NCBI RefSeq assembly: GCF_001194135.2
Contig: NC_068983.1
Span: 70,250,074 to 70,306,552, forward strand
DNA length: 56,479 nucleotides
Origin: Octopus bimaculoides
Lineage: Eukaryota
Direction of reading: 5' to 3'
In this document: positions 1 through 56,479 of the stretch, in pieces
Position numbering within the stretch: the first letter of the stretch is position 1
Layout of the letters: each line of letters opens with the position of its first letter
Notes under the pieces: generated by a model
Seen by the model: only the letters and a program-made list of their open reading frames with translations
Database searches by the model: none
Told to the model about the DNA's origin: nothing
Program-made: the position numbers and the translations under genes

Positions 1-47
1 CCCATGCTAGCATGGAAAGCGGACGTTAAACGATGATGATGATGATG
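1..47 (+). repeat. 3' tail of retroposon family ending GGACGTTAAAC(GAT)n
   Basis: cccatgctagcatggaaagcggacgttaaac(gat)n. The same tail recurs at about 10960-10995, 38985-39035 (minus), 43690-43710 and 54535-54575. Confidence 0.75.
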
Positions 48-1254
48 GAACATGTAGATGAAATCCTTGTTTGACATCTTCCATTGCTCTCTGCTAAGTG
101 AGCTTGTTGTGCTATATAATTGTTCTTATCATTGTTCCAAAACACTAAACAACGGAAATTATAAGCTGTTGTCTCTAAATATTCTATGTATGCATCATAT
201 AGTGATGTTGTTGAATTGATGAAATTAATTAAAAACTGTATCTGAAGACTGAGAAAAAGGATGCTTATTAATGGATGGAAATATGCAAATATCAAAACAT
301 TAGCTATTATTGCTTTATGCAAAATGCAAAAAGAAAATCCATCTCATCCTGTATGTAATATATTAATATTGTTAGTTGTCATGCCAACAAATAAGAAACA
401 TTTACCAAGAACCCTAATATAATAGTGTAGGTTCTCCAAATTCACATCACAATCTACAACAATTTATCACTAAAGTTGATTTCTAATATAGATATGGTCA
501 AGGTTATACCTGTTGATCTCAGAAGGAATTGAACTCTGAAAATGTAGGGATGCAACTAAATGAGTAAAGTAATGTAATAGCAGGTATAGCAAACCTATGC
601 TATAATGCAAAATTAGAAATGACACTGAAGTCAGAGGTAAACTGACATAGAAAACATTTCCTGCTTAGACTATCAGATTAATGAATGAACTCTAGTGTCT
701 TCTATAACAATGTTTTTTTTTCACTCTGGTTAGCTTTGGGCAGTTCTTATCATCCATTATTTCCAATCATTGGTTGATACTTGTCCAAGATAATATGAAG
801 CATGATGGTTAATATGATGGACTCTCAAATAATTGGTAGATAATATGGCCAAAGTATGTGAGTCTCAGTTCGTACATGATGTTTAACAGGCTGGAAGGAT
901 TGCCTGCTTAATATCAATGTTTAACTAATCAAAGATTAGCGGTACACTGATTGTAAGTTTATCTGTAAAATGATCTGATAGTCAAGCCAATGATAAATCA
1001 GTGATGATGACTACAGAATTATTGATAACAAGGCTAACAAGGCTTTGTAAGGTAATACCCATGCAATCAATGAGCTAGTAGAGGATAAAAATAGTGGAGC
1101 TTAATGAAGATAACAGTTAGCCAATGATAGTGTTTAACATGTTACAGCTTGATGTTTCAAGAAATCGTTGTCGTGATGTTGCTGAAAAAATATTAATTTC
1201 TCTACTTTTGTAAAGGGGGATATATGTATATTTGAGTTCATTTATCCCATTATA

Positions 1255-1592
1255 AAGGGTAAAGGGTAAAGACCCCCTTCGGTCATAAATGACCCCGCGA
1301 TTGCACAAGTTTCGGGCAAGGTTTATGGAAGACCAGCAGTTGCTCATGCATACCAGCCTCCCCTCTACAAGCCACCAATATTATCCCAGAGAATGACAAA
1401 GGCTGATACAGCTTGGCACCAGTGATGTCATAATTCATTTCTACAGCTGAGCAACATGAAATACAGTGAGCAACTGGAGCAACATGAAATAAAGTGTCTT
1501 GCTCAAGAAAGCAACACAGCATCTGGTCTGGGAATTGTAGTCACAACCTCATGATTGTAAACCTTATGTTCTCACCACTGAGTAGTGTGCCT
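1255..1592 (-). mobile_element. tRNA-derived SINE, degenerate
   Basis: The minus strand has a tRNA-like head (ctcagtggtgagaac...), a TTGAGCAAGACACTTTATTTCA core shared with copies near 32150 and 48470, and a short (TTTACC)n tail. Boundaries are approximate. Confidence 0.6.
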
Positions 1593-4394
1593 TCATGCCT
1601 CATATATCTTAATGCACGAGTAGGATTTGAAACCAGCACTAAATGACTTGAAACTTGATAATGTAATCTAATTTAATAAGTCAGTCTGACAAACCAGGTG
1701 TTCACTTTAACCCCTTATTTTGTCTTTAACTTCTAAATTACGAGTGAGTATTGTTTTCCAGTTCTCTTAATTATTTTCTTACAAGTGTCTTGCCCAATGG
1801 TACTACTCAATGACTGTAATAAAGTTTGACTTCATGCTAATATGGTTAATTATGCAGTATTAAGATTGAGAACATAATGCATTTATATTTCTAATCACAC
1901 TGTTTTATTCTCTTAGAAAATTTGAATGTAGTTTACTCAACTGCTTGTCAGTCTTCAATAAATTCTTCCACATTCTTTCATCACTGCCAAGTCATTTCCT
2001 ATTATTATTGTTATATTATTGTTATAAAATAACAGTTGAAATCACTTTCCTAGGTTTAGAACCTGAGACGAGTTATGTATTTGCTAATTAACTGTTATAC
2101 CATTATTAAAAATATAATAGGAATGTAAATTTGAGTTGGGAAGTAAAGTAGTGCATAGTAAGATTCTAGTAGTAAAGGTGGAAGTTATAAAATGAATAAA
2201 AATAAACTTTTATAATTTTATAATCTTTTACACCTTTCAACCTGAATATTTTTCTACAGTTTTCACATATGAAGTAGGTGCATTTAATATTCTTCTTTGC
2301 TAATATAAAGTGATAGAAGTTTTTAACATGTTGTAATTTAGATTAATTTGAAAAATTATTTTGGATATATTTCAAATCATTGCATTATTTCAACTTCTGG
2401 CTACTTTTCAAGAGAATGAAATAAACAGATCATTGTTACCTATTGTTAGTTTTGCTTTTCTCTTTATCCTATTCAGTGTGAAATATCTTTTACACTGAAT
2501 AGGAGTGGAACTCACTTCTTTTTCCAGTCAGTAAAACTAGAAGCAGTGTTAAGTGCTTTGCTCAAGAACACAACTCAATGATAGTAATAAACTGAACTCA
2601 TGATCATGTAGCTGGTTGTCCAGCACATTAACCTCTCATAGATTAAGAAAATCATATAGACTTCCTAAAAAATTCTGTTGTCAGCCTACAGTGAATTCAT
2701 TATCACCAGGTAGGTGCCAGAGAAAGTATTTATTGCCTTTACATACAGGACATTGCTGCACTGGTGACAAAAAACAAAATCATTATAGAATAATGAGTAG
2801 TATAAATATGTATTTACTCAATTCCTTGTAGTATTTAAATTGTGAAAACCTGGCAGAGGTTATTACTTTCTGTCTGGAAATATTTGACTATTTTTTAATA
2901 CTCTTCTGTAAGAATTGCCGTATGGAGCAAAATGGGAATTTAGACAACAAAGTAAGTGTTAAATGATATTAAGTGAAACTTTGATTATGAAGTCAAGAAT
3001 CTATTGAATGTAGTTAACAACACAAGAAACTGAATTAAATGAGGTGAATAATATTGAATAATGCAACAGTTTTGTTTGTGTCTGAGAAAAAAAATTAATA
3101 TGGTGTGCGGAATTAAATCTGTTCAACAGTGGATTACAAAAGCTAGAGATCAAAGGAAAATGAAATACAATATTTGCTAATACCATATATATTCATATAT
3201 AAGTTGCAGCAATAGATAATTCTCACCCCATCCTTTGTGTTTATAATATTTTAGCTTCAGCTTTTGACCCGTACATAAGACACATGTTGCTTTCTGTTTG
3301 TGTTTGAAACTTCACTCACAGTTGCTTTTAAATAAATAAATGAATAGTAATAATAAAAAGCTAACATGTAGCTGAAATAATCCTAATCATTGCCAATACA
3401 GTCTGGCAAAGTCCTGGAACCATAGATATAGCATTGTGTTGCTATGATCTATGGTCAGAACAAACAGATTAACTGGTGCTTTTAAATCAGCATGCTTGAT
3501 TGAATGATAAATATATATATGCAGCATCCAAATGAACATTAGGGTTACAGATGGTTAATACAGAATTGCACGTATATATTTCTCTTGTGTGGAAGCCATT
3601 TTTGCTTTCTTGTGAGATGCCATCAAAATATATTTGCTCGCAATGACAATATTCATGTAGACATGAATATTACCAACTCACTCTGCCATTCCAATCATCT
3701 GTTAGTGTGTGTTCATATACGTGCATGTGAGTGTTTGTATTTGCATGTTTGTGTTAGTGTATGCTTCAAATTTCAAGCCCAATTCCAGGATTGGTTGGTT
3801 AGTCTTGTGTAGTTTTCACAATCCAATTTTTTTTTAGTATAAAATAGAATAAAACTGCAACATATTGATGAATACATAATATTTGATAAACCACATTTAA
3901 ATTACTTTAGACTCACTCCTGAGTAAATGAGCTCAGAATACTTTTTGTTTACTGACACAGGTTAATTTAGTAAGAAAGCTATTCTGCTCAGGAGAAACAT
4001 TGATCCACAATAATGCATGATTACAGAGTATTTAAAAATCAAGAATATAATCTTGAATATGAGAGTTTCAAAATCTTTTTTTCCTGAGTTGGTTTAAGAC
4101 ATGACTATTTTTGTACTTGCTACAGCATAATTCACTATCAGATGACACCACTTTATAATAAGGTTGTTGGTGTTTAAGATAACATTCAGTCATGAAAGTT
4201 CTGTTCCCAAAACTCATGCAAACATCTAATTTGCAGATTCAATCAAATCAATTAAAAAGAAAAAGTTTCAATGATAAAAACCAATAAAGCAAAAGAAGAG
4301 GAATTATTGGGTGCCAATGAATTGATATATTACAGTATTTATTTATGTTATTTATGTATGACATTGAAGTAATTTCTGAAAACCCTTCTTTCAG

Positions 4395-4536
4395 CTGTCT
4401 ATTTATGCAAAAGAACCATGCAAAACAAACAGCGTTTGGAGCTTGCAGATTATGAAGCTGAGAATTTAGCGCGACTCCAGAAAATGTTTTCTCGTAAATG
4501 GGAATTTATTTTTATGCAAGCAGAAGCACAAGCTAA
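4395..4536 (+). CDS. RGS7: R7-family RGS protein (RGS7/RGS6/EGL-10-like), internal coding exon, DEP-helical-extension region
   Basis: Acceptor ttctttcag|CT and donor AA|gtatgt. Translates as (A)[46 protein letters not shown](K), near-identical to the RGS7/RGS6 segment as I recall it. 142 bp, phase 1 to 2. RGS7 versus RGS6 cannot be separated; likely a single invertebrate co-orthologue. Confidence 0.96.
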
Positions 4537-5089
4537 GTATGTGAATTAAATATTTTTGGTATTAAAAATCATTTACATTATAACAGTGAAACCCAACAAA
4601 TTAGTTGAATTTTCACTGATAAAACTCTTGTCAATTTCAAAGGTTAAATATTTCTTTGTATTGTAATTTCAAAGGAATAACCTCAAAAGGGAAGGAATAA
4701 TACAATAGAACCAATTTTCTTATGTCTATTTAACAGTTCACTGACATTCTTCAATAATATATGCTTACTGGTTTGCCTAATTGTTAGGCAGGTGGGGGAC
4801 TAAAAATCAATGCAATTTAAACTAACCAAGCTTGAGGAATTGTATATACATGTGTGTAGTTTGCATGCACATAGATACATATGAATATTGTGTGTGTGTG
4901 TGATCATCAGCATTGTTTAAACATTTTCTTTTTTCATGTGTGTATGAGTGAGATGAAATTTGTTGAGGCAGATTTTGTATGGCCTTATGCTATTTCCTTT
5001 TACAAATCATCCTCTGTTTTCAAGCATAGAAGTATTCCCCCCTAGTCTGGGCATATTTTCACAGACGATTGCAAAACACACTCACACAC

Positions 5090-5123
<34 letters not shown>

Positions 5124-5654
5124 GTGCTTTTTCCCAGTTTCCATCCATCAGATTCACTCACAAGGCTTTGTTCAGCCTGGGGCTGTAGGAGATTACACAT
5201 TCCCAGTGTTGTTCATGTGATATGACATCTGCTCTATCCATATGGTTTATACATTACTAAGAGCTCTAGGTTCAGTGGGAATCAGTAATAGCAAGGCTAC
5301 TCTTTGTTTCATTATTCTCTTTCTGTTGACATTGGTGTTTGTCCTCTTGTATTTCTCTTGATAAGAGTATTTCTTCTCTTGCTCTCTTCTGTCTGTCTGT
5401 TGTCTCTTTCTCTATCACTTTGTATCTCTTTTTTATAGGATCATTTCCTATCTCTCTCTCTCTTCTCCACTCATGTTACTTCTTTTCTCTTTCTTCTCTT
5501 CTATTTATCTCTCTTCTTTTGGTATAGTGTATCTTCTGGTGTCACCTTTCTTTGTAGCTGTCTCTCTCATCCCTGCCTTGTAGCTATTTCTCAGAGCCCC
5601 TCTCTCCTTTTCCACTTAACATTCCCCACCTTCTCTTAAGTGTTTCTGAAAATA

Positions 5655-5694
<40 letters not shown>

Positions 5695-6254
5695 TACACA
5701 CACACTGGCATTTAATTTTCAATATATGCTCACTCTGTCAATATATTGTTCATGTAGACTGTGGAAAACTGAGTGTGTATGGCTCTTAAAGATAAACATC
5801 GTTTGGTTATCATTTAAGTTTTACAAACTCCAAACTATAATCTGTATTGAATAACCATGTTTTTTTTCTTCTATAAATATCCATTCCATGCAAGGCAACA
5901 AAATGGTAGAAGTGTTAAGCATCAAAAACTGCTTTATGATTCTTTTGGCTGTTTACATTCTCAACTGAAATCCCAGAAAGGCCAACTTTACCTTTCAGGG
6001 TTAAGAAAATAAAGTACCATTTTAGTATTGGGGTCGATAGCATTCACTAACCTTTCCTGTAAAAATTTTTCTTCAGTTTGAAACAATATTTCCACTCCAT
6101 TCTGTAGATGTCCTGACCATCAGTCTATGTTTAGGTAGATCCAGTAGCTTATGTGTTTTTCTATCAAGGGTTTCTAATCCCTTACTCAACCCCTCTCTTT
6201 TTCTAGAAGAGACATTTTGAGTGGTACCCATGACCTTTCTCACTGTGCAAATGT

Positions 6255-6310
<56 letters not shown>

Positions 6311-6645
6311 AACAGACAGACAAAGAGGAAACTAATCAGAGCACACCTAACTGGTTCTTTATTCAATGATTTGAGTAGGATGAATAGCAAAGCTGACCTA
6401 AGTGACATTTGGATTTGAATGCAAGGCATTTTGGCATGCTTACAATTTTGCCAAATCAGTATGAGAGCGTGGGAGAGAGAGAATATGAGACTGTGTAGTG
6501 AGTGTGTAAAATGTAATATTATCAATTAGATTTTATATAACATGGCAGTATATCACTCAGCATGTTTACTATGTAAACCCCTTAAGTAAGTAACCCATAT
6601 GTGAACTACCAAAATATAAGTGAGCCAAAGAGGAATCTTCTATGT

Positions 6646-6678
<33 letters not shown>

Positions 6679-6724
6679 ACCGGTATTTGTCTCACCACTA
6701 ATGCTTGACAACCAATGTTGGTGT

Positions 6725-7110
6725 TATAGTTCTATATTTAAGAGATGTGGAATTATGTACATTATTTACATTATTTACATTTGATGGATATTTGTCCTCA
6801 TCCTGTTTGTTGTTAACCCAACGTTTCGGCTGATATACCCTCCAGCCTTCATCAGGTAAATTGGGGAAATGTCGAACCTGGGTTTTCATTCCTAAGGTTT
6901 TTTTCGATGTTATTATTATTATTATTATTATTATTCAGGTCACTGCTTGGAATCAAACTTGGAATTTTAGGGTTAGTAGCCCACACTCTTAACCACTATA
7001 CCGGGCATATGGCATAGTGGTTAAGAGCGCAGGCTACTAACCCCAAGATTCCAAGTTCAATTCCAAGCCATGACCTGAATATTGATAATAATAATAATGC
7101 TAATGATAAT

Positions 7111-7152
<42 letters not shown>

Positions 7153-7307
7153 TATAATAATAATAACATCGAAAAATACCTTAGGAATGAGAACCCAGGT
7201 TTGAAATTTCCCCAAGACACCTGTTGAAGGCTAGAGGGTATATCAGCCAAAATGGGTTAACAACAAGCAGGATGAGGACAAATATCTGTCAAATGTAAAT
7301 AATGTAC
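6725..7307. mobile_element. Fold-back element copy A: inverted tRNA-head/(TAA)n/hammerhead arms
   Basis: The left arm is the reverse complement of the right arm around a centre near 7000. Direct repeat (c)aatgttggtgt at 6713/6714-6724 and 7307/7308-7318 forms a TSD. Homologous copy at 22172-22786. Confidence 0.85.
6815..6860 (-). ncRNA. Hammerhead ribozyme motif with intact core and degenerate stem I
   Basis: Minus strand reads tttac CTGATGA a GGCTG gagggtatat CAGCC GAAA CGTT gggtt. The core and stem II are intact, but stem I pairing is disrupted compared with copy B. Confidence 0.55.
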
Positions 7308-7581
7308 AATGTTGGTGTGTTTACCGTAACTTAGCAGTTCAGCAAAATAAACTAATAGAAAAAGTATTAGGCTTAAAAAAAAAGTCCTGGGGTCGATTTG
7401 TTCAACTAAAACCTTCAAAGCAGTGCCCAAGTATGGCCACAGTCAAATGACTGAAACAAGTAAAAGATAAAAGATTATATATATGATATTCCTTTTTGGT
7501 AGAAGCAACTATTATCCTGCACTGCATTTTAATACAATTATTATAAAATGTTATTCTTTTCCTCTAAACAAAAGCATAATA

Positions 7582-8869
7582 TTGGGTCATCCCATAAATA
7601 ATGTGATTTTTTCAATTGCATGAACTAAAAGTCAGAGGGATGTCTGATAAACTACCTGCATCAACTTGCTATAAAAGCAGGTAGTAATTCTATCTTGTAC
7701 TTATTCTTAGTGCAAGTTTTGAAGAGTGCAGTTTGATTTTAACAGCTATTTTTTCAAAGCTGTAATGGAAGAGACAAAGAAGCATATTCAGCATATTTTG
7801 CTTTGTGAATTCAATAAAAGCAACAACGCAATGGAAAGTGCGAGAAATATTAGTGCAGTATATGGAGATCAGACAATAGGCATAAGTCAGTGTCAATGGT
7901 GGTTCCAGAAATTCTGAGCCGGAAACTACAGCCTAGAAGATAGGCCTCATCCTGGAAGATCTGTAGAGCTCAACAAGGATGTCCTGTAAATCCTAGTGAA
8001 ACAAAATCCCATTGTATCTATTGAGGAACTATCAGAGAAGCTTGGATTTGGTCATTTAACCATTCATTGACACCTGCATGCCATCGGAAAACATCAGCAA
8101 ATTCGCTCAATGGGTTTCTCACAAACTTCCTGAGTCTAATCACGTGCAAAGAGTGAACATGTGCTCTTCTTTGCTGTCAAGTTTCACAAACGAACCTTTT
8201 TTTGGACCAAATAATGACTGGTGACAAGAAATGGGTTCTCTATAAAAATGTGAAGCGTTGAAAACAGGAGAGGGAAAGGAGAAACACCGGCACTCCAGGC
8301 TAAAGAAGGTCTTTGCCCACGTAAGGTGTTGTTATCTGTTTGATGGGATATGAGAGATTTAGTCCACTTTGAACATTTAAACCCAAACCAAACGATAACA
8401 AAGGAGATCTACTGGAAGCACATTGAGTGACTTAAGTCAGCACTAGAAGAAAAACGACCATTTTTGGTTTCACAATGAAGGGTGTTCTTCAATCAGGATA
8501 ATGCTCAGCCACATACAGCAAGGATGACATTTCAGAGGCTGGAACAGTTTGAATGGGAGATGATGCCACACCCACTATATTCACTAGACATTGCCCCATC
8601 TGATTATCATTTATTCCACAGTCTTCAAAATCATTTGGACGGAAAATATATGAATTCTGTAGATGAGGTCAGAACAACACTAGAGGAGTATTTTCCATCA
8701 TGGACAAGTGAATTCTGGAAGAGGGGCCTTGCAAGTCTACCAGATGGATAGAAGAGCATTGTAGAAAATGAAGGAGAGTATATTTTAGATTAAAAAAGAC
8801 CTTTGTTTATCAAAATTTTGAAAAATAAAATAAATATAAAAAAACTGCATTATTTATGGGATGACCCAA
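7582..8869 (+). mobile_element. Full-length mariner (DD34D) transposon, inactive
   Basis: TIRs TTGGGTCATCCCATAAATAATG (7582) and CATTATTTATGGGATGACCCAA (ending 8869). TA on both sides. 1288 bp. Confidence 0.95.
7765..8793 (+). pseudogene. Mariner transposase pseudogene
   Basis: MEETKKHIQHILLCEF... HTH region, WVSHKL (WVPHEL-like), TGDK, QDNAQPH, YSLDIAPSDYHLF (YSPDLAPSDY-like), ending ENEGEYILD*. Several in-frame stops and frameshifts. Confidence 0.95.
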
Positions 8870-9839
8870 TACAAATACAAAACAATATAGGAGCCTTTGC
8901 ATGGTCACTTGTTTTGTTAAAAATAGCATCTAAACATTCCTCAAATAACAGCCTACTATATTAAATAATGCAGGGGGTATATTGAATAATGGTAGTCCCT
9001 AATATACAAAAATGTCAGCATGGTAACAGCTGCACTGTCTTCTGATCCTAGGTCTAGCCTATCTAGGTTAAACAACAAAAACAACATACAATATGTAAGT
9101 AGAATGATATTGAACTACAAATGAAATGTAGAAACTGTCTATAGCGATGTATTTTTATAAGAATTTTTGTGTTAAAAGTAAATTTCATTGAAAAACTAAC
9201 TCCCTTAATGACTTCGTCATCCCCATTCTCATTCAATGCAAAACATTTTTTTCTTTTTTTTTTCGAACATTTTTTTTTACACTAAGCACTTTTTTCTGCT
9301 GAATGTTTAATTGGAAATCCTATCCTCTAAACAATTGACATTTTCAAATGTACTTTTAAAAGGTTACAAGCAGTAACTTTTTTCTCAGGCTCTTGAAGAA
9401 ACAAAAACAACCCACAAATCAATTACTGCTGTAGACAGAACCCACATTAAGTAAGCTTAATGTGTTATGACTGTAGCATTTCACGAGCTTGTTCTATATA
9501 TTCTTGATTTATTTATATATATTTATAAGATACCTGTTTGATATAATCTTTCTGGTGTGGTTCACATAATCAATCCATCAACAGTATAATGTTATTTAGA
9601 GTAAAGAAATAACCTCATTTTTAATGTAATTCTTTCAATGGTTTCAATCATTATATTGTAGCACATGCAAGGGTCATTGCCTTCAAGTATTGTAGTCAAT
9701 CTTACCAACTCACAACACTAAAGTACTCATTTCAATATGGTATTTATTTCATGTTGCTATTTATCAAACTGCTAAGGTACAATTCATAGAGGTATAAACA
9801 TTCACACAGAAATACCATACATATGTACTTTCTCTGTCA

Positions 9840-9970
9840 TATATGACAGGCTTCTGTACAGTTTCCATCGACTGAATCTTGCTCACAAGGCATTTGGTGA
9901 CTCAAAATTAGTTGATGACACTGGCCATTGGCTTAAGGTACTGCACAATGAGATTGAATCCAGAACTACT
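9840..9970 (-). mobile_element. SINE fragment
   Basis: The reverse complement contains gccttgtgag...gatggaaactgtacagaagcctgtc, shared with the SINE at 11614-12050. Confidence 0.55.
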
Positions 9971-10070
9971 TCTTGTTTTATATCAATTTTCTTTCTTATC
10001 CATCAGAAATTAATTGAGTAAACTTGTAACCAACAAAAGCCTTCTAGACATGACTTGTCTTTTTTGTGAA

Positions 10071-10320
10071 GGCATGGCGGTGTGGTTAAGATGTTTGCTT
10101 TACAATTGTATAGTTTTCAAGTTCACTCCTACTATGCAGCATCTTGGCTAAGTGTCTTCTACAATAGACCAAAGTTGACCAATGCCTTGTGAGTGAACTG
10201 TATGGCACCTCATCATATATTCTTTATTCTTTTATATGTTTCAGCCCAAAGGCTGTGACCATGCTGGGGCACCACCAGTGTAATCACCTTTCCAATGGCC
10301 ATTATATGCAATTGGCTTTT
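10071..10320 (+). mobile_element. tRNA-derived SINE, degenerate
   Basis: A-box-like ggcggtgtggttaag and B-box-like gttcactcc, followed by the aagtgtcttctac...gccttgtgagtg core. Confidence 0.6.
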
Positions 10321-10817
10321 GGTGAAGGAAGGAGTTTGACACTGCTGTCCTCTTTTGAGTTTCCTGCCATGATGTAGGTACATCTTGGAATTTGGATAGC
10401 AGGAGGTCAAGTTGTTTTTTATACAGGAAAAAATAAGGATAAACACAGTTTTATTTCATTTCAAAGTTTCTACATGCGATTCACCTTTATGGTTGTTTGA
10501 AGTCTTACAATGAAAGTTCCAAGTGCATATAAATGCTCAATGACAATGGATCCTCAGGGAATGCTTTATTATGTGCAACTATAGGTATTTGAAACTTCTA
10601 TCACAGGGCTCCAAGCTACCATATCGATCAAACACATGTAAGAACTTTGAAATGAAATAAATCTGTGTTTATCCTTATTTTCTCTATATTTACTCTGTTG
10701 CTCATAATTGAAAAAGCAACAGTACAGAAACCATACTGGATTATGAAAATCTACTTGCATTTCTAAACACAACACTTACACTTACACATTTGTACACATA
10801 ATTTCTACCATTTGTAT

Positions 10818-10855
<38 letters not shown>

Positions 10856-11020
10856 AACTGCAGAGTGGTTGGTGTAAGGAAAAAAAAACCCTGCCAAAAC
10901 AGACACAGTAGCCTGGGGTAGTCTTCTACCTGGCCAGCCTCAGTTGATCTTCCTACCCACGCATACATGGAAGACAGACGTTAAACGATGATGATGTTGA
11001 TATATATATATATGTATAAG

Positions 11021-11055
<35 letters not shown>

Positions 11056-11304
11056 TGTGTTTGTCCTCCTACTGCTTGACAACTGTTGTTGGTTTATTAT
11101 GCCCCTCTAACTTAGTGGTTTGGCATAACAGACTGATATGATAAGTACCAGACATCAAAAAATACATTCTGGGATTGATCTGTATGATTAAACACTTCAA
11201 GGCAGTGCCCCCACCCCTGCAAAGCCCCAGTTCAGTGACTGAAACAAGTAAAAAATGAAAGATAAATGACGACATTTGTTATTATTATGAATTAAAATAC
11301 AAGT

Positions 11305-11460
11305 AGTAAGCTGGAAGAATCATTAACACACTGGGAAAAATGCTTAGCAGCATTTCATCCAGCTTTATGTTCTGTGTTCAAATTCCACCAAGGTCGACTT
11401 TGCCTTTCATCCTTTCAGGGTCATTGAAATGAGAACCTGATGTAATCAACTTATTCCTAA
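11305..11460 (+). mobile_element. SINE, second family (gttcaaattccaccaaggtcgactttgcctttcatcc core)
   Basis: The same core occurs at about 16800-16990 and 29850-30080, and in reverse at about 29340-29470 and 31230-31430. Confidence 0.65.
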
Positions 11461-11613
11461 AATTTGAAACCATTATTATGAATTAAATGTTTAAAGCACA
11501 GATGGTTCTTCTGTCATGGTTACCAAAAATTAAAATCTCCCGTGTGTTAAAAATTTGGCTTTTAATTCACCATTTGCAAAAAAATAAAAAAATCTTTAAA
11601 AAATATTATTTCA

Positions 11614-12050
11614 GATGTGTGGTAAGAAGTTTACTTCCCAACCACTTGGTTCTGGGTTCAGACCCACTGCACGGCACCTTGGGCAAGTGTCTTCTACTGT
11701 AGCATCGAGTTGATAAAATCCTTGCAAGTGGATTTAGTAGATGGAAACTGAAAGAAGCCCTTCGTCTATAGATGTGTTTGTGTGTGTGTGTGCACGTATG
11801 TGTGTGCGTGCATGTATGTGTGTGTGTGTGCATTTGTGTCTGTCCTCCACCACTACTTGACAACTGGTATTGGTATGTTTACATCCCTGTCATTTAGTGG
11901 TTCAGCAAAAAAGACCAATAGAATAAGTACAAGGCTTTAAAGAAAAAGAAAAAAGTACTGGGGACAATTCATGTGACTAAAATTCTTCAAGGTGGTGCCC
12001 CAGCATGGCCGCAGTTTAATGACCGAAACAAGTAAAGATAAAAGATAAAA
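11614..12050 (+). mobile_element. Near full-length tRNA-derived SINE with internal (GT)n
   Basis: Head tgtgtggtaagaag...gggttcagaccc, core ttgggcaagtgtcttctac...ggaaactgaaagaagccc, (GT)n, then tail ccagcatggccgcagt...gaaacaagtaaagataaaag. Homologues at about 29680-30360, 40700-40870 and 41903-42060. Confidence 0.8.
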
Positions 12051-12609
12051 ACGATAATATAAATTTTTATTTGTCCATTTTTTCTTTATGGCATTTTAAT
12101 TTTACATTGTTTTGTAATACTGTTGATATGCCACTTTCTTTGGGAAATTATGTTAAAAAAAGAAGCCCATAAAAAGCTGTCCCAGCAAGGATGCAATTCA
12201 ATGACAAAAATCAGTAAAAGAATAAGACTATAGTTATCTGGATTTATTACTTCAGTTTGGCCACTTAATTTATCAATTCATTCATTTTTCAATTTTTGTT
12301 TTAGGAAATATATTTCCATGATAGTTACACAATTTTCCCCTCTTTAGTGATTTGGTAGAGGATGATTGAGATTGATAGCCAAGCATCAATCGTTTTATGA
12401 GAAGAATTCAAAATAATAAGATAGTAATTTTATTAGTGAAGAATTCTCAGCTTCCTTTTACCATATTTATTCTTTTGGATGCCAATTTTTTCATCTTACT
12501 CACACCCTTTTATTGCAGAATATCTATAATGGAAATACATTTTGAAGAAAATCTAATATGCAATTTCTTTTAGAATTCTTATTTTTTTTTTTTAATTCTC
12601 ATATTTCAG

Positions 12610-12691
12610 GGTAGATAAAAAACGAGACAAATTAGAGAGAAAAGTGTTGGATAGTCAAGAAAGAGCATTCTGGGATGTACATAGACCTGTG
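12610..12691 (+). CDS. RGS7: R7-RGS internal coding exon
   Basis: atttcag|G ... GTG|gtatgt. Completes AA+G=Lys, then [27 protein letters not shown]. 82 bp, phase 2 to 0, in frame with the previous exon. Confidence 0.96.
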
Positions 12692-14246
12692 GTATGTTTT
12701 TCATTTATTAATATTATTTCAAATAAATGTAAGAAATTGTTCATTATGAATGGTTATGTTTTACACAGATCTGAACAAAATTATTTTCTTTCAGGATTAC
12801 TGTATTAAAAGATAGTTCTTTTTATCACTAAAGGATTCTGGAATATTAGTCTTTAGATATTTTGAACTATTAAACATTTTTGATATTTGCAAAATTTTAC
12901 ATGTGTTGCAAGATGGTGACATCAGAAGTGGCAGGAAGCTGTCAAAATTTATTTACATTGGTAGTAGCATCAATGTAAAAGGAAAATCATATGTACAAAA
13001 TATCAATCAAATGTACAAACAGAGTTTTGATCTTGGACATGTACAAGAGAAGACACAAAAAGGACAGTGAAGAATAAGAAAAAATGAGAAGTAATGACAA
13101 CACAAACTGCAATTTTCTAATATTGTGGAACAAAAGGAGTAACTAGACTTGAGCTAGCTCAAGGAAAAAGTGATGGAACAGGCAAAGTATATCACAAAAG
13201 ACAGGACTCTTTTGCATGACAAATTTATCCATGAAAGGGTGATAAGAAAGGTGACAAAGTCTTATATTTAAAAAAGACAAGAGAAAGCTTCGATGTGCCT
13301 TTAGTGAAAGAGTTAGATGAGACATTGGCCAATATGTGGTAGAACATATTCTCCATCAATCAGAGAGGGCATATGATAGGATGTACCTGGGTTTTAAGCC
13401 TGAGAATGACATAAGGATACAGCTGCAGTTGGTTCCTTATCTGCCTGCTCAGAGGTTGATCCCTCAGTACATGAAACAGAGAAACACTAGAATCATAGTC
13501 AGAAATGTCAGCATAGATGTCAACTCTTGTCATAATCTTTGTGTAACAAATAGATATATGATGAACATAGAGATGAGCCATAACAATATGTGGTCAGATA
13601 CTGTCTATATGGGTGTTCAGATTTTAATGACCAATTAAGATCACAAAGCCATCTCCAAATTCTACCTTATTAAGGGAGAGGTAAGATGACCAATCAGATT
13701 ATTGGGGTAAAGCAGAAGACACATGTGGTAATAAAAGCTACTTGATGACTTTCTACCCATAAGAAGTTGAAGGACAGTAAATAGTAGCCAAGGTGTCAGC
13801 AACAATGACATTAGGCTCCATAAGTGAAGACTGTTGCTCCTATTGTTTCCATAGAACTACCAACCACAGTTCCAGTAATGTCCAAAGTGGAAGCAAGAAA
13901 AATTACCATGTCCTCAGTGCCAACAACACCAGGGGTCAATAATGACTGAAAAGCTTATGAATTTTCTCCTCCCATACAGGATTTGTCAGAGACTACAGCT
14001 AGCAGTACCACACTTGAAGTGATTGGAAGGAGGTAGAGCCTCGTGAGGGTGGAAAAGTACATATAAAAGAAAAAGGGAGCTGAAAAGGAAGGAGCTCAGA
14101 CATATGGTAGGCAAGAAACAGAAGAGCTTATGAGGGGATTCCTTCCTCCAATGATTGCCTGAACTTTATCTTACTCTAACTGGATTACTGCTGCCTATCT
14201 CACTTAATGCTAACCCTAACAGAAGAATAACTCAAATACTGTGCTG

Positions 14247-15062
14247 GGATCTTTATGGTTTGACGGCCAACACTTGTTTTCTTAACAAAACACTTTCAAA
14301 CTTGGGATACTGGTAGAATGTGTCATATAAAACATCTTTTTCTCTTAGCCTTCTTAACAAAAATTACTTCTTAATAAGTTATTTCATGTTAAAGTTGTCA
14401 TATTTCTGTAATTTCAACCAATCACTGATGTCTATTCAGCTGAATACAGTTAGTGCTGTCTGGTGTCAAGTGTGTTATTCCCTGTTTAATTATATCATTA
14501 TTCCCTAGTAAGGGTTTAGGGTTGGGGTTAGGGTTAGGGTTATGGTTATGAGTTATAGGGTTAGGGTTAAGGTTATGGCAAAAATAATCATAACCCTAAC
14601 CNNNNNNNNNNNNNNNNNNNNNNNNNNNNNNNNNNNNNNNNNNNNNNNNNNNNNNNNNNNNNNNNNNNNNNNNNNNNNNTAACCCTAAAACCCTAAAGCT
14701 AAAACCAGTACAAATGCACGAACGATGTCATAAATAACAGTGACAAACGAAATATATACCGCTGATAGTTGTTGTTGACAACGGATAGTTTTTGTTGACA
14801 AACAATGGCACTAATTTTATTCAAGGGAAAAGATCCCCTGACACCGTTGTTTACATTCCACAGTGTAATTGTTTTCACCTCAATAGACGTCAGTGATTGG
14901 TTGAAATTACCGAAATACGACAATTTTTTACATGAAATAACTTCGAATACAAAATTTTTATCTGTTCTATAACACAAAATATACAAGTATTAGAAGTTTG
15001 AAAGTGTTTCGGTACCAAAAACACTACATAAAAAAAAGTTGGCCGTCAAACCATAAAGATCC
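14247..15062. mobile_element. Non-autonomous TIR element (possibly Merlin-like) with internal telomere-like repeats
   Basis: Perfect 25-bp TIR GGATCTTTATGGTTTGACGGCCAAC and its reverse complement. 8-bp TSD CTGTGCTG at 14239-14246 and 15063-15070. Imperfect subterminal inverted arms. The superfamily call rests only on GG termini plus an 8-bp TSD. Confidence 0.85.
14510..14708. repeat. Degenerate interstitial (TTAGGG)n followed by (CCCTAA)n
   Basis: gggtttagggttggggttagggttagggtt... then taaccctaacc [gap] taaccctaaaaccctaaa. Confidence 0.8.
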
Positions 15063-15774
15063 CTGTGCTGATTGAGAATTTGTGGGATGAATAACAGAAT
15101 CTCTTCAATGACAAATGGTTGACAAAGACTACATCAATGGTCATTCAACAGCTGAGAAATTATGTATTAGTGACGGGTGACCCTTCATGACTTGGCTAAG
15201 AATAAAATTGTCTTTGAGCAAATTTGGAAAATCCATTTTGTGGTAATGATCAAAATGGTTAGTGGTCAGAGTCATGGGGTGCTCTGTGTGGAGGGGTTGC
15301 TCTTATTTGTATTTATTTGTATTTGTACATGTTTTTTATTATATGTACAGGCTCTTGTGGTTAGTAAATAAAAGTTTATTATTATTGTTGCTGTTCCTGT
15401 TGTTGTTCTGTATTCACACAACAGTGATTTTAGTGATCCTGCTCATTTTATTCACTGAATATCAGTTTGTTACCTGTGTCTTCAGATATTCAATTTATAT
15501 CTTAAGATTTTAGATTCACCAAGGAGACATGCTTTCTGTAATATCACAAAGATATTTACATTGTAATTAGTGACCCTATTATGATAGGAATTACTCTTAA
15601 TTTCCTGCAGTTCCAAAACTTCTCCACCTTTAATTCTTGGTATCTATCTATTTTCACATTGTCTGATTTCTTTACCTTGGCTTCAAGCAGGTTATTTCTA
15701 TTAGCATACAGGTTCTAAAGTTTTACTTTATTGTAACAGTATCTGACCTTAAGTTTTCTAATCTCTTGTCTGCC

Positions 15775-15930
15775 TGGATTTTCATCGTCATCATCTTCAG
15801 CAGCAGCAACATCAGCAGAATTTAACATCCATTTTCCATGCTGGCATGGGTTAAACTGTTTGACAGGATCTGATGGACCAAAGGACTGCATTGTGCTCCA
15901 CTGTCTGCTTTGGTATGGTTTCTTCAGTGT
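15775..15930 (-). repeat. Retroposon 3' tail fragment
   Basis: catcatc...tttaacatccattttccatgctggcatgggtt is the reverse complement of the (GAT)n-tailed family. Confidence 0.6.
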
Positions 15931-17820
15931 TGACCAAATAAATAGTTTATTAGTTTGTGAAATGAGCTATAATTTCAGTCTGTTAGATTGAGCAATTACC
16001 CTCTTAAAATTGGAAGGGTACATTGTTTAATGCAATATTTAATACATCAGGCTAGAAGAAATGTCAGAATGTCTGTACATTCAGACTTATTAAAAAACAA
16101 CAACTTAGGTTCTTTGATATTTCGACTTATTTAACTTGTATTTATTTAATTACTTTTTGAAATATGGAAAGCTAAACCAGACTTCTTTAAGATTCAAACT
16201 CAGAAGAAGTGGTATCAAAGAGACTAACAGTTATAAATCTACTGTCCGATGTTTGTTTTATTTCAATCTGAGGAAGAAGAGCAACAGCTATGATCTTTTA
16301 TCAGAAATGTGTCAGTGTGTATTTATTGATGGCTTTCATATATTTTTTTAGACATTTGGGTCCCATTGAAGACACTCATATTTATTTAGATATATAGAGA
16401 AAAGAAAATGGTTTCTTTGCTAAACTTATGGCTTGAGATCAGAACTGGAAGTTGTCATTACATTCTGCAATCTATACAATGGCTTCACTTCTTATATCAG
16501 TGAAATGTAATCCTTAATGGAAATCTGTTTGCAGCTATTATATTCAGCTCTTAAAGTTATTTTAACATCAAGTGTAAAGTAGTTCTAAGAGACTCCAAAC
16601 GCAGAACAAATGACAATATATTTCACTAATGGACCCTTTGGGCCAGTATCCTGGCATTCTACCGACTTGTGCAATGGCTCTTGATATTGTCTTCTCAAAA
16701 ATGTTGAAGAATAAGTCTTAGTAAAACTACAATCCTGGTGCAACACATTATTGTTATATGTAGTGTTAATATAGTATAGTATGTTAAAGCAGACTCATTT
16801 GAACACCGGGCAAAAGGCTTAGCAGCAATTTTGTCTTTCCTTATGATCTAAGTTCAAATTCTACCAAGGTTGACTTTGCTTTTCATCTTTTCAGGGTCAA
16901 TAAAATAAGTACCAGTTGAACACTGGGGTTAATGTAATTGACATACTCCTTCCACCTAAATTGCTGGCCTTGTGCCAAAATTTGGAAAGAATATTGCATA
17001 GTGTGTTGACTGGTATTATCAGGTCAATCTTGGTTAAGTAGACCTATGACCAAAGATATTCCATTTATGATCATCCCATCTTATTAGAGCATGATATATT
17101 ACATTATACAAAGTGCCCTTTTCGCAAGAAGACAAGGTTTGATTTCATTGAGATTTAGCTGCTGTTTGTAACAAATTTGGTAGCCAAATATATCTCCCAT
17201 GTTAGTATAATGGTTGTTATTTACCTCTTAGATCAGCTCTGATTAAGTTAACTATTGATCAAAGATGCTTAAGCTGTAGCCATTCTGTATATTCCTTCAA
17301 ACAGTTTTTTTAGAATTACATTTCTTGCAAGTCGAATGATCATGTAGAGAATTTCTTGTTGACTATTATTTTAGCATGGTATTTTGTGAGAACACAGTAA
17401 TGGAGTAGAAGGTTGCCAATGTGGTTCTTCATAGCAGTAGATTTGAATATATTTGTATGGTTCTCATAAAAATTAAAATCTGCCCTGCCTCAGTTTTATA
17501 TTATATAACCAAATAAAACATGAATATGACTAAGTTTGCTTTAACAAAACATAAATTCTGTATTTTAAGTAATGAGTCATAGAATCAATATTTTCTTCTG
17601 ATATAATCTATGTTTGAATGCTGCTGGGAGAGTTGAATGACTTATATTGACTCCTTTTCCATTACTCATTTCTGCAGTTTACTCAACTTTTCTAGATTAA
17701 AATAATATTTTTTCTCTCTTTATCTCATTATCACATTTTGAAATTATTGCTTCATAGATGCAAATTTACTTGTTTGTTTCAATATGATCCTTACTGTTCT
17801 TCTGTTTATTTGTTTTGTAG

Positions 17821-17895
17821 CCTGGTTGTGTAAATACTACTGAAGTAGATATCAAAAAGGCATGTCGAATGAACAGACATTCAAAAATGACAAGG
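17821..17895 (+). CDS. RGS7: R7-RGS internal coding exon
   Basis: ttgttttgtag|CCT ... AGG|gtaagt. Encodes PGCVNTTEVDIKKACRMNRHSKMTR; PGCVNTTEVDIKK is a hallmark R7-RGS motif. 75 bp, phase 0 to 0. Confidence 0.96.
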
Positions 17896-20270
17896 GTAAG
17901 TAACAAAACTATTTGCCATAAGATATATAAGAGATATACAGGTGATGGAGATGAATAAATGCATTTGACAATGATGAGTAAGTATGGAGATTGGAATGGG
18001 GAAAATGACTGAACAGAATTTGCTAAATGTAAACAGATCTGAGGAGATAATCTTGAGTAAATATCTTTGAAACAATTATGTAACTGAATTTATGAGATTA
18101 GCTTAATATTGAGAGCTGACAATTAATTTTGAATGAACAACATTAATGAGCTTTTAAATATACTAAAGCTGTGCTTTGCACTTTGACAGACATTGTGATT
18201 TATTAGGAATGAATGGATTAAAGTAGCTTGAAAATATCTATAATTTAAGTGAACAATGTAAGTTAAAAATCACAAATAAAAATATTGAATTACAAATTGC
18301 AATACAGACAATTGAATTACTATTCTAACTAAAATATTGTTTCTCTTTTTTTTTTTTTTTGCCTTGACTTGTCCTTTAAATAGTTTATTTATTCATTTGA
18401 AAGATAAAAACATTGCAATTTTAATATAGATCGTGCTTTGTGGGTTTAGACATTTATTTTCTATTTTGAAACTTTGAATTGAAAAAAAGCTCAGTTATCC
18501 TTTGAGATATGATTTAAAAGGAATGTACTTTATTAATTGGAATGAAATTTACCCTTTTTCTAATATCCCTCCTCTAATATGTATGCTATTTGCTTTTTTG
18601 AATACTTTGTTCTAACCTTTACAATTATAATTACTCCTTTTCTTTACTATTTTCATCTTTCAATTATCTAATTGTCTCTTGTTTTCTAACAATTTCCTAT
18701 ATTCCTTGACGATTACTTTATATTTAAGGCTCAGTGCATTGGCTGTAACCTCTCTCTCTCTTGTCATAATGGTTCTTTTCAAGGCTTCTGTATCTAAATG
18801 TATTTTTGATTTTTCACTTTTCAGAGCAGTCTTTTTTGACAGCATAGAATTAGGGAGCTCTATTGCTGTGCCAATTTAAAAATATCTACCAATGTATGTA
18901 AACATTTATTACAGTCATGTACTAATGGAAACTGCAGTGTGCTAGCAACCAGTCCACAGTTCAAGATAATAGCTAAGGACAGAAAAACAAAACAAGGTAA
19001 AAAGACACACTAGTACAGATCTAATTCACCTATGCTAGCATGCTAAAATGGACATTAAAGTAATATTGCTACTGCTGTTGACAAATTGTTGCTGTCCTGG
19101 TTGCTAGTTGCTATTTTGTACTGTTACTATTTTACCTAGCTAATACCTTACATCCACCACTACCATTACTACCACTGCCACCATTATTATCACACCTTAC
19201 CCCACAACAACCTTGTAGAAATATATAGATGAGAATGAGAATGGACAATGTCATCTGAGTAAAAACTTTCTTGAGTTGGTGGTTGATGGTAGCTAGTTCT
19301 ATGGTAAGCTGAAGAATACACAGAATGAGATACGATTTCATTTACAATAAGTTGTTGAAAAGTATTCTTCAACAAGAGAAGACTTGGTTGGAACCAATTC
19401 TATAAAGCTATGCTGCACATTCTAGCATGCAGAAACCTTTGAGTTGTGCAGCTGTACCCTAGTGGATGGGATAAACAAAGAGTAGATCTTGTATTTTAGT
19501 GAAGGTGGTTCCAATATAAAAATTGATTACTCTGAAACAGCAGTTGCACATACTGTAAAGCTTTCTATATTTAATTACTGCTTCTGAAATGCAGAGACCA
19601 TGGATAAATGCAACTTGTCCACTTTATGATAATCTAGATACCAATAACAATTTCAGCCACTAAACTAAACATTTGTGAATTGAGATCAAGGAATGTTTCA
19701 ATAATTAAGAATCTCTTGTAGAGAAGTTATGTCTGCATGTAAATTATGATATATCTTTAAGGTTCTTTGATTTTTGATAGTTTCAAATATAAATGAATAT
19801 GTTTGAACATTGCAAAAGCTAAACATATTATCTGATACTACCATGTTTAAAAGATTGGTTTCCATTACTGTGACAGCATATTCTTAGAAATAAAAGGTTC
19901 ATTTAATTGGCTACAAAGTAAGAAACCTAAAAGTAAGAAATGACTGAAGAATATATTATGAACCTATCAAATAATTACATTCAATAATTCTATTAAATAA
20001 CCAGTTGGAATTTTCTTAAGTGTTAAATTTGGTTTTGGTAAGCCTGCAAGTTTCCACTTTCTTTCCTTTATAATGTTGCTTATTAAAAAATTGCTTTCAA
20101 GGCTTTCAGATTTTTCCCTTCTCATTCACGTATTAATAACTCTTTACACAATATATATNNNNNNNNNNNNNNNNNNNNNNNNNNNNNNNNNNNNNNNNNN
20201 NNNNNNNNNNNNNNNNNNNNNNNNNNNNNNNNNNNNNNNNNNNNNNNNNNNNNNNNNNNNNNNNNNNNNN

Positions 20271-20313
<43 letters not shown>

Positions 20314-22171
20314 ATACTGTTATATTTTAAAATCAATGGGTTCCATTAATATTTTATACCTCTTATATTAATTTACACAAGAACTCTGGCTTTATTTTAA
20401 AATATACTGCAATTGCTAACCTTGTTTTCTAGCATTTGATTTTTACTAATTGTTGTTTTACTTGTTAATTCTATAACTTCCTACCATTCTAACTATTAAA
20501 AAAAACTTATATCATTTATTGGATCTGCTTTATAATTACTACTAACTATTACCTGTAATGTTTATGAAAGTGATACTTATACTTTACTTTATACATACTA
20601 ATTATTTTGGAGAACATTTTCTTTTCTTCTAAAATTTCTTTCATTTTTTTTATTTATTGTGATGCATCACTTTGAAAGTATTTCAAATTCTCTAAGAATG
20701 ACATTGTGTTAAGTAACAATGACCTTAAATTTTTTAGTTTGGACCATAAATAATATACATTTGCTTGTTTATAGTTTACTTCATATGCTAATGCATTCAA
20801 AATGTTGTTATTGTTTGGTGATAGGACATCATTATAACTTATAATTAGAGAAAGTAAATAAAAAATGCCATGTGTTTGCACTGATGTATGTGCATGTGGT
20901 CTCATGTAGGAATGATAAAAAAGTTCTTCAGTTAATATAATCTTCTCACAACACTTCATATTTGAAGTAAGAGAAATATATACCAATATAATAGAAATTT
21001 ATAACTTGAACCTCTCACACAGTTTTTAGAGAAGTGATGCCTTTGATCTATAATTTTTAATATTTTTTAATGTACAAAAAAGAAATAAAATAAAAATAAA
21101 ACAATTTTTTCTGTTAAGCACGAAATTATAGGAAGAAACCACTTAACTTTGTCATAGAGTTGCATAGTTTAAGTTTTAGAGCTATGAGGAAATATGTTTT
21201 TGATTAATATCACCTCTCCAATGTTTGAACACTTACAATATTATACTTTAAAACTTACATTACATGAATAAAAAGTGAAAGAAAACTTATTGAACGACTT
21301 ATCCATGAAACTAACTCATTTCATGCCTCAGGCTTTGTGTTATGTTTCCGAATTTTGGCATTATTTTCTCCCATTTTGAGGCATCAAAGTTATAATATTT
21401 CAGTTCTAAAATAATACTAAAATATATGTTTTGGTTTAAAGAAACTAGGACCCTTCTTGAAGTTTACACAAGTTACTTTTGTGGAGATGTATAGTATGGT
21501 AAAACAAGATATGATGTGACCTTAATTGCTAACTGCATTTCCAAGTGTCACAAGAAGAAATATGCTTGTTAATTTGCTATATCCATTTTCTACATTCAGT
21601 GGCACTTCTTCAAGTGGCAACAACTAAGATTCGTTTCACAATGCTGCATAGTGGCATTTGATGACTTAATATGTCTGCCTCTGGTTGATATTTCACCTCT
21701 TTGTCATTTCAGTTCCTCTTTATCTATTATTTATACAAACTTTATCCTGCTCTCATCACTTCTCTCTCAGAATTACTATCTTTAAACCCCAATTAACTCA
21801 TCAGTAGTATTAGTTACATCAGTTATAAAGATTCTGCATTATTTTCCAGAGAAGATAGAATTTTAACTTTATTATATTTGAGTGAGTGAAATATTTTTTT
21901 CTGAATCATCTGGTATACTGAGAAAAGTAGCCCATATTGAATTGTATGATACTGGCATGTACCTAAAGGTTTTGACATTTCTTGCTTTTACCACAGACTC
22001 TGCTTTGGCTTAGAACGATTCTTTATTTCTTTGAAAGAAAAAAAAATGTATTCACTAATCCATAATCTGGTTTCTTCCATTCAATTCTTAATTTTAACAT
22101 CTCCCCTTTCACAATTACTCTGAGTTGATTACGTTTGGGAGTTTGGGTTTTTCAGATACTCATAGAAATTT

Positions 22172-22362
22172 TACAGTTCTATATTTAAGAGGTGAGGAAT
22201 TATGTACATCATTTATATTATTTACAATTGACGGATATTTGTCCTCATTTTGTTTGTTGTTAACACAACGTTTCGGCTGATATACCCTCCAGCCTTCATC
22301 AGGTGTCTTGGGGAAATTTCGAACCTGAGTCTTCATTCCTAAGGTATTTTTAGATGTTGTTG

Positions 22363-22443
<81 letters not shown>

Positions 22444-22535
22444 TCACTGCCTGGAATCGAACTTGGAACCTTGGGATTAGTAGCCCACGCTCTTAACTTC
22501 AAGATTCCGAGTTTGATTCCAGGCAGTGACCTGAA

Positions 22536-22621
<86 letters not shown>

Positions 22622-22786
22622 GCAACAACAACAACATTGAAAAATACCTTAGGAATGAGAACCCAGGTTCAAAATTTCCCCAAGACACCTGATGAAGGCT
22701 GGAGGGTATATCAGCTGATATATTCTGTTAACAACAAACAAGATGAGGACAAATATCCGTCAATTGTAAATAATATAAATAATGTT
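22172..22786. mobile_element. Fold-back element copy B: inverted tRNA-head/(TAA)n/hammerhead arms, centre deleted
   Basis: Same left terminus (tacagttctatatttaagag...) and same right end point (...aataatgt) as copy A. TSD tcatagaaatttt at 22160-22172 and 22786-22798. The arms are reverse complements; the centre is lost at about 22497. Confidence 0.88.
22262..22307 (-). ncRNA. Minimal type I hammerhead ribozyme motif
   Basis: Minus strand reads GACAC CTGATGA A GGCTG gagggtatat CAGCC GAAA C GTT GTGTT. Stem I is GACAC/GUGUU, the cores CUGAUGA and GAAA are canonical, and stem II is 5 bp. Stem III is reduced to the palindrome AACGUU. Predicted cleavage after GUU. Activity is untested. Confidence 0.7.
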
Positions 22787-23412
22787 CATAGAAATTTTGT
22801 CAGCTATTGATATGCAGAGGAAAATACACTGGTAGTTTTTCTATGCCACCCTATTCAAAATGTTTGGTTGTGTATTTTTCCTGAAGCAGTTCTGCTAAAC
22901 TCCAATCAAATGGATAAAATGAAAACCTCAAATAGATTAATAATCAGCTGAATTAATTACTATTCTAGCAATAATTGACTTCAAAAATTTATCCATCTAA
23001 TCTAAGGGTTTCTTTTCTTTTGATTATCTAATTATTTTATGTTTATCATTAATAATCAGTTATGTTGGTGAAAGCATGTTATTGATTAAAAAATATTCAG
23101 GATTTAGCTTTTTTAATATTTTAATCATTAAATTTTAAAACATTTCCACTCATTCCATGAACTCTGAGCTCTTTGACAAATTTTCTATTGGTCCTACCTT
23201 CATTAAGAACTAGCATTTGTGGAATATTTATTGTCTTTCCCTTCTACAAATGTATGAAAGTAGATTCTCTCAAGACATCTACAGGAATGATGGAGATTAT
23301 CAAATTTTTTCTTGATTTTAAGCTTCAATGAATTTGTTGATATATATATATATATATGCATGAAATTGAAGATATAAAACGGCCACAATTTACCCATCGC
23401 ACTCTGTATGTG

Positions 23413-23466
<54 letters not shown>

Positions 23467-24341
23467 CAGAGTGCAATGGGTAAATTGTCGCCATTTTATA
23501 TCTTCAATTTCATGCATGCACATTGGTTGTTTTTGAATTTGTCAACTACACAGTATAGTAGGGTCAGTTGGGCATTGTATGTGAGAAAAACAGCACCATG
23601 ATGCAATTCACTCTGCCAGAAATTTGGAAATGCCATGCTGTACTGCTTGGCATTAACACCAGAAGCTCCAATATGAACATTGCAAAGTGTTTGGGTGTTA
23701 ATCTGAGGACATGTACCAAGAATGATAAAAATCAAACGTCCAGTCAACATCATAGTGTTTGGTGTGATCACTAGTGATGGCAACATTATGTCTCCATTCA
23801 TCTTCCCATACGGCCTCAGACTCAACATGGAGGCCTACATCACGTGCCTGGAGGAGATAGTGCTGCCCTGGGTGAAGAGGGTGGCTGCTGGAAGACCCTA
23901 TGTCTGGCAACACGACTCTGCACCATGACACACAAGCAGGAGAACCCAGTCATAGCTGTCAGACAATTTCTATGACCACATCACCCCTAACATCTGGCAC
24001 CTAACTCCCCAGACTGCAATCCCCTTGGTTATTGTTATTATGTGTGGGGTGCAATTGAGCGAGAGACCAACAAAACTCTTTGTAACACCAAAGATGAACT
24101 GAAGGCAAGGATTATGGCAACATTCACTGACTTAAAGAAGGAGACAGTCCAGAAAAGTTGTAGGAGATTCTGAAGTCATCTGGAGGCCGTAGTGGAAGCC
24201 AATGGCAATTTTATTGAATAAATTTATTCTTTAGTATTTCAAGATTGTTTTCATGTAATTTTGGTAAATATATCTGTTAAAATGAGATAACAGTGTTATT
24301 TGTATTTTGCATAATTTAGACAACAGTTTATTCTCCACACC

Positions 24342-24344
<3 letters not shown>
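23467..24344 (+). mobile_element. Tc1/mariner maT-type (DD37D) transposon, internally deleted
   Basis: TA-flanked termini CAGAGTG... and ...CACCCTG, inserted in (TA)n. Imperfect TIRs of about 26 bp. Transposase remnant inside. Confidence 0.88.
23598..24221 (+). pseudogene. maT/DD37D transposase remnant
   Basis: A short N-terminus is joined directly to the catalytic half: VFGVITSDG...RPYVWQHDSAP*H...PNSPDCNPL..YVWGAIE...LEAVVEANGNFIE*. Contains stops, frameshifts and a large internal deletion. Confidence 0.88.
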
Positions 24345-24392
<48 letters not shown>

Positions 24393-26480
24393 CAAAGGGA
24401 ACATAACAAGTGGAATTGAACAAAACACAACATGCGGAAAAATAGACGATAGCATAACAACAAATGGCAAATAGGACAGAAACAAGATACACGGATCATT
24501 CACACCAGATTTCCTCAGCTGTCAGTTTCTGGAAAGTCATTATAAACACAGGGCTAGTAATGTTGATGTTAGGGATGAAATGATACCATTGGCCTCAACA
24601 CTTGTACTTTATTTTATTGACTTTGCAGAGATGAAAAGTAAAATTTAGGGTCAAGAAAGTAGGGAAAAGGTTATTTTAGTAAATATGATGATAATAATGT
24701 TTTTGTGTTTTGAATAGGAATCATAAAGGGCCGTGAGAATAAAAGACTTAACAACTGATCGCTTAGTTATTCAAATCTTAGCATAGCCATTGAGTTGTTA
24801 TTCTGAGAACAGTACCTAATTTTTCTTGTTCTTGCCAGATTGACATGAAAAAAATCAAAACACCATTCCTATTTCATGGTCAAATGATTAATGATAAGAA
24901 TGACATTCAGCTGAAACATTAATTTTCTCAGCAAATAAAATATTCACAAGCCATTTCATGTAAAACAGTTAAAAAGGCCAAACAAAGAAGTCACAAATAT
25001 CTTGGAATCTACGATCTGTTTGAGATGACCAAAATTTTAGAATGGCTAAAAGAAACAATGTCTGCAAAGCAATACTGAAGCATTCAATTAGAATAGATGG
25101 TTTTTAAAGATTCTTTAATTAATTAACTTGTAATCATCACTTAATTTACACTCTTATTTATTATGAGCCAAAAGTAATTAATTACTCATTTTCTTTTCTC
25201 CCAGAGATGTTTAATTGCGATGACATCTGCAACTCTTGTGGAATAATGAGAGAAAAGATGACAAAACATTCATAATACATGACTTCTACTCTACTATACA
25301 GTTTAAGAGCAGTGTCAGAGATCTTGTTAACTAGATTCATACTTTAGAATACAAAGCATTGAGTCAATACAAATAAATATTTTATATATGACACTTGATA
25401 ACACACACACACACTTGTATATAAAATCATTATGAGCACACAAAATAATTAGAATCAAAGCAATATCTTCATTCTTAATATGATCTGTCTGACTTGGTCA
25501 TGAATAGGTTTTATGCTGTTAGATTTTGTCTTCAGAGGACAACTTTTATATTTAGATAATGTGTATTGACAATACACATGCTTCAGTGATGTAGTAGACT
25601 CTGAGACACTATTTTCTCAGTATGATAGTGTCTCCTAAGTTAATGACACCTTCTGAAACTCCAATGTCAAATGAGAATGGTAGTTTTTTTTCTATAGAAT
25701 TCTGCAAGCGAAATATCTAGTGATGCATGATAAAGCTTGCCCAGTGGATATTAAATTATCATGAGCATGTAGAACAGTAAGAATCAAAACAGTGATGTGC
25801 CCATTTATTCTTAATCATGTTTCAGCAGAATGGATGTAATGGATGCTTTTTGCTGTTGAATCCAGTTGCAAAAAGCATTTCACATCTGAATCTACTTGAA
25901 TGTGTTGAGACTGGATAGACATGCCATTTTACACACACACACACACACACACTTGTATGTATACATACACATACATGTATATATATATATATGTGTGTGT
26001 GTGTGTAAATATATATATATCATTCAAAACATAGTATTAAATATCCATCACAGCTGGTCTTACCAATCAGTTTCACATAAAGAGTATTAGGTAACAAACT
26101 AATTATATAACTTTACACTCATCAGAGTTAGCTGATATGGAAGCAAATATGGTGACTGCTCTCTATTGTCAGAAGTGGATTAGCACAGCCAGTCAGCAGT
26201 TTGCTGTGAAAAAGAAGGTGGAATGAAAAAGGGGCCAAGAGATTAGTTTAAGAGTTCTGTCCCATGGATGGATATGCTGTAAAGCTGGCAAAAGTTATCT
26301 TGAAGTGGGGAAAGTGTGTATTATTAATGTGGTGTTCCTCTGGGGATAGGAGTGTGTGGTATGTCTTGTGGTGTCATATGTATAATTTTTTTCAGAGGTG
26401 TAGGTATATATAGCTGTGTTCATTGGTCTATTTTCTTTCTGTTAAGGATAAAGGTGTGTTGTGGGGGGAGGTCATGTTAC

Positions 26481-26544
<64 letters not shown>

Positions 26545-26593
26545 AGCAAAGTAGCTAGTTCTAAAATCTCTAAATGAGATATAAGTAGTAGCA

Positions 26594-26657
26594 ATATAGT
26601 GTCAAAGAATATTGTATACAGGGCTACCCCTGTATACAATATTCTTTGACACTATAT
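26594..26657. repeat. Perfect 30-bp inverted repeat with 4-nt loop
   Basis: atatagtgtcaaagaatattgtatacaggg-ctac-ccctgtatacaatattctttgacactatat. The arms are exact reverse complements. Confidence 0.95.
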
Positions 26658-29600
26658 GCTTATATACCTCACTTTATCCTAAAGCCAATCCTTAACTCCC
26701 CCCCTCACTCTATCTACCTCTCTTTCTATTTATTTACTTTTCCTTCCTTTTACCATTTAATAGCTATCTCTGCTAGCATTCTGTTATTGAACATTGATAT
26801 ATTCACTTCTTTTTTCTCTGGATGTTTACAATATCAGGATGTTAACCCACATGGATCTAAACAGGATTGTACCTAAGTACTTATGCACTTGTTTCTACAA
26901 CATTGAAAAGTTCTCTCTTCATCTCATTTCTTTACTCCGTTCATCTATGTCGTCATTTCATTAATATATATATTTCTCATTTTCCCTAAATGTCTCTGAT
27001 GATGGAATATCCCAGAAACAAGTTTAAGACTTTGAATTTTTTCCAATAATAATAATGTATATGACTTGAGATGTTTGCCTTGCCTTAATGTTTGTTGTCC
27101 TCTTTAACAATTATATATCCACTGCAATTGAAATCTGCAATGGAAATCCTAGGCCAGGGTAGGATTTGAACTCAGAATGCAATGAGCTGGAGTAAATACA
27201 ACAATCATCCAGTCTGATGTTCATACAGTATCATAAGCCCACTTCCTCTAGATTGATATTCTTTTATTGGTCCTAAAGGAATGAAAAGAGAAGTTGAACT
27301 CAGAGCACTGCATACCAGAACAAATACTGTGACATATCTTTACAACATTCTAACTTCTCTGCCACTATGCTGCCCAAATAAAAATAAGATTTTAATTCTG
27401 TATTTGAAAATGGTTGTTTTCTAAACTATAGATTACACTGAGCTATCAAAAGTTTAGTGCTATTTTTCTTTTTTTTTTTTCTACTTCTTTATATAACCTT
27501 CTCTTCATTGACATGATACCTGATACTAGACAAAAATATACAGCTGTAACATCTTACAATAAATAACAGCAATAATTATAATATATTGTATCCAATTATA
27601 ATGTGGTTGTAACATGGTAGGGAGTCATAATTACTAAAATAACTTCTCAGGAACTTAGTCATAAAAATTGCTGTTATCTTCCTACAAGGTTGTAAATATT
27701 GTTGGCTTTGACATTTTGACACAACACTTATGGATGTAATATTTTACAAATTCAGCAAATTCAGATCTACAGTCAAATCTTTGGTTATAATTCCTTGCTA
27801 ATTATTTAGTCATAATCACAACCTAATCATGTTGTCAAAATTATAAGCTGATTTTGTAGTCATAATTGCTAGCTAATTATTTATTACTGTTTAATCTTGT
27901 AGTATTAATACCACAGTAAAATTAATATTAGTAATCATTTATTACTAGTTAATCCTCTTGTTACATTTACTAGATAATCAGTTAGAGTTACTAGCTAATT
28001 GTTTTCCGGCTGCGATGGACAACATATGATTCACAATCCAATTCTAAATTTTGTAGAATTGGTAAGATGTAAAATAAAACATCCTTTCAATATTGCAAGT
28101 AGCTTTTCTGGCAGGGAATATTGAACTGTAGGTCAACAAACTACACTGCTTTTCTGCTTACAGCAACCAACCACCCTACCCTGCAATAACTACATACATA
28201 TCGGTGAACTGTTGCTGTTTGATCACAGGTCATCATAAGTGAGCTGACTGGTGGTCAAAGGAAATCTAGTCATGGCCATCACATCTTTCTTCCTAATATA
28301 GGTTATCTAGAATTGTATATATATGTCGTTTATGGTATGTATCTTTATGTCTTATAACTTTGCTGGTCAACAAATAGGAACAATAAAATCGTTGTCAGGC
28401 TTGAATATGTGCTAAGGTTGCTTTTATTACAAAATATGAGAACAGTAACCATTACAGTGGCAGTTCAGTGACTGAAAAGTAAAGAATAATTCTCTTTAAC
28501 ATCATTATTTTCAATGATTTTTCCTTCATTTTCACCACCACCACCACCGCTATCGTCATCGTCATCATCATCATCATCATCACCTTCATTGTTATTACTG
28601 TCAACATTATCACCATAATCCCCACCACTTTCACAAAAGTAATTTTTATCTTTTGCAATACTTCTTTCTATGTTTACTTTTATGTCATTCTGAAAAAGAA
28701 TTCTCTTTGTATATCTGCACTGTTACTATAATGTTGATGCATTACTCTAGATTACTGGTTAAAATCTCCACATTACAATGGAATTACTGAGCTATTCAGC
28801 TATCACTTTGATGTTCATGATTACTCATAACAAACTGACCCGTGATACTTGTAGTTCTGTCATATTTGATTATCTTCTCAGTGCTGTCTTGTATCCCAGG
28901 CCAGATTGATTCAAAGTCACCAATTGAATCTAGAGATCATTTAGCATCTCCTTGGTAGTTGGTCAATAAAATGGAAATTAATAAGCTTATTATCTTTCAG
29001 ACTATTACCCTCATCTTTGTGGGTTTTTTAAAAAATTATTTTATCCCAGTTAGTATACTGATTTTACTATGCCTGCCATGTTCTCTGGTCTTTTTGAAAA
29101 GTTTTTGTACAATCCTAAATGAGAAGAGGTTTCTAGTATCTAACTCAAGCCAATTTCTAATTTGTAGAAGAAAAGGAAACAATGATTGACCCAGTTTTCA
29201 ACAGTGTGCATGACCAATTCTTGAAAAGGAGAAAAGGGAGGGGGTGAGAGAGAATAGAGAGAGGGCGGGGAGAGAGGTAGAAGGAGGGAAGAGGAACAGA
29301 AATAAATAAAAAGACAAACTGAGTAGACTCAACCCACTAATTGACTGGTTCATTGTCAACTTGAGAAAAAAGAAAGGCAAAGTTGATCTTGCCATGATCT
29401 GAACTCAGACTAGAAAGAGCTGGAACAAAACCCACTAGATATTTTGTCTGATAACACTAATGATTCTACGAAATGACCAGCTTAACTTCATCTTCAGAGA
29501 TAGTAAAAATGTTTGCATCCATCTACTCTACGTTTCAAATTGTGGGATCATTATTTGTTATCAGATATCTCATTCCTGGAGTGTGAGATTTGCATAGTAT

Positions 29601-29679
29601 TAGAGTGGATTGGAATTAAGAACCTTTATTTCTAAACTAAGAGTAATGATGTTTAGGCCACAGATGCATGTAGTTCAAA

Positions 29680-30360
29680 ATCCAGTCTATGTGGTTAAGA
29701 AATTCACTTAACAGCCACATGGTTTCAGATTTAGTCCCAGAACACAACATCCTGGGTAAGTAACTGGGCAAGGTTGACCAATACTTTGTAAAAGAATTCG
29801 GTGGACAGAAACTCTCTGGAAGCCTGTTTGAAACTGTGAAAGGCAATGAACTGGCAAAAACGTTAGCACACCGGGCGAAATGCTTACCAGTATTTCATCT
29901 GCCGTTTCATCCGAGTTCAAATTCCGCCGAGGTCAACTTTGCCTTTCATCCTTTTGAGGTTGATAAATTAAGTACCAGTTACACACTGGGGTCGATGTAA
30001 TCGACTTAATCCCTTTGTCTGTCCTTGTTTGTCCCCTATATGTTTAGCCCCTTGTGGCCAGTAAAGAAATAAGAAATTGTGTGGAAGCCTGTTGTATATG
30101 CGCATGTGTCTGTTTGTCTGTCTGCCTGTTCCTCACCTCCACACTTTTACTGCTGGTGCTGGTTTGTTTACATCCCTGTAACTGAGCAGTTCAACAATTG
30201 ACACTGAAAGAATAAGTGCTAGACATAAAAAGAACAAGAAGCACTATGGTCGATTTATTTGACTAAAACACTTCACGGTGGTGTCCCAGCATGATGACAG
30301 ACCATGTTGGGACTAAACTAGTGTCCCAGCATGTTGACAGTCCAGTGATTAAAAGAAGAG
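29680..30360 (+). mobile_element. SINE carrying a nested second-family SINE (29829-30081)
   Basis: The outer copy matches 11614-12050. The inner insert is flanked by direct repeat tggaagcctgtt at 29817-29828 and 30082-30093. Confidence 0.75.
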
Positions 30361-30949
30361 AAAATGAAATAACATCCAAAAAGAAGACAGATGAAGGCAA
30401 TAAGAAATCAAATTGATGGAAAGACAGTGTAGATATAAATAATATTAGATTATCATCTGTAAGGATGAGGTTAATAGTCTGGAAATTTATTATCTGATTA
30501 ACAACAACTAATCTCAGGTATTTAGACTATTAATGACAATAAATGTTGATACTTTTACTCATCCATTGTTGCTTAATATATCTCAGGTAAAACATTATCA
30601 GATTTATGATCTAAGGTATTCCAGCCATGAATGTCTTATATTTTTGTATATTTAGCATACTGTTGAATTTGTTCACCCTCTTTTAAGATAGTATAGTGTA
30701 ATCAGAGAAAAGTTTGCCACCTTAAATTATTGGTACATATAATATCAACTTAATAATCCCAAGAATTTACCATATTTACTGTTGCCTACTGTCACCTGTA
30801 TCAAAACAAGGTGATACATCCCCCATGATCAGGCACGTTTTCAGATAAAATTGGAACCAATGAACCCATTATATGACCATGCCATTGTTTACAAGTATCA
30901 TGTGATATCACAGCAAGGAGGCACAAACACTCACATTTACACACACACA

Positions 30950-31110
30950 CACACACATATGATAGGCTTCTTTCAGTTTCTGTCTACAATATCCACTCAC
31001 AAGGTTATGGTTGGTTTGGGGCTACAATAGTAGATTCTTACCCAAGGTGTCATGCAGTAGGACTGAACCTGAAAACATAATATTGCAGCAAACTCCTTAA
31101 TTACACTACC
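30950..31110 (-). mobile_element. SINE fragment
   Basis: ggcttctttcagtttctgtctac...atccactcacaagg... is the reverse complement of the core at 11614-12050. Confidence 0.65.
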
Positions 31111-31454
31111 ATATGTATGTATGTATGTATGTATTTATGTATGTATGTATGTATGTATGTATAGGCAAACTGAAACTGAAAGAATCCTGTTATGTATGTT
31201 CATGTGTGAGTGTGCTTATGTGATCATGTTTCCCTTGTCTCGACACAAGGCCAACTTTTTATGGATAGTGGGTAAGTTGATTACATTGAACCCTGTGTCC
31301 AACTGATACTTATTTTCTCAACCTTGAAAGAATGAAAGGCAAAGTTGACCTCATTGGATTCAGTGGATGAAATGCAGCTAAGCATTTTGCCCCATGTGCT
31401 AACAATTCTCCCATCTTGCTGCCTTAATTTTGCCACCTTAATAATAACAGTGAT

Positions 31455-31690
31455 ATAAAGAAGGAACTAAAAAAGATTGGAAAATACCTGAATGTGTCTA
31501 CAGAACTGAAATAACTCTGGATCAAGCAAGAAAAAATTATTTCTACCGTCATGAGATTATTAAGAACAACAACTAAATCTGTTGCTGAAAAAACTAAGAA
31601 ATATTATAATTGATATCAGTGAGCAAGATTTTAAAAGCTGTCATCCTTTAATCAACAAGAATCTCTCATCAAGTCCTTGAGAGTTGAGAA
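31455..31690 (+). pseudogene. Degraded R4/Dong-like non-LTR retrotransposon C-terminal fragment
   Basis: IKKELKKIGKYLNVSTELK*LWIKQEKIIST... resembles the EK..KY..L..EL..LW tail of REL endonucleases. Heavily decayed and preceded by taataataa. Confidence 0.45.
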
Positions 31691-32420
31691 GACAATGTTA
31701 CTAAATATCAAATTATAAAATTCTTGACAAGATTAATGTAGATAATTAATTAAATGATTAATTAATGATGCATCAAACAGCATATGTTCCATAATCTGAA
31801 GCAAATTGTGAGGTGTATCCAATGATTAACTATACAAATTTTAGCTATTTGTTTCAGATAATTGTTTATAGTTGTCTATGTATATCACATTACACATTAA
31901 AGTAGTAGCTAACATGTGTATTGCCATTAGATATACTTTACATTTAAGATCAATATAAAACTGATATACTAATTATTTTCTAACATAAGCCTAAAGCTAT
32001 AAGTTTTGGAGTGAATATATAGATTGGTTATATCAACCTACTTAATTTCTTAACAGGTACTTTTTTCTATTGACCCTCTTCACATTTTGGTGAAGGCATG
32101 TTGGACACAAGAACATCATTGCTGTAATTCCCAGACAAGAGTAGTGCTTTATGTTCTTGGATAAAACACTTTATTTCACATTGTGCTAGTCCATTCATCT
32201 GAAAATATATACCCACAACAGCTGGGAGTTAGCTCAGTGAAGAACTAGTGTCTGATTCAATGGGGAATGTTGTTCTCTCAATCACTCATATGCCAAGAAA
32301 ACTGAGATAAGTTCCAGTCTCTAGTAAGACTGTAGGCTTGTGACAGACCTTAACACCTTCATATTTTGACATTAAATGAAAATAAAAATAATTATAATAA
32401 GGATTTCTAACATACATCCT

Positions 32421-33270
32421 AAAATTCTAACAAGTGTTCTTCAAGATGACACATTGACACCACATCTTTCCATAATCACTCAGGACTATGCCATGAGGGA
32501 AGCCATTAGATCTTAGCTTTACAGTGGCACAAAGGAGAAGCTGTGACATTATCAAATACCATTGATCGAGCTCAAGAACTTCTTCATAAAGTTTAATTCT
32601 CTGTCAAGAAAATTGGTCTGCTCATAGATGCCACCAAGACAGAGTGCATGCCACTAAACCAAGAACATAGAAATCTTGTTACACTGGATGACAGAATACT
32701 TAATCAAATTGATGATTTTCTATATTTGAGCAACTGGATAAGTTCATCAAAAAAGGACATTGACATTAGAACTACTAAAGCCTGGGTGGCAATGAATAAA
32801 ATGGAAAAGATATGTAATACTGATCTACTCAGGAAAATTAAGATACCATTCTTCAGAACATCTGTTGAGTCAATGTTGTTGTATGGATTACGTACATAGA
32901 CCGTGACACAATCACTTGGGAAGAAACTAGATGGTGCATACACTAAAATGCTTAGGATTGTACAAAATAGAAACTGGCATCAACAAATTACAAATAAAAG
33001 ATTATATGGAAACTTGCCCAAGATAACAACTACAATTGCTCGAAGATGGTTCTGATTTGCAGGACATTGCTGGAGAAGTAAACAGGAAGTTATACACAAG
33101 CTTCTAATGTGGGAACCATCTCATGGGAGAGGGAGTAGAAAAGACCTACACAACGTTAATTAATCAACTCTCAGATGATACAAATCTCAATAAGGAGCAA
33201 TTGCCATAAGCGATGGAAAATCGAGAATTGTGGAGAGACTTTGTCAAGAAAGCTTGACCATGGTTGCAAT
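32421..33270 (+). pseudogene. RTE-clade LINE 3' fragment (RT C-terminal half), inactive
   Basis: VLQDDTLTPHLSIITQDYAMREAI (GVLQGDTLAP-like), then LSNTIDRAQELL, KTECM, DDFLYLSNWI, VESMLLYG, LDGAYTKMLR, FAGHCWR, LWRDFV. The YADD/FADD segment is deleted and stops are present. Confidence 0.9.
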
Positions 33271-33594
33271 GATGAACATACATACAAAATTGCAAGTTTT
33301 AAATATATATATANNNNNNNNNNNNNNNNNNNNNNNNNNNNNNNNNNNNNNNNNNNNNNNNNNNNNNNNNNNATATGTATATATATATTCAAGAAGGCTT
33401 TAGTCAGTTAAAACAACACCACTACTTAAATGGTACTAACTTTATTAAGCAGGCAGGATGAGGTGCAAAGTAGATGGAAGCAGGATTTCAAGTCAGAACA
33501 TAAAGGTATATAGCAAAATACTATAAAGATATTCTCACTGTTTTCTAATATTTTTTCATGTTAGATCTGCTTTCAAGTGATAATTATTATTATT

Positions 33595-34117
33595 TTCTTG
33601 TTTAACATAGCAACTTCACTGAAGAATATAGCAAAATGTCAGGTGGCCACAACTAGTGTACTAAGGTAACATTCTTCATTTAGGTTTCAAGAACTCTGTA
33701 GAGAATTCATTCTGCCTCAGGCACCAGTTTCTTTTGTAAATTCCCTATCTTCACTTGTTTTCAAGCTTTCCAATTCAGTGTGTAAACTTGTTACTTATAG
33801 GACACAAAGCTCCAACAAAAAGAATAACACCCACTCTCTTCAATGACATCAGTCTTTTTTTTCCTACTTTAAATCATCGTATCTGACCTGCTGCAATTTT
33901 TCTGTTCTAAATACTCTGTCATCACTAGAGCATGCAATGTCTATATTTTCTTGCTTCCTTTTTATTCACAACCACTATATCCAGCTTTCGATGTTCAATT
34001 TCATGAACACATTGGATCATTACATCCCACAGTATCTTCGACTTGTCATTCCTAATTATTCTTGTCATTCCTAATTACACTGTGCCTTTGTTCTATCCAA
34101 TCCATACTTGCCATACA
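33595..34117 (-). pseudogene. R4/Dong-like non-LTR retrotransposon, 5'-truncated (REL endonuclease plus 3' UTR)
   Basis: Minus-strand translation across frameshifts: SKILWDVMIQCVHEIEHRKLDIVVLNKKE, IDIACSSDDRV, FVGALCPISNKF, VKIGNLQKK, ILYRVLET*. TAA repeats on both sides. Confidence 0.8.
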
Positions 34118-35027
34118 ATTATTATTATTATTATTATTACTGTTGTTGCTGTTGTCAGTGGCAGCATTGTTGGGGTCATCAGTGTTGTCGGCGTTGGCAT
34201 TGGCATCAAATAAAATATTTTGTAGCATTTGTTCAGACCCTTTATAATTTAAGTTCATATCCAGCTGTTATCAACTTTTCCTTTTGTCCTCTTGAGGTCA
34301 ATAAAATAAAGTACCAGACAAGTATTTGGGTTAATATAATCAACTGTCCCCTTTACTCAAAATTTTTACCCTGATAGCTGATGTTATAGATTACTACTGT
34401 TATTTTTCTCTTAGAGAAGTGCTGTACCAGAAACAGTAGTGTTCTACCTGAAATTCTCTGAAAACTAATATATTCAGCTAAGGAGTTTTATGTGTAAAGT
34501 TCTCTCTCAACAATAAATAACCCTTATAACAAAGAACCAGCAAAAGTGCCTGTATGTGGTTGCTTGACTTTTTGTAAATATTAGCCAAATGTATTTCAAG
34601 TTACACCATACTATCTTGAAATTGGAGGTACACATTGAGTGATATAGTCTGAAATACATAATGACTAAGTGAAGAAAGGTGTGATCATATCTGGAACTTT
34701 CTGGACAATAGAGCTGACTTGGAGCTAAACAGCAACAATGACCCTTACAACAAAATATCCACCTTAAAGACCACTACTGTCTTTTCTCTCTTCTCATCTA
34801 CACTGAAATAGATAGTCTTGATTACAGTTAGATTGTGAAAACTTATTTAATTATCTAAATATCTAAATGATCAAGGCTTTTTTTAAGGCTAAGTTTGTAA
34901 TGTTACCATGTTTACAGCAATAAATGATGTTACAATTGAAGTCTAATTAGTCAATTCTTGTATGGGAAAGCTGTTTCAGAATGGAAAACAATAAAGAAAT
35001 AAGTATATACATATTGTGTACACATCA

Positions 35028-35073
<46 letters not shown>

Positions 35074-35083
35074 NNNNNNNNNN

Positions 35084-35123
<40 letters not shown>

Positions 35124-35885
35124 CATGAGACAAGTGAGACACTAAGCAGCCACTCAAACTGCTAGAAATAGCAGCCATATTTCCCTCAAACCAGACTTTG
35201 CTGTCTTAAACAAAATTAAGAACATAGTTGACAATGCAGGCTCACAGTGGGGATGCATTTAATCATTGGTCAATTCCTTCTAGGATAATGAGCTAAATAA
35301 AAGCATCAACTGCATGTAACTTTACCAGTAACAGCACACTGACCTTAATTCTTCTCTCAGACCTCGTCTATGTGTATAGCATTAAAAATTTTTGGCACAC
35401 ATGCTTTCTTCTATGAAGGATGTAACATTACAGTTTAATCTAACAGTACAAATACACAGAATTTACACACCATGTGTACCTATGTTACACACTTTATCCA
35501 TGTGTAATATGCAGTAAAAGCTATTCTTTTATTTAAGCAGCTAGACATCATTAATTCTGATGGCTTCCTTTGGTGACCATATATATTCCTAATAAACAAA
35601 GTTGCAGCACAGAGGTTATGTTTTCTTTTCAGGAATGGAAACAATTATTTATAATAGTCCAATGAGAGAACTTCTACATTTTGACAGAACTTACTAGAAA
35701 TAGTAAGCATATCTCTCTCAAAAATCACACTCTGCTATCATAATTAAAGAAGTCTACAGTTAGACAGTGTAGGTTTGATACAAAAAATGATGGAATAGTC
35801 ATTACTGGAGCACCATCAAAATTTGACTTAGAACTAGATAACAGCGTTGAAGTAATCTTTGTCATCATCACCACCACCATCACCC

Positions 35886-35922
<37 letters not shown>

Positions 35923-37945
35923 TGTCATTGTCATTAGTGGTAACATTTGTGTTGGTACATTGATGGCACACAATCCTATTTTGGATCACAACCCCAAAGG
36001 TGTTATCCACCTGACAGACAATCCTTTCATTCACTGAATCAACAAGGGATCCTCCTAGTCATTCACTATGGAATGGAAACAGTAAATTCAAACAGGAACA
36101 CCCTGTAGTATTCATATTTGATTGATTTATCTTCCTTCTTTCCAATGCTCACTTTACCTTTATATATCTCACAAGAATGATGAAATAAGTATTAGACGAA
36201 ATATTGGACTGTATAATTGATTAAAAGCCTTTGTTGAAGACAATGCCCTAACATGACCATTGACCATTTACTGAAACCAGTAAAAAATTTAGGAAGAATG
36301 TAAATGTTCCACTCTGTGTTGTTGTTCAGAGGCCAAAGTGATTTTACTTTCATTGGTATCCTTCAGTGTATCACTTGTAAATATAATTTTAAGCCAGTGT
36401 GTTTTGCATCATGTGATGCGTGTAGGTATAATTCAGTATTTGTATTGAAAATTTATTTATTTAAGATTCCATAGTGTTGTTCTTTTGGTGTCACTGATTT
36501 CAAATTTCTCACAAGCTACTGTGTTAACAAGCTGTCTATCAGCTGTAGTTACATACATAACCCAAATAAAATTCAGCATTCACAAAATGTTTTGTAAAGT
36601 TTTACTTTAAATTCAAATATTTTGTGAAGTGAGAAATTTACCCTAAGACATCATAACTCACACAATGAGCCAATGAGGGTGCTACTTCCACTCATGCACT
36701 CTCATCACTCATATTATGTCCATCCTTTACACCTCACACTAACCATTGTTTCAAACCCTTTCTCCTCAGAATATATTTTCTGGAATCCTTGCCTGCTTAG
36801 GTTTTTCCTGTAGCTAATAACTTGATATTCTATTAGTAACAAGTTCATAGTTGCATGGAAACATAAAGAGAAATATTAACCATGCTGATCTTGATAGTCC
36901 AGGAGGATCTGCAAAGACTATAGACATAGGCCCTTTCTAAAAAGAAAAAAATGGTATAATCATGTGCCTTCCCAGAAGTTTTAATATGCATTACTAAGTT
37001 TGTTCAATGTATATTTCTTAGTTTGTTAAGTGTTTTGTTCAATACAGGTCACCAGTGACACCTTAATATTTCACATTCAAAAAATCTGATAAATTTATAT
37101 TACAAATCATAAATATGATTCTGATACTATTTATTTGATATTTTAAAAAAGCAGCCAATTATTCTTCAAATTCACTGACAAAAAAAAAACATAAATCTTG
37201 TTACTCTATAGTTTTCTGGGTTTAAAATATTAGTTATGTGATAATACTAAATCCAAAGTTGTAATCCATAATTTTAATTATGTAATCCATAATTTTCTCT
37301 TATTATTATCTTAGACATTGTTTGAAGAAATAGTAAACCAGTTTCTTTACTCTTTGTATGTTGTGTATTGCTTTGAGATTATAGAGAGAATTCTAACCTT
37401 GACTAATTAATCTGCAATAACTTTTCTTTATACATTATTTTTAATAATTAACACTAACTCAGAATTTTGAATTAACAAAGACTAACTACTTATTATGTAC
37501 TACATTAAGAGGGAAAATAAACTCAGACCTAAATCACTTTTCTATCTTCCGACTGGTTCTTAAAATATCTTATATCACTTCAGGCATGAAATCTTAGCAG
37601 TTAATTTATAACTTCTTATCTATTTTATTCTACTAATTTGGGTTCTGTTAAAATGTCCCCATCTATTTTCTTATTTACTAGTCTGATTTTGACTGCTTGT
37701 CATTTCTGTCTTCAGTTTTAATTCTAATGAGACTTTATCTCTCAAGGAATAAAATGACAAGAAGTGGCTACACCATCCCATGTTAAGTTGTCTCTGACAT
37801 TCTTTGGTAATTTATCAGCTCACCACTACTAACATTTACTACTAACAAGTAGTTTGCTTTGAAACACCATTTGGCTCTACTCTGTTTCTCTGCTTCAAGA
37901 GATATTAACATCAGTATTCAAGATGAATATATATTTTTCTTATAG

Positions 37946-38035
37946 CACAATTATGCTGTACCAGGTGGCCGTCTTAGTCCAAGTGTGTCAGAAGCTGACT
38001 TACACAGTCCATCTACAGATTCCGCTAAATCAGAG
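37946..38035 (+). CDS. RGS7: Probable R7-RGS linker exon between DHEX and GGL domains
   Basis: atttttcttatag|CAC ... GAG|gtaagc. Open 90 bp, phase 0 to 0, encoding HNYAVPGGRLSPSVSEADLHSPSTDSAKSE. More GC-rich than its flanks. Occupies the position of the variable Ser/Pro-rich linker exon. Support comes from splice signals, phase and position rather than strong homology. Confidence 0.72.
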
Positions 38036-38984
38036 GTAAGCCTCATAAATTAGAACTTGACTTATACCAGAAAATGTTTCACTATTCAATACCGTCATTT
38101 CTTTCAATTAGACACAAGGCACATTTCATAGAGCGAGAGAGACAAAAGCTACAAATAATAAACTTAATGCCAGCACACCAGTATATTACTATAACTTACT
38201 AGTGTTAAAGAATGATGAAAAGCAAAACAAGCCAAGATAAAATCAAAGACCATAAATCTAAGGCAACAATCTACATGTTATACAGCATGTGATTGACTCT
38301 CAAAACATTTGTGCTATCTTCTTCACCCTGTTATTCAATATAACAGTAAATTGTCATTCACACTTTCTTACAAATATGCTACAAAATATATATGGTATAC
38401 ATAAGAGTCGAATATTGCTTAGTAGTAAGTGGTAACTTTTAAAGAAGATTCTAATTTCAATTTTAATTTACAAACATTATGTGATTATTATTCGGTTTAC
38501 TTGATGTAAGCTTGAATTAAGAATAGAATTTGTTAAACAGAAAACAAAACAGACCAGTACTATAAGTAGTGATAGGCTGTCCCAGTAATTATCATCACTT
38601 AAACAAGTACTGCTAACAATGTATCAAGAAATTCATTGGCCATGATCTACTAGCAAATACATCAACCTCTAATTTTCAGTGGAAATGACATGTCAGTGAA
38701 ACAAAATAAGTTAGGGAAGGGACTTGGAGAAACCAACAAATAGGAGATTAAAGGCAAGTATGCTAAAGAAATAATATTCAGGAAAACTGACTTTCTCATT
38801 TAAAATTGCTCTATCTTTCAATATTGGCATATTTTCAAGTAAATATTAAATTCAATTCCTCAAATAGCTTCTAAGGAGTGAATTAAGTCCTTGAATTTTT
38901 TATATTCAAATTTTTCTACATGTGTGCAAACCTATACACACACATATGCATTACACACATACAACTGTGTGTGTGTGTCATCAT

Positions 38985-39365
38985 CATCATCATCATCATC
39001 GTTTAACGTCCGCTTTCCATGCTAGCATGGGTTGGACGATTTGACTGAGGACTGGTGAGACCAGATGGCTACACCAGGCCCCAATCTGATTTGGCAGAGT
39101 TTCTACAGCTGGATGCCCTTCCTAACGCCAACCACTCAGAGAGTGTAGTGGGTGCTTTTACGTGCCACCAGGACGAAGGCTAGTCAGGCGGTACTGGCAA
39201 CGGCCACGCTCAAAATGGTGTATTTTATGTGCCACCCGCACAAGAGCCAGTCCAGGGGCACTGGCAACGATCTCGCTCGAAAATCCTTACACATGTCACG
39301 GGCACAAGTGCCAGAAAGATGACGCTGGGCACAGGTGCCATCCTGATTTCGATTGCCCCAATTAC
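38985..39365 (-). mobile_element. 5'-truncated retroposon 3' UTR with (GAT)n tail
   Basis: Reverse complement of the family at 54140-54575 (ggaagggcatccagctgtagaaac...ggacgttaaacgatgatg). Relatively CpG-rich, suggesting a younger copy. Confidence 0.8.
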
Positions 39366-39701
39366 TATATACATATATACACAAGTTTATTTGCTAATAT
39401 TGTTCTAGTACATGACATAAATACAACCATTTGTTTAGAAATCCATATATTCTATTTCATACCAATACATACATTTGGAAAATTTATTTGTATTACTACA
39501 TAGATAATCATATGGGGCAGATGTACAGACTATAAGAGTCAAAGAGGACTGATAATAATTAATTAACATGACAGTAACAATTAATTTAATCCATCCTTAT
39601 TATACTGTTATATCATCATCATCATCATTATCATTTAGCATCTGTTGTCCCTGCTGGCATGGGTGGGACAGTTTGACCAGGCTGCGCCAACCCCCAGTCT
39701 G

Positions 39702-39769
<68 letters not shown>

Positions 39770-41766
39770 CTTTTTGTAAAACTTCTTGATACCATAACAA
39801 TATTAAAATCAAAATTCTCTTAAACCAAAAATTTTTAGTATCGTTAAAAACAGATTGACACAGACCTTATGGAAGGATGTTTTTGTATTAAGCACTTTTT
39901 CTGTTTTCACCTTTTCGATCACATGTGTTATAAGGTAATTCACATAGAAGTAGTTGTTTTAGCAGTAATGTCCACTATTTCTGGTTTAGTTTTGGATTTA
40001 GAATTTTTATAAAGTATTCTTCTTTTCAGGAATGCAGCATTTCTGTCATGTGGAGGTACCTGTATATGACATTTTTTCCTTTATTCTGAATTTCCCCAAA
40101 TGCACATGCAAATACACACACACACACATACACACACACACACACACAAACACACACCAGTTTGTTGCTGTTACAGATTTGATAAAGATTTTCTTGGTAT
40201 TCTTGGATATTTTGGATGTGAGTATTTTATGATAGTTTTGGAACTGAATGTAAATCCTAGAATATTTAACCTCCTTTTGTGTCTGTATCAGTTTGTTGTT
40301 TGTGTGAAGTGGTAATTTCTGTTGGGTATTATGCAAGGTCTTGAAGAATTTAGTGATTTTGATTCTGTTTTGATGTTTAAGTCATTCACAAATCCTGGAA
40401 CATAAGCAATAAAAATATTACATACAACATTGGATAAATCAAGGAACAAGGTGATACTATGAACTTTGAAAGTTCTAATCAACATACAATCACAGAATAT
40501 CCTATATTTCCATAATGTTGTATGTAGAGCACCTGGTGTTTTAAAATTCTTTTCATAAAAGTAACAGAAATTTAATACTAGCACCTTTCATAAATTTTAT
40601 ATATCATCTGGATTCTCTTTCTGTTCCTTTCCCAGAGCAGCCATCTTCAGTGACCTTGAATTTACAGAGAGTGGTATTCAGCATCTTGATGTTATATCAA
40701 CTACAAATATATAGACACAAGTATCATAGCTATGTGCTTTAGAACTTTGCTTTCTAACCACTCCAGTGCCATTGCATGTTGCTTTGGGCAAGTGTTTTCT
40801 ATAACTCGAAGCTAAACAAAGCCTTGGGAATGAACTTGGTACATAGGAACTGAAAAAAGCTCATTATGTATATGTGTATGCATATATATATATATGTGTG
40901 TGTGTGTGTGCGTGTGCAAGTGTTTCTGCAAGTTTGTTTACATTTGAATTTCTTCAGAAATTGTGAGGTGCAAGCAATGGCGTTGTTGTTGTTTCTCTTG
41001 CCATCACATCCCCCAATAGATTTACACATTCAAATATGTGTGAAGTAAGAGATCCTTTATTAGCAAAACAGGTGAGGATTAGCGTCAGGAAGGGCATCTG
41101 GTCCTAAAAAAAAAACTCTGCAATAATATATTTACTTAACCCGTGCTGGTATCGAAAAACAGAAGTAAAGTCAAACAGATGAACTACTAAAGAAAGAGAG
41201 ATACTGTATGAAGTCTAACCATAATGTGATGCAGTACAATACACTGAACTGGAAGTGTTTATGTCATGGACTAACAAACTATTCTCAAACTAACAAATCT
41301 ATTCTCTGATTATTTGTTTTCTTTTTTTTTTCTTTGTTTTTACTTACTCTGTTGCTTTTTCCTGATCACACATAATTATAACCAGTTAACCTTTTGATAT
41401 TCCTTACATAAGATATATTAATGTTAACATTAACTTTAATATTGTTTTTCATCGTGATGGTGCCTTTGGGTAATTTATTCTCTAATTCTAGTTTTCTTTG
41501 CAAAACAGTGCATAATATTGTACATTCTACCAATGTAGTTTGTGAAGGATTTTTCTTCATTTGTATGTGTCTTGTGTATGATTTTGGATTTGTTGGTCAT
41601 CTTGTATCTTCGTAAAGAGTGAATATCAGTTGTTTTAAAAACTTTTAGTTAATATTTATTTTAAGAGGTTGTTTCTGAGAAGATTGTACTTCGAGTTAAG
41701 CAAACTTTTTCAAAGACTCAGTTTTGTGAAATACTGCTTGTTACAACTGAAGACATTGACTTAGAC

Positions 41767-41830
41767 CAGTAGTTCTCAGCTGGGGTCCATATGGCCCATC
41801 GGTAAGGGGGGTTGATATAAGTTTTGTTGT
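41767..41830 (+). mobile_element. Possible hAT(Charlie)-like left terminus
   Basis: cagtagttctcagctggggtcc resembles CAGTGGTTCTCAAC-type TIRs. No matching right TIR found. Confidence 0.3.
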
Positions 41831-41902
41831 TAACATTTCTCTCCAATAAATTGGTCATACTTCTACAATACTCAAAATATTTTAATAATTATTTTTATAC
41901 AC

Positions 41903-42055
41903 AAGTGTGGCTGTGTGGTAAGAAGCTTGCTTTCCAACCAAATGGCTCCAGGTTCAGTCCCACTGTGTAGTACCGTGGGTAAGTGTCTTCTACTTGTAGC
42001 CTTGGGCCAACCAAAGCCTTGTGAGTGGATTTGTTTGCAAATGTGTGTGTGTATG

Positions 42056-42060
<5 letters not shown>
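41903..42060 (+). mobile_element. tRNA-derived SINE 5' part
   Basis: gtgtggctgtgtggtaagaagcttgcttcccaacc-like head, ggttcagtcccactg B-box region, and aagtgtcttctac...gccttgtgagtggatttg core. Confidence 0.75.
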
Positions 42061-42105
<45 letters not shown>

Positions 42106-42111
42106 ATCAAT

Positions 42112-42623
42112 GTTAATTCTCTAAATGAAGTATTAACAGTAACTGCACGATAAAGTGTAGTATATTGCCACTTAAGTGTGGCTGACCCCTAGGGGTGGAT
42201 GTTACTGTTGCTTTTAGCCCCAGGAGGACATCTCCTCCAGCTGGCTTATCGACACACGACTGTGTCCTGTTTGCCAAGGGTAGTTATCCCTCTCACCAAC
42301 ATCTGCAGCACGAACGGATCCGGATTTCAGGGTTATTTCCCTTCGTCGGCGTCCGATAGCCGNNNNNNNNNNGTTAATTCTCTAAATGAAGTATTAACAG
42401 TAACTGGACGATAAAGTGTAGTATATTGCCACTTAAGTGTGGCTGACCCCTAGGGGTGGATGTTACTGTTGCTTTTAGCCCCAGGAGGACATCTCCTCCA
42501 GCTGGCTTATCGACACACGACTGTGTCCTGTTTGCCAAGGGTAGTTATCCCTCTCACCAACATCTGCAGCACGAACGGATCCGGATTTCAGGGTTATTTC
42601 CCTTCGTCGGCGTCCGATAGCCG
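42112..42623. repeat. 251-bp direct duplication across a 10-N gap (42112-42362 and 42373-42623)
   Basis: The copies are identical except for one base that I noticed (actgcacg versus actggacg). Likely an unmerged contig overlap. Confidence 0.85.
42311..42355 (-). ncRNA. Type I hammerhead-like motif (second family), U4C core variant; duplicate at 42572-42616
   Basis: Minus strand reads CGGACG CCGACGA AGGG aaataa CCCT GAAA TCCGGA TC CGTTCG. Stem I is 6 bp, stem II is 4 bp, stem III is the palindrome AUCCGGAU, and the cleavage triplet is AUC. The core deviates at position 4. Confidence 0.6.
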
Positions 42624-43419
42624 CTGACCTTGGTGAGAGAGACAAAAACCTGGCAATCTTATATCTTCTTTTCAAGTGAAATTCTTCACTGATATATATA
42701 TATATATAACTGCATCTTTCTCTTCCTCACATTTCCTCTTCATAAATTATTATTGTTTTCCAATCTTCTTTCTTGATCCTCACTGCCCTACTTACTGTGT
42801 TGCTGCTCCCCACACCCCAACACCCACATCCACACCCTATTTTTCTACTCGGGTTCTATGCTCATGTTCTTGTTACTTCTGAGTATACCCTCACACTACA
42901 CCATCTCTCTCTGCTCGTTCTTCCACTTTTGCTGTTTCTTACTCTCTCTCTCTCTTTTGCCTTTGGTCACTCTCTCTCTCTCTTTTGCCTTTGGTCACTC
43001 TCTCTCTCTCTTTTGCCTTTGGTCACTCTCTCTCTCCTTTTGTTTTTTCTCTGACTAGGTATTTAAGTATCTCCTTTACATCAGCACACTTGTTTCTGGC
43101 CTCTTTCTTGTACTTCTCTCTCACTCTCTATCACTTTTCCCTTTCTCTCTCCCTCTCTGTCTGTCTGTCTCTCTCTCTTTCTCTCACTGAGTAACCATGT
43201 ACCCCCTCTATAGCAAGACACTTATTTCTGTCTTGCTATTTCTCTGTTACACTCTAACCTTTCACCATCTCATATTGGATCACCTCCACTAATGCTCCCT
43301 CTATTATGGCAAGACACCTGCTTCTGTCTCTCTGTCTCTTTGTCACATTCTAACCTTTCATCTTCTGACACAAGTTCCCCTCCTCAAATGCCCTGCCCTT
43401 CTCACAATCCCTTGTCTTG

Positions 43420-43965
43420 CGAGTTACTTGGTTACCCTGCCAGTGCTGGTGCCACATTAAAAGCATCTAGTTCACACTATAACGTGGTTGGCATTTGGAA
43501 GGGCATCCAGCTGTAAAAATCATGCCAAAACTAACCTCGCCTGTGCTAGTGCCACGTAAAAAGCACTGAATCCACTCTGTAGCGTGGTTAGTGTTAGGAA
43601 GGGCATCCAGCCATAAAATCTTAGGGTAGTTTTCCAACCTGACCGGCTCCTGTCAACCAGCCTACCCATGTATGAAAAGAAGATGAATGTTAAACGATGA
43701 TAATGATGATGATGATATGTATATATCTATGTGTGTGTGTCTTTGTGCCTGTTTATCCCCACCTCAACACTTGACAACTGGTGTTGGTGTGTTTATGCCA
43801 CCACAACTTAGCAATTTGGCGAAAGAGATTGATAGAATAAGTACTAGGCTACTAGGCTTAACAAAAAATAAGTCCTGGGCTTGATTCATTGGACAAAAAT
43901 CCTGCAAGGTAGTGCTCCAGCATGGCCACAGTCAAATGATTGAAACAAGTAAATGAATAAAAGAA
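43420..43965 (+). mobile_element. Retroposon 3' UTR (to about 43710) followed by a SINE tail
   Basis: Two gtgccac...aaaagca...ggaagggcatccagc units and a (GAT)n tail, then ttgacaactggtgttggtgtgttta...gaaacaagtaaa. Confidence 0.7.
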
Positions 43966-45381
43966 TTCCTAATAATATTTAATTATCAAAATATTATAGG
44001 ATTTTTTTTTTAGCATCAAATGGCTAGGAGGGTTCACTCAAGAAAAATTGGAATCAATGGAGTTCATTGGTAAAATCTAGATCAATTGAGAAAGACTCAT
44101 CTAGATTTTGCAAATTTACTGTGGAAGTGTGCTAATTCTTTGATTTTACAGTTACTTTTAATTTGATATCTTAAAGATAAGATTTCAAACCATATGAAGG
44201 TTAATTTACATTTACACCAACCTCGATTCTTTAAAACTGAATGCTGTGAAACTTTACAAACTGCTTATTACTTTACAAAGTAATTTGCAGTTTGAACTGT
44301 TTAAAATTGTCTTTGAAATGAAGCTGTTTTAAATACGATAATTTTTAACATTGGAATTGCTAATATAGTTATTACTGATAGCATATTCTAAGTGGTAACA
44401 GACCCGACAAAGAGTGTCAAGTTCCTGGTTTCTCCCTCAAATGCTAGGCATAAAAAGAAGCAGATAGTTGACCTAGTTTTGACAAAGTTTATGACCCCTC
44501 AACCATCTGCTAGCATACATTGTTCTCTACAAAAATCTATTTTAAAACAGATGGTCTGTTCTTTAGCATCTTTTACTTTATGACACTCCAATCAATAATC
44601 TTTTTGATCTTAGACCTATATTTTGAGCATTTAGTTCTAATAATGCATAAAAATGTTTTCGTATAGGAAAACATCATCATCATCATCAAAAATGTTTATG
44701 CTGACTTAGGTTGAATGAGTTTCACAGCATCCTGACATTGCATCATCTGTTACACAAGAAAACATAGATCCTAACTAAATTTATTGTTGTATAATGTCTA
44801 ATAGTGCAACCGTTTGTGTTTTCTCATACCAGCCAACACAAGAAAGATTATCTGCAGCTCAACTAAGAAGATTTTTTTTCTATTATGTATCTATTCTTGT
44901 TTTTTAGTTACTTACATAGGTACTCTGTCATGCGACATGTGGACTTCATTTCTTATTCACACATTCCATATTTACATAAACTGGTAGAGTCTAGAGATCC
45001 CTTCAGCTATTTTGGAAATCAGCTGCATTCTCATACAAGCTCAGTTAACTTGATTTATTCACTGAGAAGAGAGAGTGAGTCTTAGGTGGCATATGACTAA
45101 AGTCACCTCCATTGATCATGTTAACGTTAAACATCTTATTTTTGTTTCCTTATTGTTTTATCACTTCCTTTCATTTTTGTCACATTTGATGACACTCACA
45201 CACAAGTGTTAAACTGAGGTTATCATTTTAAAGCAAGTTTAAGAAAAATAACAGAACATTTACTGATGGAGGATTCTATATTGAAAGTTGAGTAAAATTT
45301 ATGGCAGTGTTTGGGTAGACTGGGGTATTATATATATATATATATATGTATGTGTGTTTGTTTGTGTGTGTATTTATGTGT

Positions 45382-45434
<53 letters not shown>

Positions 45435-48400
45435 TCGCACACACGCACACATATAAACTATGTATATATTGAGAGAGAAAGAGAGAGAGAGAGAGAGAAC
45501 AGTAGGTGTTTTAGAGTAAGAGAGAGTAGAGAATATGTAATTCCCAGCATCAGAATATTAAGCTTTAAAAAATTTTAGACACACTACATTTTTGAAAATA
45601 TTAATTATTCTTTTAACAGATATATACATGGAAGGTCGTTTATATCAATGTAGAAAAATCAATATTAATTTATGTGATGTTTCCGATGAAAAGGCTTTGC
45701 CCATAGCTTATGGTGGCTTTCCTTAAGCAGAGACTTCAAATATGATTGCAGCAAATAAGGTTTTGTTTGAACATTAAATGTTGGTAATTGGAAGCAAGAT
45801 ATAGAGAGAATTGGCTATGAGGAAATTTTGTTTGATGTTGGATTAGGTATAAACATGGCGTTATATGAAGAGGTAGAAATAGAAGTGCAGTATTTAGTTT
45901 TGAGTGATGTTGGATAGAGCCAACAGATGGTGAGGAGCAGAAAACGTTGTGTAAATAGTAGACAAGGTAAAGAAAAGATTAATATTTTAACTGATCAAAC
46001 AATTAGGATGCTAGTGAAGTTTATCAATCAATTCATGGATTTAGTTGAAGATGCTTGTGAGTTGATGACTATAGTAATGAAATATCCCACCAAACTAATT
46101 ATTTCCTTTGATCACAAACTAATTCACATTTCATAAATCATCTTCACTCCATTACTGATACTTATGTTATTGAATTCCAAATAAAAAGGTCAACCAAAGA
46201 AGAATTTTGACTCAGGAGACATCAATCCATTTCTATAATGCTTGTAGCTAATTCTCTCTTTTTTTTTTTTTTTGTATCTCTTAAATAATATTTCAACATC
46301 ATTTTTGTCTGTTTCATGTCTATTTTCTATTTCATTTATTTATATTATCCATGATATAATTTCAGGTGCCTTGCTTTACAAAGGTAAAATATATCAGCCA
46401 TATTATTTTGTTGATCTAAAAAGAAATAATAATAAAGCGACCAAACTATTGCCAACATGGATTGATATTAGTTCTACTGGTTAGGAACAACCAAGTAATA
46501 TAATGAAGTAATCATGACAAAAAATATTATGTATCCTCCTTGAAACAGAAACTCATTCCATGTCCATTTTAATAGCTATTTTTTCACTTACTTTATACCT
46601 TTACATTCCCAGACACTTAGACAAACCTTCTAATCCATACAGCTTTTGGAAAAACAGATGTTAACACATCAAAGTGACTACTAATAACAGTGATAATGAT
46701 TTTTCTTTCAGAATATTTTCATTATATGAAATATTTTTTCTTACAAATGTTTATTGTGAAAGCTAATTTCCTTGTCAATATATTGATTCTAAACAGATTT
46801 TGTGCACTCAGTCGACAAACCTATGTAACATGCCTTCCACTGTACTACTAATTCATTTTGAACTGAATTTAGACAAGCCATTTGTTATCATTTTTGTCTT
46901 TGTTTTTCCTTTCTTTTTAAATGCATTTGATGTTGACATTGGTTTCACTTGATGTTTGTAGTGGCACAAAACATATTTTGATACAGAAATTCTATGGTGA
47001 CTGAATATATGTTTGGAAAAGTCTAAAGTAACAACTAATGTTACCAATTCTATATGAGAATGTATTTGTTTAGATTTCCTTCTAAAATATAACATTGACT
47101 TCAGAAAGTGAATGATTGCCTCAAATATCATATTTCTATTGTTAAACTGGCTAACTGAAACTGAAGGTTTTGCTTGAGTATCAATAAACCTAAAATCAAT
47201 GATTTCTTCATAACATTTTTGCTTCTGATTTCTGTTCTTCTCTCAATGTTTTAAAAATCTTTACATCTTTCGAAAAGTTTATTCCTTAGCTAATACTTGC
47301 ATTTCAGCTTGTTTTTCATACTCCGTAATTGTCATTATCATTATAATAATGATCAACCTCGTTGTTGACACTGGTGCTCTCTTCATTATTACTATCCTCT
47401 TCACCACCACCACCATCACCACCTTTGTTACCACTGCCACCACCACCATCATCATATCATCATTAACATTATATTAATACTTAAATTTACAATGCTGTTG
47501 TATCTAGATCATAAATACAAACATACAAGTGGTAAGCTCTCTTTTGTTTCAAGTCATAACTCCAGAATGTATATACTCAAAAATTCTTAAAAGTATTACC
47601 CACCTTGAGATCTAGAACTCATCAGCTGCATAGATTTTAGATATTCTTTTCGTAAATTTGACTTGATCTTTACAAATTAGCATATCCAACAAATATAATG
47701 AACATAATTAACCCCAACCCAAAAGAAAAGTAAATAAAATAAGGAAAAAAAAATAATAAGTAGCAAAGTCAGTTACTGACTAATATTATTTTCATTTTGG
47801 GATGGATGAGGAGGGAAATAGGGGAGAAAACTTCAAACCTGCTTTGGTGTTATTTTAACCTCATCAGCAAAACCTTGCTGAAACAATAATGAAAGAATCA
47901 CTAAGTAAATTGGCTGATGAAAGAAAATAGAATTCTTTAAATATACTAATACCAAATTAACTATTGTTTTTCTAGTAGATGGATTAAATAATTACAAGAA
48001 GTTTTGCTAACATTCTTATTATTTCACTATTGTAAGAAATTAGGTTAACTATTTATTTAACCATTCATTTAAAAGGTTCAGTTGAAAATCAAACAGTCTG
48101 CATAACAGAATATTTCTTAAAGTAATTATTAAGTTTGAAAAAAATATGCATGGCACTCATAACATTAACTGGTCTTGTAAAACTGGGATGGTAGATATAA
48201 CTGATTTTCTACATATAACATATGAGCGCTGAATCTCCATAGCAAAAATGTAAGGATAAAAAGGGTCCTATAGAATTGTGGCTTTGGGGAGGAAGGTTTG
48301 AGTGAAGTGCTTTGAAGAAGGTACTAATGCTGTTTAAAGTGAGATCAACCCTGATTCAAATTATGTATCACTAAAGGTATTTCAGCTGTGTGAATATGCA

Positions 48401-48804
48401 TAGTCTAGTAGTTAGAATATTTAGCTTGTGATTTTAAGGTCTTAGGATCAATTCCTTGAGCAGAAAGCAGATTGTGTTCTTGAGCAAAGCTATTTAATTT
48501 AGTGCATGCACACAAACACACACACACACACACACACACATTCTGTGACTGTGTGTGTGTGTGTGTGAGCGCATGCCTGTGTGTATACACTGGTAGATTC
48601 GAAGGTTTCGTTTATTTACAACTTGATTTGTTAATTTCACCGGAGTATAGATACTTATAATGGTGATACTTATAAAAAAAAAAAAAATTAATTCAGTTCA
48701 ATTAAAAAGCATGGGTAAGCAACGCATTGTAATCTACACTATAATTTGTTAAAAAATTTATCTGCACACAGGATATGCATCACCCTTTCCATGCCCTTTT
48801 TTTC

Positions 48805-49105
48805 ATTATTATTGATTTGGCTCAGGTTCATTCTTATTCCTGGTAGAATTTATGTTGGTAGCAGGTTACTACCTGTAACCTTAGGTATCCAAAATCTTTC
48901 ACTAGTCTTTCAAAGTGCTTAAAACCCTCCTGACAATACTTCCTGTGCCTAAGAGGCAAACTTTCTTTAGAAGCTCTACAGGACTTTCTAATCCAATCTC
49001 TGTCAACCATTTTTCTATATCATTAGTCTCAGTTCTCAATGCACCAATTATTACAGGCACAACCTTTACAGTTTCCATACTCCAAATTCTTGCAATTTCA
49101 AAATT
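48805..49105 (-). pseudogene. R4/Dong-like retrotransposon 3' end
   Basis: The minus frame reads FEIARIWSMETVKVVPVIIGALRTETNDIEKWLTEIGLESPVELLKKVCLLGTGSIVRRVLSTLKD* (stop at 48902-48904). A short 3' UTR ends in aataataat, and TAA-rich sequence lies on the other side. Confidence 0.85.
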
Positions 49106-49494
49106 TTAAGGAATTGTATTATTATTTTAAAGGGATTATATCATTTTTATTATTATTATTAATATTACATTCATACATCCATTACAAATAGACGCAAAGC
49201 ACTCATACATAGAAATCAATTGGAGTGACACATCTCCTCTTCCTCCTCCTCTTCCTCCTCCTCCTCATCATCATCATCATTGAGATTAGTCATTAATTTA
49301 ATATTATCAGTTAGTTTACCTGATTATGGAACTTTGATAATGGTTACTGTGTCTAGAATTCTGTTACTAGAATTCAAAACTAAATATTCCTATAATCTTT
49401 CACTCCAGCAATGAATAACAACACCTAAGACTATGGCAAGTAATGATATAAAAATAAACTTCACCATAATAATTTAACATCAACACAAAAACAG

Positions 49495-49533
<39 letters not shown>

Positions 49534-50291
49534 CAGTGTCATTAATAACATTGTACAAGAAATCACTGATTACAATAGATTTATATATAAATGTTGGTGC
49601 TAGGGTAAACCCCAAAATTTCCTTCATTTATTTAAAATTATTTGTATTAGAAATGTTATTATAATAGTTGATATTCTTTCATTGAATAATTTCAATTACT
49701 TTACCTCATGATGAAGTCTTGATATACTCAACAAAACTACTAGTGACTGCAAGTAATTCATCCTCCTCCTTTAAATGACAATGTATAACAGCCACAAAAT
49801 ATTTAAAACTTTCTCATACAGTCATACTCTCTCATTTTAAATTAATAATAACACGATAATAACTCAGTAATAATTCCACTTACGCAGTAATACTAAAAGT
49901 AATTCTTAATTGCAAACAAAATATAACACCTGTGTCAAACAATGGCTAGAACAACAATGTGAAAGACACCAGCAATAATAATAACAGACACAAAGATGCT
50001 TGTGTGGTATTTTAATGTAGACCAGAAGTAACAAAGCAGTGAATAGACATCAAGATAGCAACAGGAAGTGGACACCGCAGTGAATGAGAGTTTATTGCTT
50101 GATTTTAGTCAGAAGGGCTGTTGATGAAGTATTAAACTGCTTCAAAACCTTCAACTTTCGTGCCCAGATAATAAATTTACATTTATGAATAGTAACTATA
50201 CGATTGGTTTTGTGAGTAAATGCCTAAGTGACAATTTGGAGAAGCAAAGGTTTTAAGAAAAAACAGACGAGTAGGTAACTTGCACATTACA

Positions 50292-50485
50292 CAGGGTGTT
50301 CAAAAAGTCTGTCCGCAGTAAGTATTTTATTGCAAAATAAATATTTATAAGATAGTATAAGACTACAAAAGAATATATTAGACTTTACAAGACTTTAAAA
50401 AACTTTATAAGAGGTGTTGAAAGTGTCATCCTTCATTTTCAATACTTAAGTCGACTCTTCTACACATGTCTTAAAATACATCTTG
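50292..50485 (-). mobile_element. Tc1/mariner-family element 3' end, running into a gap
   Basis: Terminus cagggtgttcaaaaagtc. The minus frame DVF*DMCRRVDLSIENEG*HFQHLL* matches the C-terminal (C)I..EG.HF.HLL motif. Confidence 0.7.
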
Positions 50486-50551
50486 NNNNNNNNNNNNNNN
50501 NNNNNNNNNNNNNNNNNNNNNNNNNNNNNNNNNNNNNNNNNNNNNNNNNNN

Positions 50552-50769
50552 TAAATGGAGCAAAACGCATATAATCAATAAGTTCCTTTAATTCCTACAT
50601 ATGTTTCAAAATATATGTGCACCCTACTCCAAAGAAGTAAGAGGTGCTGGAATTGCACATAAATTCATCGTCAGGGAACCAACATACCAAAGAGTAGAGT
50701 GCACATATATTTTGAAATATATGTAGGAATTAAAGGAACTTATTGATTATATGCGTTTTGCTCCATTTA
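50552..50769. repeat. Fold-back/MITE-like element with inverted arms of about 77 bp
   Basis: taaatggagcaaaacgcatataatc...gtgcaccctact and agtagagtgcac...gcgttttgctccattta, with about 2 mismatches. Followed by tattattatt; the left flank is in a gap. Confidence 0.85.
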
Positions 50770-51385
50770 TTATTATTCTTCATATCTACTCAAAATACAT
50801 CACTTTAACTTGAAAGCAGACGTTAAACGATGATGATGATGATGATGATAACATATATGTACATATATACATATATATCTATATGCATATATGGGTACAG
50901 AACATCACAAAACGTAATCAACATGAAATACAAAGACAAACTTTGGTATGCTAACAACGAGAGAAACAAATGGAAAACAAGACAAGTACCATAAAAAAAG
51001 CCCCCACCCTTCGTCAGTTGTAGGGTGTCCATCTACTCCTCATTTGGAGCAAATAATGACAATATGAGGCTTCGAAAAGGCAGTTGTTATTGCAGACAAA
51101 AATGAAATTTGGGATTTGCGGAGGGTCAAAGTTGGTAACATAAACAGGACAACAAACCAAATGAAAGCAAACATGGAGGGCTGTTTTGCCAGTCGAGGTA
51201 AGGTAGCGAGCACTGGAGGAATATTGTCTTTGACAAGAGAAAAGATAGGAGAGGAGACAGATAAGAATGCATCTGGTCTGTAAGACAGACTGAAAGAAAA
51301 GAAGATGATCATGTGTAAGCAACGAGAGAGAGAGAGAGAGAGTAAAGGAGAAAGAGGGAGAGACATAGAAAATAGTGAAGTGGAG

Positions 51386-51572
51386 GAAAAAAGAATTAGA
51401 GAAAGGATGAGAGAGAAAAAACGAAAGGGGGAGAAAAAAGAATTAGAGAAAGGATGAGAGAGAAAAAAACGAAAGGGGGAGAAAAAAGAATTAGAGAAAG
51501 GATGAGAGAGAAAAAACGAAAGGGGGAGAAAAAGAATTAGAGAAAGGAAGAAAGAAAAAATGAAAGGGGGGA
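51386..51572 (+). repeat. Purine-rich minisatellite, unit about 47 bp, about 4 copies
   Basis: Units gaaaaaagaattagagaaaggatgagagagaaaaaacgaaaggggga start at 51386, 51433, 51481 and 51528. Confidence 0.9.
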
Positions 51573-51677
51573 GAGAGAGAACAGTATAGGGTAGAGTCAC
51601 ATCAAAATTATTAAGATGAACTTACTTGGAAATGGATGTGTGGTGTTCAATCATATAATAATATAAATAAAATAATA

Positions 51678-51726
<49 letters not shown>

Positions 51727-51919
51727 NNNNNNNNNNNNNNNNNNNNNNNNNNNNNNNNNNNNNNNNNNNNNNNNNNNNNNNNNNNNNNNNNNNNNNNNNN
51801 NNNNNNNNNNNNNNNNNNNNNNNNNNNNNNNNNNNNNNNNNNNNNNNNNNNNNNNNNNNNNNNNNNNNNNNNNNNNNNNNNNNNNNNNNNNNNNNNNNNN
51901 NNNNNNNNNNNNNNNNNNN

Positions 51920-51972
<53 letters not shown>

Positions 51973-52999
51973 TATTTATATATTGCTATACATTTACATC
52001 TGTATAACACATCTTGTTTTACCATAATTTATACAATGCATGAATAGATAAACCATCAATAGTTACTGCAATTATTATTATTTGTCTTTCATTTTCTAAC
52101 ATTTTGCTTGCAGCTGGAATTATTATGTATCAGGTTAATAATCCATATCTTGCTAACTAAAAGTATTCCTGCCAGCTATCTGTAACAATGTCTCCAATCT
52201 TATTTCAGTCTCCACTCACTCTATGCTTTAAGCCTATAGAAATTGATTCTATAATTCTTGTTTGCTAATCATGTTTTATATGATGTCTTTAATGTTTTTT
52301 TTTTGTTTTAAATCTTTGCTCTCAGTGATGTTTCTGGCACCAGTGCCATAGTATTATAAGACATATGTCTGGCACCAGCATCTTTGCCATTAATTTGTTT
52401 CTCATCATCACCTTTTCTTCATTGTTATATTAATTGATATATGAGAATATATTGCTCAATTTTCTTTCTATATGACCTTATGACCTCTTTTATCCAGCCC
52501 AGGGTCACACTACCTTCTTCATCTTGAATTCTTTCTCACTTTCTTTCTCTTTGTTGATAACTCCTATACAGCATATATTACTGTTTAAACCACCAAAAGA
52601 GATCAAAGTATATCTGTATTTCAGTCTATACCCTCCACCAAATATCATATGTACATATGTCTACACACACACATATGTGTATATAGTGTGTGTGTGTGTA
52701 ATATCATCTGGGTAATAACCTATAATGTGCATTTCAAAGCTTCTCTACATTTATCGGCTACCATATGCAATCATACAAGAGGAATACTCCTTTTACTGAA
52801 CATAAATGTGGAAATCCATTACTGTATGCAGATTTTATATAAAAAGAGATTTATTATACAAGAAGATTAAATGAACAGGCTTTATTCCAAATCACAAATT
52901 ATTTCTGTGCATTAACAACAGCTGTTAGTTGCTGAGTGTTTCACATATTATACTTATTATCATAAAAATATTATATACATATTAATATGATCAGCAATA

Positions 53000-53240
53000 G
53001 ATATGCACTCGCACATCATCAGGTGAGTGGCTTTGAGAGAACTTCTGGATCACCTATAGTTTCCCAATGTTTTATTGCAATATTCTATTTTTAGTATTCC
53101 CTTGATAAAGAGCAGCACACAGATTCAAATAGACACAAGTCTTATAAAATACCAAATAGATTAATAGAAATAAAAATCAAAAATGTAAATTATGAAATAA
53201 ATAGATTAAAATTAATCGATGGAAATTAAACAAATCAAAT
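53000..53240 (+). repeat. Repeat copy forming an inverted pair with about 55920-56170
   Basis: gcacatcatcaggtgagtggctt...ttcccttgataaagagca...gacacaagtc...aataaaaatcaa aligns by eye with the reverse complement of 55920-56170 at roughly 75-80% identity. Confidence 0.75.
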
Positions 53241-53914
53241 ATATAATATACTTATTAACGAAACCTCATATTCAGTTTTTTCTTTAGCATAGATGTGTCT
53301 TGCCTATTATGAAAATAGATTAGCACTCTAACATAATAATATTGTCAAAATATAAACTAGAAGCATATACCTGTTAAATATTGAATAATACTTACAAGAT
53401 CTAGGGAAATGTCTATCTAGTGTGGAGAAAGATTTTCTAGCAATTTGAAGAGGCATATGGTGAAATTGTCACATGCAACATCAAATAACTTTAAATACCA
53501 TATTCATAAAGCTGAATATGGCAATTGTAGACTCTAAAAATATCATCTGGAATAACACAGGTCCAAAGTGTAGGGAAGACCATAATGCTGTGGAGCAAAA
53601 TCTTGATAGTCCAGGTGATCCTAATATAAGTATATATATCAACATTAGCATAGGTAATAGGAGTAGCAACTGGAATAGCACTGGGAATGACAGCAATGAG
53701 AATAATGGAAATAAAAGTAGTAATAATAACAGCAATAACTATCACAATAAAAGGAAAAATATGAAAACAAATACAAGGAGCAACCTGGTTGCAAATAATA
53801 ATATAAAAATGAAATTGTTGAGATAAGAAAGCATGTCCTTTGGTGAATGAATGCTTATGTAGAAATGTTATATATAAATGTACAGTAAAAACAAGTGCAT
53901 ATTTATATATGAAC

Positions 53915-54575
53915 TTACAGAGGCAATGACCAAGACCTCTGGAGATATGCTGTGATTAAGAAGACCCAGCAAGTAAAGCGAGATCACAGCCATAACCTAC
54001 ACCAATGTCACATAATCAGCCCATTTAAAAAGTACCTTTGAATCATCAGGTGACATTCCATGCTTGTGGAGACCTATTGAGTCAAGTAAAATCAAAAATC
54101 AAAATCAAAAATCAAAATCAAAATCAAAATCAAATCAAATCACAGTTAAACGGAAATTGTAGTTGTGGTTGATGCCAGTGCTGCCTGACTGGCTCCCATG
54201 CTGGTGGCACGCAATAAGCACCATGCATGCATGGGTTGTTGCCAGTGCCACCTGACTGGATCCCCACACTGGTGGTACATAAAAAGCACCATCTGAACAT
54301 GGTCAACGCCAGTCCCCTGGCTCCTGTGCCGGTAACACGTAAAAGGCACCATCTGAACATAGCTGATGCCAGTGCCACCTGACTGGCTCCTGTGCTGGTG
54401 GCACATATAAAGCACCCACTACACTTTCGGAGTGGTAGGCATAAGGAAGGGCATCCAGCTGTAGAAACATTGCCAGATCAGATTGGAACCTGGTGCAGCC
54501 TCCTGGCTTGCCAGTCCCCAGTCAAACCGTCCAACCCATGCCAGCATGGAAAACGGACGTTAAACGATGATGGTG
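53915..54575 (+). mobile_element. LINE 3' end (probably RTE-type) with (AAAATC)n, tandem 3' UTR units of about 60 bp and a (GAT)n tail
   Basis: The start contains the ORF-end-like fragment QDLWRYAVIKKTQQ. Then (AAAATC)n at about 54088-54140, four gatgccagtgc...aagcacc units, and a tail shared with other copies. Confidence 0.7.
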
Positions 54576-54588
54576 ATAAATATGTACA

Positions 54589-54668
<80 letters not shown>

Positions 54669-55919
54669 TATATATATAGGTGTAACAAGTGACACTTTCA
54701 AAAACTGCTGGGGGAATCATACAGCATCATTTATGAGCAACTGCAAAAGGCAATTTGCATCACTCAGACCTTATATGGGACTTCACATTGTAAAAAGTAC
54801 AATGCAGCATGACTTGAACAGCAATGCAAAATGTGAAACTATATAACGCATACTCAAAAGTCTGTAACCTCTACCTGGAAGAGACACTTGAAATAGCATT
54901 GTTGTGATAAAATAATCAACAAATGCTCAAAAATTATATTAACATGTAATCATAGCTTTAAAAGACCATTTCTGGAATTTAGAAACAATATGTGACATCA
55001 ATATTACATCAATCTTTCATTTATACAAAAATGCATTTATAATTTGGTGATTACTTCTACTGGCAAGATTATATTGTTGCTTACATGAATTATCTGATAT
55101 TCATAATAATTTGTATGTATCTATGATCATTTAGTTATATCAATCCACAATTCACTCAAAACTGCTATTATAATGTTTCAGTATCATTAATGTTATGCTT
55201 ATTTATATTGCTGTCCACCTAAATTGTGTAATCCTATAATAACTGATATGTTAGGTACAATTATTTAGGTAAAGGGGAAATGACTATAGAATGAACCTTC
55301 TTGTTCTGACAGAATGTTGTAGCGTAAGTGGAAAATGACTGGTATAGTGGCATGGAGAGATGCACATTCATGAGAGCAAAAATCTGTCTAATTTTAGATA
55401 GATGTATATTGGTATATATAAATATATGTATGTTAATGCAAAATAAAAGAATATGTGTACATAATATATATGTGGGAGAGAAAACTATTGATTTAACCTC
55501 ACATTATTGAGTGAAAAGAATCATCAATTGTATGTATGTACCTATATGTGTGTGTGTACATGGGTATGACTCTGTGCAAGTGTCTAAGAATGTCTGTATA
55601 TAAATGTACAAATGTATGTGAATGCATGAGCATATAAGGATGTGATAGCATCTATTAATGACTGATTAAACGACTGTGATGGGAACCAAGCACAGCTAAA
55701 TTTAAGTTTATGAGCAGCCTAGTAGACAAGCTGGTATCCTGCTGGGGTAATAAGTTGACCACCCGTCCTTTGAAGAAAGATGTTTACAGACAAAAGAGAT
55801 AAAGAATTCTTCTAGTTTATATTTTTGCAACATTATTATGTTAGAGTTAACCTATCTTCATAAAAAGCAAGACACATCTATGCAAAAGAAAAGACTGAAT
55901 ATGAGGTTTTGATAATTTA

Positions 55920-56190
55920 TATTTTATACTTTTAATTTTTTATTTCCTTTAATTAATTCTGGTCTATTTATTTTATAATTTACATTCTTGATTTTTATTT
56001 CCCTTAATTTCTTTGGTATTTTATATGACTTGTGTCTATCGAAGTCTATATGTTGCTCTTTATCAAGGGAATGTAAAAAATAGAATATTGGTGTAAAACA
56101 ATGGGAAGCTATAAGCAATCCAGCAGTGTCCAAAAAGCCACTCATCTGATGATGTGCAATGCATAGCAATAGCTATGCACTTGCACATCA
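55920..56190 (-). repeat. Inverted partner of 53000-53240 ending in an 18-bp hairpin (56150-56190)
   Basis: tgatgtgcaa-tgcatagc-aata-gctatgca-c-ttgcacatca closes this copy. Confidence 0.7.
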
Positions 56191-56417
56191 TATTTATATA
56201 TGTATAATGTCTTTACAATGTGTTATAGCTTGTGAAGTGCTCAGCAAGTAACAGCTGTTACTAATGCACAAAAACAATCGTAATTTGGATTAAAAGCTGT
56301 TCATTCCATCTTCTTGTATTATTATCTTTTTTATACATGTATGTATATATCTTTGTGTGTATGTTTATATATTGATATATATATGTGTGTAGATATATAT
56401 CCATGTATATATATATA

Positions 56418-56479
<62 letters not shown>

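Follow-up and report, generated by a model that had tools for sequence, protein, structure and literature searches.

A head-to-head SINE-like insertion with a minimal hammerhead motif in Octopus bimaculoides, probably mobilised by a PLE

Within a 56,479-nucleotide stretch of the Octopus bimaculoides genome (contig NC_068983.1; the whole analysed stretch is called the window), a fold-back of 613 bp, copy B, is likely to be an old and neutrally decaying SINE-like non-autonomous insertion that was mobilised in trans by a Penelope-like element (PLE) and whose fold-back form was made at insertion. Copy B adds one more example to kinds of element already known and is no new kind of mobile unit. Each of its arms is one SINE-like monomer of ~280 nt, composed of a tRNA-like head with A and B boxes, a (TAA)n tract, a body of ~150 nt and an optional 33-nt tail, and this monomer is non-coding, with no reverse-transcriptase ORF. 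The initial annotation regarded the fold-back itself as the defined mobile unit. That view is not sustained by solo monomers with the same ends, by junctions that differ between loci and by variants present on both arms of a copy; on these comparisons the heritable unit is probably the monomer and not the fold-back.

Structure of copy B and comparison with copy A

Copy B has the following features (coordinates are those of the window).

22160-22172: left TSD, tcatagaaatttt, an exact repeat of 22786-22798
22173-22785: copy B fold-back, 613 bp, with a perfect 13-bp TSD on both sides
22173-22497, sense on the minus strand: left-arm monomer, from the alignment of the arms
22173-22356, minus strand: body and tail of the left arm
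22173-22205, minus strand: 33-nt 3' tail of the left arm, sense ACATAATTCCTCACCTCTTAAATATAGAACTGT, which the right arm lacks (four-arm alignment)
22262-22307, minus strand: intact minimal type-I hammerhead (descriptor scan, MFE fold)
22357-22437, minus strand: (TTG)n(ATT)n of the left arm
22366-22439: microsatellite (TTA)24.7
22438-22497, minus strand: 5'-truncated tRNA-like head of the left arm, B box at 22453-22463
22498-22785, sense on the plus strand: right-arm monomer, ending at the short 3' end ...AAATAATGT
22498-22535, plus strand: head remnant of the right arm, B box at 22510-22520, A box missing
22536-22634, plus strand: (TAC)n(TAA)n(CAA)n of the right arm
22536-22585: microsatellite (TAC)16.7
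22584-22621: microsatellite (TAA)12.7
22635-22785, plus strand: body of the right arm
22684-22729, plus strand: decayed hammerhead of the right arm, with CUGAUGA and helix II kept and CCGAAACGUUG changed to CUGAUAUAUUC
22786-22798: right TSD, an exact match to 22160-22172

A fold-back of the same element, copy A, lies upstream in the window.

6713-6724 and 7307-7318: TSDs of copy A, the 12-bp repeat caatgttggtgt
6725-7306: copy A, flanked by this 12-bp TSD
6725-7002, sense on the minus strand: left arm, with its tail at 6725-6757 and its hammerhead at 6815-6860
7003-7306, sense on the plus strand: right arm, with a full 5' end GGGCATA at 7003
7010-7020 and 7054-7064, plus strand: A box TGGCATAGTGG and B box AGTTCAATTCC of the right arm
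7216-7258, plus strand: decayed hammerhead of the right arm

The TSDs of copy B directly abut both ends of its homology with copy A, so that the extent first annotated, 22172-22786, captures the element and takes in one TSD base too many on each side. An inverted-repeat search places the arms at 22201-22437 and 22554-22790 (237 nt, 89% complementary), and the RNA fold of the whole copy reaches -351.5 kcal/mol compared with -112 +/- 6 for shuffles (z = -39). The left end reads ACAGTTCTATATTTAAGAG in copy B and TATAGTTCTATATTTAAGAG in copy A, the right end ...AAATAATGT and ...AAATAATGTA, respectively, and the arm alignment gives a left arm 33 nt longer than the right in both. The shared left terminus and shared asymmetric right end that had been proposed for the two copies are therefore confirmed, as is the reading of copy B as a second independent insertion of the element of copy A, since the TSDs differ (13 bp versus 12 bp). 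The blastn search revealed no third copy in the window beyond A and B.

The centre of copy B does lack 48 nt relative to copy A, and with them both A boxes are gone, not one as originally stated. TTAAC/CTAAC microhomologies flank the missing centre. Its loss had been attributed to hairpin or cruciform instability; the joining of 5'-truncated cDNAs at insertion explains it equally well. The boundaries between microsatellites and body in copy B hold short (TTG)n and (CAA)n blocks. Comparison of the arms shows a divergence after insertion of about 9%, decayed CpGs and (TAA)n tracts that expanded independently, in agreement with what had been claimed for the inner microsatellites. Among the variants that separate copy A from copy B, five sites have the variant on both arms of a copy, one is arm-specific and one is crosswise, a 5:1:1 pattern that is only marginally significant by our own calculation (about 0.05); variants on both arms are expected when each pair arises anew at insertion.

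Both left arms carry an undamaged CTGATGA-stem-GAAAC motif on their minus strand (6829-6855 and 22276-22302); in both right arms the motif is damaged. As a description of the two copies, the intact-left and broken-right pattern noted at the outset is correct; as a trait of the element it is not, because the right-arm lesions differ between copies A and B and the private changes are similar in number across all four arms. The lesions fall mostly at the two CpGs of CCGAAACG, and CpG transitions make up three of the five changes in the right-arm hammerhead of copy B. The pattern is thus independent CpG decay and no property of the element.

The monomer and its hammerhead motif

A tRNA-derived SINE, as defined here, has its A box (TRGCNNAGTGG) near +8 and, 30-60 nt further on, its B box (GGTTCGANNCC). 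In the octopus monomer, TGGCATAGTGG is a perfect A box at +8 from the common 5' end GGGCATA or GGACATA, and the B box follows about 35 nt on, which gives the right arm of copy A the internal pol III promoter of such a SINE; the same 5' end occurs in the solo monomer L007. Runs of four or more T are absent from the sense strand of all four arms and number two to three in each antisense strand. Neither ARAGORN nor the Rfam tRNA model (E <= 10) returned a tRNA cloverleaf or model match, and the likeness of the head to a tRNA is confined to the promoter boxes. These boxes lie at SINE spacing, and the original description of the arms as tRNA-headed SINE-like units is upheld. Named relatives of the open frame of the arm are Octopus bimaculoides entries only, and one relative forms, according to its annotation, the first coding exon in an isoform of dystrobrevin-beta.

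The monomer has two alternative 3' ends, about 61 nt (short) and about 94 nt (long) downstream of the hammerhead, and the long end is the short end plus the 33-nt tail. Solo monomers on other contigs (L007, L016 and L019) share the 5' end and the same two 3' ends and carry differing head variants on one body. The tail is present in L007, L016 and the left arms of copies A and B and absent from L001, L008, L011, L017, L019 and the right arms of copies A and B, so independent copies end at either of two 3' positions that lie 33 nt apart. Head-to-head inverted pairs are seen at four of the seven loci with visible 5' context (copies A and B, L002 and L011), and their junctions vary, with an 8-nt spacer in copy A, truncated heads in copy B and other arrangements in L002 and L011. 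The combination of one long and one short arm is not a strict rule, because a block substitution in helix II separates the two arms of L002 and a copy seen at the peptide level, P0009, seems to be tailed at both ends. The short 3' end is a tandem 9-mer, (GTAAATAAT)2, and in this it is also similar to LINE-dependent SINEs, whose 3' tails are short tandems. The possibility that the body is a hidden partial tandem, in which the part upstream of the hammerhead would correspond to the tail, was considered and dropped, as the score was not significant (18 versus 16 +/- 3).

At the level of the motif, the hammerhead is real and of the minimal type-I form known from PLEs, and the claim that its core is present is supported by the descriptor match, the helices of the minimum-free-energy fold and the structural hallmarks of PLE min-HHRs. 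In the left arm of copy B it reads GACAC / CUGAUGA / A / GGCUGG-AGGGUAUA-UCAGCC / GAA / ACGU / U / GUGUU, with cleavage predicted after U17, between 22267 and 22266. A relaxed descriptor finds two sites in 112 kb (both strands), at 22262-22307 and 6815-6860, against 0.0033 expected per shuffled window, and the full descriptor finds one site against none in 300 shuffles. The minimum-free-energy fold of the copy B hammerhead includes helices I and II. CUGANGA and GAAA cores in type-I order, with helix II closed by G10.1-C11.1, are found in both left arms, L007, L011 and L015. An extra unpaired A stands between A9 and 10.1, and the palindromic A-CG-U followed by U17 takes the place of helix III. 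In copy B, helix I (GACAC/GUGUU) has 5 bp and helix II has 6 bp; the copy A subfamily has a G.A mismatch that weakens helix I. The hallmarks given for PLE min-HHRs are an unpaired nucleotide between A9 and 10.1, the G10.1-C11.1 pair, a palindromic 15.2-16.2 and a helix I of 4-5 bp (PMC4209133), and all four, none of which is part of the descriptor, are present. Rfam Hammerhead_1, Hammerhead_3 and related models gave no hammerhead match, either in the window at gathering thresholds or at E <= 10 on copies A and B, L007, L015, L016 and L019, perhaps because the minimal variant has no helix III hairpin. Rfam matches to mir-580, MIR7533 and similar families are a mere reflection of the palindrome and were set aside.

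The octopus body aligns over ~145 nt with the 129-nt tandem unit of an unrelated contig, L015 (score 122 versus 24.5 +/- 4.2 for shuffles), and the hammerhead block is identical at 41 of 44 positions compared with about 62% in the flanks, the three differences lying at N7 and in loop 2; the nucleotide at N7 varies between subfamilies (U, C or A). Across 13 genomic copies, which are decayed, covariation in helices I and II does not exceed that of shuffles (78.9% versus 78.4% of cells paired), with only two double-sided changes. The co-occurrence of W/R versus Q/R at the peptide level is suggestive only, being confounded by CpG decay and relatedness. Searched as an exact pattern, the hammerhead block had no matches in IMG/VR and JGI metagenome contigs; a literature search with its sequence returned only an unrelated plant paper, and no paper found on octopus and hammerheads describes the element.

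Insertion signature and rival explanations

PLE insertions have been described with an adjacent inverted, 5'-truncated copy, most often head to head, a tail of 30-40 bp that is often found at one end only, and TSDs of 8-10 bp or none (PMC8557442; PMC3846280). In vitro, cleavage by a PLE protein, and extension as well, affects both DNA strands, and reverse transcription starts on uncleaved RNA at two internal sites that delimit the tail (PMC11167929). The same signature is found in copies A and B, L002 and L011, with a 33-nt tail and TSDs of 12 and 13 bp, and by analogy the shared asymmetric end point corresponds to the optional 30-40-bp PLE tail (PMC8557442; PMC3846280; PMC11167929). It is from the insertion signature only that we infer a mobilising PLE partner, again by analogy. 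In the proposed mechanism, the body and tail would mimic the module of the pLTR and 5'-ORF that is recognised by the PLE reverse transcriptase and GIY-YIG endonuclease, so that the monomer RNA would be copied in trans by a PLE. The enzyme would nick the target strands 12-13 bp apart, giving rise to the TSD, and cDNA would be primed from both nicks, once at the long and once at the short initiation site. The two cDNAs would then extend toward the 5' head and be joined head to head, often 5'-truncated and at microhomology. The hammerhead block may be maintained by selection on source copies, perhaps as an RNA that the enzyme recognises without obligatory self-cleavage, since cleavage would part the promoter head from the 3' recognition end.

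An alternative within the biology of PLEs is the self-priming model proposed by Arkhipova et al. in 2013 (PMC3846280), in which one target-primed cDNA, once extended to the 5' end of its RNA template, folds back on itself and primes the second arm. It would account for palindromic junctions and for subfamily variants common to both arms of a copy; however, we consider it unlikely here, because the shorter arm stops exactly at the independent 3' end of solo copies, which points to a start site and not to a stop, because the L002 arms differ by a block in helix II and because the PLE protein extends both strands in vitro.

More doubtful is a tRNA-derived SINE moved by a LINE (RTE, CR1 or L2) via its (GTAAATAAT)n-like tail, with the inverted pairs formed by twin priming or template switching and the hammerhead-like block as a relic or a conserved central domain. 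The tandem 9-mer of the short end is like many tails of the stringent type of SINE, 12-13-bp TSDs suit target-primed reverse transcription generally, and an ORF at 32597-32896 of the window may resemble a fragment of a LINE RT, although Pfam returned no significant family for it or for other ORF fragments in the window. In classical twin priming, one RNA is split so that its 5' part ends up inverted and its 3' part direct, and the process does not double the whole unit in both arms. In addition, a discrete optional 33-nt extension past the tail is a hallmark of PLEs and not a LINE or SINE feature, the distances of 61 and 94 nt from the hammerhead to the 3' ends parallel the PLE arrangement, in which the hammerhead is placed just upstream of two RT starts that bound a tail of 30-40 nt, and L015 holds the module as a partial tandem, an arrangement shared with pLTRs and retrozymes.

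It is very unlikely that the whole fold-back is a unit transcribed and retroposed or transposed as such, with copies A and B derived from a master fold-back, even though the two copies share termini and asymmetry with a TSD of their own each, and L002 probably likewise has one long and one short end. The pol III heads point outward from the centre, which puts transcription of the whole fold-back out of reach of either promoter; solo monomers end at exactly the same long and short 3' positions; and the junctions are unlike among copies A and B, L002 and L011. A master dimer would also need homogenisation of its arms to place the A/B variants on both of them, and insertion by a PLE already explains one-ended tails and inverted, 5'-truncated partners. 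A MITE or fold-back DNA transposon with long TIRs, or two SINEs adjacent by chance, is barely credible despite the long inverted arms and flanking direct repeat, because a 33-nt unpaired extension at one end means that the two termini do not mirror each other (TIRs thus do not reach both termini), TSD length is not fixed but 12 or 13 bp, monomers with pol III boxes also occur solo, one TSD spans both members of the pair and heads meet 5' to 5' at four independent loci.

Relation to known elements and significance

The closest known counterparts of the motif are the min-HHRs of metazoan PLEs (Cervera & de la Pena 2014, PMC4209133), with which it shares the cores, the unpaired nucleotide, G10.1-C11.1, the helix lengths and ACGU, as well as many dispersed copies, some of them paired on opposite strands at a distance of a few hundred bp; that study noted dual min-HHRs on opposite strands at 100-700 bp. 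Unlike these, the octopus motif resides in a ~280-nt tRNA-headed element without an RT ORF and not in the pLTR of a coding PLE. The head-to-head repeat, the 33-nt extension at one end, the short variable TSDs and the microhomology or palindrome at the junction are like those of PLE insertions (PMC8557442; PMC3846280; PMC11167929), but no ORF lies between the repeats, both of which are whole SINE-like monomers, and the TSDs, at 12-13 bp, slightly exceed those quoted for rotifer Penelope elements (8-10 bp). Craig et al. (PMC8557442) report PLEs of the Naiad type in cephalopods; these have no canonical hammerheads, a point against the proposed mobilisation by a PLE.

Short retroposons that combine a pol III promoter with a type-I hammerhead are represented by schistosome Sm-alpha/Sj-alpha (Ferbeyre et al. 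1998; Laha et al. 2000; PMC6765202). As far as the available description goes (PMC6765202), the hammerhead of Sm-alpha is canonical, loop-loop contacts included, and the element is typically tandem, whereas the octopus element has a minimal hammerhead and an internal (TAA)n and occurs solo or head to head with a one-sided tail. Animal non-LTR retrozymes are likewise non-autonomous type-I hammerhead repeats, and PLE pLTRs have been proposed as their origin (Cervera & de la Pena 2020, PMC7229834; preprint by Li et al. 2026, 10.64898/2026.07.22.740005). Their defining feature is a tandem array of 170-400-nt repeats, every one of which contains a type-I hammerhead, so that monomers can be excised; the window copies are inverted and a partial tandem is seen only in the related L015 unit. 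With one sense hammerhead per transcript, the window copies would undergo no double cleavage and no circularisation, and, unlike retrozymes, the octopus monomers carry a tRNA-like head. As tRNA-derived SINEs of cephalopods, they may also be likened, by kind and not by sequence, to OK, OR1 and OR2 of octopus, reportedly described by Ohshima and Okada in 1994, and to the Ceph-SINEs, said to be the subject of Akasaki et al. in 2010.

In a read-through transcript the arms are predicted to form dsRNA of about 270 bp, as the initial annotation had anticipated. Logan contigs of the same loci from different runs display no A-to-G differences over the arms; the few differences across runs are of mixed type and lie outside the element. 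Several Logan contigs terminate inside the repeat.

Cephalopods are the lineage with the most extensive RNA editing known, and insertions born as hairpins could plausibly give octopus transcripts their first stretches of long dsRNA. A broader conjecture, to which we assign a low probability, is that cephalopods and other invertebrates with the 129-nt unit harbour a superfamily of pol III tRNA-headed SINEs that parasitise PLEs, are born as hairpins and supply ADAR substrates. If true, the parasitism would operate via the hammerhead and the reverse-transcription-initiation module, and PLE priming from both nicked strands would mean that such SINEs are often born as near-perfect hairpins of ~270 bp, so that each insertion into an intron or UTR would give rise to long dsRNA and constitute a systematic, transposon-encoded supply of ADAR substrates. 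The element would also be a natural minimal substrate for the poorly understood retrotransposition of PLEs, with the hammerhead and both RT starts within ~280 nt and with genomic copies that record solo, inverted, tailed and untailed outcomes. Known kinds of element are unchanged and are extended to a new host and a new combination of head and module. PLE hallmarks such as the one-sided tail and head-to-head inversion are readable in SINE-like elements, which aids the annotation of repeats in cephalopod genomes, where such hairpins break short-read assemblies.

Paired insertions and the anatomy of their arms

When either fold-back was compared with the window by blastn, only two loci were recovered besides microsatellite noise, namely copies A and B. 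Their boundaries, and the tandem tracts reported by Tandem Repeats Finder in copy B, are as follows.

6725-7306: copy A, flanked by the 12-bp repeat caatgttggtgt at 6713-6724 and 7307-7318
22173-22785: copy B, 613 bp, flanked by the exact 13-bp direct repeat tcatagaaatttt at 22160-22172 and 22786-22798
22366-22439: (TTA)24.7
22536-22585: (TAC)16.7
22584-22621: (TAA)12.7

Copy B has its own exact 13-bp target-site duplication (TSD), distinct from the 12-bp TSD of copy A, and is thus an independent second insertion, as the initial annotation had proposed. That annotation also correctly described the left terminus common to both copies ((A)CAGTTCTATATTTAAGAG / TATAGTTCTATATTTAAGAG), the identical, asymmetric right end point (...AAATAATGT(A)) and the inner microsatellites, (TTA)n on the left and (TAC)n(TAA)n on the right; in both copies the left arm exceeds the right by 33 nt. 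Of its claim that the centre of copy B is deleted with the loss of one A box, the absence holds (48 nt of the centre of copy A are missing), whereas both A boxes are gone.

Both copies are long inverted repeats, and the arms of copy B extend over 237 nt with 89% complementarity in an inverted-repeat search. The proposed dsRNA potential is substantiated by a predicted duplex of ~270 bp and by the RNA fold of the whole copy (-351.5 kcal/mol vs -112 +/- 6 for shuffled sequences; z = -39). ADAR editing of such a predicted duplex is plausible, and an A-to-G pattern was absent among consensus contigs from different runs. Sub-threshold Rfam matches to mir-580 and MIR7533 precursors (22442-22531 and 6919-7094) were rejected as due to the head-to-head palindrome; such palindromic insertions can pass for miRNA hairpins.

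From the centre outwards, each arm consists of a tRNA-like head, a (TAA)n tract, a body of ~150 nt and, in left arms only, a 33-nt tail, the sense strand being minus in the left arm and plus in the right. The right-hand unit of copy A begins GGGCATATGGCATAGTGG with its first base at 7003, and carries a perfect match to the A-box consensus TRGCNNAGTGG at 7010-7020, 8 nt from that base, the equivalent of its place in tRNA genes, followed downstream by the B-box-like AGTTCAATTCC at 7054-7064. L007, an independent solo copy obtained from a different data set, has the same start point (GGACATATGGCATAATGG). Runs of four or more T are absent from the sense strand of all four arms, as a polymerase III transcript requires, and number two or three in each antisense strand. 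Neither ARAGORN nor the Rfam tRNA model recognized the head as a tRNA, so the tRNA heads of the initial annotation hold as tRNA-like heads, a term that refers to the promoter boxes and their position and not to a cloverleaf.

A minimal hammerhead motif of the Penelope type

The left arm of copy B (22262-22307, minus strand) reads GACAC CUGAUGA A GGCUGG AGGGUAUA UCAGCC GAA ACGU U GUGUU, with both conserved cores in type-I order. Helix II has 6 bp and a G10.1-C11.1 closing pair, a single unpaired A lies between A9 and 10.1, the helix III hairpin is missing in favour of the palindrome A-CG-U followed by U17, and helix I consists of 5 bp (GACAC with GUGUU). Metazoan Penelope-like elements (PLEs) repeatedly show these features in their minimal hammerheads, although the search descriptor of the published survey does not force them; opposite-strand pairs of such motifs 100-700 bp apart have also been noted (Cervera and de la Pena, PMC4209133).

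The claim that a hammerhead core is present is supported. A descriptor scan matched the window twice, at both left-arm sites, against 0.0033 matches expected per dinucleotide-type shuffle; a stricter descriptor that adds helix I and the palindrome found one site and none in 300 window shuffles; and the minimum-free-energy fold of the 58-nt region includes helices I and II. Rfam hammerhead models gave no match even at E <= 10, the intact copies in contigs L007 and L015 included, and we read this as a probable consequence of the absent helix III hairpin. Across 13 genomic copies, covariation was near background (78.9% of cells paired vs 78.4% shuffled), and both sides of a pair had changed in two cases, including C-G to G-C in helix II of L011. 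The comparison between families is more telling than covariation: an alignment of ~145 nt links the octopus body to the 129-nt unit of a second family in L015 (score 122 vs 24.5 +/- 4.2), and 41 of the 44 nt of the hammerhead block are identical against ~62% in the flanks. All three differences fall at N7 and loop 2, positions that the hammerhead leaves free, and N7 is U, C or A across subfamilies. At the level of sequence and structure, the motif therefore genuinely belongs to the PLE-type minimal hammerhead family, a class for which weak, dimer-dependent or protein-assisted catalysis is reported (PMC4209133, PMC11167929).

That the left core is intact and the right core broken stands as a description of both copies, but not as a property of the element. 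At the segment CCGAAACG, which holds two CpGs, the right arm of copy B has CUGAUAUAUUC, while that of copy A has CCAAAA with a 3-nt deletion, plus CUGUUGA in the core; the lesions differ and thus arose independently after insertion. Private substitutions are similar across the four arms (8, 9, 5 and 8), and even the "intact" left arm of copy A is without helix I, TTTAC replacing GACAC. By our calculation, two intact and two broken arms would sort left with left and right with right by chance with a probability of ~1/3 to 1/6.

The probable heritable unit and its relatives

Three observations argue for the monomer as the probable heritable unit, with the fold-back formed during insertion. Solo monomers (L007, L016 and L019) share the body and differ in head variants; L007 has a full head and a long 3' end, L016 a long and L019 a short one. 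The outer ends of the fold-back coincide with the pair of alternative 3' ends found in independent copies, the short end ...AAATAAT(GT) in both right arms, L001, the right arm of L002, L008, L011, L017 and L019, and the long end ...GAAC(TGT), 33 nt further, in both left arms, L007, L016 and several translated copies. Among sites distinguishing A from B, five are common to both arms of a copy, one is same-side and one crosswise (a count of marginal significance taken alone, about 0.05 by our calculation), and both arms of B, but neither arm of A, have a (CAA)n block. The solo monomers with the same 3' ends and the variants common to both arms thus argue against the fold-back itself as the mobile unit, as initially annotated. 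Fold-backs are nevertheless common in the family: heads stand 5'-to-5' at four of the seven loci with visible upstream context (A, B, L002 and L011), each with a different junction. Several Logan contigs (L001, L003, L008, L011 and L017) begin or end within the element microsatellite or the inverted junction, and hairpin insertions appear to break short-read assemblies.

With the 61-residue open frame of an arm as probe, named protein matches were Octopus bimaculoides entries only, which makes an Octopus genome the most likely source of the window. They comprise a 51-aa 'uncharacterized protein' that translates a copy of the repeat, and the RefSeq model 'dystrobrevin beta isoform X1' (XP_052825882.1, GCA_001194135.2), which matches at its N-terminus: its first ~32 residues (MPMGIWHSG-EGWRVYQPKCCVNNKQDEDKYPS) are a translated element copy spanning the A-box and hammerhead regions. 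Exonisation of a relative of the element has apparently given this isoform an alternative first coding exon. A scan of 1.84 billion representative proteins yielded 65 spurious ORFs translated from relatives of the element, some of which trace to contigs L001-L019. These ORFs divide into an octopus-like family and a second one with a tandem period of ~43 aa (129 nt), the latter with dozens of translated relatives of the L015 unit in large ENA contigs.

L015 (ENA ERZ21867824, ctg96200l), 6000-6245: partial tandem of ~1.6 copies of the 129-nt unit

This unit contains a nearly identical minimal hammerhead (CTGAAGA-A-GGCTGGAGGACATATCAGCC-GAA-ACGT-T-GTGG), and an antisense tRNA-like segment lies directly upstream of the tandem, at about 5880-6000.

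Other features were also observed in the window.

8479-8748, +: open frame (...DNAQPHTARMTFQRLEQFEWEMMPHPLYSLDIAPSDYHLFHSLQNHL...) resembling the C-terminal part of a mariner-type transposase
32597-32896, +, and 23707-23925, +: frames resembling part of a LINE reverse transcriptase C-terminus and part of a transposase
39126-39500, +, and 54133-54521, -: similar translated strings ...YVPPAQEPV..HWQ...
~51.7-51.9 kb, and shorter near 35.0 and 42.4 kb: N runs (assembly gaps) in or beside (TA)n and (GT)n microsatellites

Pfam gave no significant match for the first three frames. The similar strings suggest another interspersed repeat family in opposite orientations.

Proposed insertion by a Penelope-like enzyme

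The inverted pair with dimorphic 3' ends matches the published insertion signature of PLEs. A PLE protein studied in vitro cut both DNA strands and extended them, reverse transcription began at two internal sites whose spacing sets the tail, and uncleaved RNA was used, the hammerhead being unnecessary for insertion and cleaving only with protein (Frangieh et al., PMC11167929). The best-supported model, every step of which we infer, is that monomer RNA would be made by polymerase III; its hammerhead/3' module would be recognized by a PLE enzyme, which would nick both target strands 12-13 bp apart; cDNA would be primed from both nicks, one at the long site and one at the short; and the converging cDNAs, frequently 5'-truncated first, would be joined head to head. 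The hammerhead-to-3'-end distances of 61 and 94 nt are approximately comparable with the arrangement in PLEs, where the ribozyme precedes the two start sites by a short distance. Cleavage at the predicted site would leave the 3' recognition end on a different fragment from the promoter head, so a role of the conserved block in recognition or folding is more likely than one in obligatory processing.

The junction of copy B sits between TTAAC and CTAAC, so the absence of its centre is explained equally well by a microhomology join during insertion and by slippage deletion at a later time. A snap-back self-priming variant of insertion is also possible. The partner may instead be a LINE, since the short end (GTAAATAAT)2 resembles a LINE-type SINE tail; the cephalopod PLEs described are Naiads, without canonical hammerheads (Craig et al., PMC8557442), and exact-pattern scans of viral and metagenome contigs for the hammerhead block gave no match. 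Our literature search found no paper describing the element in octopus. The element is SINE-like, carries a PLE-type minimal hammerhead and bears the PLE insertion signature, all of known kinds.
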